A stretch of 64,000 bases of DNA from Leucoraja ocellata (Eukaryota), in the NCBI GenBank assembly GCA_036785375.1, contig JAWMAR010000276.1, positions 992,001 to 1,056,000 of the forward strand, written 5' to 3'. How positions within the stretch are numbered: position 1 is the first letter of the stretch; each line of letters starts with the position of its first letter. The notes below the pieces were generated by a model. It made no database searches. It saw only the letters and a program-made list of their open reading frames with translations, and had not been told where the DNA came from. The translations under genes were made by a program, and so were the position numbers. Positions 1 through 64,000 of the stretch are shown piece after piece.

Positions 1-395
1 ATTCCCGATAGGCAAACATATGTTTTGGATCAAGTATTTATTGAATGATCACTTTTCATTTGACAGCAGGATTTGATAATTTACTTAATCAGACGCAGTT
101 CACAACACCTCGGTACTATTTGAGGCACCTCCAGCAACATAATCTCAAATGCAGATTCAAAAAATGTACTTGTTATCTTCAACCCAGAGCAAAAGATCCT
201 AAATTGTAAAAGATAAAACGCAATCTGAATAAACATCCCTGAACTTAGTCAATACCTAAAGATGGTTGATTTTTTTTTAAATTACAGGATAATTCATTAC
301 TTATTGCATGAATTTTAATTTTTTATTCACTTGAATTTGTAATCAATCACCGCAATATCACTCAGTAAATTAATTCCCACATCAATGCCAATGGT

Positions 396-856
396 TTCAT
401 AAGTTCAAGGAGCAGAATTAGGCCATTCGGTCCGTCATGCCTACTCCGCCATTCAATCATGGCTGATCTAACTCAACACCATTCTCCTGCCTTCGCCCCT
501 TCAACTGTACTAATGAAGAATCTGTCAGTCACCAACTTAAAAATATCCACTGACTTGGCCTCCACAGCCATCTGTGGAAATGAATTCCTCAGATTCACCA
601 TCGTCTGACTAAAGTAATTCTTTCTCATCTCCTTTCTAAAGGTACACCCTTTTATTCTGAGACTATGGCCTCTTGTCCTAGACTCTCCCACTAGCATAAA
701 CATCCTCTCCACGTTCACTCTATCCAGGCCTTTCACTAGTCAGTAAGTTTCAATTAGGTCCCCCCTCATCCTTCTAAATTACCGTGAGTACAGGCCCAGT
801 GCCGTCAAACGCTCATCATATGTTTAACCCAATCATTCCCTGGATCATTCTCGTAA
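396..856 (-). mobile_element. CR1 LINE 3' fragment
   Basis: ORF 473-736 (GESRTRGHSLRIKG...NYFSQTMVNLRNSFP) is the CR1 ORF2 C-terminus, followed by a typical elasmobranch CR1 3' UTR. Confidence 0.85.
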
Positions 857-3039
857 AGTCTGGTAGATTTTTTGGTATAGGCTGGTATATGAAGGAATGT
901 TATAAGCTAGTGGGCACCTGCTCCTCTCCTGGGCATTAGCTGCTTGGTTTGTTTTCCCATGTTGTTCATGAAGAATTACTGTAAATTAACTGATCACCAA
1001 GCCCCACATTTGGGAAATCAACAAAAGGACTGCACCAGTCACGTGAACTCAATCCTAAAGACGACAGGAGACCAGAACTATTGCTGACTGGCACATGGTC
1101 TCAAGGGTCAATCATGGGCTGGATTTTGAAGCAACGAGAGAACTAACATCCTTCTCCACTCACCTAGATTCCACAAAGACCTACAGCTACCCACAAGGAC
1201 CTGGCAATCTCTGTAGTTTGGGTTTATTTTCCGAACATTGGTCACTGACGAGATTCAATTTGAAAAGATCTCTAGTTTTCAACAATGGCGATGTTATTAA
1301 AAAAAACAGAGAACTAATCTCACTGAAGAATGTCCATAGTCAGAAAATCAGGATGTAACAAGCACAATTTTAATGAAACATCCTAAAGAGCACAAATTAA
1401 AGAATTTAAGAAAAGAGCTGTAATTTCATAGTTGAGACGTTCAAATAATTATTTTGGAAATATTTTCTGAATGAATATCAATTGACACATACATTTTTAT
1501 GGCCATGGCCAGAAAGGCTATTTCGCAGAAAAATATGACTTTGTATGCACATTAATAATAGTTAGAATGCCACCTTGCAACAGTCCGTCACTTTCAGATG
1601 GTTTTCTTCACCAAGAATAATTCCTAAGTACCCTTGGTTCTGTTTTCATCAAAGAACACAATGGAGATGGTCACAAAATAGATAACACTGCAGAGGAGCA
1701 TGGAGTTACTAACTACATTTTCCTGTCTACAATAACACGCATGGTCATTATCGGGTTTCCTACAAGATCAGCACAGAAAGCTTTACTTATTGTCATTGAC
1801 TGTACGTCTGACCTCTTTCTAACTCAGAATCTTATTCGAATTTGACAGCATAAATTGGGGAAAGATGAGGGTGAGAATGGAATTATTCGGACTAACATAC
1901 AATCATTGTTTTTAGCACCAATTCCAGCAATTATGAGAAGATAAAGAGCTTGATATTTGTGCTGACACTAAAATTCCTCTGATCTGTCTTTCAAAATATA
2001 TCTTCTGCTTCATGACATTGTTAACTGTGTTTCTCTAGTTGTGGACACAGGAAAGGTAACCACGAGTTTGCTTCATAACCCTAGTAGGTTATGACTAGCC
2101 ACCTAAAATAAGGAATGTTAATGAAACCGATTAAAGATAAAGGTATTTATTAATATATACAGGTATATATATATATATTTGCTGAAATTATGGTTGTTCA
2201 ATTTATTAAGATTTGATTAGTGACTATGATCTCAACTGTCATAATTATGTTTTACTTTAAAAAACATTTCTAATATTGGATAAGACATGGTTTTAAACTA
2301 CCACATAAATCTTAAGTAATAAATTACATTTTTTATTTATTTCCTTATGTAGGAAACTAAACTAAATATTTTGGAAAATCAGTTTCATTTTGTTCAATTT
2401 CTTTATCTCCCTCTCTTTGTGTATGGTAGGAACTGAAAACTTATTCTAAAGTGATTTTATCTTTCATCATCAGCCCAACATTGTAATGTCTTTCATTCAC
2501 TTGGAATTGTTTTGGAAAACTTACAATGATAAAAAGTTGCTGTATAAACTACACCTTCTGGTTGTCATCTGCATCATCACCTTAGCCACCAGATTCTCTC
2601 GATTAAACCACAATTCTCTGGCACACTGCGGCGCTCAGATCACCATCTCACCTTATTGGAGTACATGTGGCGCCTGTGATTCTGCTGCAAGAAAGATTTT
2701 CACTGCAGCTGCACCTCACTGTACTTGTGCAAATGACATTAAACCTGACTTGACAATCTCTTCAAGGTCTTAGGTTGACCTGTCTAGTCATTCACAGTCG
2801 GTCACCAATGCTTCAGGTCGATTTTATGTAAATATGATGAGCTACAGATGCAATGAAAATCTCTGCTTGCAGCAGCATACACCAAAATATGAATTGTATA
2901 TAAATTACACATAAATGCCACAGGACAGCAAAAAGAATGATTGTAAAAATCGAGCCATTGGTTCAATCACGTGGAAGATAAGTCCATGGTAGTGCAAGAA
3001 GTGGTCCTTAGTGATCCTTCGCTGAGGTAGGATTAGAGT

Positions 3040-3449
3040 CAGAAGGTCATGACACAACCCTCCCCCTCCTTCCCCCTTAAACCCTTCTTTTTTCCCTCTC
3101 CCCTTCTCCCCTGTGCTCCACCTGGATCTGCACTTATTTCTCCCCTCCTCCTCCCCATCAACTTACATTCTTTCTTCTAGCTTCATAATTCGCAACTCTT
3201 CAATCCTTTTGTCTCACACCTTCTGTCATTCCATCTCTGGCCTTTGTCCACCCATCTGCCTATCAAATAACTCTCCTCATCAGTGTTGGCCTATTACCTG
3301 TCAAGCTTTTTCCTGCCACTCCTCTCTTCCAGCTTTCTTCCCCTAACCCCTTCTTACAATCAGTCTGATGAAGGATCCTGACCTGAAATCCATGTTCTCC
3401 TGAGATGCTGCCTGACCCGCTGAGCTACTCTAGCACACTGTGTCTTCTC
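3040..3449 (+). mobile_element. Penelope-derived terminal fragment inserted in an older LINE remnant
   Basis: Pyrimidine-rich tract, then CTGATGA...GAAA and the gagatgctgcctgacccgctgag module; flanked by taggattagagt (3028-3039) and tagtattagagt (3450-3461). Confidence 0.6.
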
Positions 3450-4344
3450 TAGTATTAGAGTTATACAGTTCACTTCAAGAACCTGATGGTTGTAGTAAAG
3501 GAGCTGTCTCTGAACCTATGGTGAGGGATTTTTGTGTAAATCACAAACCAAAGAAAATTATCTGTCAGCTGATAGTCGTGCTTCAGTGAAAGCACCCCTA
3601 CCACTTAGTCAAAACAAGTCCCCCTTTGGAGATGTGACTGTATATAGTTTGCTGACATTCCAGTGCACTGCTGAGGGCTGCATCGTTCAAGGAGTCAACT
3701 TTTGAATAAAATGCTTAACCAAGCTGACCTTTGCCCTCTATAGAAGGACATTATCTATGGTCCATGCTCAAAGGAGATACTCTTTGGTCTTGGTCAACAA
3801 TCAATACTGCTAAATAAAATTATTATTAGGCCATATATCTCAAGGCTATTGGCTGACATTACTGTGTGAAAATTAAGTGGCATTAGTCCCTAAAAGGAGA
3901 GACTTCTATTTATATGGTGTCTTTCTTGACCTCAGGAGATAAAACAAAAATACATTGCATGTTCCAAATAGTTTACAGTTACAGTACTGTTATAGTGCAA
4001 CAAGCACAGCAGTTAAATCGTTACACAAGGCCCACAATGAGCAATGTGTTAATGACAAGGTAATGTTGATGCATGGACAATTCTAGGCCAGACCAGGAGA
4101 GATAATTACCTTGCTCTTTGTGAGGCTGCCATAGGATCTTTAATAATATGGAAAAGATAGCCCACACTTCCTCGTTACTGCACTGCAGTGTTTGACAAGA
4201 TTCAATTGTCAAATATTGCTGAGAAATAAAGAGTCATAGAGAGCTACACCATGGAAACAAGCCCAACAGCTAATTGAGTCAGCACCTACCATCAACCGCC
4301 CATTTACCCTAATCCTATATGAATCCCATTTTTATCCACCATAC

Positions 4345-4560
4345 AAGTCAAGTCAAGTCACATTTAATTATATAGCACATTTAAAAAACAACTCTCGTTG
4401 GCCAAAGTGCTTTACATTTGTTATAAGAATAGCACAACAAAACAAACTACATACATATATACATGTAGCCCTCACTCAGAGGACGTCAGGAAAGGCTTGG
4501 GAGTATAGATAAGTCTTTAGTCTTGACTTAAAAGAGTCGATGGAGGGGCAATTCTGATGG
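4345..4560 (-). mobile_element. L2-like LINE 3' end
   Basis: (aagtc)n tail followed by tatatagcacattt...aaagtgctttaca, the typical reverse-strand L2 3' terminus. Confidence 0.55.
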
Positions 4561-4984
4561 GATCTCTGATCATCTCCCCCTGTGATTCTATCAATCCCCT
4601 AGACACCAGGAACAATTTACAGTGGCCAGTTAACTTCAATTAAAAGGAAATGCTGCAAATATTTAGCAGGTTTCATGGAATCTATAGGCAGTAAAAGACA
4701 GTTAATCGTCCTAGAATAATATAGCACAGAAACAAGCCCTTCAGCACAGCTCGAATGTTCCAAGTTGAAAAATTTAATGCAAGGTCATTAACATGAAATA
4801 TTAACTGTTTCACTCCACATTGAAGTTGCCTGCCATGTGGAATATTTCCAGTATATTCATTTTCACCATGCCAGATTAACATGATGTAATTTCTGGAGTG
4901 GAATTGAATATGTAAATTCCTGCCTCAGGGGCGCCACCAACTGAGTCACAGCTGACATTGCATGTCAATTGCACTAAGTTCAAC

Positions 4985-5225
4985 AGAGACACAAGGAACC
5001 GCAGATGCTGGAATCTTGAGTAAAACACAAAGTACTCGAGTAATGCAGCAGGCTAGGCAGCATCTGTGGAGGGAATGGATAAGTAATATTTCAGATTGTG
5101 ATCCTTCTTCAGATCCAATCTTCTTCAGACTGGGTCTGAAGAAGGGTCCCGACCCGAAATGTTACCTATCCATTCCCTCCTCAGAAGCTGCCTGATCCGC
5201 AGGGTTATTCCAGCGCTTTGTGCGT
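4985..5225. mobile_element. Head-to-head inverted pair of Penelope-derived short repeats
   Basis: Minus copy about 4985-5130 and plus copy about 5131-5225, meeting at tcttcagac tgg gtctgaaga. Confidence 0.7.
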
Positions 5226-6983
5226 TACATTCAGTTTGGTCGTCAGTTCAAGATCTCTCACTGTTCGAGAGTCCAATCCAAGCTCACACTCATAATGATC
5301 TGTTTGAAAACTTGCCAAGCCGTGTCTCAGTTTTCAAGATCATTGTTCATTCTTCAGTCATCAGGGCAGGACAGCCACAAACACTTGCTTTGCATCAATA
5401 ATCAAAGCACAAGGTCATTACCAAATTACCAAGGCAACAAAGTATGAACAATCTTTGAGGATTAATCTCCAGAAATTGGCTTTATTTTCACCGCAGAAAT
5501 ATTAACGAGGTGGTGAGAAAAAATATTTTGACCAGCAAGCAACATAGCTTATTCTGCCTGGTATAAAAGCAGAACATTCTAAAAAATACTCAGCTGGCCA
5601 AGCAATGTCTGTCGAAAGAGAAATACTTAAAGTTTCAGGTCTGAGATCCTTCATGAAAAATGTTCCCTATGTCCCCAGAGAGGCTGCCTGACCTGCAAAG
5701 TGGTTCTTGAATTTTGTTTTTATTTCCGATTTCCAGCATCTCCAGTTGTTTGATGTTCGTTATTGTGATGGGCATTCACAGACATGATTGTAACTTGTGA
5801 ACATAAAGAGTATGTCCATTCGATACCTCAGCAGTATTTCTCTTCCTTCCCATTAACACAGAGAGTGACTGTACTTTGGAACAGTTTACCACATGGTGCA
5901 TGAAAACTAATCTCCCTGCAGTTCTTCAAAAGGGAACTGGACAAATTCTTAAGAAGTTTAAAGAAAATTAAAAATACTGATTCCGGACATCTGAAATAAA
6001 AGCTGAAAACATTGGAAATACTGAATAGGTCAGGCATCACAGTGCTGCAAGGTCTGATGAGTATTTCCAGCATTTTCTTATTTTTATTTCAAATTAAAAA
6101 AAAATAATAATTAATTTGGTAGATTAGAAAGTAACTAGAAACAGTGAGTTGGTGATGGATATCCTTTTAATGTGCACTGCCACCTGCTTCACTAATAAGG
6201 AGCCCAAAGAAGGGTCTCGACCCGCAACGTCACCTATCCATGTTCACCAGAGATGCTGCCTGACCTGCTGAGTTACTCCAGCAATTTGTGTCCACAGGAT
6301 TATCAGTTTGCTGGAGTTCATTTACATTCTTGTAATTCATTGTGGTTATCTACCAGTTTGCTGCCTTACCTTTGTCTGGCATCATGTCGATTCTCACCTA
6401 CTGATCTTCTTGGAATCATGTATTGATACATTACAATGCAATGAGTAGGATTCCCTACTTTATTGTGTTTGTTTAGACACTGGCAGATAAAGTCACCACT
6501 GATCCACAGGATCCACAAGCTCCGATGACAGAAATGGTCAATTAGGTTGAATACTGGGGCCTACCATAAACCTTAAATATTTAACACTGCTTTATACGTC
6601 CAAAACCAAGGTACAAATGTCACCTGTCCATTGGCCCCTAACTAATATTCTACTGCCAGTTTACAACAAAGATTCAAATATATTTTACACCAATGTTATA
6701 ACATTGCTGCACAAGGGCATTGACCTTACCAATGCAGAATATACCCAACAATTTGAAAATATGTTGAAAGTAACTTTAAGTGAATCAGATAATTCAAATG
6801 TGGACAGCTCCAAAATCATAATAAACAAATTCCATGACCACTTTATGGTACATTGCCAATATATCAGCTGAAATGTCTCCAGAGTCAGAAATATTTGCAA
6901 TCCTTTGGTAAAAAAAATCCTTCTCATCCTCTTATTTTGAGAGTGTGACTACATTTCTGGACACCCCAGCCAGGGAAAATATC

Positions 6984-8076
6984 CTAATACAGAAAAATTA
7001 ATATCTTATATATATAATATCTTATTAGATAGTGACATTCCTTTGACGGACTTACACAGACAAGCATGGGAAAAAGAATTAAACCAGGTAATAACGAAAG
7101 ACACTTGGGAAGAAAGTCTACAACACATACATCAATGTTCACTAAACGCGAGACATTCTCTAATACAATTTAAAGTAATACATAGGTTACACTACGCCAA
7201 AACAAAATTACATAAAATTTTTCAACATATCTCACCTATATGTGATAAATGTCAACATTTAGAAGCTACGTTATCGCACATGTTTACAAACTGTACAAAA
7301 ATTAAAAAATTTTGGGTAAATATTTTTAGTATAATATCCAAAGTAATCAACACACAACTGGAACCCAACTCAAAATTAATAATACTCGGAATATTAGAAT
7401 CAAATCAAACACTTAGAATAACACAAAGAAACTTTATCGATTACAGTTTAATAACAGGAAAAAAATTAATCCTAAAATTTTGGAAAGGCCCTACGGCCCC
7501 CACAATCAAAATGTGGATTATAGAAATGACGGAGACCTTAAACATGGAAAGAATCAGATTTTCCCTGTTGGATAAACAGGAATTATTCGTTGGAACATGG
7601 TCTCCTTTTATTGATTATTTAAAGGGTCAGAATAGTTCAGCACAGGAACCTGACTAGCACCCGGACTAAAGATTGGATGAAATGCTATACTTCGAAATGT
7701 ACGAACATATCTCGAATGATGTTTTTAAACTTTAACAAATTTTTCCATTCTTCTTCAATTACCTCTTTCACTCCTTTTCCTTTTTTTATTTTTTATTTTA
7801 GTTTTCTTTTTCCTTCTTCCCTCTCTCTATTTCATCTATCCCTTTAGCCCTATCTAGTTATAAAAAAAAAAACGAAGAAAAATGCAAAAAGTATTGGAGA
7901 CAATGTAATAATAACTGACAATATTATCAATTTAAAAATGATGTAACAATGATGTAATAGATGTAATAGATCATGTACCTATCTCCAATAATAAAAAATT
8001 AAATACAAAAAAAAAAATAAAAAAAATTAAAAAAAAAAAAAAAATAAAAATAAAAAAAAAATAAAAAAAAAAAAAA
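6984..8076 (+). mobile_element. 5'-truncated, young L1/Tx1-type LINE
   Basis: Frame is open from the 5' junction to TAG at 7657 and includes a CCHC knuckle (CDKC...HMFTNC); 3' UTR; A-rich tail 7989-8076; TSD ggaaaatatc at 6974-6983 and 8077-8086. Confidence 0.9.
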
Positions 8077-8205
8077 GGAAAATATCAACTTAGCATCAAT
8101 CATGTCAAGTTTCTAATTTTCACATTTCAGTGAGCTCACCTGCATTCTTCTAAATTCTGCATGGTATAATCTCCACAGTTGTCAACCTGGTAAACCTTTA
8201 TTACT

Positions 8206-9357
8206 GAAGATGGGCACAAAAAGCTGGAGTAACTCAGCGGGACAGGCAGCATCTCTGGAGAGAAGGAATGGGTGACGCTTCAGGTCGTGATCCTTCTTCA
8301 GATTGGTTCGGGATAAGGGAAACAAGACATATAAAGACAATGAAGTGGAGAGATAAAGAACAATGAATAAAAGATATGCCAAAAAGTAACGATGATAAAG
8401 GAAACAGGCCATTGTTAGCTATTTGTAGGGCGAAAACCAGAAGCTAGTGCGACTTGGATGGGGGAGGGATAGAGATAGAGGGAATGCCTGGGCTACCTGA
8501 AGTGAGAGAATCAATATTCATACCACTGGGCTGCAAGCTGCCCAACCTAAATATGAGATGCTGTTCCTCCAGTTTGCATTTACCCTCACTAGTCACTGTC
8601 AATGGAGGAGACCGAGGACAGAAAGGTCTGTGTAGGAATGAGAAGGAAATTTAAAATCTTCGGCAACCGGGAGATCAGGTAAGTTCAGGCGGGCTGAGCA
8701 AAGGTATTCGGCGAAACGATCGCCCAGTCTACTTTTGGTTTCGCCGATGTATAAGTCCACATCTTGAACAACGGATACAGTAGATGAGGTTGGATTAAGT
8801 ACAGGTGAACTTCTGCCTAACCCGAAAGGTCTGTTGGGGTCCCTGGACAGAGTTGAGGGAGGAGATTTAGCGACAGGTGGTGCATCTTCTGCTGTTGCTG
8901 GGGATGGTACCAGGGGAGGGTGTGGTTTGGGTGGAAAGGGATGAGTTAACCGGGGACTTGCGGAGGGAACGGTCTCTGCAGAAGGCAGAAAGGGGTGGAG
9001 ATGGGAAAATGTGGCTAGTGGTGGCGGAAAATTTGGAGCATTATGTGTTGTATGCGAAGGTAAGGACTAGCGGAACTCTGTCTCTGTTGCGACTATGAGG
9101 AGGCGGAGCAAGGGCGGTGCTCGGGGTACCGAGGAGACACGAGTGAGGGTCTCATTTATGATGCGAGAGGAGAACCCCCGTTCAAAGATTGAGGACAACT
9201 CAAATGTCCTGGTATGGAACACCTCATCTTGGGCGCAGATGCGGTGTAGACGGAAGAATTGGGAGATGGGGATAGAGTCTTTGCAGGAAGCAGGGTGGGA
9301 AGAAGTGTAGTCGAGGTAGTTGTGGGAGTCAGTGGGTTTGTTACTTTATTACATTAT
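8206..9357 (-). mobile_element. Penelope-like element 3' portion (RT tail, GIY-YIG remnant, terminal repeat)
   Basis: Minus strand about 8640-8830 reads ...NLIYCIRCSRCG.YIGETKSRLGDRFAE..., a degenerate GIY-YIG domain; TSD taaacctttattact at 8191-8205 and 9358-9372. Confidence 0.85.
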
Positions 9358-10739
9358 TAAACCTTTATTACTTATCTCTTTATCCCAATACTTCCTTCTT
9401 TAATGAGGTCAGACCTGTACACATGGTTCTTGCTATAGTCACACCATGGATCTATATAACTGCAGTAAAATATTTCCACTCTCTATTTAATCTCTTGAAA
9501 TAAAGGCCAGAATACCGTTTACCTTCTTAAATGCTTAGTACATCTGCATGCTAACTTCCAGTGATCCGTGTACAAGGACACTGAGGTTACTCTGAATAGC
9601 AAAACCTTTTAATCTTGCGACTTTTTTCCCACCAAAATGGATAATGTGTCATTTTTCCAGGTTACATTCCATCTGCTTTTCTGGTCTCTATTCCCTTAAC
9701 GTATCAATATCTTCCTGGACCCGCTCAGCATCCACTTCAATTAAGTCAGCTAGTCTTGTGCTTTCAGCCAACGTGGATACATTAGCTTGTCCAGGTCAAT
9801 CACATCTCCGACAAAGCTCAACCATGGATGTAGGGAGGTTGCAAGGCAGTCGAGGTCACGACCCGTGATCCGTACTGTTGCCACGCAACGCCATCTGGAG
9901 TACACGCGGTGAACGTCAAGTAAGCACTTACTATGGCTGCCAGTACAGCCGGACCGTCTTCTATCCCAGCATGCGGACTCCACGATGACTGGTTCCACAC
10001 TCGCGGACCCCGGGCCGTCTGTCCCCGCGGCCGGGGGGGGGGGGGGGGGGGGGGTGTCGAGGGGGGTGGTGTCGGTGTATTGACCATTTCGGCGGTTTTA
10101 ACAAGTAAGAAAGTACGCATTTCATGTGTTAACTGTGTATGCCAGAGGCTGCCATGTCCTCCAGAAGGATTGAGCTGCTCCCTGTGTCACGCCCTTTGAC
10201 CCGATGACCTTAAGTGCAACCCCCCTAAATCATACTTCATACCTTCATTTCAATTATCATGTTTGGGATAACTAGACCACACCATGAACCCTGTAGCACC
10301 CCACTGGTTGTTGTCCTCAAACCCAGTTATTACCTTTTTATTCCTAGGATCTGTTTTCTATCTGTTAACGAATCCTCAATCCATGCCCTCCAAACTACGT
10401 TATCTAATAGCTTCTTGTATGGTGCCTAAATTCAGTAATCTATTTTTACTCCAGATTCCAGCATCTGCAGGCCCTGGTTCACCTTTATCCAGTCTGCTGC
10501 CAACCAAAGATCTTTGCTGACAACTGCGACCTCAGAAAAAACAGACTTGTCCAACGGGTGTGACTTCCTTTCATCCCATTGTTGTGTTTTGTGCTCTGTT
10601 GCGGCTTTCTTAATCATAAACTCCAGAATTGTCCTGACCACTGATATCGCCAACTGTCCCTCTCCTCTTTTAAATGGTCGCTTTACATGCGCCACTTTCT
10701 ATAGTATCTTTGCTGTCTAATTTGTGGACTCGTCCTGAA

Positions 10740-10885
10740 TGATTCGATCGACGTTTGATTTGCATCCCTGGAGGAATGGGCACGAACACGACTGGAGGTG
10801 CAGATCGACGATCGATTAACGGCACTGGAGGAATAGCTCGGTATTTGATTGGTCGCGCTGGAGGAATAGAAGCAAGATGGCGGCG
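10740..10885 (+). promoter_or_regulatory. GTF3C6 CpG-rich promoter/5' UTR
   Basis: CpG-rich; octamer ATTTGCAT 10758-10765; inverted CCAAT (gattgg) about 10847; YY1-type AAGATGGCGGC over the ATG. Confidence 0.6.
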
Positions 10886-10939
10886 CAGGTCGCTGGGAAG
10901 GCGCTGTCGCCGGGGGAGGACGTCGACTGGGAAGAGGAG
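10877..10939 (+). CDS. GTF3C6: GTF3C6 exon 1 (MAAQVAGKALSPGEDVDWEEE)
   Basis: ATG in a good context; donor GAG|gtgagg. Confidence 0.9.
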
Positions 10940-13900
10940 GTGAGGCGAGGCGTGCTGACGATTACATGCAGACTCTCAGCCCCGGGCTGGTTCCCCGTCA
11001 CTGATGCCAATGGGAGACTTTGTGGGACAAGCGAGGTTTCGGGTCGGGATCCTTCGTGGAGTCAGCCGATAAAATTGGTCTCAGATTTGGTTCAAACCTG
11101 TGGCGGAAGGACTAGAGCCGGCCCTAGATTTGTCCTGTTACACATCTTTCAGTCAATTGCTCGATGTAACTTTTCTAATCTCTCGTTTCCCTCTCCCCTC
11201 TTCTTCTTGCGTTTGGCGTGCACAGCCTAAAGTTGTAGGACAACTTGTTCTATTTGATTGTGCACGCCAGACTGATGACATTCGTAGAAACAGGGAAGGT
11301 TTAATTGCAACACGCGAAGGTTGCAATCTCCAATCTCCCCCCCCCCCCCTCTGACTCTCGGGAGTCTCGACCTGAAACATCACCTATTCCTTTTCACCAG
11401 ATATGCTGTCTGACCCGCTGAGGTACTCCAGCTTTTTGTGTCTATCGTCGGTGTCAACCAGCATCTGTAGTCCCTTCCCACACATTTTGCCTAGCAAAAT
11501 ACGTGTTGACTTGTGGATCAAGCGGTTCGGGCTTTGCAGCCAGCATATCTGACAGAGGGTGCCACGAGATGTATTGATTTGTTATTATCTCAATTATACT
11601 TATGGAATCTTCTGCTCTCTTTCCTCTTTCTTAACCCTTTGGGTCACGCATCTTCATCATAAGAAGAACCAGAGTACAATGTTTTTGGGTCAGTAGGTTA
11701 TGGATTTAAATCTTACTCCACAGGCTTGAATGCCAAAATGAAGGGACACTATAGTGCAGGAACTAAAGGGGTGATGACTAGTTAGACATGTCCTGGTTGT
11801 TTGGAACAGAGAATAGTATAGCACAGGAAAATACTTCAGCCAACAATGTTTGTGCCAAACATGATGGCAAGTCAAACTCTCTGCTGCCTGCATGAGATCT
11901 GTATCCATCCATTTCCTGCATACCAATTTTCCAATCTCCTAAATGTCACTATTTTATCTGCCTGCACTATCACACCTGGGTATTCAAGGCACCCACCACT
12001 CTCAGTGTAAAAAAATACTTTCCCCTCCTCTTTTAAACTTTTCTCCTCAAAGGTAGCCCCTCTTTATTTGATGTTGATGTCACCGTCGAGTGTCTAACTA
12101 TTCCTTTCCAATCTCCACAGGAACAACTGGTGGTAGTGGAACTGTCAGGGATTATCGACCCAGATTTCCTTTTGAAGTGTAGGAATGAATGCAAAATTGT
12201 GGTAAGTGGGTGATAAAGTACTGCATGAGTTGTTTAGGCCTTCTCTGTTGCACTTAAACTAGAGGAACAGCACGTTGTATTCTTCTTGGATAGCTTGCAT
12301 CCCAACAGCATGAACATTTGAATTCTGCAATGTATAGCAATACCCCAGATGAGAGAGCAGGTGTATTTTGTCCCATGCTCCAAGGCTCCAGCTTGTGGAG
12401 TTTACTGGTCATGTCCGTTAGTGTTGTGGGGAAAAGAGATAGCATTGCTGTCATTAGTTCATTATGTCACTACTGTTGTATCAAGTAACACATGGGACAC
12501 AAAGCTAACTAGATGGATTTTATTATTTTTGTTTCTAGCTGATTTGTAGTCCTGTGACTGTTAAGTAGATTCAAGTTTTATGAGGTCTGCTCAATTGGGT
12601 TTACTTAAACAATGTCTAATTCATCACAAGCATTTAACCTTTCCTTTTTTCTCCCCAGGGTATAGATACTGAGCAGCCTATCATGCAGGTGGACAGATGT
12701 GTTTTTGCTGGAGAGTATGAAGGCCAGTATTTTACTACTTTGTGTTTCTGGGGCAGAGTGTGTGGATGTCACTGCATTGTTTGGTGGTGTGGATGAATAT
12801 GTCACATGGACCAGTTTCAGGTCCTAAATGCCAGCAAAATCCTGAGCATGATCAATAGCATTTTATGACCTTGAACACTGGGGCATCCTATCCGACGGAC
12901 TAATGGGAATAGCTTCACAATAGAGTACAGCAATCAGGTGGGTTACTGAGAAAGACTAAATGCTGCCTTACTATCACATAAGAAAGAGTTGAAGGGTGTT
13001 TTAGCTGACATCCAGCATCTGGAGAGTGTCCAAAGTGGAGCAGTTCAGCTGTGAGGATTGCCATGCATGAGTTGTTTAATAAAGAATGGAAAAACCTCAA
13101 ACAATTGCTTCAATTTCCTATTTATGCCTCTTCTGGGTGTAACACATCATCAGGATTTCTGCTTAACTTGTTTATTGTATGAAACAAGATTGTTGAAGGG
13201 AGATTAAATCATGGTAACTGCCAGGGAAAGTATGCACCAAAAAGCAAACTAAGGTTTTAATGTGTGTGTATACCCGTGTCAATTGCTGAATTGCTACTAA
13301 TTTGCACTGCCTATTTTGTTACAGATGTCCTGGGAACATGTGTGATATTTGAAGAGACTTCTGAGCCAGGTGAGTGTGACTTGTTTTAAAAACATGTTTT
13401 CCAGAGATGCTGCCTGACCCACTGAGTTACTCCAGCACTGTCATTTTTTGTATACCAGCATCTGCAGTTTCTGGGACATCATCAGGATTTAAAAAAAAAA
13501 AATTCTGCATAGGATTTGTCATTGCCAGCAAGGACACCATTGATCATTTTTTCCTACAGGCCTTTGAGAAGCCCCTTGGGTCTTTTGTTGAGGGGATGGA
13601 CAGAAAGCTTTATAAAAGAGCCAAAAGGCAAAATAACCATCAGGATGAAAAAAACGGTTTGATTTATTAAAGACTATACTTCTAATGTATTTGTATATTT
13701 CAATTGGACAAATAGACCTAATGTTATTTATCCACTTTGTATGGCGAAATATTCCAAATGCCACTCGCTCTTGAAATCTTTGGTTGTATAATGTACTACT
13801 TGTGGTGACCAATTAATGCAGAGCAAGTTACTAAGCCAGAATAGGAGCGGCTGTTGGGGGTTCAGTTTATTTTAGTTTAGAGATACAGCACGGAAACAGG

Positions 13901-16900
13901 CCCTTCAGCCCACCTAGTCCGCACTGTACACAGATCCCCACACATTAACACTAACAGACACACACTTTTACATTTATACCAAGCGAATTAACCCACAAAC
14001 CTGTACGTCTTTGGAGTGTGGGAGGAGACCTAAGATCTCGGAGAAAACCCATGCAGGTCACAGGGAGAATGTACAGACAAGCACCTGTAGTCGGGATCGA
14101 CCTCCGGTCTCTGGTGCTGTACCGCTGCACCACTGTCCTGCCCTTGCATTGGTGAAGTATCCTTAATTATTGATTGAAGAATAAATAAGAAGCGATGAAA
14201 AGGAATTTCATTTTATTAACTTATCTGGAGGAAAAAAGTGCTCCATCAACAACATAGTGCTCACTCAGGGCTGTGCTACAGTTTATTTTGAAATTATATT
14301 CTCAGATGTCTACATTGTACCTTGAACCCATTGTCTTTTGACTCATTGTGTTTGGTAAATAACCGGATTTAGACAACAGAGTATGTATAGCAAGGTAGAC
14401 ACAAAAAGCTGGAGTAACTTAGCAGGACAGGCAGCATCTCTGAAGAGAAGGAATGGGTGATGTTTTGTATTGAGACCTTTCAGACTGGTTGGGGATATGG
14501 GAAATGACATATAGACGGTGATGTGGAGAGATAAAGAACAATGAATGAAAGATATGCAAAAAAGTAACGATGATAAAGGAAACGGGCCATTGCAAACTGA
14601 TTGTTGGGTGAAAACGAGAAGCTAGTGTGACTTGGGTGGGGGAGAGAGGGAGAGAGGGAGGGAGGGAATGCCAGGGCTACTTGAAGTGAGAGAAATAAAT
14701 TATACCACTGGGCTGCAAGCTGCCCAAGCAAAATATGAGATGCTGTACCTCCAATTTGCGTTTATTCTCACTCTGACAATGGAGAAGACCGAGGTATGTG
14801 TGGTAATGGGAAGGAGAATTAAAGTGTATAGTAAGGTATTTCATTACACTACCAAATAAGGCACACACACTCGCATATCCACATTCGCACTCGCAAACAC
14901 AGAGTACACAGTAAAGTGCGCCCCCGGGTGGTGACCTGTTAGCGATCAGCTGGCACCCTTCATGACATGATCCAAGGCCGGTTCAAAGATGCGACCGATC
15001 TCACATTTCTGGTGATATTGCAGTGTGTTAACTTGCATTGAGTTAACCAGTAATTTGCCTGTTCCTTCATTCAGTTGGGGACTGGGAAATTGAGGCTCTG
15101 GCAGGAAATCTCAATAGCACAGCAAAGTGTAATGTTCCATAATTGTTGCATTGCAGATTCAGAGATAGAGGATAAACTGTTGCTTCAGTACAAATATCAC
15201 ACAGTAAAAAAGTTGCTGATGAAGCGAACCTTCTTGAGTGAGAAGAAGGAAGGAGAGGAGAACACAGGTTAGAATTTATTTTTTCCTGATGCCTTTCCTT
15301 GAAAGGCAACTGTTTAAATAGTTATGCAAACTAATTGGCTCTCTGATCAGCCATCACTGTTTGTCCTCTCCTGTGTTAGCCAGTGCAATATGAGTTGGCT
15401 CTCTGCTTGAACCGCACGTTTACTTCCTGCTGACCCGTTCTTTATCCTTCCCAATACTGTGTGCATTCCAACAGTGGCTGTTCAATCTGGTTCATTTTTG
15501 CACAATCTCGAGGATATGGATCATCTGCAGGCAGATGAGATTAGTTTATCTTGGCTTCATGTCTGGCACAGCAATTGTGGGCTGAATAGTCTGATTCTGT
15601 ACTCCATTACCTTGCCCAGCCAGAGCCAAGTGTCCTGGGCTGAAATCAAAGTGATGCAGGGTAGAGGTAGCTCTGCTCTATCGCAGCTTTCCATAATATG
15701 AATTGGATATAATGCAAGTTATGAATTAGGGAACATTATTTGCATTACACAGGCTAACTTAGTTAGAATATGATTTTGATTTGGACCTAAAGAACCACTT
15801 AAAAGATCCTTTGGAAATTGGCAAGCAGAAGAAAAGTTGTCTTGGATATAGATGCTACAGTATACAGGGGAAATAAATATTTCCATGTAACCTATCCGCA
15901 GTAATCGTCTCCATTGTCTCAGAGAACATAGTACAGCACAGGAACAGGCCCTGTTGCTCACAATGTCCATATGGAATTTGATACCAAGTTAAATTAATCT
16001 CTGCCTGCACACGATCCATGTCCCTCAATTTCCTTCATATCTATGTGCCAATCCAAAAAATCTCTAAATGCCACTATCGTATCTGCCTCCAGCATCGTCC
16101 CTGGCAACCTACTACATTGTGACTGTCTATCTTATCTATGACTCTTATAAATTTATCATCTGCAAACTTACTAACCGACCCGTCTATGTTTATGACCAAG
16201 TCATTTTTATGTATCACAAACAGCAGAAGTCCCAGACATGAGGCCCTTGGTTCTCTCTACTTCCTTACCCTTTCATATTCAGCAGCCCTCTAAGAACACT
16301 TTATCCTTCAATTATAATAATATAATAATAAATTTTATTTATGGGCGCCTTTCAAGAGTCTCAAGGACACCTTACAAAAATTTAGTAAGTAGAGGAAAAA
16401 CATGTAAGGGGAATTATGTCTCGAATTATACCTTGAAATGATTTGTACAATATTGGCAGCCATAGCTGTAGCATTTGCCATTTATTATGATCTCAAGTAG
16501 TTTAGTACATGGGTTTGGCAATTAATCCTCCTGTCAGGTACCTTTTTCTCTGATAAATTTATAAATCTACTCTACTTTATAAATTACAGTAGCTTGGGGA
16601 TTGAAGTTAAAGTATAGGAGGTAAATCCAAAATAGTACTTTTAAATCGATCTTGGACACTTTTGAAAAATAGTTTGGCAAAGTTTTATTATTGCATATGA
16701 TCCCCCTGGAGGTAGTGGAGATTCATATTCTGGAAATATTTAAGGTAAATCAAACAATGCCCTGGACAAGAAATGTTTGAATGTGTATTAAGGTGATCTA
16801 AATTGATGTGTTCATTCATTTATTGATCGACAAGTATCTGATATGAATAAAGCAACTACAACAGTGAATGGGAATCTTCTCTTAGTGATATTCTGAGACT

Positions 16901-17587
16901 GTTTTAGAAACAAAATGCTCATGTCGACATTGGTTAATGGCTGAATATTGTTCAGAACACCCTTTTGTTATTTCCCCTGAAAATGCTGGTGAGGTCGAAC
17001 ATCTCATCTGAAAAATTGGCAGTGCACCATTCCCTTGAGTTACTCTGTCCAGTTAGTCTAGACTTTGCGCTCATAGCTTTGGAATGGGACTTAAAACTTC
17101 TTACCAGATGCAGGAGTGTCACACATTGTCTGTGGTTGGAAATGGATCGTTTGGTTCTGGCAGCTGTTAGTTTTGCCCCATTTGTTTCCGTCTTTTGAAG
17201 CATATATTTTGTAACAACTTGTTATGGTGATTTTAATTTTGTTTTCATCCAGGGAGGATAGAGTACTTGAAGATCAAGGAGAATGATTTCACACGTAGAG
17301 GCGGTTTGATCTGCAGCTTTGTTCCAAACCGCAGCAGCTTGGTGGACGCTGGGGACAGGGTGATATCTGAGGAGGGTCTTGATTTGATGACGATGCAGGA
17401 TCAAGAGCCTAACGTTAGCTCGGGCTCGGAGCCTGAGGTTAGTGACCTGGAGAATGGAGGCACAAGTCAAGAACTGAATCGCCTCATGGATGAAAATCCC
17501 AGTGGAGGGAATGTGTCTACATCTGATGCTGAGGATGGTGTAATGGAACTTATAAATCAGAGTTCGGAGGAACCTGACGTAAAGTGA
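10877..17587 (+). CDS. GTF3C6: General transcription factor 3C polypeptide 6 (TFIIIC35), 6 exons, 232 aa
   Basis: join(10877-10939,12121-12201,12659-12722,13325-13369,15157-15267,17253-17587) = 699 nt, reading MAAQ...EEEEQLVVVELSGIIDPDFLLKC...GIDTEQPIMQVDRCVFAGEYEDVLGTCVIFEE...KYHTVKKLLMKRTFLSEKKEGEENTGRIEYLKIKENDF; matches vertebrate GTF3C6 from memory. Confidence 0.95.
11199..11340 (-). mobile_element. Mini-retroposon family A (degenerate HDV-like ribozyme head, 3' hairpin, AAG tail)
   Basis: Reverse complement is homologous to 34822-34946: gattgca-acc-ttcgcgt...ccct-g-tttcta-cgaa-tgtcatc...cgcaagaagaag. Confidence 0.75.
12121..12201 (+). CDS. GTF3C6: GTF3C6 exon 2
   Basis: ccacag|GAACAA...ATTGTG|gtaagt; EQLVVVELSGIIDPDFLLKCRNECKIV. 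Confidence 0.95.
12659..12722 (+). CDS. GTF3C6: GTF3C6 exon 3
   Basis: ccccag|GGTATA...GAAG|gccagt; GIDTEQPIMQVDRCVFAGEYE; needs a GC donor to stay in frame with exon 4. Confidence 0.9.
13325..13369 (+). CDS. GTF3C6: GTF3C6 exon 4
   Basis: ttacag|ATGTCC...CCAG|gtgagt; DVLGTCVIFEETSEP. Confidence 0.93.
13862..14143 (-). mobile_element. tRNA-derived SINE (HE1/V-SINE-like)
   Basis: tRNA-like head with B box (gatcgatcc), V-core-like body, CR1-like tail with (ctaaa)n. Confidence 0.8.
14398..14824 (-). mobile_element. Penelope-like 3' fragment
   Basis: Near-identical to 8210-8650; flanked by tgtatag(c/t)aaggta repeats. Confidence 0.8.
15157..15267 (+). CDS. GTF3C6: GTF3C6 exon 5
   Basis: ttgcag|ATTCAG...ACACAG|gttaga; DSEIEDKLLLQYKYHTVKKLLMKRTFLSEKKEGEENT. 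Confidence 0.93.
17253..17587 (+). CDS. GTF3C6: GTF3C6 exon 6 (acidic C-terminus, stop)
   Basis: atccag|GGAGGATAGAGTAC...; GRIEYLKIKENDFTRRGGLICSF...EEPDVK*. Confidence 0.92.
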
Positions 17588-18729
17588 ACGCCTGCAATGT
17601 TGGCTGCAATTCTACTGAGAGTACTGTTGACAACCATTCCTTTCTGTCTCCTTATGCCTGCCCTATTGATGGCAAAGGCTTTGAAAATCAAGTGGATAAA
17701 CAGCCACAGTTTCTGGATTTTGGTTGCCTTTGTCCAGTTCACAGATGCCCATACATTATACACATGAGCAGGAGTGTGATGACTGAGATAGAGATGGCAC
17801 AAGAGACTTAAATACTTTTTTATTTAATGTATTTTATAATCAGGGTGAGAGTACTTTGAACAGTGCTGGTGAATGGCTCTATCTGTGTTTTGGGAATACT
17901 TTTAAATTGTCTTTGTCTTTGAAATTTGACAAAGCTTTTTTTATATGAACCATTCAACCCTGGAGGTGCATGGACATTTTCTCCCTTCAAATTCCTCTCA
18001 TACTCGTGTTGGGTTTAACGTCTTCTCAGAGAACGGTTTGGTGTGATTAAATCATCCAGCTGTTCCCTGCCCTGTTTTAATGTACATCAGAGGCCTCTGC
18101 TGCTCCTATCAACTGCCATTATCTAGGATTGCCCAAAATACCTTTTTTTCCCCTCGTGTCCCAACATCCTTTATCTGTGTTCATTAAGGAAGCACGGCTA
18201 TGTGAAGGCCAGAAACAAGGAACCGCGGATGCTGGTTTACCAATGAAAGACATGAAATGCTGGAATAATGTAGTGGGTCAGGCAGCATGCCTGGAGAATG
18301 TGGAAAACTAGCGGTGCTAGTTCTATTTCAATACGTTGGAACTATAGACATCTGCGGAAAATGTTGAAGAATCTTTATACATTTTGTGGGTAGCAGTTTT
18401 ATCCAGTCCAGCATTTCACTCTGGTACCTGCCGAATTTTGGAGCCTGCTGTGCTTCGGTGATCTCCTGGTACAGCTCCTGCCCTATGGTTGGATTCTGCC
18501 TCCAGCAGCAAACACATTGGCAGCTTGAGAACTGATAATGTAATAGAAGTAGCTGTGAGGCAGCATTGAATGTTGAAAGGACGATTGATTGTTGGAGAGC
18601 AGAAATGAATGCAATGCCTTGTTAACAGTTTAAATTCTGGCAGTCCCTGTGATGCTGGAACACCATTCTGATGCGCTTGAATATACATACAGAAAAAACT
18701 CTCGATACTGGTATCCAATTGTTCAGAAA

Positions 18730-19110
18730 GTGTGTAGGAAGGAACTGCAGATGCTGGTTGACACTGAAGATAGACACAAAATGCTGGAGTAACTCAGCGG
18801 GACCGGCAGCATCTCTGGATAGAAGGAATGGATGAAATTTCAGGTCGAGACCCTTCTTCAGATTGAGAGGGAGGAGGGAGACCCAGATATGGAAGGGTAA
18901 GGTGTGAAAATGAGATATTAAAGGGGAGAAAGTTCAAGGAAAATTAGAATAGATCATTGTTAGTTAAGGGAAGGTGACAACGAGGCACATAAAGATAAAA
19001 TGTAATCGGGAGGACAATCAGACTGGTGGGTGAACAAGGATGGGGTTAGAGGAATCAATATTCATACCACTGGGTTGTAAGCTGCCCAAGTGAAATATGA
19101 GGTGCTGCTC
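18730..19110 (-). mobile_element. Penelope-like 3' fragment
   Basis: Same terminal module and atcaatattcataccactggg segment as 8206-8600. Confidence 0.75.
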
Positions 19111-20084
19111 CTCATGAGATGGTCCAGTGTCTGACCTGCTCATAAGTCCTGCATGTGATTCAGGAGTTCAGAGTGTAAGCCAATTGTTCAACCAGAGCCA
19201 ATGATCCAGAGTACTGCTGGGGTTGGAATCTGGGAAGAGGGGCTGGGTGTATTACTGGAGCCTGTTGGGATTCAGAACACTAGTTGACAGGAATGTTTGC
19301 AGCCAGAGCCAGGGTCCTGAGTACATGTATATTTACTGTTTCCCGTGAAGTCATTTGGTTTGCTGTATAATATTATACAACTGCGTAACATGTTTTTCAA
19401 AGAAGTAAAATGAAAGTTAATTTTTTGTTACTCACATCCTATGTTTTTGATAATCTAAGATCATTCAGAGCTGGTATCAAAGAATAAAAAATCAAGCTTG
19501 CTTTTGTGCAACATGTTCAACATTTGCTTTACTGGGGAACCAAATCTTTAGCTTCCTCCATCTAGAAGAACAGACAATTGGCAGGAGTGCCATCTTCTCC
19601 ACCCTCCTCCCTCTTTGCTGGGTCAAAATTCCTGAACAGCCTAACAGCCTCTTTATGCATACTTCTGTGGCTCAACACTGTCTTAAGCCAATTAAGATGT
19701 ATTGGCATTATTAGACTACCTACACCTTAAAAGCAATAGAGATGCCACCAATGTTATTCAATAAAATTCTGAATTCACTTGGCAGGATAAGCAACTCAAA
19801 GTTAGTGTCATTTTCCAATCCAACGTCTCCAATATAGATGCTCTACACACAGTGGCTCCAATAGGCAAGCCTAATCAGTTGCACGACTGAGACCAAACCA
19901 TTGAAATAGGCGGTCTACTTTGAACTCCCAACATGGCAAGAGTTCTCCAAGTGGGCAGAAGAAGGATGTTCTCAAAGCCCCCTTGAAAAAGTGTAACTGA
20001 CATCATATGGGGAATCATTGGCACTTGACTGCTCAAAATGGAAAGGGACCATATGGCATGGCACTATATTTCTTTCCTTTGTTA

Positions 20085-20435
20085 AGGAATACAAAATTGC
20101 TTGCTGGCCTTCATCTAGCAGAATATTGAGTATAGAAGTTATGTTACAGTGCTAAAGACATTGGTGAGGCTGCACTTGGAGTATCATGCTTAGTTTTGGT
20201 TACCCTGTTACAGGAAAGATACCATTGAACTGGAAAGATTGGTGAGGTTCCTGAACTATAAGGAGAGGTTGAGTAGGCTAGAACTTTATTCCTTGGAGGT
20301 CAAGAGATTGAGGAACAATTTTATAAAGGTGTAAAATGTTTTTTTTTTTTAAATGGACCAAAATGTAAGGGAATCAAGAATTAGGCATAGGTTTAAGATG
20401 AGAGGAGAAAAGCGTGGCAATGTTTTCACACAGAT
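20085..20435 (+). mobile_element. Degenerate CR1 fragment
   Basis: ttggtgaggctgcacttggagtat... (LVRPHLEY-like) and a 3' ORF2 remnant. Confidence 0.7.
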
Positions 20436-22167
20436 TTTTTACAATTTTGTGTGAATTGGTTTGAATTTTTTCAATTATTTTGAAAGATACCTCAAAACTA
20501 CAGTGACTGCAATAACTGCATGTAAAAAAGAGCAAAACCAAAATACTAAAGAATAATGTTACATTTATTAAATGAGAAATTCAATAATAAATCAGATGAT
20601 AATTGAATAAACTCATAAGAAAATATATATTGAAAGAAGACCAATCATATATATTAAAGGGTTTAAAGACACCATATGATTTTAATTAAGAACAGCAGAT
20701 ACATTACAAAATAAAAGACCACTAAATGACTGCCAGGCTGATTCTCTATCACAAATCTACCTTTCTTCCTGATCCCCATATCTTAGATACTTATAACACT
20801 AAGGGCCATTTGGCCCATTATAATCATGTTGGATGAAAGAATCATCCATGTTCTTGTTCTTAGTCAATAGCCTGGTAGGTTACAACACACCAAGTCCTCA
20901 ACCAAAAAACATTTTAAATGTGGCATAAGTTTCTGTTCCACTGACGCTTTCCTACCCATCATCCAACACAACCAAATGTTGTATTATCTATAGAATAATC
21001 ATGGCTTCAACACTTAAATCTAAATCACTTAAAGAATTTTAAAAAAAATCATAGAAAGCAAATGATGGGCACCAATCCCTGTGGCATGCCATTGCATGCA
21101 GTCTTTATTCACTAAAACACAATAAATTAACTTTTTAACCAAGCTTACCACTTTCCCCATGATCTCAAAGATTTGTTTTTCCTGAGCAACATCATATGAA
21201 ACAAAATTCAAATCATACTATACGTGAGCACAATCAATCCATACTCATGTACAACAGGTAACGCAAAGAGAAAAATACCAGCGTACAGAATATAGTGTTA
21301 TAGCATTACAGTTTGTGAGAAATGTTCTCAATGACCAAATACTAACAGCCTTCCGGGGAAAAAAAAGAATGCATTCACAAATCTCTTTTTTAAACAGGTG
21401 ATAGTAGGGATGATAGGCTCAAAACATCCCCAACCATTCATAGCTTTACCATCCAACTTTATCAACAAAACAGATAGAGTAACAAAGTTGCTTCTTTTGA
21501 ATGGACAATTGGTAATTTCACACACGGAAAATTACAGATAGGACTGGATTACGGCAGGATGTTCTTGTATAAGATGCTTTTCTAGAAATGCGAGAATCTT
21601 TTTCCATGAATCCTCCTGAGCATCTGCATGAGGTTTAGTTGTTCCTCCCCACAATACTCTAACTGTAAGGAAAAAATGGCATTACAAAAAAAGTTAAATA
21701 TTAGATTGAGGTAGGTATGGTTTCCAAGTCAATATTACTGCTGGAGTCCAACTCTTGTAAATTTTAGAAAAATAACCCATTGTTCTTGAGCAAAACAGCT
21801 TCCTGAAATGTGGTCAATTTCTGTTCATTCTATCTGCAAAGCAGTGGCTTTCACAAAGCTCCTAAGAAAGCAACCATTTTGCGTGCACTCCACTCGAATC
21901 TACATAATTCTATCCATATTTCTCTACCTTTGAGTTATGATGGTTGGTGAAGAATTATACAATAATTGATAATTCCAAGAATAGATCTTCAGTATGTCAT
22001 TAATCAATTCAACCAACCAACCAACCCAATTTTCAAGTATTTCCTAAATGTACCCTGAAGCAACTGGGCATAGCTCATTTGGTTGTAAAGAGATGTGGGG
22101 GGTGCTTTCCGAACTGCCAAATTACAAGAAGGAGCTGCTCTAACTTCAAGTTGCTGAACATAATATC

Positions 22168-22815
22168 AAGTTCAAGTTCAAATTTATTTGTCACATTTAT
22201 TTGTCACGTGCAGTGAAATGTAATTTACCATGCAGCGTTACAAAGGACACAATACACAACATCATTCAACACAGACATCCACCACAGCATTCTTCACTGT
22301 GGTGGAAGGCAATATAGTTCAGACAGTCGTCCTCCTCCTCCTCCCTTGTTCACCTGTGGTCAGGGCTCTGATTCTCCGTAATCGCCGCTACGGACGGCCC
22401 GATGTTCAAGCCCTCTGGTCGGGCTGGTCGGAACGCTGACATCGGGACAGGTCAAGCACACCCTGCTCCCAGTCAGCCACCTCCTTACCGGAGACTGTGG
22501 CTTCCAGATGTTGTAGGCCGGGGATCGGCCACCCCTCGATGGTAAATTCCACTCCACACCTGCCACCAGAAGCTCCACAGACCGAGGCTCCAAGATGTTG
22601 TACGCCGCAGGCCAGCGTTGAGAGCGCTTCTACGGCGACCCCAGGCAAGGGGGTCTGCGAAGTTAAAGTCCCCACTGCGCCGCAGCAGAAGCTCTGGGAC
22701 TGCGATGTTAAAGTCCTGTTGCCTCGCCACTGAAGCTCTGGGCCCGACTCCGGGAAAGGCCACACCAAACCAGCTGTAAGGCCGTGAGGAAGAGACGAAG
22801 AAGCAACAAGGAAGA
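22168..22815 (-). mobile_element. GC-rich non-autonomous retroelement with Rex1-like 3' tail
   Basis: (aagttc)n/tttatttgtcac tail; shares a ttgccttccaccacag...ctgtggtgga module with 45048-45878 and 47828-48528. Confidence 0.6.
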
Positions 22816-24244
22816 ATAGGGAGGTTTGAAGTATTGTTTTAATCCATGGGAGGCATCCAAAGATCTATGCAAATAATGTTGGCAAGTCTGTATGCAGAAT
22901 TAAACAAATCACTCAATTTCTAACCCAGTTTCCTTCCTTGCCTTTCCTCATCGCCTTCACACATAAACTTCACAGACACGGGTAAACTGGTAAGTATTAA
23001 ATTGAAAGAACATTTGTTAAGGAAGAGGCTTGCATGCATCATAAAATCAACCCTTGGCATCTCTATCCCGCACATTACTAATCCTTCTCCATCTCCATTT
23101 CCTATTTAAGAGATAGTAATACTTAGAATAGTCTTGCTCTAGGAATGCACTGCATTATGAATGATCCACTACAGTGAGATCCAAAAGGAGAGGCGGTGTG
23201 CCCCTGTCTCACTAAACAGGTTGAATTTAAGCTTCACCACAAAGAATAAGTTTGCCATCTGAACCAATAGTGAGAATAAATTATATTCTCCAAGACAATG
23301 CCACTTTGATGGATCATTATATTCCTCTTGCTATGGCAGGAATTTAGGGATCCCCGGCCTAAATCTCTTCACATCAATGTTCACATCCTTGCATCCCTGT
23401 TGTTCTTCTCATCCTTGTATCCCTGTAGTTAGCACATATTCCCCAGCCAAGAATGGGCCAATATGGACACCCTTTCTGAGGCCCTGTTTTGTTCTGGCCT
23501 TCTCTATCTTTCAGTCTGAAGAAGGGCTCCGATCCGAAATGTCACCTATTCCTTTTCACCAGAGATGCTGCCTGACCTGCTGTGTTACTCCAGCATTTTG
23601 TGATAATCATTGTTATAAACCAGCATCTGCAGTTCCTTCCTACACTAAATTTCTTGCTAGGCTTGCACCATGAACAGAAACATTTTGGCCATTAATCAAA
23701 AATCTGAATACAGGATCTTGCTATACAAGAACTGCTTGGTACATTTTCCTAAATAACAGTAAACATCCTTCAATGTATTTCACAGAATTCAAGCCACCTT
23801 GATATACATGAATACATACTAAACTACTTACCATCATATTTTTCATGTTATGAAATCAGGTAGGGACAAAAAAGAAAATGAGATAAAGGTTTGCGAATAA
23901 TTGCAGTAAATTCCACAAGGAACACGAGGTGAAAGGAAATAAAGACAAAGGATGGAATATTATCACTCTGCAGCACTGCATTCCATTACCTGGTGGAAAG
24001 AATAGTGTTCCAACGACACGGCCCTCTTTGAACTCTAACCTGGTGGTGCCTGGGGCCATATAAAAGCGTTCTAATACAACTGATGCCAGAACTGCATCCT
24101 TGGCAAAATTACTGGAAATCCAACCATCATAAACTGAAACAGTTACTGTAAGTGGAGTGGTTGCATCCTTCTTCCTTAACCTAAAAGGTAAATTGGTAAA
24201 ATTAAGACATAAAACCTATACCCAAACGGGGAGAGGGGGGAGCG

Positions 24245-24770
24245 AGGCAGATGATACTAAAGTGGGTGGTATCACCGATAGCAAAGATGATTATTAAAAA
24301 TTACATCAGGATTTTGATCAATTAGGCAAGTGGGCTGAGGAATGGATAATGGAGTTTAATGCAGATAAGTGCATGGTGTTGCATTTTGGAAGTTAATCCA
24401 GGGCAGGACCTTCACAGTTAAATTCAGGGCCCTGGGGAGCATTGCGGATCTGAGAGATCTCGGAGTGCAAGTACATAGTTGCTTGAAAGTGGTCTCACAG
24501 ACTGAGGATGGTCAAGAAGGCTTTTGGCGCATGGGGCATTAGTCAGTTTATCAAGTACAGATGTTATGTTACAGTTGTACACCCTGCATTAGGAAGGATG
24601 TTTTTAAGATGGAAAGAATGCAGAGAAGATTTACGAGGGTGTCGCCAGGGCCTGATGGCCTGAGCTATAGGGAGGGGTTGGACGGGCTTGGACTAATGTA
24701 GATTGGGCACAATCATCCCGGGATGGGCAAGTTGGGCCAAAGGGGCTGGTTCCGTCCTGTATGATTCTAT
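24245..24770 (+). mobile_element. CR1 fragment
   Basis: gcagatgatactaaagtgggtgg (ADDTK.GG) RT motif and a CR1 3' tail. Confidence 0.75.
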
Positions 24771-25281
24771 GCCATTAAAAATGATGCTGTAAATGCTTTC
24801 CCCATCACAATGTCTCAATTTCAAGAGTGGATTCAAAAAATGAAGTAACAGCCTACAAAACTACAAAACATTTAAAAAATAATATAGAAAAAAAATTATA
24901 TTTAGCATGTCCATTATTTTTTCTTTAAAAATTGTACCTCATTTCTTGACTGGTTCATCCACAAGCCCCCTTGTTGGCTCAGCTTTGATTATCGGTGCCA
25001 CACCGAGACTATTATTCATTGCTATACCTACATTTAAAGAACAAATATCCATGGGAATATCCATATAATAGTAATAGTTCCTTTAAACATGCACAATGTA
25101 GATTTTTTAAATCAGCTATTAAAACAAATTTAACATTAAAACCATAGACCATTAGACCATAGAGTCTAAATTAATAGCATAATTACAAACAATAAGCTAA
25201 TCTTACATTTATGTTGTGCCTTTTACTGCTTGACAGCTACCATCCACCATTCTCAAGTGCTTTGAAGCGGGAGTGAAGGAT

Positions 25282-25587
25282 GGGCGGCATGGTGGCGCAG
25301 CGGTAGAGTTTCTGCATTAGAGCCCAGAGACCCGGGTTCAATCCTGACTTCACTTCTGTCTGTACAGAGTTTGTACTTTCTCCCCATGACCGCGTGGATA
25401 ATCCCCGGGTGCTCCGGTTTCCTCTCACATTCCAAAGACATACACGTTTGTAGGTTGTTAGTCTTTCGTAAAGATTGTAAATTGTCTCTAGTATGTAGGA
25501 TAGTGCTGGTGTACGGGAATCGCTGGTCGGCACAGACACGATGGGACGAAGGGCCTGTTTCCGTGCTGTGTCTAAACTAAACTAAAC
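25282..25587 (+). mobile_element. tRNA-derived SINE (HE1-like)
   Basis: A box tggcgcagcgg, B box ggttcaatcc, V-core-like body, (ctaaa)n tail. Confidence 0.85.
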
Positions 25588-26624
25588 TTTTTAAAAAAGC
25601 AGATCCTATCTCTTGTGTTTAAGAAGGAACTGCAGATGCTGGAGAATAGAGTAGCCCCTATCTCTTCATTGATAATGTTAAAAGTCCAAAACTATAATTC
25701 CACCAAACTGGAATTCTGATGACTTGTTTCGTCAGACCAGTGCAATAATAAACCTTTCTTCCTCCAAGACAATTGTCAAGCAGACTACAAATGAATAAAT
25801 TAAGAAATCTATTATTTTCCATAAGAACGAAAAGATGCAAGTTCATACCGTACACTACTGTACCTGAAGTGAGCGGTCTTCCAATGGATGGCTTCATTTT
25901 ATAGAAATTACAAGAATAGATGCTTCTTACCAATCGCGGTATCCAAAAATATTTCATTATCTAGTGAAGCAAGGAATATTGTGACAACGAAAATATACTG
26001 AATTAGTCAAATAATGTTATGATTAAAATTAAATACACCTATATATATTGCTATACGTTTACTTTCGACAAGTGACATATTTTTTACAATCTAAAAATAT
26101 TACATGATCCTAGTGCATGAATGTGGCAAAATGTGGCTCATCAGTACAGATTATGTAGTTGAGCTTTTGGATGGACAGACTTTGCAGAGCTATTGGTACC
26201 GTAATTTGTCTCAGATTCAAGGGATGCCACTGCCTGGTTATTTTAACAAGGATGATATATTTGATTTTCTAATAGAAGATTTAATTGAAAAGAACATGAA
26301 GAATCCTCTGGATTATATTTTAAACATAACTACGGAAGCAAAAAACAGGCAAACAGTTTTTTTCCACTGGCATTGTTTCAATAAGTGCCAAGATTCTAAT
26401 GGGAAGGAAATATTTTGCAAGTCTTTTCTACAGGGGGCTGTTTATGTGGAATGCATGACGGATGGTGCTTGGATTGCAAAGCAAAGAGCTACAAATGCTG
26501 GAAAGCTAAGATAAAATCAGAAACACAGAAATACTCAATAAATCATGACATAAATAATGCTTCAATTTGATGATTATTTAATCGGAACTAGGGAAATTAA
26601 AAAATAAGTAAAGTTTTTATTTAA

Positions 26625-26890
26625 GGGCGGCACGGTGGCGCCGCAGTAGAGCTGCTGCCTTACAGCACTTGCACGACCGGAGACTGGTGTTCGATCCCGA
26701 CTACAGCTGCTGTCTGTACGGAGTTTGTACGTTCTCCCCTTGACCTGCGTGGGTTTTCTCTGAGATCTTCGGTTTCCTCACACACTCCAAAGACGTACAG
26801 GTTTGTAGGTGAATTGGCTTGGTATATGTGTAAATTGTCCCTAGTGTGTAGGATAGTGTTAGTGTGCGGGGTTGCTGGTCGGTGCAGGAA
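26625..26890 (+). mobile_element. tRNA-derived SINE (HE1-like), 3' truncated
   Basis: gggcggcacggtggcg...gttcgatcccgac head and the conserved body. Confidence 0.8.
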
Positions 26891-27127
26891 TAGTGCAAAA
26901 GATCAAAGTGTTTAGGGCAAGAGTGAAGTGGGGAATTACAATAACAGGCAATTAAAAGCTCAGGATCATCTCTGCAGACTGATATAGGGCGTAAAACAAA
27001 CTAATCATCCAAATTATGTTGGCTTCTGCTCCGCACTGTATCATAAGCCTGAATGGAGCATGTTAAATTGGATGCAAGATGAAAACTGAGAAGGTGCAAT
27101 TATGTAGAAACAATGAACTACAGATTG

Positions 27128-27428
27128 CGAGCTCCACAATGTTAAGTCCGCAGGCTACCGCAGTTGGAGCATCCGAAGTCGGTCTGCAGCAGAAGCCTCC
27201 AGCTCCTCGATGGTAGGCTGCAGTGCGGACGGAGATACGATATGGAAAAAAATCGCATTTCCATTGAGGTAAAAGATTTTTTTTAATTTCCCCCATCGCC
27301 CCCAGCCCCTCATAAAACAAATAAAGAACACTAAAAACATACATTTAACACACACTAAAGAAACAACAGGGAAGGAAGGGACAGACAGACAGACTGTTGG
27401 CGAGGCAGCCATTGCTGGCGCCACCCGA
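27128..27428 (-). mobile_element. 5' part of the GC-rich non-autonomous element family
   Basis: Reverse complement (atggctgcctcgccaacagtctgtctgtc...gcgatttttttccatatcgtatctccg) is homologous to 47828-48030. Confidence 0.6.
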
Positions 27429-27464
27429 TGGCATTTAATGGAATATAGTGGAAGTAACCGTAGA

Positions 27465-27700
27465 AACACTGATGTGGAAATCGCAGCAGAAAAAGATCGT
27501 AGCTGGTGAGTAGAATGGAGTTCTTAGAGGAGGATGTGGGGAAACAGATGGAGTCAAGATAACTATGGGAGCTTGTAGGTTTATAATTGATATAGGTCAC
27601 TAATCTAGCCTGAAATGGAGGCAGGGTGTCCATTTCGTGAGAGGAGTCTGAAATGAAAGTGAATGCAGGGTGGAAATTGGCAAAGTAATGAAACAAGAGA
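27465..27700 (-). mobile_element. Penelope RT fragment
   Basis: NFHPAFTF...YKPTSSHSYLDS, a PLE RT C-terminal motif. Confidence 0.65.
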
Positions 27701-28000
27701 ACTACCACAGAACTACCCTCTGCCACAGAGGGTAGTTGAGGCCAGTTCATTGGCTATATTTAAGAGGGAGTTAGATGTGGCCCTTGTGGCTAAGGGGATC
27801 AGGGGGTATGGAGAGAAGGCAGGTACGGGATACTGAGTTGGATGATCAGCCATGATCATATTAAATGGCGGTGCAGGCTTGAAGGGCCGAATGGCCTACT
27901 CCTGCACCTAATTTCTATGTTTCTAAGAGAACTACAAAAGGACCAACATGAGATTCAGGGTTGATGTTTTACCTTGATGCCCAGTTCTCGCGTGGATATT

Positions 28001-28052
28001 GGGGTCAAGGAAAGAGCGTTCACGTTGCGGCCCTGTTTCCACTAATCTTTCC
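28001..28052 (+). ncRNA. Predicted minimal HDV-like self-cleaving ribozyme
   Basis: P1 GGGGTC/GGCCCT (G1-U), P2 GGAAAGA/TCTTTCC, P3 GCG/TGC, L3 TTCACGT, short P4, J4/2 CTAA. Confidence 0.75.
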
Positions 28053-28156
28053 ACCACCAAGCACAAGAAGCGCAAGACAGACACCATTGCAAGCAGATGC
28101 CGAGAAGTGTGTTCAGCTCTGGCTGAACAACTTGTGTGTGGACTCGACAAAAAGAA
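28001..28156 (+). mobile_element. Mini-retroposon family B with intact HDV-like ribozyme head
   Basis: TSD gcgtggatatt (27990-28000) and gcgtgaatatt (28157-28167); A/AAG tail; homologous to 34153-34308. Confidence 0.85.
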
Positions 28157-28175
28157 GCGTGAATATTCTTCAGAC

Positions 28176-28270
28176 TGTCTGAAGAAAGGTCTCGACCCGA
28201 AACGTCACCTATTCCTTTTCTCCAGAGATGCTGTCTGACCTGGTGAGTTACTCCAGTATTTTGTGTCTAT
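28176..28270 (+). mobile_element. Penelope-derived short repeat with hammerhead-like core
   Basis: gt-CTGAAGA-aaggtctcgaccc-GAAACGTC-ac followed by the common terminal module. Confidence 0.7.
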
Positions 28271-29584
28271 CCAAGGGATGTTGGCTCTACCGTCTTTAAA
28301 GTGAAATGAATAATCTTGGAGATAAGAACTATTGTCCCAACCAATGTTACAACCAGCACCACAAGAAGCACTGAAAAGCACAAGGTATCAGTTCATCTGG
28401 AGGCGGAAATGGCCGGTGGATGAAACTATAGGTAGACAGTGCTCAATGGTGATAAGTTATGAAGCTATTAGAAATTCTTGTCTTAAGTTCACGATTTTAC
28501 ATAAATAAGTTTGACTGACTTGAACTTTCTCCTCACAGCAGCTCGCACCGACTTCAATGCTAAAGCTGTCTGGATGGTTTGCTCTGCACTTGCTCTGTGA
28601 GACTAGACTCTCGGAGACTAGTGCAGAGACTCGGCTCACTCAATATGGCATTTCCATACCTTTCCATATGTGGCACCCTTCAGCCTGTGCAGGTACAGGA
28701 TACTGAGTTGGATGATCAGCCATGATCATATTGAATGGCGGTGCAGGCTCGAAGGGCCGAATTGGCCTACTCCAGCACCTATTTTCTATGTTTCTATCTG
28801 GTTACATTTTCAATTCTAGTTTACATATATATAGATACAAAATCTCCTTGTCTTGTCTCCTTCCTCACAAAAAAAACATGGTTGAATATCACAAAACTAT
28901 GTATAATTGTGGACAGTGATCCTTTTGCTGTTGTTGTTTTGTTTAAAGAACTCTGGCATTTTTACGACTTTAAAAGCTTAGACTGCACCGCTTGTAAACT
29001 GGTTGAATATTGTACCTTGTTCCATCACAGATGCACGAGGAAACCATAATGTTGGAATTTCCAGGCATCAGTGGTGGACTAAATGAATTTAAAAGAGGAA
29101 ACCTGATTTTCAAATCCTTTAAGCCTAATAAACCAGCCTAAAAACAAGTAAAATGAGATTTGAAAGGCTAAATTGAATGGTCCACATCAGCAGATTAAAA
29201 ATAAATGATGGAGAATCTGGGCTACCACTTTGTGGGCTGATCTTACTGCCAGCATCTATAATCTAATATTGGGCTGCATCTCTTAGAGTGGGTATATATT
29301 TTTATTGGCAGGCAGTGGTTGGCAAATATTCTGTCACTCAATCACATTTGGGTGATATTAAAGTTTGGCACTGTACAGGAAAAGGAGATGCTCCAAGCTT
29401 TTCAGATAGTTGGCTGCAGACTTTTTGAGAAGGAGTTAAAGAGGTTAAGGCTATGATTTATATGCAGGGGATCAGGAGGCCTTACAGATAAGTTCATAGG
29501 GCAGGAGTGAGTGATAACTCCGGTGGTAAGTGCCCTCAGAATGTAGAGACAGTGTGGCAAAATATTTTAGTGGCCACACACATA

Positions 29585-30140
29585 GATTCATAGATTGACA
29601 TAGCTTAGAAACAGGCCCTTCAGCCCAACATGCCCAGACCGGCCAACATGTCCCACCTGCCTGCATTTGGTCAATGTCCCTCCAAACCTATCCTATCCAT
29701 GTACCTAACTGTTTCTTAAACGTTGGGATAGTCCCCGCCTCAACCACCTCCTCTGGCAGCTTATTCCATTCACTCACCACCCTTTGTGTGAAACAGTCAC
29801 CCCTCAGATTCCTATTAAATCTTTTCCCTTTCTCCTTAAACTTATGACCTCTGGTCCTTGATTTACCTACTCTGGGCAAGAGACTGTGCATCTACCCAAT
29901 CTATTCCTCTTATGATTTTATACACCTCTATCAGATCATCCCTCATCCTCCTGTGCTCCAAGGAATAGAGTCCCAGCCTACTCAACCTCTCCCTATAGCT
30001 CAGACCCTCGAGTCCTGGAAAAGTACCTTTTCCAACTTGGCAACATCTTTCCTATAACATGGTGCCCAGAACTGAACACCATACTCTAAATGTGGCCTCA
30101 CCAGTCTTATACAACTACAACATGTTCTCCCAACTTCTGT
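29585..30140 (-). mobile_element. CR1 3' fragment
   Basis: ORF 29688-29891 GKSRTRGHKFK...FTQRVVSEWNKLP. Confidence 0.85.
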
Positions 30141-32066
30141 GGTTAAGATCATCAAACGTGGTTAAGATCATCAAATGCACCTTCAAAATTACATCATATC
30201 AGCTTCATCATTAGCCTCCATGTCCCTTAACATACCTCAGTCTTTAGATGGACTGAAGGAGGATCCAGATCCAAAACATTGTTTCGTCCATTCTGTCCAA
30301 AGATGCTGACTGACCCACCGAGTTCCTCCAGCACTTTTATATTTGTTCAGAAATACAGCATTTGCAGTTTGTGTCTCCAACTGAATTTATTGACTGGTTT
30401 ATATCCAAGAATAGAGTCTGCAGCACTAGGTGGCAGCATTGCATTATAGATCTGCCACTTGCCCATTCTGCAACATTCTAGTAAGTTGGGCCTTGAAATT
30501 CCTTTTGAATACAGAGCACAGCTGTGGCATTGGTTGAACTCATCTCAATTTTCTTGCCCTTGATGCACTAACTCCTGCTTCAATGGAGCCAACCTACACA
30601 AGACTTGGGAAACCATTTAAACCACACTATATTCACTGCAGAACCCACATCGCTCCAGCTTGCTGTTATACTACAATAGCATATGACATTTGTTTATAGC
30701 CAGAGGCTGAGCTTCAAGTCATCATCAAGTTACTAAAGTGAGAGAATAGGCTTTACCCTAAAGAACCATAAAAACAAAGATCCCTTCCCAACAAATGCCT
30801 CTGTAAAACGACCTTTCAACAATAAACGTGTCAGATGAGGTACTGGAAAAGTTGTGAGAGCACAGCCTTTGATTTGGCAAGGGAAAAAAAAATGCTCTAA
30901 GATCAACACCTCGTATCTAAATCAAAACCATGGCCTACTGAGTTGTAACGATCCCTTTCCTCGTACATGCTTCTGAAACTTCCTCCTAGATGCTTCTGAC
31001 TCTTTCTGCCCACTTGAACTCCCCAGTGTACGGGAATCAAGAACGCAAATGCATGGGTTTAAGATAAGATGAGAAAGAGTGGCAACTTTTTCACTCAAAA
31101 TTTATAATTTATTTTGAATACCTCAAAACCATGGCGTTAGTGATTTTACAATAACTACACATAAAACAGAGCACAACCACAATACTTAAGAATATGATTT
31201 TGAGTAGTAATTTATTCAAAGCATAATTCCACAGTATACAAGATAATTAAATAAATTGGATATTCTGATAAGAAGACATACATTTTGGGAAGACAAATCA
31301 CCTACTTTAATAGGTATAAAGGCACCATATCACTTAAGAGCAGCAGATATGCTATAAATTGTTACAATTTTAAATGCAGCATGAGCATCTGTTCCACTGC
31401 ATGTTTCTCACTCATATTCCAATGCAACCAATTTTTCTTATCTACAGTGGCTTCAACATTTTAGTCTAAATCACTTCTTTTTTTAAATTCATTGGCACCA
31501 ATCCCTGCGGAATATTACAGGCAAGTAGTCTTTATTCATTGAAACTAGAGTTAAATGTTTACCAAGCTTGCCACTTTCCCCATGATCTCAAAAATGTGTA
31601 CTTTCCTGAGCAACATCCTATGAAACAAAATTATTTTGATCTGACCCATGAATATATTGGTTTATTATTATAATTTGTTCTGAGAAATAGTGAAAAACTT
31701 TGTTTGTGTGCAATACATTTAAATCATACTATACATGAGGACAATCAACCCATATACATGTGCAACAGGTAATGCAAAGAGAGAAATGCTAGAGTACAGA
31801 ATATAGTGTTATAACATTACAGTTAGCAACAAATATTCTCAATGGCCAAATAACAACAGCCTTCTGGAAAAAAAATCATAAATCTTTAATGCTTTTATTC
31901 TTATCTCTTTTTAAAAAAAACGTTTGATTATAGGGCTGAAAGGCTCGAAACGTCCCCTTCCATTCACAGCATTATCATCCATCCCCAGGTATTAATTAAC
32001 TGTCCTAAAAAAGGTAGGTAACAAAGTTGCTTCTTTTGAAGGCACGATTGGTAATTTTGCAGAAAA

Positions 32067-32197
32067 TTACAGATTGGACTGGATTACAGCAGGGTGTTCA
32101 TGTACAAGATGCTTTTCTAAATATGCAAGAATCTTTTTCCAGGAATCCTCCTGAGCATCTGCATGAGGTTTAGTTGTTCCTCCCCACAAAAGTCTAA
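32067..32197 (-). CDS. Acyl-CoA thioesterase last exon
   Basis: [43 protein letters not shown]. Confidence 0.92.
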
Positions 32198-35100
32198 CTG
32201 CAAGAAGAAAAGGCATAACAAAAAACAAATATTAGATTGAGTATCATATCCAACATTACTGCTGAAGTCCAACAGCTCAATTCATGCAATTCTCACTTTA
32301 AAAAAAAGAAAATAACCCTTTGTTCGTGAACAGAGCAAAACAACTTCCTGAATTTGGTCAATTTCTGTTAATTCTATCTGTAAAGTAGGAGCTTTCACAA
32401 GGATGCTAAGAAAGCAAACATTTAGAGTGCTTGCTACTCAATTCTACATAATGGTTCATTCTATCCATATTTCTGTACCATTAAATTAAAATGACGCGAA
32501 GAATTAAGCAATAATTAATGATTCCTGGAATAAATCTGTCATCAATTAATTAAACAAGCCAACCCAATTTTCTAGATTTTCCCAATTGTCCCCTGAAGCA
32601 ACAAGGCATGTCTTATTTAGATGAAAAAGAGATATGGGTACTGGAGTTTCAGAACTGCCAATCAACGTGAAAAATATACATCTTCTAGATGCGCTGGGAT
32701 GCATCCTCAGTGATGTGACCTGGGGTCATCGGGTGTTTCAGGTCTCACAACATCAGACATCCTCGCCCAGGTGACCCAGCCGGGGTTTATCAGCATGCGT
32801 CCCAGCAGCAACCGCCCACGGATCTGCCATCTTAATAACTACTCTGCAGGGGTTGGGAGACTCTAGTGTGTGGAGGGACTGGACTCTATGGAGTGAGTTC
32901 TGGCCGGGCTCCTCCTGCGTCTCATCAGGTTCAAGGCCTGTGCGCTGCACCTCTTTCTCCTTCTCCGAGCATTTCATTCTTGCCTGATGGATTTTTAGGC
33001 CATGGTGGTTCATTAGGCCTTTCCGTAGCTTTATTGGGTGCCTTTCTTACGAACGACGCAGTCTGGGGTGCTAAGCCAGCCTTTCCCGGGTGCCGTCTAT
33101 CCGTGCCGTCAACTGTCTCTCCAGTAGTCTACAAGTACAAGCTGGTCTAAACTCATTTTTTTTAATCTCACTTTCCTTCCTCGTTGCTCCTTATCACCTT
33201 CCCATGTAAACTTTACAGAAACAGGTCAGCAACAAAATGAAAGAGCATTTGTTAGTGCTGATAGGGAGAGGCTTGGGTGCATAAGGGAATATCACCAAAC
33301 TTCAACTCAAAAAGCATACAACACACTTATCATGAAATGTAACGGGATATGACACTACAAGCAGGCCTATTTTCCTGCAATGTCAATTTGAGATTGGCAA
33401 TCGGGATTTCCCAGTAAAGTCCATACCTTGCAATGCTAACCTGAGACCAGCAATAAATGAGACTTTGCCAAGGAAGTTCAGATCCCAGGAACATTTTTTT
33501 TTTTAAACATGCAAACTTCTCTATACAGGTGAGAACGAAACAACCAGAAACTGTAAAGTGGATGCACATTACTTACATATTTATGAATTATGCTTTTAAA
33601 TGTACACAAAACTAATATTCATTTTCTTTGTGCCTTTCAAATGACATTGGAGGGAAGTACATTACACTGAAAGGGGCAGGGAGGGATTTTGGCAGCAGGC
33701 TTTACACAGTGACGCCGATGGAGAGAATGCAAGGAAAAATACCTCAAATAATTTAACATTTTAAATTAGCTGGGCTCAAAGCTTCACAACTGATTTCCCC
33801 CCCCCTATCATTCTGCCCACAAAGTGGAGATGGTTGTAGTGATGAGAGTTTTAACAATGAAAACACTGATGTTGTGCAACTGGCATTTGTTGGCTGCAAG
33901 GTCAGATTGGAATATGTGGCATAGCTAATAACAGTTCCTTGTGTCTACATAATAGCAACTGTACCAAGTTCCAATTCAGGATGACTGCATTTTTATTTGA
34001 GAGCATTTGGAACTCTTATTGAAACGATGTAGAAGCAAAGTTTGAATATTTCCAAGGCAGAAGTGGTTAGATATTTGATAAACAAGGGAAAAGCAGCCAC
34101 TGATATAGAAATGAGGTTGCAATCAGATTAGTGTGATCTTATTTAATGGAGCGGAGTAAAGGAAAGAGCGTTCACGTCGTGGCCCTGTTTCCACCACCCC
34201 GCACAAGAAGCAACAAGACAGACACCATTGTATGCAGATGCCGTGAAGTGTGTCCAGCTCTGGCTGAACAACTTCTAACTTTGTGTGTGGACTCAATAAG
34301 AAGACGACTTAATGGAGCACCAGGCTTCAGTGCTCAAGTAGCTTACTTTTTTTAATTGCCCCATATGAAATAAAAGCATTCAAAAGATGCGAGCCAATTA
34401 CAGAAACTTCTAGGGGGTAAAGTATCCTTTTTGATTTCAGTCCCAACAATTTATCTAATACCATTTTCTGACTAATGTGGATTCCCTTCAGTTCCTTCCT
34501 CCCACTAGACCCTCGGTCCCCTAGTATTTCTGGGAGATTGTTTGTGTCTTCCTTAGTGAAGACAGAACCAAAGTACTTGTTTAACTGGTCTGCCATTTTC
34601 TTGTTTCCCTTATACATTCACCCGTTTCTGACTGTCAGGGACCTACATTTGTCTTCACTAATCTTTTCCTCTTCACATATCTAAAGATTTGGTTTCAAAT
34701 AACACACCCAGCAAATGTTACTGAAGAACCAGCATATGCATAAATGGAAAATAATAGATCCAAAGGCAAAAGTGTAAGTAGGCTTATAAAACATGGAAAC
34801 AGGCCCTTCAGCCTACCCAATGGGGTGGGAGATTGCAAGCTTCACGTGGTCCACACTGTTTCAACGAATGCAATCAACCTGGCGTGAAGATCAAACGGAA
34901 CAAGTTGTCTTACAACTTTAGGCTGTGCGCGCCATGCGCAAGAAGAAGCCTACCAAATCCATGCTGAACATCAAACACCCACTAATTCTAACCTAACAGC
35001 AATCCCCAAATTTCCATCAACTTCCCCATCTAGACAGTAGGGTCAATTGATAGTGATCAATTAATCTACCAACCTGCAGGTCTTTGGGATGAGAGAGGAG

Positions 35101-38100
35101 ACTGAAACTCATGGGAGAAGCAGGGAGTCACAGGGAAATATACAAATACCCATCAGATAGTACCAGAAGTTAGGACTGAATCTGGGTTGCAGTAGAGTAG
35201 CTCTCTAACTGTGTCAATGTTCCATCTTTCAATAATTAGAAATGAACAATACATATTCAAATTTATATTCAACTTCATAAGGGAATAGAATGCTCACTGC
35301 CAGTACAGTTTTATATTGCAACACCAAACACACCTATAGTCTAATTACTGCCAATGTGCATCAGGATTGGTGAAATAAAGTGGTACTTCAGCCAATGAAG
35401 CTCACCTGTTTTATTTACTGAACGTATCTTAAACTTGGTTATCCTGAAATGTGGACTATATGGAGGCTCAATTAGATGTCCAGTCTGAGGATACGAGATT
35501 GTTGTGAGCAAGTGATCATTTCCTGCAGCCTTCATCATCTTCTTTATCTGAGAGAAAAAAGCAAACAGGTTTTAACCCACGAATACCTCCAGCCAAGAAC
35601 CACAAAATCTCACATGCATTTTGGACATTATGCATTTACCTCATCAGCAGATTCAGCTGCAGGGCAGTTTTGATCATCTTCACCATAGATAATCATTAAG
35701 GGGCATCTGATTTTATCAACCTTTCAATGAAAGATAAGAATGTATGTTGTAAAGAATTAACAACAGTTAGTTGTCTGCATGAAATTATCTAAACTAAAAC
35801 ATAGAAATAAATCGACAAATAGCCATTTGCCATTATTTTAACAGAATTTTCTCTATATTAGCCTTCCTATAAAGAAGCTATTGGAATTTAAACATTTGAA
35901 TTACAAATACAATTGCCGCACTAAAATATGGCACATTAATAAAATACAATCTATTGACATCACCCCATCCAAAGGAGCACTCCCCTTCAACATCCATGAC
36001 CTGCCTGATTTTATGGTAAAACCTAATTTTATGGTAAGGTTTTTATGGTACACTGCTAACATATTATTCCCGTAGTTAATAAAATAATTTACCGGCACAA
36101 TTAACTTTGAAACATTCGTGAATGGAAGGGAAAGGTACTTCCATATCATAACACCGTCTTCTGTAAACCTAATTTTACTTGTGGCTCTAGGTGAAAAGGC
36201 AGAGAAAAGAGAAAGCAGACAAGTTAATAAAGCCCAAAATAATATTTTATTCTGATTGTTAAATCCATTAATCCTTTGTTTATTTAAATTAATATACAGT
36301 GGCTTGCAAAAGTATTCATACCCCTTGAACCTTTCCACATTTTGTCACGTTACAACCACAAACATAAATGTGTTTTATTGGGATTTTATGTGATAGACCA
36401 ACACAAAGTGGCGTATAATTGTGAAGTGGAAGGAAAATGATACATGGTTTTCAAATTTTTTTACAAATAAAAAACTGAAATGTGTGGCGTGCAAAAGTAT
36501 TCAGCCCCCTTTACTCTGATACCCCTAAATAAAATCCAGTGCAACCAATTGCCTTCAGAAGTCACCTAATTAGTAAATAGAGTCCACTTGTGTGTAATCT
36601 AATCTCAGTATAAATACAGCTGTTCTGTGAAGGCCTCAGAGGTTTGTTAGAGAACATTAGTGAACAAACAGCATCATGAAGCCCAAGGAACACATCAGAC
36701 AGGTCAGGGATAAAGTTGTGGAGAAGTTTAAAGCAGGGTTAGGTTATAAAAAAATATCCCAAGCTTTGAACATCTCACGGAGCACTGTTCAATCCATTAG
36801 CTGAAAATGGAAAGAGTATGACACAACATCAAACCTACCAAGCAATGGCCGTCCACCTAAACTGACAGGCCGGGCAAGGAGAGCATTGATCAGAGAAGCA
36901 GCCAAGAGGCCCATGGTAACTCTGGAGGAGCTGCAGAGATCCACAGCTCAGGTGGGATAATCTGTCCACAGGACAACTATTAGTCGTGCACTCCACAAAT
37001 CGGGCCTTTATTGAAGAGTGGCAAGAAGAAAGCCATTGTTGAAAAAAAGCCATAAGAAGTCCCGTTTGCAGTTTGCCACAAGCCATGTGGGGGACACAGC
37101 AAACATGTGGAGGAAGGTGATCTGGTCAGATGAGACCAAAATTGAAGTTTTTGGCCTAAATGCAAAACGCTATGTGTGGCGGAAAACTAACACTGCACAT
37201 CACCCTGAACACACCATCCCCACTGTGAAACATGGTGGTGGCAGCATCATGCTAGTCAGAATTGATGGGAAGATGGATGGAGCCAAATACAGGGCAATCT
37301 TGGAAGAAAACCTGTTAAGAGTCTGCAAAAGACTTGAGACTGGGGCAGAGGTTCACCTTCCAGCAGGACAACGACCCTAAACATACAGCCAGAGCTACAA
37401 TGGAATGGTTTAGATCAAAGCATATTCATGTGTTAGAATGGCCCAGTCAAAGTCCAGACCTAAATCCAATTGAGAATCTCTGGCAAGACTTAAATTGCTG
37501 TTCACAGACGCTCTCCATCCAATTTGACTGAGCTTGAGCTATTTTGCAAAGAAGAATGGGCAAAAATTTAAGTCTCTAGATGTGCAAAGCTGGTAGAGAC
37601 ATACCCCAAAAGACTTACAGCTGTAATTGCAGCGATGGGTGGTTCTACAAAGTATTGACTCGGGGGGGCTGAATACTTTTGCACGCCACACTTTTCTGTT
37701 TTTTATTTGTAAAAGAATTTGAAAACCATGTATCATTTTCCTTCCACTTCATAATTATGCACCACTTTGTGTTGGTCTATCACATAAAATCCCAATAAAA
37801 TACATTTACGTTTGTGGTTGTAACGTGACAAAATGTGGAAAAGTTCAAGGGGTATGAATACTTTTGCAAGCCACTGTAGGTTTACATAACCTACCAATTC
37901 GCATTTGTAAACTGTCTCGATTTGAAATATTTTTTCAGAAGGCAACCAATTCTTCCTGATATTTAAATACACCACACGCATCATGGTCTTCGCCCTCAGG
38001 AGGGAATACCCATTGAAGAACAATTATACATAAAAGGAAAATTCCAATATCAACTTACTCATTCGCATCTTCAATTAAATCAGCATTTCCATTCCAGATA

Positions 38101-41100
38101 ATGTTTAAATGAGTTCCACTGATGCAAATTATGCATTTCGGCTGAAGAAATAGGGCAAGAGGTGCAGTGGATTAACCATTAATATCAACAGAAATGTTTT
38201 AATACTTTGTAAAAAATGAAACTTAAAGCTGAGTAACAGGTGAACAATGCCAATTTCCAGCAAATGAATCAACTGCTGATATCAATTACACCAACTAGTT
38301 ATGATTGTAGAACATTTACTAATATTGCACACAAGCTCAGAACTCGGGGACATTTAATTGGGAAAATATCCTTTTGTCAGAAGTTTAATTGCTTTACAAA
38401 GGCCTAATAAATATCTCCTTTTCAAAGTGCATAGAATTTTAATTTTGTAGGCTACAGATAAACAATCTGAAAGAAATTTTAAATCTGCCATTTGTCAAAT
38501 TGACCCACACACTGCAAATGTCTTACATACAATATATACTATACACTATACAATAGTGAACAGATTAGATCTCGCAATATTTTAAATACTGTAAGACTTA
38601 AAATACTATCTTGCCCTTCTGATTTCATCTTTATAAACCTTACATATGCCCCCTCTTTCGTTTTGGCCAAATGTACAACTTCTTTGGTCATCTAAGTTTC
38701 CCTTAATTTGCTAACCTTATCTCTCCTCCTCACTGGAACATGTAATTCCTGAACTCTGATCAAACACGAATTCCACATGTCAGAGGTCGACTTGCTCAAT
38801 AACAGTAAGTTAGCATGTGAAACTAAATTAGGTGGCATCATAGATAGTGAATACGGTTATCATAAATTACAGCAGGTCCTTGATCAGATGGGCAATTGGG
38901 CTGAGGAATAGTTAATGGAGTTTAATGAAGATAAGCGCGAGGTATTGCACTTTGGGAAGTCAAACCAAGGCAGGATATTCATAGTGAATGGTAGAGCCCT
39001 GCATGGTGGACAAACCCTCCAGCAAGTGCTCACTGAGTGCCATGTGACAGTCTCCCCGAATAGTAAAGCAACTAGTAGCGGCACAGCGGTAGAGCTGCGG
39101 CCACAATGCACCCGAGATCCGGGGGTCAATCAAGACTGTGAGTGCTATCCGCGTGGAATTTGCACATTCTCCCTGTGACTGCGTGGGATTGCTCTGGGTG
39201 CTCCGGTTTTCTCCCACATTCCAAAGTCGTGCAGATTTGTTGGTTAATTGGCCTCAATAAATTGCCCTCAGGGTGGGATGCAAAACTGGGTTAACATAGA
39301 ACTAGTACAAACAGGTGATCGTTGGTTGGTGTGGACAAAGTGTCTGTTTCCACGCTGTATCTCTAAACTAAACTTCACTGCCTCTTTAACCTTCCTCACT
39401 ATCATGTCTGAAACATTGAAACCCTGGAATGTTGAGTATCAGTCCCACCTCTCTCACAGCTAAGTCTCTGCAAAGGCTACAACCACACAATTCTGAGCAC
39501 TGATCCAGGTTCTAAGTGAATCTGCTTTACCCACACCATGTTGTTGGAATCAACACACTTCAGCCTATTCATTTCACCAAATTCCTTAACGTCTCCCTGC
39601 CTATCCTTTCTTTGAGACTTACTAGTTATAACCTGTACCTTCCCGTCAGTCCTTCCATTTGCTGACCTGCTCTGGTTCCCACCCCATGCCACACTAGTTT
39701 AAACCCCCCCAAGTAGCATCAGCCAACCTTCTTGCAAGGATATTGGTTCCCTTCAGTTCAAGTACAATCTGTTCCTCTTTTCCTGAAAAAAAACAAACCA
39801 AATGGTCCAAAAATCCGAATCTGTGCCAGCTCCTCAGCCACGCAAACTCCTCAGTCACACATTTGTCTTATTTTCCTCTTCCTACCCACATTAGCATAAA
39901 GCACCAGGCATAATCCAGAAATTACCACCCTCAAGGTCCTGCTTTGTAACCTTTTGCCTAATTCCCTATATTCACTCTGCATGACCTCACCCCCTTTTCT
40001 ACCCATGTCATTTGTGCCAATCTTCTACAAAGTATCTATGAGATGCAAAACGTAACTTTTTTTTTGCAAGTTGTTTTCATTGTTGATTAACTTACCTGAA
40101 TATTTGTGAGCTCTGTTGCCATTAAGAGTGCAATTGTGACTCCAAGTGAAAGTCCGACAAGGGCAACCTTGCCTTTGGCAACCTTTGGATGGTTATTCAA
40201 GGCAACAAAGGCCTCCTGTATGTCAGTGAATAATATATTGCAGTATCTTGTTATTTAACAGCAACATCACCAAATCCAACAATAGTACACATCAAACACT
40301 TAAATTGTTTTGATCCTGGAATCATGAGAGACCAACATGACTTCTGCCAAGCTTTGCCTGTGCATGGACTGCCACGTTTTACCTTCCTTACCTCGAAATA
40401 AGAAAGTTTTGGTTCAAAGACTTCCTTTGACGGTGGAACATCTTTATGTCCTGTATAAGCCAAGGCGAGCACTGCATATCCTCTGGATGCAAGTAGAGCT
40501 GCTCGGTATTCCATTAGACCTCCTCCACCACCCCACATGTCCAGGATTGCAGGAAATGGTCCAGGGCCTAATAAATACATCAGGATATGCAGTTCTGAAA
40601 GGCAGCCAACAGACTGTTTGAACATAGAACAATATGTACAGCATCTTAATCATGATGTCTGCACTGTGAAAAACATCCATTTATATAGCACCTATAGACC
40701 CATTAAGGTGGAATATATGTGCATATACTGCATTTCGTTGTCTCTGTACTGTACACTGACAATGACAATTAAAGTTGAATCTGAATCTGAATTAGAGACA
40801 GTCTAGGGTAGGTTCTCTGTCAATTAATGGGATGTAGGGACTGACTGCTGAGGGAAGGTCAAGCAACTTCGGACTATGCTCAAAGAAGTTTAGAAGAAAG
40901 AAAGGAAATTTAGATATTGAGAAATTAATTCTCCTGGTGGTGGCAAAATCTGAAAAGTAGAATGAGAGGCATCCATGCAAGAGAGATGATGGGGAATTTC
41001 TTGAGAGTTTTTGAATTTCTTGCACTCTTTTACTGATAAATATTGAAGGCCAAGATAGATGTTTGGTTTATAGGGACATCATCAGTTATAGGAAACAGAT

Positions 41101-44100
41101 AGGAAAATGAAGCCAAGTCCATGAATGTATTGATTGGCTGAGTATACATGGGCTGTATAAGCCTCTTCCGACCTCTAATTATGTTTGTTAAATTATTGTA
41201 ATATGAAGATTGCGGCAGCCAATTTCCACACAGAAGCTCTCAATCATCAATTGCTGCATGACAGAATTGTAGTTCATGCTAGTGGGTTTTACTTCCCACG
41301 TATTAAAACGGTTACATTTTTTTAAATAAAAATTGCCAAGTATAGCTAATTTTGTATCTGCAGGTGCTTGTTTTCTATTTTGCTGATATCTGCATTGTTA
41401 AAGAATTCTAAGGCCACAGTATGAAGTGATCCAAATTCGAAGCAGTTTGATGGCTCAGCTGAGTGACATTGGACTTCCAAATATTTAATAATTGGAGAAA
41501 ATATCTGCTCATCTGTGACTGGATTTCAGACAAGCAGATGGGCAATTGAAAGATGATGGGGTTGAGAATGAGGTTGAATCAATGTACTGAAATGTTTTGT
41601 TGGTTTTGCAAGCATTTGGAAGGGGCCAGGCATTAATCCTTGAATGACAAATGGAATTCATAGTGGAGGTAGTTGAAGCAGGTAACATCGCAATGTTTAA
41701 GAGACATTTAGACAGGTACATGGATAGGACAGATTTAGAGGGGTATGGACCAAACGCAGGTCGGTGGGACTAATGTAGATAGGACATGCTGGCCGATGTG
41801 CGTAAGTTGGACCGAAAGGCCTGTTTCCACACTAAGACTTCATGACATCAAAGACACCAAAACAGTGTGGTGTGCGAGCTGGAATAAAAATCAATGCTGG
41901 GATTCTCTGATCTTGGGTGCAGTTTCAAATAACAGAACAACAATAAAAAAAAGATGTAATTAAATCGACCATCGGTGGCGAGTCAAGAAGAATAAAGAGG
42001 GATCATCTATTCTTGGCATCATCACATTAATGTCCTTTGTAACCTTGATAACAGTAATGTTTCAGTGCTGTGGCATGAGAATACATCCAATTACAAGGAT
42101 TAAACGTGGCATTCAAGAAAAGATGAACATGGACATGGAAGGTAACATCACTAGACTACATCACTAAAACATTGATTGTAATAATTTGTATATTAATATC
42201 ATTGATCCCGAAAGTAAAGAGCTCAACCTTATATCATATCAGAATCAAAAAGAATAAATTAATAGCATATAATCTATGTGAATATTTTGTACATGTCCAG
42301 ATCATGCAAATATTACATTACTTGTTCTGGGTTTTATAACTTTGGAAGGGAATTAAAAATTAAGTTGGAATCTCCAGGATTTATTTTCTCATGTTTTTCC
42401 ATTAATTGCAATTGTATTTTTTTTTAACACATATTTTTATATCACAAGGCAATTTATAAAGCTATTGAAAACATTAACTTGTCAAGACCAAGAACTGATT
42501 TGTAACATTCAAGAAAGTTTGTTGAGCTGAAAAATCTTCACGCCCAATTTTTGATTACCCGGGGCAGGGGCAGAGGGTCATTAAGATGGCTGTTTCCCAG
42601 AGATTCACTTTGGAATATATGAATAACCCTTGTTAGCCTTGACATCAGAACTATAGGACATTGTTAAGAAACTAAAGAACTTAAACCCATTAAACAATAT
42701 CATATCAAAGTTGAAAAGAGTAAAACAGCAGACATACACATTAAATTTATGGCGTGAAGCCCGAGTCATCAGAGGGAAGGAAGGAAGGAAGGAAGGACTG
42801 GAGGTAGGACATGCAGTGTATTGAAGTCTTGGGAAATTGACAGTGACGAATGAGGCTTTCTGTAGAGCATTAATTTCAATACATTGGGGATCATGGGATG
42901 AAGAACGTGCTGATGGCTCTTTTTGGAGCTTAGAAACAACAAGAGGAAATTTCAGAGAACAACACCACAATAAAATATACCATAACAGAGGTCATGATGC
43001 CATGAAATCTGTCAGCTCTGAATACTGGGGTAATGTAACGCATATTCCAGAACAAGGGGTCACAAGGATAAGGGGGAAGTCTTTAGGACCAAGATGAGAA
43101 AAACATTTTTTACACAGAGAGTGGTGAATCTGTGGAATTCTCTGCCTCAGAAGGTAGTTGAGGCCAGTTCATTGGCTATATATAAGATGTGGCCCTTGTG
43201 GCTAAAGGGGTCAGGGGGTATGGTGAGAAGGCAGGTACAGGATACTGAGTTGGATGATCAGCCATGATCATATTGAATGGTGGTGCAGGCTCGAAGGGCC
43301 GAATGGCCTACTCCTGCACCTATTTTCTATGTTTCAATGTTTCTATATGAAATTAATTGAATCAAACACACCTTACTAATCCTTCTCCAACCTCCCTTTC
43401 CTATTTTAAAGATACATTGGGTATGCAAGCAAAGAATTTAATTGTGCCTAGTCACATGTGACATTAAAGTATTCTATTCCAAGATCGGAATGCTCAGAAC
43501 AATCTTGCTCGAGGAACAAACTTTTTACTGGATTTTCAATGAAAAGGGTAAAGGGTAAAATGCAAAATAGTCAGTTAGTGCATCAACACTATTTCAGAGG
43601 TCAAAAAATTGAGCCAATACACCTGTGTCTCCCTAAATAGGTTGAAACTTAAACTTTACTTGCGAGAACAAGTATATCATCTGAATCATTAGTGAGAATA
43701 AATTGCATCCTCCAAGATGTTGCCACGTTGAGGGATCATTATTTGCCTCTTTCTATGGCAGGGTCTTAGGGTTCGCCAACCTAGATTTTTTGCTAGGCTG
43801 CATCATCAACAGAAACATTTTGGGCAAAAAATTCAAAAATCTGAACACACGATCTTGCTATACAAGAACTGTTTGACGTATTTTCCTAAATATCCTTCAA
43901 TGTAATTCACTGAATTCAAGCCATATTGGTATACATGAATACATACTAAACTACATAACATCATATTTTTCTGTATTTTTCATGGTATGGAATCAGGTAG
44001 GGACAAGAAAGAAAATGACATAGTTTGAGAATAATTGCAGTAAATTCCAAGAGGAACACGAGGTGAAAGGAAATAAAGACAAAGGATGGAATATTATCAC

Positions 44101-47100
44101 TCTGCAGCACTGCATTCCATTACCTGGTGGAAAGAATAGTGTTCCAACGACACGGCCCTCTTTGAACTCTAACCTGGTGGCGCCTGGGGCCATATAAAAG
44201 CGTTCTAATACAACTGATGCCAGAACTACAGCCTTGTCAAAATTACTGGAAATCCAACCATCATAAACTGAAACAGTTACTGTAAGTGGGGTGGTCATAT
44301 TCTTCTTCCTTAACCTAAAAGGTAAATTGGCAAATTTAAGACATAAAAACCTGTATCTGAACATCAAAGGTTTAAAAATGGGAAAAGGGCTAGTGGGGAA
44401 TTGTATAAACTTATTCTTTTGCCGTTCCTTAAAGTAGGAACATATCCTGTGGATAAAAAGGAACTAGAGATACTATATAGTATATTTGCATTCGAAGAAG
44501 GCATTTGATAATGCATTTGATAATCCAGTTATTACAACAACAAAAACTGATGGTCTCGGAGAAAACACATAGGCACAGATAGATGATTCAAGAAAGAACT
44601 GCAGATGCTAGATGATTGTTTGGCTCATAGAAAAAAGAACGCAAGATTAATAGGCCTTTTTCAGATTGGCAAAATGCAACAAATGGGTACAGTTGATAAT
44701 TTTAAAGGGTCACAACGGGCACATAAGTTGTGAAGAGTACTCAGGGATGCTGCAAAGATATACAGTGCCCTCCATAATGTTTGGGACAAAGACCCATCAT
44801 TTATTTATTTGCCTCTGTACTCCACAATTTGAGATTTGTAATAGAAAAAAAATTACATGTGGTTAAAGTGCACATTGTCAGATTTTATTAAAGGCCATTT
44901 TTATACATTTTGGTTTCACCATGTAGAAATTACAGCTGTGTTTATACAGGCCCCTCCCATTTCAGGGCACCATAATGTTTGGGACACATGGCTTCATAGG
45001 TGTTTGTAATTGCTCAGGTGTGTTTAATTACCTCCTTAATGCGGATATTCAATTCAATTCAATTTAATTGTCATTTGGACCCCATGAGGTACAAACGAAA
45101 TGCCGTTTCTGCAGCCATACATTACAAACAAATAGACCCAAGACACAACATAATTTACATAAACATCCATCACATCGCTGTGATGGAAGGCCAAAAAAAC
45201 TTATCTCTCCACTGCACTCTCCCCCCCCCCGATGTCAGAGTCAAAGTCAAAGCCCCCGGCTGGCGATGGTGATTGTCCCACAGCCATTAAAGCCACGCCG
45301 GGTGGTGCGAGGTCGCACACCGGGTCTTGGTGTTAGAGCCCCCGGCGTGCGCTCGCAGAGTCCCGCGGCCATTCCAAGCCGCGCGGGGTGGTGCTGTAGG
45401 CCCCGTTCCAAGAGCTCTTCGACCCCGCAACTCGGGCGGGAGAAGTCGCCGTTGCAGGAGCCCTGAAAAGCGGTCTCCCTCCAGGGACCCGCGGGCTCCC
45501 GGTGCCACCGTCCGCCAAACCCGCAGTTGCAGCCTCCGAATCTCTGGAGGTCGGGCCGCAGCAGCAGCAGCGCTCCACCCGCTCCGGACTCGGCCAGCTC
45601 CGCGACGAGGTGAGTCGGCACCAGAGTCCCCGGTCTTCTCCTGTTGGAGGCCGCTCCACATTGCAGCCCCAACAACAACGGAGACCCGACAAAGAAAAGG
45701 TCGGGTCTCCCGTGCAGGGAGAGATTTGAAAGTTACCCCCTCCCTCCCACGCCACCCCCACCCCCCCACACACACACCCCAACAAAAAATAACAAAAACT
45801 ACATAAAAACATAGACAAAGATAATAAAAACGCGGACGGGCTGCAGAGGCTGCTGCTGACGTGAGTCGCGCCGCCTACGTAAGAGAGCTTTCAGCACCTA
45901 ATCTTTACTCCAGTCTTTCCATCACCTTTGGAAACTTTCATTGCTGTATATAAACATGAGGACCAAAGTTGTGCCAATGAAAGTCAAATAAACCATTATG
46001 AGACTGAGAAACAAGAATAAAACTGTTAAGAGACATCAGCCAAACCTTAGGCTAACCAAAATCAATTGTTTGGAACAACATTAAAAAGAGAGCACTGGTG
46101 AGCTTACTATTCGCAAAGGGACTATTCGCAAGTAAGACCTCCAATCCCCAAACACCTGTCTGACAGATCAGAAACACTATTCAGGAGTCAGGTGTGGATT
46201 TGTCAATTAACAGAATTTCATGAACAGAAATACAGAGACTACATTGCAAGATGCAAACCACTGGTTAGCCACAAAATAGGATGGCCAGTCTACAGTTCGC
46301 CAAGAGTACTTAAAAGAGCAACCAGAGTTCTGGAAAAAAGGTCTTGTGGACAGATGAGACGAAGATTAACATATCAGAGTGATGGCAAGAGCAAAGTATG
46401 GAGGAGAGAAGTAACTGCCCAGGATCCAAAGCATACCACCTCATCTGTGAAACACAGTGGTGGGGGCGTTATGGCCTGGACATATATGGCTGCTGAAGGT
46501 ACTGACTCATTTATCTTCATTGATGATACAACAGCTGATGATAGTAGCATAATGAATTCTGAAGTGTATAGACACATCCTATCTGCTCAAGTTCAAACAA
46601 ATGCCTCAAAACTCATTGGCCGGCGGTTCATTCTACACCAAGACAATAATCGCAAACATACTGTTAAAGCAACAAAGGAGTTTTTCAAAGTTAAAAAATG
46701 GTCAATTCTTGAGTGGCCAAGTCAATCACCCGATGAATTAATGAATTAATAAGCTTATTGGCCAAGTATTCACATACAAGGAATTTGCCTTGGTGCTCCA
46801 CCCGCAAGTGACAACATGACATCCAGTGACAGATAAGAATGATACATAAAACATTAAACATTAATAATAAAAACATTATTGATTAAACATGTGAATTAAA
46901 TAAAATACCAGAACAAAAGGAGGCGACAAATTTTTGGTTATTGAGTAGAGTTATTACTCGTGGAAAAAAAGCTGTTTTTATGTCTGGCTATGGCAGATTT
47001 GAATCCATTTGAGCATGCCTTTTATATGCTGAAGAGAAAACTGAAGGGAACTAGCCCCCAAAACAAGCATAAGCTAAAGATGGCTGCTCCATACAGGCCT

Positions 47101-50100
47101 GGCAGAGCATCACCAGAGAAGACATCCAGCAACTGGTGATGTCCATGAATCGCAGACTTCAAACAGTCAAAGGATATGCAACAAAATACTAAACATGACT
47201 ACTTTCATTTACATGACATTGCTGTGTCCCAAATATTATGATGCCCTGAAATGGGGGGGACTATGTATAAACTGCTGTAATTTCCATATGGTGAAACCAA
47301 AATGTATAAAAATGGCCTTTATTCAAATCTGACAATGTGCACTTTAACCACATGTGAATTTTTCTATTACAAATCTCAAATTGTGGAGTAGAGGCAATAT
47401 AAATAAATGTTGGGTCTTTGTCCCAAACATTATGGAGGGTACTGTAGATAGGTTGAGTGGCCAAAGACCTGGTAAATGGAGAATTATGCTGGAGAATGTA
47501 AAATTATTCATCTTTAAGAAAAATAAATAACATTACCTAAATGCTGAGGTATTACAGAGGTATCAAAGTATTCTTGTACATTATATCAAAAAGCTTTAAG
47601 TTTCAGCTCCAGCAAATAATTAGGAAAGTGACCAATTATTTTTATTTATTACTAGGAACATTGAATATAATAATTGAGAATTTATGTTTCAAATGTACGG
47701 CATAAGAGTATAGTATTTGTCTTATTTATGGATAGAAATGCACTGGAAGCTGTTCAGAAGTAATTGGATGACCAAGAGCAGTACAAAGAGCAATGCAAAT
47801 TGCTGAATTTATATATTATGCACCATCAGTTATGGCAGCCTCGCCAACGGTCTGTCTGTCTATTCGTCCTTTTGTTATTTTTAGGGTGTTTTAAAAAGTA
47901 TGTGTTAATGTTCTCTGGTTTGTTTTATGTGGGGGGGGGGGGGGGGGGGAGGGGGTTGGAGGAAACTTTTTCTCAATCTCTTACCTTGCCGGAGATGCGA
48001 TTGTTTTTCAGTTCGTATCTCCGGTCGCTCTGCGGCCTAACATCATGGAGCTGGCCGCCTTGCACGGAACTGACTTTGAGCCCCACCGCGGGGACTTACC
48101 ATCGGAGCCTTGCCTGGGATCGTCACTCCAACTGCGGCCTGCGGATTTCAACATTGAGGAGCCTGATGTCGGGAAGTCGCAGAATGTTTGACACACCCCG
48201 ACCAACCGGCGTGGGGAGCTGAGATCCCCCTGATGCGGGAGAATGATTGCCCCGATGCGGAGGGCCTAACCTCCGGCTATGGGAGCCAAGATCGTCCCGT
48301 CAACGGAAGGCTCAAGGCCCCACACCGTGGGAGAATAAAGAAGGGAAGAGATTGAACTTTTTTTTGCCTTCCATCACAATGAGGAATGTGGGGGAGTCAC
48401 TGTGGTGGATATTTATGTTAAAATGTATTTTGTGTGTATTGTTGCTTCTTATTGGTATGACTATATGGCAAATCAAATTCCTCATATGTTGCAAAATATA
48501 CTTGACTAATAAAGTATGATTATTATTACGATCTAAAACACACAATCATCCCACCATACACAAGGTGCTTAATTGCACCTTGTAAGGTTTCAATGGGATC
48601 TTGCAAACTCATGTGTACTGTCTGGAGGAGGTAGAAGCTACATGGAAACATCATTAATGACAGCTCCCCTCCATGTCACAAAACAGGCTTATTCATAAAT
48701 ATAAAGATACTTTCGTCATCATTAGAAATCCTGGAATTCCCTACCTAATAACACTTTTGGAGTAGCTTCATCACATTAACTGCAACATTCTTTTCAAAAA
48801 CTTTTGGAACTAGCAATCTCTGTTCTATTAGCTTTAAAACAGTTATGTATAAAGACATGGCGGGCCCACAACTTAAATTTCTGAATTGGGCCAGGGCCAA
48901 GTTTGATGGTATTAAACTGGAACTTGCTGAAGTCTATTGGAGTAGGCGGTTTGCTGGCAAAAGAACGTCCAATAAGTAGGATTCTTTTAAAAGTGTGACG
49001 TCAAGAGTTCAGGCCATGCATGTTCCTGTTACGAGTGAAGGGTGAGAGGAATTGAGGCTCTGGTCGGGAAAGGAGGTATGGGACATGTATAGTCAGCTGG
49101 AATCAAATGTATCCCTGGAAGTTTCAGAATGATAAGACATTGGCTAATGTTGTGCCTCTATTTCAGAAGACTTAAAAGAAAAGCCTGGGAACTATAGGTC
49201 AGTGAACCTAACATCTGCCATAAGCAAGTAACAGGAGAGCATGTTGAGCCATAAGATATACGCACTTGAACAGATAGGGGCTGAGACTCGACGACTTGAG
49301 CTACAGCGAGAGGTTAGGCAAGCTAAGACTTTATTCCTGGAGTGCAGGAGGCTGAGGGGTGACCTTAAAGTGGTGTATAAAATCATAAGGGGAATCCATA
49401 GGGTGAATGCACAGTCTTTTACCTAGATTAGGGGCATCAAGAACCAGAGGACAGGTTTAAGGTGAGAGGAGAAAGATTTAATAAAAACCAGAGCGGCTAT
49501 TTTTCCACACCAGACGGTGGTGTGTATATGTAACGAGCTGCCCGAGGAGGTAATATATCAGGTACTATAATAACATTTAAAAAACATTTGGCCAGTACAT
49601 GAATAGAAAAGTTTTGGTGGGATAAATGGAAAAACACAGGCAGGTGGGACGAATGTAGATGGGGCATCTTGATCGGCATGGGCAAGTTGGGCCAAAAAGG
49701 TTCCGTGTTATATGACTCTATAAATGCTCTCCTTGTCAGAATGTCCCCATTTCATGAGTGGAAGAAAATAAATGCAACAACAGCCACCAAGCCGCAAAAA
49801 CAAATTAAAAAACAACACAGAAAAATAACTCCATGTTCCATCCATTTAATCATCATAAAAAAACAATACCTCATTGCTGGACGATTATCAGGTGCAAGCT
49901 TCATGCTCCAGATTAAGCCCATTGACTCTTGACCAATGTAGGTGCCTCCCAATGATTCATCTTGGCTGACTATGACATTAAAAATAACATTTTTTTTTTA
50001 AACTTACCAAAGTTTTACTTACACTTCCATCCAGATGAAAATGTTGAACTGTGTGGATCTACATGATTTATTTATTGATGTAACAATGTTTTTTCCCCCA

Positions 50101-52728
50101 GAGACAAGCCATATTACAAAGTTTAATGTTACAAAGTTTAATGATAGGGGTAGATGATCATTCTCATATTGACTTGGAAACAGATAAAAATCAAATGAAA
50201 AGTTATTTTCTTTCCTCCCCTCATCTTATTTCACCATTAAACGCACAAGAACAAGCTACATTGATTGTGTGTAGTGTTTTAGTCTTAGTCACACCAGATT
50301 GATCACGAAAACATTTTTCTATTTAGTTGCATAACCATTACATAGTATTGCAAAAACAAGAACCATAGATCACAGAAACAGGTTTGTGCCACCTCTGATA
50401 AAACCAGAGAGATTTATAAAAACTATTATTTCCTCTCTATGTTCAAAATATCTGTCAAGCATAACATTGTCCCAAGTATTAGCAATGCAAAACTTCTCAG
50501 TAAAAGGCAAAATGTGAATGGTGTAATTTAGCTGTACGAACCTCGGACGATCCCCTTCGAATCACTGATGTAGTGGGCATACGCCATCCACCAATCATCA
50601 TCCTCAGACAGAAGCTGCGAGTGCAGTGTAATCTGCTGGTTTGGAACTAAATGTGCAATCTCAAGCTTGACTGGTTCATCCACAAGCCCCCTTGTTGGCT
50701 CAGCTTTGATTATCGGTGCCACACCGAGACTATTACTCATTGCTATACCTAAATTTAAAGAACAAATATCCATGGGAATATCCATATAATAGCACATAAC
50801 AATGTTATTTCACTTATTTATGAACAACTAATGATGAACAGATACCGGTATACCAGAACCAAACACAATCAGTCAATGAAAAAATAATATGTACAAATCC
50901 AGAATCACCAATTCACCCCCGGGTAGGCCTCGGGGTAAATGTACCCCACATTGGGAACCCTTGCGGGACTAACCCATCCATTTATTTCTGCTTTATTTTA
51001 AACTGTAGTTCTCCATGCTGTTTAAAAAAATATTGCAATTATTTTTTGCATCACTTCAATATCTCCTCCAAGAAGAGAAAAGTTTCAGTTTCAGTTCAGT
51101 TTAGTTTATTGTCATGTGTACCAAGGTACAGTGAAAAGCTTTCGATGCATGATAACCAGTCAACGGAAAGACAATACATGATTACAATCAGACCATTCAC
51201 AGTGTACAGTAGAGAATAACATTTACTGCAAGATAAACCCAGCAAGGTCCGATCAAAGATAGTCCGAGGGTCACTGTGGAAGAAAATATTAATATCCTTT
51301 CTTACTTAATTTTGAATAGGACTGTAAACTCTGATCTCACATGGGAGTAATTACTGTTGTGTCTTTTTTTTTTAATGTAAATACTGGTTCTGTTCTGTTG
51401 CTTTGCACAATCCCGCAGATCATTGCCACTTTCATTTCACTGTACATCTTGTATGTGTATGTGACAAATAAAGTTGACTTGACTTGACTTGATTGGAATT
51501 GAACAAGGTAACGAAAGGGTGTTTGGATGTGACAATTGGCATCTATCGTTGACCAGGTTTAGAAGAGGTTTGTTGGAATTGGCTAAGTAAGATTAGACGT
51601 ATTACCTCTTATCTAGGAATGTGTTGAAGGGTGGATGGTAAATGTGAACATGAAATAGTAGACGAAGATAAGGAAGCTTGTTTCTCTCAGCAGTGTGTTA
51701 CAGTAGACCACCCGCGCCCCCTACCGCTAGTTACGTAGATACATTGCAGTAAATGGGGGGCTTATGATTGGCTCGGACAGGGGATTGTGGCGCCGTCACC
51801 TAAAAGGTGAGATAGAATAATGTCAAGATCCCCTATTATTGTGTTTGACTTGTATTAAGCATCTGTTGTAGAATAAGATTGACATTAACAACAAGTATGT
51901 TATGACTAATGAAATAATTGGTACCCATGTAGTAGATAGTAAATTTTCGTATAGTTGTATCTAACAAAAAAACAAAAGTTGTTTACTGCACAGTGTAACT
52001 GTCGGCTAATTCTGCTGTGTAGTCAGGGAACTGTTGAGCATTTAACTGCCGCCATCTCTCCATGATATCATGTAATAAAGTCTCTTGACCTGCGAAGTCT
52101 CCGCTTTCATTTTCCTCTAAATTAATTTCTTCCACAGTCACCAATGAGGAGATAGCAGTTCAGGACTGCTCTCTAGTTGCAGTAAGATGGTTCAGTTGTC
52201 TAATTAACAGCTGGGAAGAAACTGTCCCTGAATCTGGAGGTGTGCGTTGTCACTCGTCTGTACAGTTTGCCCGATTTGAGAGGGGAGAAGAGGGAGAAAA
52301 GGGAACTAAAACGAAAATGTAACCTAATGCTCTGTATATGTTGAATTGAATTTCAAATAATTTTTTATGAGCTTTTAAAAATCTATTACACTACATCCAC
52401 ATCATTCACTTTCACTATAAACGTTTACAGAACTTAGTTTACATTATGTGATATTAGGTAAATGAACTGGAAATTATGGCAGTTTAACAGCGTCTTCTCA
52501 TTCCTTTCAGTGGATTTATTAATTAAAATTGATTATGTTGCAAGATATCATTAAATAGCATTAAAAAAATTAAAAAACCATATATCATTTTTCATTAGAT
52601 CAAAAAGGTGAGGTCCTACCGTACAATACTGTACCTGAAGTGAGCAGTCTTCTAATAGATGGTTTTATTTTATAGGAATTACTATAATAGCTGCCTCTTA
52701 AGAATCGCAGTATCCAAAAATATTTCAT
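32067..52728 (-). CDS. Type-I acyl-CoA thioesterase / BAAT-ACNAT family protein, 11 coding exons, 472 aa (438 aa from the second ATG at 50740)
   Basis: complement join(52728-52635,50748-50542,49969-49870,44314-44124,40567-40392,40215-40096,38141-38059,36186-36093,35720-35640,35547-35406,32197-32067); all GT-AG and phase-compatible; motifs [51 protein letters not shown] (Ser), GEDD (Asp), GHLIEPPY (His), C-terminal SNL. Confidence 0.93.
32690..33146 (-). mobile_element. Internally deleted HERO-like (R2/NeSL group) non-LTR element
   Basis: [11 protein letters not shown]...QRTG..P.ETQEEPG (N-terminal zinc-finger end) joined directly to IK.ADPW.VAAGT and a ccccggctgggtcacctgggcgagg...gaaacacccgatgacccc 3' UTR; recognised from memory of fish HERO elements. 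Confidence 0.6.
34153..34308 (+). mobile_element. Mini-retroposon family B, ribozyme partly deleted
   Basis: Perfect TSD ttaatggagc at 34143-34152 and 34309-34318; homologous to 28001-28156. Confidence 0.85.
34435..34685 (-). mobile_element. CR1 ORF2 fragment
   Basis: [17 protein letters not shown] motif. Confidence 0.8.
34822..34875 (+). ncRNA. Predicted minimal HDV-like ribozyme (2 stem mismatches)
   Basis: P1 GGGGTGG/CCACACT, P2 GATTGCA/TGCAATC, P3 AGC/GGT, L3 TTCACGT, J4/2 CGAA. Confidence 0.7.
34822..34946 (+). mobile_element. Mini-retroposon family A with HDV-like ribozyme head
   Basis: TSD agcctacccaat (34810-34821) and agcctaccaaat (34947-34958); AAG tail. Confidence 0.85.
35406..35547 (-). 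CDS. Acyl-CoA thioesterase exon with catalytic His
   Basis: [35 protein letters not shown]; ag/gt boundaries. Confidence 0.92.
35640..35720 (-). CDS. Acyl-CoA thioesterase exon with catalytic Asp
   Basis: [27 protein letters not shown]. Confidence 0.92.
36093..36186 (-). CDS. Acyl-CoA thioesterase exon
   Basis: [31 protein letters not shown]; cctag|A...CCG|gtaaat. Confidence 0.85.
36297..37876 (+). mobile_element. Tc1/mariner DNA transposon, IR/DR type, near full length, inactivated
   Basis: TA duplication; about 210-bp terminal inverted repeats starting cagtggcttgcaaaagtattca; transposase from ATG 36676 with [29 protein letters not shown]; stops and frameshifts. Confidence 0.95.
38059..38141 (-). 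CDS. Acyl-CoA thioesterase exon
   Basis: [27 protein letters not shown]; ttcag|...GA|gtaagt. Confidence 0.88.
39078..39372 (+). mobile_element. tRNA-derived SINE (HE1-like)
   Basis: tRNA-like head, V-core-like body, (ctaaa)n tail. Confidence 0.75.
40096..40215 (-). CDS. Acyl-CoA thioesterase exon with nucleophile Ser
   Basis: [40 protein letters not shown] (GxSxG). Confidence 0.93.
40392..40567 (-). CDS. Acyl-CoA thioesterase exon
   Basis: [38 protein letters not shown]...SYFE|gtaagg. Confidence 0.95.
43070..43345 (+). mobile_element. CR1 3' end
   Basis: acacagagagtggtgaatctgtggaattctctgcc...ggccgaatggcctactcctgcacc plus (tttctatg)n tail; the same subfamily occurs at about 27710-27925 and 28690-28795. 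Confidence 0.85.
44124..44314 (-). CDS. Acyl-CoA thioesterase exon
   Basis: [20 protein letters not shown]...[28 protein letters not shown]. Confidence 0.93.
45048..45878 (-). mobile_element. GC-rich non-autonomous retroelement nested in Tc1
   Basis: (attca)n tail, CpG-rich body, shared hairpin module. Confidence 0.65.
46735..46996 (-). mobile_element. Rex1/L2-like 3' fragment nested in the Tc1 transposase
   Basis: Interrupts the SPD-LNP codons; (gaattaat)n tail and attggccaagtattcacatacaaggaatttg. Confidence 0.6.
47828..48528 (+). mobile_element. GC-rich non-autonomous retroelement
   Basis: 5' module shared with 27128-27428; hairpin module; aataaag...(tta)n tail. Confidence 0.65.
48860..49720 (+). 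mobile_element. Fragmented CR1
   Basis: [11 protein letters not shown]-like and [10 protein letters not shown] motifs plus a 3' tail. Confidence 0.75.
49870..49969 (-). CDS. Acyl-CoA thioesterase exon
   Basis: [33 protein letters not shown]. Confidence 0.93.
50542..50748 (-). CDS. Acyl-CoA thioesterase exon containing the second ATG (50740)
   Basis: [69 protein letters not shown]. Confidence 0.92.
51275..52136 (+). mobile_element. Solo LTR
   Basis: TG...CA ends with inverted repeat tgtggaagaaa/tttcttccaca; 5-bp TSD gtcac (51270-51274, 52137-52141); AATAAA about 52074; splits a Rex1-like 3' fragment. Confidence 0.8.
52635..52728 (-). CDS. Acyl-CoA thioesterase presequence exon
   Basis: [31 protein letters not shown]|G; phase-1 donor in frame with the next exon; conserved in the duplicate at 25864-25957. 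Confidence 0.8.
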
Positions 52729-53117
52729 TATCTAGTAAAGGAAAGAATAATGTGACAATGAAAATAGACCAAATAACTTAAACAATGCCACCTAATAAGT
52801 ATTTCCCATCCCACCTTAAACCTACATCCTCTGGTTCATGATTCGCCTTCTCTGGATAAAAGACTGTGCATTCACCCTCTTTAGTCTTCTCATGATTTTA
52901 CACACCTCTATAAGATCACCTCTCAGCCTCCTGCACTCCAAGGAATAAAGTCCTAGCACGCCCAACTTCTTCCTATAGCTCCATCTTAATGACATCCTGA
53001 CTATAGCAGGGTGACCAAAACTGAACACAATACTCTAAATGCTGCCTCATCAATGTAACTGTGACATAATAACCCAATACAATGCTATATAACTCTATAC
53101 AATGCTGGAAAAATCGA

Positions 53118-53360
53118 AGGTACACAAAAATGCTGGAGCAATTCAGTGGGTGAGGCCGCATCTATGGAGCGAAGGAATAAGTGACGTTTCGGGTCGAGAC
53201 CCTTCTTCAGACTGTTGTGGGGGGGGGCAGGAAGAAGAAAGGAAGAGGCGGAAACAGTGGGCTGTGGGAGAGCTGGGAAGGGAAGAGGAAGGAGGGAGAA
53301 AGCAAGGACTACCTGAAATTGGAGAAGTCAATGTTCATACCGCTGGGGTGCAAACTTGTT
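53118..53360 (-). mobile_element. Penelope 3' fragment with intact hammerhead core
   Basis: Same module as 8206 onward; core at 53181-53212. Confidence 0.8.
53181..53212 (-). ncRNA. Minimal type-I hammerhead ribozyme motif
   Basis: Minus strand: GT-CTGAAGA-A-GGGTCTCGACCC-GAAACGTC-AC. Confidence 0.6.
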
Positions 53361-54060
53361 AATCATACCTTCTGCATTCCATCCAAATCATTGATTTCAA
53401 TCACAACAGCAATGGGTCCAATACTGATCCCTGAAACATCCCCACAGCCACAGGCCTCCAGGCCAAAAAAAACAACCATAATTTTCTGCTTCCTTCCATG
53501 AAACCAATTCTCTATCCAATCGGCTAGTTTGCCACAGCTCATATACGATCTAACCTTCCAGAACAGCCTACCCTGCGAACCTTATCGAATGCCTTGCTCA
53601 AGTCCATATTGGCAACACCCCTACAGCTTTGCCTTTGACAACCTTTTTGGTTACTTCTTCGAAAAACTCCATTAGGTTCGTAAGGCACCATCACGTTACA
53701 TGTGACACCATTTTCAGGGAACTAAATACCTGCATTCCTAGATCCCACTATACTAAACCAGACTGACTATTCCTAATCACCTATGTTTATCCAAATGCAT
53801 ATACATCTTATTCCTCAGAATCCTCTCGAATAACTTGCCCATCACAAATGTTAGACTCACTGATCTATAGTTCCTGGATTTTCATTGCAGCCCTTCTTAA
53901 ATAGAGAAACAATGTTAGCTACCCTCCAATCTTCCGGCACCTCATCCACGTCAAATAATGATTCATATATCTCACCCAGGGCGCCTGCAATTTCTTCTCT
54001 AGTCTCCCACCGTGTCCACTGATATACCGGATCAGGCTCAGGAGATTTATCTACTCTCAT

Positions 54061-55087
54061 CATCATCATCATCAGCGGTCACTCAAAACGAGTATGACTG
54101 TCCACTCCTCTCCATAGGGTCGTCTACTTGTGGATCTGTAGATGTCTGTAGAGGCTGATCCGCGATCCACACACCTTGGTGCAATGTGGGTGGGCAGTGG
54201 AGACTGGCGGTGGTTGGTAGTCGTCGAGCCCCCTTCACTCTCTCCTTACGGTGCTGTCGCTTTGTCTAAGTGACACGGCGTAGTTCCGTTTCATGACGAG
54301 TTGCTCTACAACATTCCAGAGCAAGGAATGTTCAGTGCAATGTGCTCCCAGTTGCTAGATGCGATGTGAAATTTCTTCTGACTGTTCTTGATGTTGTCCT
54401 TGAAACGTTTCTTTGGCCCGCCGGGGGCTCACTGACCTTCCTTCAATTGAGAGAACAGGATCAGTTTAGGGATACGCGTGTTGGACATGCGGATGACATG
54501 GCCAGTCTATCGAAGTTGCTGCTGCATTATTGTGGTGGTGATGCCGGCCATGTTGGCTTCCTCCAAAACGCTGATATTGGTGCGTTTGTCCTCCCAGCTG
54601 ATCCTCAGAATCTTTCGTAAGGATCTTTGATGGTATTGTTACAGGGCTCTCAGGTGCCTGCTTTTGGTGGTCCATGAATCGGCTCCATACAACAGGGTGG
54701 GGAGGCAACAGTCTGTAGACCAGCAGTTTTGTTTGAGCCTTTAGGTCAAAGACTCTTTTCCTGAGTCTGGCGTAGGCTCCACTGGCACAACTCAGGCGAT
54801 GGTTGACCTCAGAGTCAATGTCAGCTTTTGAGGAAAGAATGCTGTCAATGTAGGGGAAGTGGTCAACGTTTCAAGAGTGGTGTCGTCCACTACCGGCTGG
54901 GTAGACAGCTGGTTGGGTGGAGGTTGATGAAGGATCCCGTGGCAGCTCTTCACCAATGAAGAAGTATGGCAGCAATGAAGACGACAAACAGGGTGAGTGC
55001 GATGATGCATCCGTGTTTGACCCCCGTTTCCACAGTGAAGGGTTTGGACTCAGAGCCGCAGTTGGTGAGCACTGTGACTGACATGCC
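54061..55087 (-). mobile_element. RTE (BovB-like) LINE, 5' truncated
   Basis: GVKHGCIIALTLF RT motif; (GAT)n tail; TSD atctactctcat (54049-54060) and atctaccctcat (55088-55099). Confidence 0.8.
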
Positions 55088-55914
55088 ATCTACCCTCATA
55101 TGTCTCAAGACATCCAGCACCTCCTCAACCATAATACAGATAGTCCTCAATACATCTCCATTAACTGTGCTAGGTTCCCCAATCATGTATTTCTCCACAG
55201 TAATGAGAAATACTCATTGACGACCAGACCCAACTCCTGCTGCTCCACATTGAGATGACCACTATGATTTCCGAGGGGCCCTATTCTCTCTAGTTACCCT
55301 CTTTCCATGAACGTACTTACAAAGTCTCTTAGGGTTTTCATAAGTTAAGGGTTCATAAGACATAGGAACAGAATTAGGCCTTTTGGCCATCTTGTCTACT
55401 CAGGCATTCAATCAGGACTGATCCATCTTTCCCTCTCAACCCCATTCTCCTGGCTCCCCCCCGCTCCCCCCATAACCTTTGGCACCCTTACGAGTCAAGA
55501 ACCTGTCAATCTCTGCTTTAAAAATACCCAAAGCCGGCCTCCAATGCCATCGCCAGTAATAGATTCCACAAATTTTCCTTACTATCTGCTAGAGCCATTC
55601 CCTACCCCTTTTTTGCCCTCTGATTCCTTCTTACTTATGCTCCTCAGTTTCCGAAAATCCTCCAAGTACACGTGTGCCCCACTGCCTACAGCTGTCCCAG
55701 GCTTTCTTGTTTTTCCTGACCAGAGCCTCAATTTCTCTTGACATCCAAGCTTGCTTATTCCTGCCTGCCTTGACATTTACTTTCACCAAAACATGCATGC
55801 TCGAACTCATCATCACACTTTTAAAAACTACCCACTTTTGCCCTCAAACAAGTTTTGCAAGCTCCTGTCTCATACCTTTAAATTAAAGTTGGTCTTTCCC
55901 CAATTCAGAATTTC

Positions 55915-56590
55915 AATAGACAATAGGTGCAGGAGTAGGCCATTCGACCCAGCACCGCCATTCAAAGTGATCATGGCTGATCATCCCCAATCAGTAACGC
56001 GTTCCTGCCTTCTCCCCATATCCCCTGACTGCTATTTTTAAGAGCCCTATCTAGCTCTCTCTTGAAAGCATCCAGAGAACCTGCCTCCACCACCCTCCAA
56101 GGCAGAGAATTCCACAGACTCACCACTCTCTGTGAGAAAAAGTGTTTCCTCGTGTCCGTTCTAAATGGCTTACTCCTTATTCTTAAACTGTGGCCCCTGG
56201 TTCTGGACTCCCCCATCATCGGGAACATGTTTCCTGCCTCTGGCGTGTCCAAACCCTTAACAATCTTATATGTGTTAATGAGATCACCTCTCATACTTCT
56301 AAACTCCAGAGTGTACAAGCCCAGCTGCTCCATTCTCTCAGCATATGACAGTCCCGCCATCCCGGGAATTAACCTTGTTAACCTACGCTGCACTCCCTCA
56401 ATAGCAAGAATGTCCTTCCTCAAATTAGGATACCAAAAGCACACAATACTCCAGATGTGGCCTCACTGGGGCTCTGTACAACTGCAGAAGGACCTCTTTG
56501 CTCCTATATTCGATTCCTCGTTATAAAGGCCAACATGCCATTCGCTTTCTTCACTGCCCGCTGTACCTGCATGCTTACTTTCATAGACTG
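55915..56590 (-). mobile_element. Young CR1 3' fragment
   Basis: ORF 55971-56444 KDILAIEGVQRRLTRLIPG...FFSQRVVSLWNSLP. Confidence 0.9.
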
Positions 56591-57059
56591 AATTTCAACT
56601 TGTGGCCTTATTCATAACTATTTTAAAACTAACAGAATGATTGTCATTGGTCCCAAATGGCTCACCCATGGACACAACAGTCACTTGCCCATACCAATTT
56701 CCAAACTATATTGGGAAAATTTAAATCCCCTATGACAATTTGTCTTATAGCTGCATGTAATATCCAGGCCTATATTTTTTCTTCTAATTCTCGCTGCTAT
56801 TTGAGGACCCATCGTACATTCTCAACAAGGTGATAGTTTCCTTTATATTAGGTAGACAAAAATGCTGGAGAAACTCAGCGGGTGAGGCAGCATCTATGGA
56901 GCGAAGAAAATAAGCAACGTTTTGGGTCGAGATCCTTCTTCAGACTATATGTTGCTTTATATTTCTCAGCTTGGTTTCTTGGTTTCCTGGTCCTCCAAAA
57001 TATACAAAATGGAATTGGAGGTGGTGGAGGGAGGACTTAAGCCAGAAAGGGTTCTTGGG

Positions 57060-57420
57060 AAGAAAGAGCTACCTTAAATTTTATTGCATCTGGTTGGGTA
57101 ACTATGGTAGGGTGAAGACTATTCCATGTTTTAATTGTGCGGGGGAAGAATGAATTACTGTACACATCTGCCTTGGTAACTGGTATCTCAAATTAGATCG
57201 AATGCCCTCGTCTGCTCCTAATTGGTTTGGGTTTGGTGTAGGTTTTGTAATTATGTCGAGCTTGCCATTTAGCATTTTGTTAAAACAGGTCAAACGGTGA
57301 GCTTCATGTCTGTCTTGGAGAGCGTTCCATCCCAGTGAATTCAGAAGTTTGGTAACACTCGCTTCTCTCTCATAGGTATAAGTAACAAATCGAGCTGCCT
57401 GTCTTTGGACACGTTTGGTG
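57060..57420 (-). mobile_element. CR1-group LINE fragment of invertebrate-like type
   Basis: VQRQAARFVTYTYEREASVTKLLNSLGWNALQDR...NSFFPRTIKTWNSL. Confidence 0.7.
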
Positions 57421-58556
57421 GAAGAATTTTTTTTATTTGATGAAAGTTGCATCTCAGAAAATGTAGGAGACCTGTTGCTTTCACCGTTGCATGAGTCTGA
57501 CCACCCAAAAAGCCTGATTGATATTGGTACTATCGTCTCAGACCACTGCCGTGACATTCTTCTTAATCAATAAAGCTCTTTTACCTCTCCTTCCATTGTA
57601 CTTGTACCCTGGAACATTAAACTGCCAGTCCTGCCTTAGCTTGGTTTACATAGCAACTACAACATCCCAGTCACACATACCTATCTAGACCCAGAGTTCA
57701 TCCACCTTGTCTGTCACGCCTCCTGCATTAAATTACATACAATTTAATCCCACTGTGCTCCTTGCCTGTCCACTGAATTTTCTTTAATCACCTTCCATAC
57801 CAACTTTGAGCCTCTCACCTGCACTGGATCCCACATCCCTGCCAATCTAGTTTAAACACAACACTAACAGTAACAACCCTGCCTGTCAGGATATAGGTTC
57901 CTCGCCAGTGGATCTTGTGTCACTGTATAATCAACTTCTGACCTGCTTTGCCAGCCAGTCCAGTTGAATTTCTGGTCAAATCCTGACCACAGGATATTGA
58001 TGGTGCAGGACTCAGCAAAATTGTCTCAAGAAGTTAGACTCTCTTATTTTCCAACACTTTGGCAGCACAAATATCATTTGCCACATGTCAGCCCATTCGT
58101 GAATATTACTGAGGTATTCTGTCATGCAGCTACAATTGTTTCATTTGCTGCGAAACTGCGAATTGAATTGGGTATTGGTAGTCCGAAGACCAACATTCGA
58201 TCTCACAGCCAAAATATTGATTCAAAAGCAAACTCGACCTTCTTCGCTTTAAAGTATGACTCGCGACCAGCCTCACATGAAATACTGTGTATCAGTTCAC
58301 CTGGAGGCGGAAATGGCCAGCTACTAAAAGCCGTACTACAGGTAGACGGTGCTCAGTGGTGATAAGTTATGAAGCTATTAGTAACTGAATGCAATTTTTT
58401 TTGGTACAAAATAAATGTGACTGACCTGAACCTCCCCTTGCAGCAACTGGCCCCGACCGACTTCAATGATAAAGCCATCTCGATGTGCATGCGCACTCAG
58501 TCTCTCGGGGCGGACTGAGTGCGCATATAACACTAGGTTTCCGTGCTCGTACATAC

Positions 58557-58700
58557 CTGGCACCCTGCCACCTATTCATGTTTCTACCAGCTCGGTGTTC
58601 GCCCATGGCCCGCTGCTGCAGGTGGCGCTGGGCGATGGCGGTGGCGACGACGGCGACGAATGGAGGAAGGAACCGCTGCTTCCAGCAGCCGTCACGTGAC
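58557..58700 (-). other. Probable first (5' UTR/uORF) exon of the acyl-CoA thioesterase gene
   Basis: CpG island; strong donor CCAG|gtatgt at 58557/58556; flanking homology present upstream of the duplicate copy. Confidence 0.55.
58691..58700. promoter_or_regulatory. Perfect palindromic E-box/CLEAR element GTCACGTGAC in the CpG island
   Basis: Exact 10-bp palindrome at the presumed TSS region. Confidence 0.55.
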
Positions 58701-59009
58701 GCGCCCGCGCTCCAGGCCTAGTGCGCGCGGCCGTCCGTTTAACGGTTTCCGACCAACATCGAACGTTGCCGATCCACGTCCTCCAGAGATACGTTCACTC
58801 TTTGCACAAGCGACGTTTCGCTCTTCCGGAGACGCCGCCTGACCGACCCACCAGCCGCGGTTACTCCAGCGCTCAGTGCTTAGCCAGCTCGGTTCATGGA
58901 AGCTGTGTGCAATCTGCTTGTAGTGGGCGAAATCTTTACTTCAGAACTGGTCACACGTCTAGCCAGGCTGTTTCAGTACAGACACAATATGGCATTTATT
59001 TTACCTAGT

Positions 59010-60300
59010 CATGTGGAAAATCAGACTTCTATTTGTAGACTACAGCTCTGCTTTCAATACCTTTGTCCTATTCAAGCTCATCTACAAACTCGTGGATGTT
59101 GGAGTCAACTGGCTTCCAACCTCACTTCCAGCCCAACAGACCACAAGCAGGGAGGACAGGCAGGGGGGTGGGGGCAACAAGTGCCATTTGGCATAGGCCT
59201 CAATGCTTCAAAGGAATCCTGATTTGGGGGCCTCTGCTTGATCTTGGTTTGGAGGCCACTAAAATTGAAACTGGCCTGAGCCTCAGTTCATCTAAGAGAG
59301 GGCCTGAGGACAGGTGACAAATCATCCTCGACGATAATCTTCAACACCGATGCCCGGCAAAGAGGCATCCTCAGCCCCCTTGTTCACTCCATGTACACCC
59401 AGACGTGCAGCCAAATGCAAAACCAACAATGTACAAATTTGCAGACAACATCGTAGGGGATCAAATACCAAATAATGACGAGACGGAGTACATGAAGGAG
59501 ATTGACAACCTCGTAACCTAGTGCCAAGACAACAACCTTTCCCTCCATGTCAGCAAGACAAAGGAGATTGATAAACTTCACCAAGAAAAGCTTTACACAT
59601 AGTATGGGGGGGACTGCTGTGAGGGAGGTGGAGGGAGAGGAAAACAAAGGAGGACCCGGCATGGGGGGGGGTGGGGGAGAACAAAAGAGGACCTGGTGCG
59701 GGATACTTTGTAACTTTGTCAGTGCCTTTTATCTGGTGACTATTTGCATACCCAAGGCGTGCAAGCAAAGAATTTCACTGTGACTTGTATTCATTCATTC
59801 ATATTGATGGTGCTGAAGTAGAGATGGTTGAAAGCTTAAAGTTCTTCGGCGTAAATATCACCAACAACTTGTCCTGGGCCAGCCATATCAAAGCAATGGC
59901 CACAAAAACACACTAATGTCTCTACTTCCTTCAGAGGCTTAAGAAGTTCGGCATGTCCCCAACAACTCTCACCAACTTCCACAGATGTGCCATGGAAATC
60001 ATTTTATCAGGATGCATCACAGCATTCTCCATTCAAGACTGCAAGAAATTGCAGAGAATTGTGGAAACAGCCCAGACCATCTTGCAAATCGACCTCACTT
60101 CCATTGATCCATCTACACCACGCTGCCTCGTCAAGGCCAGCAGCACAATCAAGGATGAGTCTCACCCCGATCACTCCCTTCTCCCATCAGGCATGAGGTA
60201 CAGAAGTGTAAAAACGCATAATTTCAGATTCAAGGAAAGTTTCTTCCTAGCTATTATCAGGCAACTGAACCATCCTATCACCAACTAGAGAGCGGCCCTG
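59010..60300 (+). mobile_element. Rex1/Babar LINE remnant
   Basis: IRLLFVDYSSAFNT, KFADN..V, LYFL.RLKKFGMSPTTLTNFHRCA.E.ILSGCIT. Confidence 0.85.
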
Positions 60301-60319
60301 ACCGCCCACCTGCTTCATT

Positions 60320-60535
60320 GTCTCTATCACAGGCGACAGACTATCGACTGATGTCTACTACAAACCCACCGACTCCCACAGTAATCTAGACTCCTCCTCC
60401 CACCTGCCTCTTACAAAGACACTATGCCCCACTCTCAATTTCTCCATCTCTGGCACATGTGCTCCCAAGATTAGGCTTTCCATTGTAGGACATCCCAGAT
60501 GTCCACTTTCTTTAGTAAATGTGTTCTCCCCCTCC
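60320..60535 (+). mobile_element. Penelope RT fragment
   Basis: ITGDRLSTDVYYKPTDSHSNLD. Confidence 0.7.
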
Positions 60536-61974
60536 TGTCTTAGATGCACCTAGCAAAATTGAAGTCAACATTTCAATGATTAGAGTTTTATCTTACCGGG
60601 AAGATGGTTGTGGATGCTGGAAATCAATAATCCTAGGATGTCAGTGCAGACGTTCCTCAAGTCAGTGTCCTAGTCCCATCATCAGCTGCTTCAGCAAATA
60701 TTTTCCTTCCACGACAAGCTCAGAGGTGATGATGGTCCCTTCTGGTCATACCATTTATAATTTCATTCACAGCTTCTTGACAAGTGAATTAGTCCATGCC
60801 TGCATGCTGCAAATCTGAGCAACATTAGACAAAAACTGATGAGTGGTAAGTAACATTGGGGCCAAAAGTGCAAGTCCATAGTGTTCTTCAGCACGAGGTT
60901 CCAATTATTTACCATTGATATTACCATTGCTGAGTGGCTCACCATCAACATCCTTGGGATCACGACCTACCAGTAACTAAAATGGTTTGGTCTTATAAAT
61001 ACTGTGATTACAAGAGCACTACGAAGTTTTTCCACCATCTGAAAGATGTCAGATATATGTGATGGAATACTCTCCACTTGTCTTGATGACTGCAGTTCCA
61101 ACAACACCCAATAATGTTAACACTGCCCACAAAAAGCAGCTCCCTTGATTACTACCCCATCCAACACCCCAAAAATTAATTGACTCCAGCATTGATAAAG
61201 TTGCTGCAGCGTGTGTCATCTACGTAATGTATTTCCGTTGCTCCCCTAGGCTGTCCGTCAGCACTTCCCAAACCAGATACCTCTGCTACTGGGAAGGAGA
61301 GGAGCATCAAGTGCAAGGGAACATCATTACCTGCATGCTTCACTCCAAGACGTACACCATCCTGCTCCAGAAATATATTAGATTCAGATTCAGATTCAAT
61401 TTTCAGATTTAGACTCAATTTTAATTGTCATTGTCAGTGTACAGTACAGAGACAACGAAATGCATTAATGTTCCTTTGTTGACATTAAATTGAAATGATC
61501 CACTCCTCCCCTTCACAACTGTACTGTGGAAATATCTGAACCATTTCAAGTTTGTAAAGCACCACTTCACAAGGGGAATTAGTCATACACACAAAGTATT
61601 TGTTTAACTCCTTTGCCATATCCTTATACCCCCTCAGAATTTCTTCCAACTCTGTTTCTTCAAATTCTGGCTCTTGAATTTTTTTTTGTTCAAACATCTA
61701 CTCCCACAATCAGCCACCTCAGGAAGATTTGGCAATGTATATATGTTAATTCCCTTACTCATTAATGTTGGATTCAGTACGTTTCCAAACCTGGAGTTTC
61801 AATGTCATTGTTCAGGTTTACAGTTTAACAGAATGTTTTAAAACATAACAGAGGTCACTGTGCTACCTGATTATCTTGAAATCCTTCATAATGCTAAAAT
61901 AAGTCACCGGTGAAAATTAGCCCTGATTTATAGAGTGAAAGTTTTCTGATGGAATTCAGTGTAGATATATGTAC

Positions 61975-62492
61975 ATGATTAATTTGCAGATTAACTTTTG
62001 GGAATCCTGCACCAGCACTCTCAAGTCCCTTTGCACCTTCGATTCCTGGATTCTGTCCCCATTTAAAAAATAGTCTACGCCTTTATTCCTACTACCAAAA
62101 TGCACACCTGCACAATTTGCTACACTATATGCCATCTGCCACTTCTCTGCCCACTCTACCAACCTGTCCAAGTCTTTCTGCAGAGTCCCTGCTTTCTCCA
62201 ACCTACCTGCCTCTTCACCTATTTTGGTATCATCCGTAAACCTGGCCACAAAGCCTTCAATCATCCTAATCATTAATATACATCATGAAGAGTAATGGCC
62301 TCAGCATCGACCCCTGCAGAACTCCACCAGTCACTGGCGGCCAACCAGAAAAAGCCCCCTTTATTGCCAGTCTTTGCCTTTTGCCATCCAGCCAACCTGC
62401 AGGCCATACTAGTATCTGCCCTTTGATACCATGGGCTCTCATCTTCCTTAGCAGTTTAACGTGTGGCACTTTATCAAAAGCTTTCTGAAAAT
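61975..62492 (-). mobile_element. CR1 RT fragment
   Basis: VTGGVLQGSMLRPLLFMMYIND and ARFTDDTKIG motifs. Confidence 0.88.
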
Positions 62493-62844
62493 GTAGTTAA
62501 GCAACATATACTGATGGTACTCAAGGTGATATGGTTCCTAGGAACTGAGATGTTTGAGGGGCAGCAGGATGGTGATTGGGTCTTGTCATTGAGACCGGGG
62601 AGCAAGATGTTTATGCAGATGGGCAGGATCCCCACTATCATCTTCTGAACATGTGTTTGAGAGAATGCTCACATTATTTGCACAATAGCAAGTGCCAACA
62701 ACAGCTAAACGAATCACCACCTACATAAGTTTCCATCAACCTGGCCTCCAAACAGATCATATAATTGAAGACCAATTTCTGCTTCACCTATTATATGTCC
62801 TCTCGAGGTTATGATGGGATTCCATTCTTAAGAATCTGAGCAAG

Positions 62845-63122
62845 TGCCCACCGAGTCCACACCGACCAGCGATCCCCACACATTAACACTATCCTACACA
62901 CAGTAGGGAAAATTTTACATTTACACCAGACCAATTAATCTACAAACCTGTACGTCTTTGGAGTACGGGAGGAAACCAAGGATCTCGGAGAAACCCTACG
63001 TAGTCATGTGGAGAATGTACAAACTCCATACAGATAGCACCCGTAGTCAAGATCAAACCCAGGTCTCCGGCTGCAAACGCTGTAAGGCAGCAACTCTACC
63101 GCTGCACCACCGTGGCCGCCCA
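62845..63122 (-). mobile_element. tRNA-derived SINE (HE1-like)
   Basis: Reverse complement of gggcggccacggtggtgcagcggtagag... head and the conserved body. Confidence 0.8.
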
Positions 63123-64000
63123 TTAAGTGTACATAATGGGCGGCCATATTGTCCACAATTAGTGATAATTTTGCTTTTGTTTTGTTTAAAAAATGCTAGC
63201 ATTTTTACAACTTTAAAAGCTAGGTCTGAACCGCATGTAAACTTTCCCCAATCAGCTTCTCTTTCTACAAAGTTAAAGGTTGTTAACTTTGGTACCTTGT
63301 TCCATCACAGATGCATGTAGAATCTCTATAAAATTGAAATTTCCAGGCATTACTAAAGGGGTAAATTAATTTTGAAGACGAAACCTGATTTTCCAATCAT
63401 TTAATCCCAATAAACTGCCAAAAAATAAATAAAGCTGAGATTTTAAAGGCCAAATTCAATTGCTCACATAAACAGATTTAAATTTCTCAGGTGAAGCTGG
63501 GGATTCAGGGCTTTATGCCTGCCATTTTGTGGGCTGATTTTACTGCTACCTAATATCAGGCTGCATCTCTTAAAGTGGAGATATATTTTCATTAGGTACA
63601 CAAAGATGCTGGAGAAACTCAGCGGGTGCATTGATTTTCATTGGCAGGCAGTGTTGGCAAATATACTGTGTTGCCTAATATTCAGTGGCCGTACACTTGA
63701 GGTTAAGATTACCAAATACAACTTATCAGCTTCACCACCACCTGCGGCTTCATCATTGGCTATGAATCAGGTCACACATTTCAAATTTTGAATTAGGATA
63801 TAAATACAACATTGAGGCAGGAAATAACAACTGGTCAAAAATCATATATAAAGAAACCTAGATTTGAGTTGTAAGCAGACAATGGAGCAGCTAACAGCTC
63901 ATTCCCATTTTAGGGCAAACAAAGTGAATGTTATAATGCATGAGTTAGATATATGAAAAGTTGCATTTATTTTATACGTATCCTTTGCAAAGGATAATAA

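Follow-up and report, generated by a model that had tools for sequence, protein, structure and literature searches.

The question raised by positions 28001-28156 of the window (the whole 64-kb stretch of DNA analyzed here) is what kind of element begins with a 52-nt HDV-like fold, whether this fold is a self-cleaving ribozyme, and where it came from. Sequence comparison within the same genome identified the segment as one copy of a ~165-nt non-autonomous retroposon, referred to below as the family-B short element. Our explanation as a whole, which we consider probable, is that a bipartite Vingi-type retroposon with a self-cleaving, P4-less head inserted here and that its copy has since decayed. 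The parts of the locus are given in Table 1.

Table 1. Coordinates of the retroposon copy at 28001-28156, its parts and the second copy in the window
Feature	Position	Strand	Basis
Left target-site duplication (TSD), 11 bp	27990..28000	+	sequence reading, TSD comparison
Right TSD, one mismatch to the left one	28157..28167	+	sequence reading, TSD comparison
P4-less HDV-like ribozyme fold, 52 nt, first part of the element	28001..28052	+	cleavage activity predicted
P1 (28001-06/28029-34, 6 bp), enclosing J1/2 (28007-08), P2 5' strand, P3 and L3	28001..28034	+	
G28035 and 5-nt linker replacing P4	28035..28041	+	sequence parse
J4/2 C-T-A-A with putative catalytic C28042, then P2 3' strand (28046-52)	28042..28052	+	parse, alignment
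Rest of the parent LINE 5' region, ending at ATG	28053..28095	+	alignment to L151
Deletion junction, ATG-x-A microhomology of parent 5' region with ORF end	28091..28095	+	one base altered here
Parent LINE 3' end, ~70 nt: C-terminal part of the ORF, 3' UTR, (GAA)-type tail	28091..28156	+	
Second, damaged copy of the same family, own 12-bp TSD	34153..34305	+	sequence comparison, TSD

The sequence-only reading of this locus had proposed helices P1, P2 and P3, an L3 loop TTCACGT, a catalytic C at 28042 in CTAA and an 11-bp TSD with one mismatch, and all of these are present in the DNA. P1 is paired at 6/6 positions with two wobbles, G1.U as the first pair and U5.G; P2 (28009-15/28046-52) is paired at 7/7, all Watson-Crick, and P3 (28016-18/28026-28) at 3/3 with one G.U (sequence parse). 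Together with the 7-nt L3 (28019-25), P2 and P3 can take the nested pseudoknot arrangement of HDV-like ribozymes. P1 likewise has the HDV-like form, with 6 bp starting with G1.U at the predicted cleavage site, and a P1 of 6 or 7 bp is described as usual in this class (PMC4908430). The cut would fall between 28000 and 28001, just 5' of G1, the first base of the element. P4 had been described as reduced to about 6 nt. The helix is wholly missing, and G-T plus 5 bases separate P1 from C28042. For P1.1 the window copy offers a single possible pair, G28035/C28021, next to a U.U (28020/28036); these positions are invariant, hence free of covariation, and the placement is a possible one made by likeness to CPEB3. 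C28042 is invariant in a 10-row alignment of heads and is a C in 51/53 aligned family-B copies, and because CTAA is also found in the sister family C the catalytic position is assigned to C28042 and not to 28043.

This copy had also been called the best preserved of its kind. That description holds within the window, where the copy at 34153 has P1 mismatches and a 12-nt deletion that loses one of two repeated motifs across J4/2-P2, but not genome-wide: the copy at 28001 carries C26>T in P3 (C in 45/53 aligned copies) and C43>T in J4/2 relative to the family, and an 8-nt deletion in its 3' half takes out the stop codon. Neither a relaxed motif scan of the window nor BLAST using other Vingi heads revealed an additional HDV-like family, so the other family implied by the sequence-only reading was not identified. 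The window is rich in repeats, and its long ORFs yielded no recognizable host exon. Other abundant repeat families lie on both sides of the copy (28174-28308 and 27773-27923), and the upstream flank at 27963-27985 is partly complementary to 27999-28020, approximately the first 20 nt of the element, so that a long hairpin is possible; the complementarity may be fortuitous or a target-site effect. The locus (27990-28170) and its flanks recur ~333 kb away on the same contig (C276:1353530) with 97% identity over 3.2 kb. Comparable duplicated pairs recur among the matches and reflect segmental duplication or uncollapsed haplotypes.

We then consider the family as a whole. A first look gave 2,821 candidates in the 3.44-Gb genome, 40 of which were scored, and a 22-nt core had 884 exact matches genome-wide compared to 0 for the reversed control. 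The exact core is found in 9/60 copies chosen by their 3' core, corresponding to ~5,900 copies by rough scaling; from the sequence matches we put the copy number at roughly 3,000-6,000. The 60-copy sample consists of the first 60 short-type rows among 100 of 489 matches, with four near-duplicate pairs kept. In this sample 48/60 copies start no more than 3 nt from G1, 5/60 are headless, and 7/60 pass a test of all helices. Among 41 end-to-end BLAST rows, 24/36 independent copies are flanked by TSDs 8 bp long or longer, as against 9/1,260 mismatched pairs. The duplications of the short-element copies measure 8-14 bp and the flanks are unrelated insertion sites bearing TSDs; the variable length of the TSDs and the GAA tail accord with bipartite non-autonomous LINEs, which have such TSDs and a simple-repeat tail. 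In public contigs, loose ends stack at positions 1503-1505 of locus L009, i.e., at the first base of the element, and one public contig passes over the L009 element, as an empty site would. The whole element or a part was detected in 20/23 listed sequencing runs (five organism labels and one unlabelled row); the other repeats of the genome suggest a cartilaginous fish as host. The base directly 5' of G1 is most often T (23/48 in L287-L346 and 22/36 in L001-L050), which could be a target-site or a cleavage preference. In L021-L050 there is a subfamily in which a 9-10-nt GCACAAGAA unit after the ribozyme is amplified in tandem, giving rise to length variation. A metagenome scan for the ribozyme core gave 78 matches, of which 0/78 passed the P1+P2 test, and they are taken as chance.

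The 53 aligned heads differ by 8.9% on average, and the differences are concentrated at CpG, indicating neutral decay after insertion. Because the copies decay in this manner, a host function of the window copy is most unlikely. The differing flanks, the TSDs and the decay at CpG led us to reject a conserved, CPEB3-like host ribozyme at this locus, and we also rejected the idea that the peptide of the window copy has a protein-coding role.

The proposal that the element joins the 5' and 3' ends of a longer LINE was borne out by the recovery of both ends in longer copies: parent 3' ends share its last ~70 nt, and a 2.8-kb RT-bearing copy has the same head. A negative-letter pattern for the parent gave 73 matches, and among the 30 examined there was no LINE, all being variants of the short element or truncated copies; a P4-type pattern gave 59 matches, of which the 30 examined were heads of several LINE families. 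A codon-based pattern detected 27 LINE-type 3' ends of family B. In the 20 of these 3' ends that were examined, RT or zinc-finger homology lies upstream (ORF homology to the sister family A), and the terminal ~70 nt of the short element is common to the examined ends unless they are truncated or interrupted. Short-type and LINE-type 3' ends number 97 and 3, respectively, among the first 100 of 489 matches, a ratio of about 30:1.

The 5' end of the parent is seen in the 2.8-kb copy L151/L152, which has the same P4-less head at its start, RT remains and the same tail; its head matches the window copy over 74 nt at 90.5% identity. L151 and L152 share 96% identity across 6.5 kb and thus represent one duplicated insertion. 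Among long family-B insertions it is the only independent one found to retain its 5' end, further searches having yielded no other, and the 5'-end origin of the short element is read from this one insertion. A different history would make the short element a genuine SINE whose head arose independently and which captured only a LINE 3' tail, with L151 a chance juxtaposition of a truncated short copy and, downstream of it, a truncated LINE. The single independent long insertion with this head would fit such a history, as would the unrelated repeat that interrupts L151 between its head and RT region. However, L151 departs from the short element after nt ~74 and differs beyond the junction ATG, and a likely TSD spans its whole 2.8 kb. 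In addition, the heads of the sister LINE families are homologous and are directly followed by the endonuclease ORF, and Repbase Vingi 5' ends in the available supplement of PMC5786205 have the same core. A SINE origin is therefore very unlikely. At the level of sequence, the short element is shown to be an internal-deletion derivative comprising the first ~95 nt and the last ~70 nt of a Vingi-type LINE. The loss of P4 and the small size of the head were most likely inherited from the parent LINE rather than produced by the deletion.

The same alignment bears on the peptide encoded in the 3' half, which had been assigned to the extreme C-terminus of an Ingi/Vingi-type ORF. Approximately 13 of its 18 letters do match the end of the parent ORF, and that part of the assignment is retained; the letters TPLQ come from the parent 5' region and, given a junction at 28091-28095, are not ORF-derived. 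The ATG that closes the 5' region may be the start codon of the parent. L151/L152 is without an endonuclease region, and family B yields only RT and a C-terminal zinc finger; a search for the endonuclease with part of protein P0002 found no family-B sequence in the 20 of 150 matches fetched.

The sister families bear on the clade of the parent. The family-A LINE has the compact one-ORF plan of Vingi, with APE endonuclease and RT: it is ~3.1 kb long and has a single ORF with endonuclease (PF14529), RT (PF00078) and a C-terminal zinc-finger-like motif; no RNase H family matched in four family-A ORF pieces. Family B is colinear with family A from RT to the C-terminus, and the family-A tail resembles that of the short element, yet is distinct. 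Database relatives of family A are mostly endonuclease-RT proteins of ~1,000 aa without RNase H, and only distant matches have one. In a 37-row RT tree (three rows of our own and 34 selected from 120 listed proteins, with sea-urchin proteins in the RNase-H-less group and no named Vingi), family B falls among 28 rows lacking RNase H, split from 9 RNase-H-bearing rows with support 100/100. Vingi is defined as being without RNase H, unlike Ingi (PMC13708176, in the part available). By sequence, the parent LINE goes with the RNase-H-less, Vingi-type elements and not with Ingi, so that Vingi is the half of the proposed Ingi/Vingi label that is kept. The label Vingi is used here because of this RNase-H-less architecture and because the Repbase Vingi ends noted above share the core.

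The sister families differ in the form of their heads. Family A (L051, L053, L056, L074-L078, L082-L089; for example L082:235-3360) is young, its copies being 94-98% alike; at least 150 of its 3' ends were scored, and its head is a full P4-bearing HDV-like fold with 61 bits on the CPEB3 model. The family-D heads at L059:1473-1543 (-) and L061:1474-1552 (+) score 57 and 54 bits and are near the CPEB3 consensus including the P4 stem; ~80 nt are common to both loci with no ORF after them, and they are possibly ribozyme-only relics. Families C (L062, L073, L267, L279) and E (L065, L071, L072, L079) have CPEB3-type heads with differing P4 lengths, and family C combines CTAA in J4/2 with a linked endonuclease-RT ORF. 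The 5' ends of the Vingi-type family F were found in L268-L277, L280, L281, L283, L285 and L286. Family F and L284 show a different HDV-like arrangement of P1/P3/L3 with GG for P1.1, in which P2 and the catalytic C are not confidently placed.

Is the family-B head a ribozyme? A strict HDV descriptor had one match in the real window, at 28001, and one in 60 dinucleotide-shuffled windows, so that the match exceeds chance expectation. At the gathering threshold, Rfam gave 0 matches in the 64-kb window. The best match of the window copy at the level of E-values is RF00622 (CPEB3 ribozyme) with 30.4 bits (E 4.5e-4 for the whole window); this score and that of L009 (27.1 bits) lie below the gathering cut-off of 35, and the 5-nt linker of the window copy stands where RF00622 has P4. 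In a comparison of 10 heads from five LINE-head families, pairing reaches 97% in both P2 and P3, and 4/7 P2 pairs show double-sided changes. The lower value for P1, 79%, is due to damage at the 5' ends of several copies of sister families; slid controls gave 42-57%. Three of five measures of head pairing were above all 500 shuffles and two were not (54/500 and 474/500), in a test of 10 related sequences whose kinship inflates it. Compared to the P4-bearing family A, family B has three compensatory P2 changes and one P1 pair fewer, and has lost P4. The order of these events is suggested by a single protein, P0002, from an organism other than the host. Its N-terminal read-through (residues ~27-48), decoded by hand, gives a P4-less head with a 6-bp P1 and an A-type P2, and it adjoins family B in the RT tree (support 92/79). 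If the decoding is right, it suggests that the B-specific P2 changes postdate the loss of P4, arguing for continued selection.

An internal Pol II promoter within the same 52 nt could also give a Vingi deletion derivative its fixed 5' end, the P4-less head being dead or very slow. The first 77 nt of L1Tc (Pr77) are both promoter and ribozyme (PMC3383444; PMC8256844, in their available parts), and a uniform 5' end fits cleavage and a fixed start site alike, so that taken alone it could equally stem from a promoter. The promoter account is also helped by the weak P1.1, the missing P4, the 6-bp P1 and the low folding energy of the family-B head. On the other hand, the three compensatory P2 changes relative to family A would be unneeded by a DNA promoter; the family-B majority (53 aligned copies) retains every pairing together with the catalytic C and the AA, and the order of events decoded from P0002 points in the same direction. 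We regard a promoter without cleavage as unlikely. As for the chemistry, the possible P1.1 would be of the weak type seen in CPEB3 (a single C-G pair beside U.U) and would here have no P4 to stack on, which counts against activity; P4-less HDV-like variants are reported to cleave in vitro (10.1101/2023.06.13.544163, in the part available). Judged from sequence, the family-B head is likely to be catalytically active.

For the window copy in its own context the estimate is lower. Nested-only folding did not recover the native helices, and its energy was no better than that of shuffles (z = +0.90); ViennaRNA cannot score a pseudoknot, and this value is uninformative for a double pseudoknot, yet not support. 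The combined energy of P1 and P3 is -7.9 kcal/mol in the window copy compared to -9.5 in L009, and the alternative MFE is below both. A centroid hairpin predicted at -22.9 kcal/mol in 27960-28022 pairs the upstream flank with the 5' strands of P1 and P2, and a second competing helix is predicted with a leader starting at 27991. Since P1+P3 is weaker than in L009 and the flank is predicted to sequester these strands, the chances of an active and an inactive window copy are about evenly balanced. It may well be, and we put this just short of an even call, that the family head is active and the window copy is inactive in place, its P3 G-C having decayed to G.U through C26>T and its P1/P2 5' strands being captured by the flank. 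All helices of the window copy still pair, however, and the predictions leave out pseudoknots and co-transcriptional folding. An inactive copy is compatible with our explanation and lowers the claim for the window copy only. The transcript previously suggested for a cleavage assay (27960-28070) is predicted to misfold by the same pairing (-23 kcal/mol), and its failure to cleave would therefore not count as evidence that the ribozyme is absent.

We propose the following mechanism for a bipartite retroposon with a self-cleaving head. An internal deletion joined the first ~95 nt of a family-B Vingi-type LINE to its last ~70 nt. Transcription of a copy would come from read-through or start at an internal Pol II promoter. 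The 52-nt head, whose fold is supported by comparison, would form an HDV-like double pseudoknot without P4 and cleave its RNA immediately before G1, C42 acting as the general acid, a role established for C in the HDV-like ribozyme family (PMC13635239, in the part available). The LINE protein, acting in trans, would bind the retained 3' end and insert the RNA by target-primed reverse transcription. The latter is the known route of APE-type LINEs. Inserted copies then decay neutrally, mostly at CpG.

Among known systems, the element is by its sequence a member of the bipartite non-autonomous LINEs, which likewise consist of LINE 5' and 3' ends joined by internal deletion (Vingi-1_EE derivatives, RIME/Ingi, NARTc/L1Tc, and RTE and R2 SIDE derivatives). 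In the available part of PMC5786205, RTE, Ingi, Vingi and R2 are the clades that make such derivatives, usually keeping the 5' end, and six LINE clades with ribozymes are named, Vingi not being one of them. Compared to these elements, the family of the window copy stands out by its small length (~165 nt) and by exceeding its parent in number about 30:1 among the matches listed. The Repbase Vingi 5' ends in the supplement of that paper (Vingi-2_Gav, Vingi-4_Crp, Vingi-2_SPur and Vingi-1_BF) have the same P3/L3 core, G-rich start and P2 logic, with a P4 hairpin and C-G-A-A in contrast to no P4 and C-C/T-A-A in family B; they are not called ribozymes in the part of the supplement available.

The minimal HDV-like ribozymes of gut phages (drz-Mtgn, theta) are P4-less and have the catalytic C first in J4/2, as in family B (10.1101/2023.06.13.544163). 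According to the available text of the same source, they are phage or metagenomic and tRNA-linked, and genome matches were only bacterial though human, mouse and protist genomes were included. Family B differs in having neither a phage location nor a tRNA 3' end at G1, its heads belonging to a vertebrate retroposon. Since family B resembles CPEB3 and Vingi in sequence, the loss of P4 was probably independent of the phage forms. The theta papers were the sole source of P4-less HDV-like forms among the matches listed in our literature search, and no work on Vingi in shark or skate was among them. A Vingi ribozyme is not stated in the available parts of PMC13708176 or PMC5786205, and no work joining CPEB3 and Vingi was found; Repbase and Dfam lay outside this search, and part of the finding may be in print. 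LINE-borne HDV-like ribozymes, bipartite Vingi derivatives and P4-less phage ribozymes are thus known already, but the literature searched contained no case that combines them, with a vertebrate retroposon headed by a P4-less form whose sisters within one genome still have P4. If the heads are active, P4 would be dispensable even with a weak CPEB3-type P1.1, and thousands of potential RNA-cutting sites would be spread across the genome. The finding of Vingi heads also bears on Vingi-based gene-insertion platforms, which keep the native 5' UTR (PMC13708176, in the part available).

The window copy itself is an ordinary, slightly decayed insertion; the interest is at the family level, in the P4-less eukaryotic form and the link to CPEB3. 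The P3/L3 of family B match the CPEB3 consensus (RF00622) except for C26>T in the window copy, and the same G-U follows P1 (weak P1.1). The CPEB3 ribozyme has P4 and a longer P1 and occurs at one conserved intronic locus, whereas family B is a mobile, P4-less, neutrally decaying repeat that scores below the cut-off. The P4-bearing sister heads of the same genome do pass it, 6/6 tested scoring 50.1-61.2 bits, and the CPEB3 consensus matches P4-bearing Vingi heads, including Vingi-2_Gav, along its whole length. The passing scores of these sister heads suggest that the mammalian CPEB3 ribozyme is a relic of a Vingi 5' end. No retroposon origin is given for it in the available parts of PMC8256844 and 10.1101/2022.09.22.508989. 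The full proposal would be that Vingi LINEs have a CPEB3-type HDV ribozyme at the 5' end, that one lineage lost P4 yet stayed active as a 52-nt eukaryotic minimal form in thousands of copies, and that CPEB3 is a domesticated Vingi 5' end; we see it as equally likely to hold or to fail. If it is true, these heads provide a natural series with or without P4 and with a P1 of 6 or 7 bp in which the role of P4 could be examined, and the match between Vingi heads and CPEB3 makes the origin of the mammalian ribozyme directly testable.

Follow-up and report, generated by a model that had tools for sequence, protein, structure and literature searches.

A bipartite retroposon with a predicted HDV-like ribozyme head, derived from the two ends of a Vingi-like LINE

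The window, the whole 64,000-nt stretch of Leucoraja ocellata DNA that was analyzed, carries at 34822-34948 a short element that is almost certainly a retroposon copy, a bipartite and non-autonomous derivative of a LINE. The family to which it belongs is referred to as family A. The features of this copy are listed below, followed by a second family-A copy and by a copy of family B from the same window.

34810-34821, forward strand: left target-site duplication (TSD), 12 bp, AGCCTACCCAAT, 11/12 identical to the right TSD copy
34822-34875, forward strand: minimal HDV-like ribozyme head (LINE nt 1-54); the same head is found on full-length LINE copies
34822-28/34851-57, forward strand: ribozyme P1, GGGGUGG/CCACACU, with one mismatch, G3-A34
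34831-37/34869-75, forward strand: ribozyme P2, GAUUGCA/UGCAAUC, 7/7 paired
34838-40/34848-50, forward strand: ribozyme P3, AGC/GGU, with a G18-G28 mismatch
34841-47, forward strand: ribozyme L3, UUCACGU
34865, forward strand: presumed catalytic C (C44), first in J4/2
34839 and 34855, forward strand: private mismatches of the ribozyme head
34876-34891, forward strand: remaining part derived from the LINE 5′ UTR, to about LINE nt 80, by comparison with the LINE
34880-34886, forward strand: 5′ arm of the end-to-end duplex, from the LINE 5′ UTR; a 9-nt deletion has shortened it here
34892-34904, forward strand: family-A-specific linker, partly duplicating the preceding bases and absent from the LINE 5′ and 3′ ends
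34902-34918, forward strand: inner hairpin AAGTTGT-CTT-ACAACTT, spanning the junction; from the MFE fold, and absent from the LINE
34905-34939, forward strand: LINE 3′ end (last ORF codons, stop and 17-nt 3′ UTR), by match to LINE 3′ ends
34924-34934, forward strand: 3′ arm of the end-to-end duplex, within the LINE 3′ end
34940-34948, forward strand: (AAG)3 tail
34947-34958, forward strand: right target-site duplication, AGCCTACCAAAT
11199-11337, reverse strand: second, more decayed family-A copy, with a broken ribozyme and a whole 11-bp outer stem
28001-28157, forward strand: family B, a second ribozyme-headed bipartite family (TSD 27990-28000 / 28157-28167; Rfam CPEB3 30.4 bits)

As the sequence-only reading had proposed, the copy at 34822 is enclosed by a 12-bp TSD; AG is common to the end of the tail (34948) and the start of the right TSD (34947). 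The HDV-like head described in that reading was likewise present, with its G-A mismatch in P1 and its G-G mismatch in P3. G1-U36, P2, L3 and C44 were unbroken, GU was present, and P4 was replaced by a 5-nt loop. The MFE fold contained both elements that had been predicted for the 3′ half, namely the inner hairpin and an outer stem, here of 7 bp, and did not contain the pseudoknot; the copy alone folded no better than shuffled sequences (z = 0.88). An Rfam search of the window gave no match to this copy at E ≤ 1. Both head mismatches were private, occurring in 1 of 70 family-A copies, and the copy is therefore probably dead. Judged from its sequence, it is likely to be an inactive, neutral relic and is predicted not to cleave.

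In contigs of four public runs, C was dominant at 34855 and loose ends piled up at 34821 and 34948. In one run, X8, a contig joint at high word depth connected 34886, where the 5′ arm stops, with G1 at 34822, as would be produced by heads in tandem or by a circular form in the organism concerned. The 34822 locus is duplicated ∼333 kb away on the same contig (L002; 98.9% over 3.1 kb). Many loci occur in such duplicate pairs, which would be either segmental duplicates or uncollapsed haplotypes.

The second family-A copy, at 11.3 kb, has the perfect 10-bp outer stem reported for it, or 11 bp when the flanking T-A is counted. The accompanying claim that P3 is corrected (ACC) in this copy did not hold: the P3 strand is ACC but its partner is GTT, so that a C-T mismatch stays and one mismatch has been traded for another. 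Correction of P3 was seen in the family majority. The 11.3-kb copy is further damaged by two mismatches in P2, by 10 nt inserted into P1 and by a change in L3. Elsewhere in the window, a 226-nt inverted repeat (36284-36509 and 37664-37889; 94% complementary, 1.15 kb apart) probably represents the ends of a DNA transposon. An RT fragment lies at 62269-62505, and short interspersed repeats of the D1/D2/D5 and D17 families, which have no relation to family A, are also abundant.

The family-A element is ∼134 nt long. Its 32-nt 3′ end had 2,473 exact matches in the 3.44 Gb of genome searched, a lower bound on copy number, with none for the reversed control, and BLAST of the genome gave 1,296 family-A candidates. 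From the loci, 83 head-to-tail copies were taken and 13 flank duplicates were dropped, leaving 70; this set is biased, in that 30 loci were the best BLAST matches and the others were selected by an exact or near-exact motif. Of these 70 independent copies, 58 have a TSD, against 1 of 70 with swapped flanks, and the modal TSD length is 11-12 bp. The match and TSD counts exceed chance, and the proposal of a retroposon with an HDV-like head is supported. The TSD ended exactly at G1 in 26 of the 58 TSD-bearing copies and no more than 1 nt from G1 in 45. When selection was by tail only, 26 of 30 loci started at nt 1-4. The base preceding G1 was T in 35 of 63 copies, a preference of either the target or the cleavage site. 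No ORF was found in family A, nor was an A or B box on either strand (searched as simple box patterns). The common linker and the 11-12-bp TSDs show that family A was amplified as a unit. Among inserted copies, the ribozyme and the rest of the element decayed equally (0.048 vs 0.044), which suggests that no selection acts on them.

LINE 3′ ends were located by means of a zinc-knuckle motif. The first such scan yielded three other LINE families, none of which matched family A in 30 loci. A partner LINE sharing the tail, the finding of which had been preset as a test, was found in LINE V4: 28 of 30 V4 loci matched the last 30-46 nt of family A at 80-100%. In an upstream walk, 5 of 30 long V4 loci opened with the family-A head in the sense strand, and one head-to-tail V4 copy was flanked by its own TSD. 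V4 is a ∼3.1-kb element with a single ORF, in which Pfam detected APE (37 and 31 bits) and RT (92.5 bits) domains. No RNase H domain was found in five fragments or in 120 listed homologues; the homologues are mostly ∼1,000 aa when complete. In PMC13708176, Vingi is described as compact, with a single ORF that has APE and RT and no RNase H. V4 is accordingly termed Vingi-like, a putative assignment in which the domain layout fits this description and none of the listed homologues is named Vingi. The genome contains about eight Vingi-like LINE families, most of them with an (AAG)n tail after NCG.

Comparison with V4 resolved family A into V4 nt 1-80, a linker of ∼13 nt and the last ∼45 nt of the LINE, with 84-96% identity between LINE nt 1-80 and the family-A head. 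The majority head is fully paired in P1 (7/7, with G1-U as first pair), P2 (7/7) and P3 (3/3), in nested order, and the family consensus thus keeps the P1/P3 pairing, which had also been preset as a test. The core was fully paired in 30 of 70 copies, C44 was retained in nearly all, and L3 UUCACGU with the following GU was identical to the Rfam CPEB3 consensus, the G for P1.1 being conserved as well. Rfam gave no match for family-A heads, including four family-A/V4 loci, and none at the gathering score for 16 metagenome loci. The heads of sister LINEs reached 35.5-61.2 bits on the Rfam HDV-like model (CPEB3, cut-off 35). Sister families with a whole 5′ end begin with HDV-like heads whose stems are of different sequence; across at least five families P1, P2 and P3 show covariation, with L3 and the J4/2 C unchanged. 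A strict descriptor scan recovered three of the five known heads and, among 27 metagenome loci, one; the remaining distant heads were identified by BLAST or by eye. From these comparisons, the family-A ribozyme is very probably active, with self-cleavage predicted before G1.

On the mammalian CPEB3 model (cut-off 35), the heads of full-length LINEs of the sister family d (L328:165-237 and L329:165-237) scored 61.2 and 59.2 bits. The family-d head agrees with the CPEB3 consensus at about 34 of its first 41 positions, and the stem differences preserve pairing. Descent of the mammalian CPEB3 ribozyme from a Vingi head is a tentative reading of this likeness, which may otherwise have come about through convergence.

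The outer stem of family A pairs LINE 5′ UTR nt ∼59-69 with the 3′ UTR, sequences that lie 3 kb apart in the LINE. The 5′ arm of the inner hairpin lies across the linker and junction, and the LINE 3′ end holds the 3′ arms only; consequently there is no common 3′ hairpin, and the suggestion that this hairpin is the RT-recognition stem-loop of the LINE is not supported. A LINE with both the same 3′ hairpin and the (AAG)n tail had been sought, and V4 supplied the tail (in the 28 loci given above) and not the hairpin. By sequence comparison, then, the outer stem is a predicted duplex between the 5′ and 3′ UTRs and the inner hairpin is confined to the short element. The oldest subfamily, A0, retains the variants of the LINE. 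Between A0 and A1/A2 there are three subfamily-diagnostic changes, one of them a CpG transition, each of which gains one pair; later family-A subfamilies strengthened the duplex. The folding energy of the 3′ half is −14.7 kcal/mol in A0 compared with −23.9 and −23.6 kcal/mol in A1 and A2.

End-to-end pairing was evaluated against shuffled sequences in V4 and in sister families obtained by an APE motif scan. A first test with 30-nt windows gave p values of 0.26 for V1 (one copy pair) and 0.25 for the 34822 copy; the windows of 22 and 35/45 nt were picked after sequence inspection. The V4 duplex (p 0.002 vs 400 shuffles) consists of 8 bp around the palindrome GTGCAC, which is easily paired. Family d has a 9-bp duplex (p 0.002), and 11 of 14 V1 pairings gave p ≤ 0.05. 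Family B, for which 17 further copies were compared, has its 3′ ∼70 nt in common with LINE V2 (83%), and all three pairings gave p ≤ 0.007, computed with the 5′ arm of the short element, the 5′ end of LINE V2 not having been found. Most family B copies are missing one base that, in the LINE, is bulged out of the end-to-end duplex. V6, the stop codon of which lies at its (TAAA)n tail, carries a ribozyme yet shows no duplex (p 0.77), and pairing is thus not required throughout the group. Among 80 metagenome loci were two further, distant families with both ends. In one, the duplex extends to ∼30 bp, with p ≤ 0.008 in 4 of 5 copies at 35/45 nt; at 22 nt, p was < 0.05 in two of the five and three failed. 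The other (L353) gave p values of 0.018 and 0.002.

A duplex was thus present in 5 of 6 Vingi-like LINE families, plus family B, in sequences unrelated between families. The geometry was maintained in these unrelated sequences: the 5′ arm starts 3-5 nt downstream of P2, and 4-5 nt separate the end of the 3′ arm from the tail. The cognate 5′/3′ pair was best in 4 of 5 rows of a cross-family comparison, and windows in the LINE body whose pairing with the 5′ arm was no weaker than that of the 3′ end made up 0.65% (V4), 1.7% (family d) and 7.6% (V1). Taken as comparative evidence, these data tip the balance slightly towards a functional role for end-pairing.

The 5′ junctions of V4 were surveyed from 327 exact V4 3′ matches, of which the first 90 listed were used and 14 duplicates and one without a visible junction were dropped, leaving 75. 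An inverted segment detectable by BLAST was present at 12 of these 75 junctions, starting at nt 70, 76, 76, 78, 79, 80, 85, 87, 103, 303, 468 and 1220. Eight of the 12 starts fall at nt 70-87, adjoining the duplex (∼5e-13 against a uniform distribution, for an 18-nt window chosen post hoc). A short-match search over the whole LINE found 17 of 74 inverted, mostly from nt 1-87, compared with 1 sense and 2 far-flank controls. Inversions that extend beyond nt 80 match the LINE UTR and not the family-A linker. L132/L276 was rejected as a fixed-site inversion, its inverted part extending to nt 468. Composites with an inverted head were enclosed by a TSD in 7 of 13 cases, compared with 3 of 156 with swapped flanks, and in five TSD-flanked composites the TSD overlapped the RNA match by 2-11 nt. 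A TSD around the composite together with this overlap matches the twin-priming signature of L1. Independent head-tail deletion junctions were found at nt 75 (L253), ∼80 (family A), ∼91 (L209-211) and 96 (L214). Long or head inversions were also seen in other Vingi-like families and a metagenome record (L335, L340/L341, L285, L113, L066/L067 and L368).

A bipartite derivative of a Vingi-like LINE that employs ribozyme release and end-pairing is, overall, the likely explanation of these data. Element RNA would come either from a promoter in the head or from host transcripts that read through the copy, and the ribozyme would cut before G1 to give RNA with an exact 5′ end, as in L1Tc/NARTc and R2 SIDEs. 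By the same kind of analogy, the APE-RT protein of the LINE would bind the common 3′ end and insert the RNA in trans by target-primed reverse transcription. Less certainly, the bases directly after the ribozyme may pair with those ending 5 nt before the tail and so form an RNA loop, which would place the 5′ end at the insertion site and aid 5′ joining. Early melting of the duplex by the RT could then leave nt ∼60-90 unpaired next to the second nick. As a side effect, the second target strand could prime at nt ∼70-87, giving fixed-site 5′ inversions, or the RT could jump across the loop, giving the head-tail deletions that founded family A. Whether Vingi-like LINEs generally combine an HDV-like head with an RNA loop that holds the 5′ end at the target, explaining both fixed-site twin priming and recurrent head-plus-tail elements, is in our estimate an even question.

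The part assigned to the loop has a rival in which the duplex only stabilizes or compacts the RNA and the site of inversion or deletion is set by the A-rich single-stranded nt 66-80 beside ribozyme-bound protein. Inverted heads numbered 0 in the 19 loci of V1, in which the duplex is present, and 1 in the 14 loci of V6, which lacks it; these counts argue against a general link between duplex and inversion and favor the rival, as does the observation that TSDs frequently end in AT or CAT, matching the A-rich stretch. Generic stability, however, does not predict fixed arm positions near P2 and the tail in unrelated families, and we regard this alternative as possible but rather unlikely. Alternatively, transcription from an internal Pol II promoter with its start at +1, comparable to Pr77 of L1Tc, could produce the exact 5′ end, and the ribozyme fold would be a weak or vestigial passenger. 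In L1Tc and NARTc, one 77-nt segment does serve both as promoter and as ribozyme (PMC3383444), but promoter and ribozyme roles can coexist, and the covariation of P1, P2 and P3 in at least five families, the constant L3 and J4/2 C, and the presence of C44 in nearly all copies make a passenger fold improbable.

Two further alternatives concern the short element itself. An ordinary Pol III SINE whose head merely resembles a ribozyme would be compatible with the lack of an Rfam match for the family-A head; it is contradicted by the identity of this head with the LINE's own 5′ end and by the lack of an A or B box on either strand, and is extremely improbable. That the 34822 copy is a functional, exapted ribozyme at its locus might be argued from its whole G1-U36, P2, L3 and C44 and from a contig of another organism that spans the 3′ junction, such that the insertion may be old. 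The private mismatches in P1 and in the middle of the 3-bp P3, the 9-nt deletion and other changes weigh against this possibility and leave it very little probability.

The interest of this system lies in family A and its partner LINE, the single copy in the window being ordinary. Joining of the 5′ end is poorly understood in non-LTR elements, and PMC5786205 describes it as an open question why head-plus-tail derivatives arise in only a few clades. With an end-to-end duplex that covaries and leaves a genomic trace, both problems can be tested on a template of 134 nt. Gene-insertion platforms, in which truncation is a problem, already use donor RNAs flanked by Vingi UTRs (PMC13708176), and a ribozyme plus paired-end rule would bear on the design of such templates. 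In the papers searched, no account of ribozymes, end-pairing or fixed-site inversions in Vingi elements turned up, and an earlier description is possible.

HDV-like heads are known, from the text available of PMC6765202, for some LINEs and SINEs, and one Vingi fossil is recorded in human (PMC5753468, in part). Like the minimal HDV-like ribozymes theta and drz-Mtgn, the family-A head has no P4 and has C first in J4/2 (PMC10879173, in the section available), and it shares L3 UUCACGU plus GU with the Rfam consensus of the mammalian CPEB3 ribozyme. Unlike these, it is a retroposon head in thousands of copies and is neither tRNA-linked nor single-copy intronic. The V4 inversions resemble L1 twin-priming inversions in having an inverted 5′ part inside the TSD and microhomology between primer and RNA (PMC4245944, in the part available). 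In the same portion of that source inversions are found almost only with L1, whereas those of V4 arise in a Vingi-like LINE, concentrate at a single position beside the ribozyme and leave out 2-2.9 kb.

RTE, Ingi, Vingi and R2 all have known bipartite non-autonomous derivatives (PMC5786205), and family A belongs to this known kind. Vingi-1_EE of hedgehog, an internally deleted Vingi, similarly consists of the 5′ and 3′ ends of its LINE only (same source). The R2 SIDEs of Drosophila likewise combine an HDV-like ribozyme with a 3′ end and are not Pol III elements; they depend on co-transcription and self-cleavage and, unlike family A, are rDNA-specific, ∼500 nt long and few in copy number, with an RLE-type partner (PMC3414825, in the portion available). 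Compared with NARTc/RIME of trypanosomes, the partners of which are L1Tc/ingi, family A is half as long (134 vs 263 nt), has almost no unrelated middle, an animal host and an (AAG)n tail, and its partner lacks RNase H; end-to-end pairing is unmentioned for NARTc/RIME in the available part of PMC3383444. In that same text, NARTc/RIME nonetheless share with family A the first ∼77-80 nt of the LINE, with an HDV-like ribozyme cutting before +1, the last ∼30-45 nt of the LINE and a TSD of 11-12 nt.
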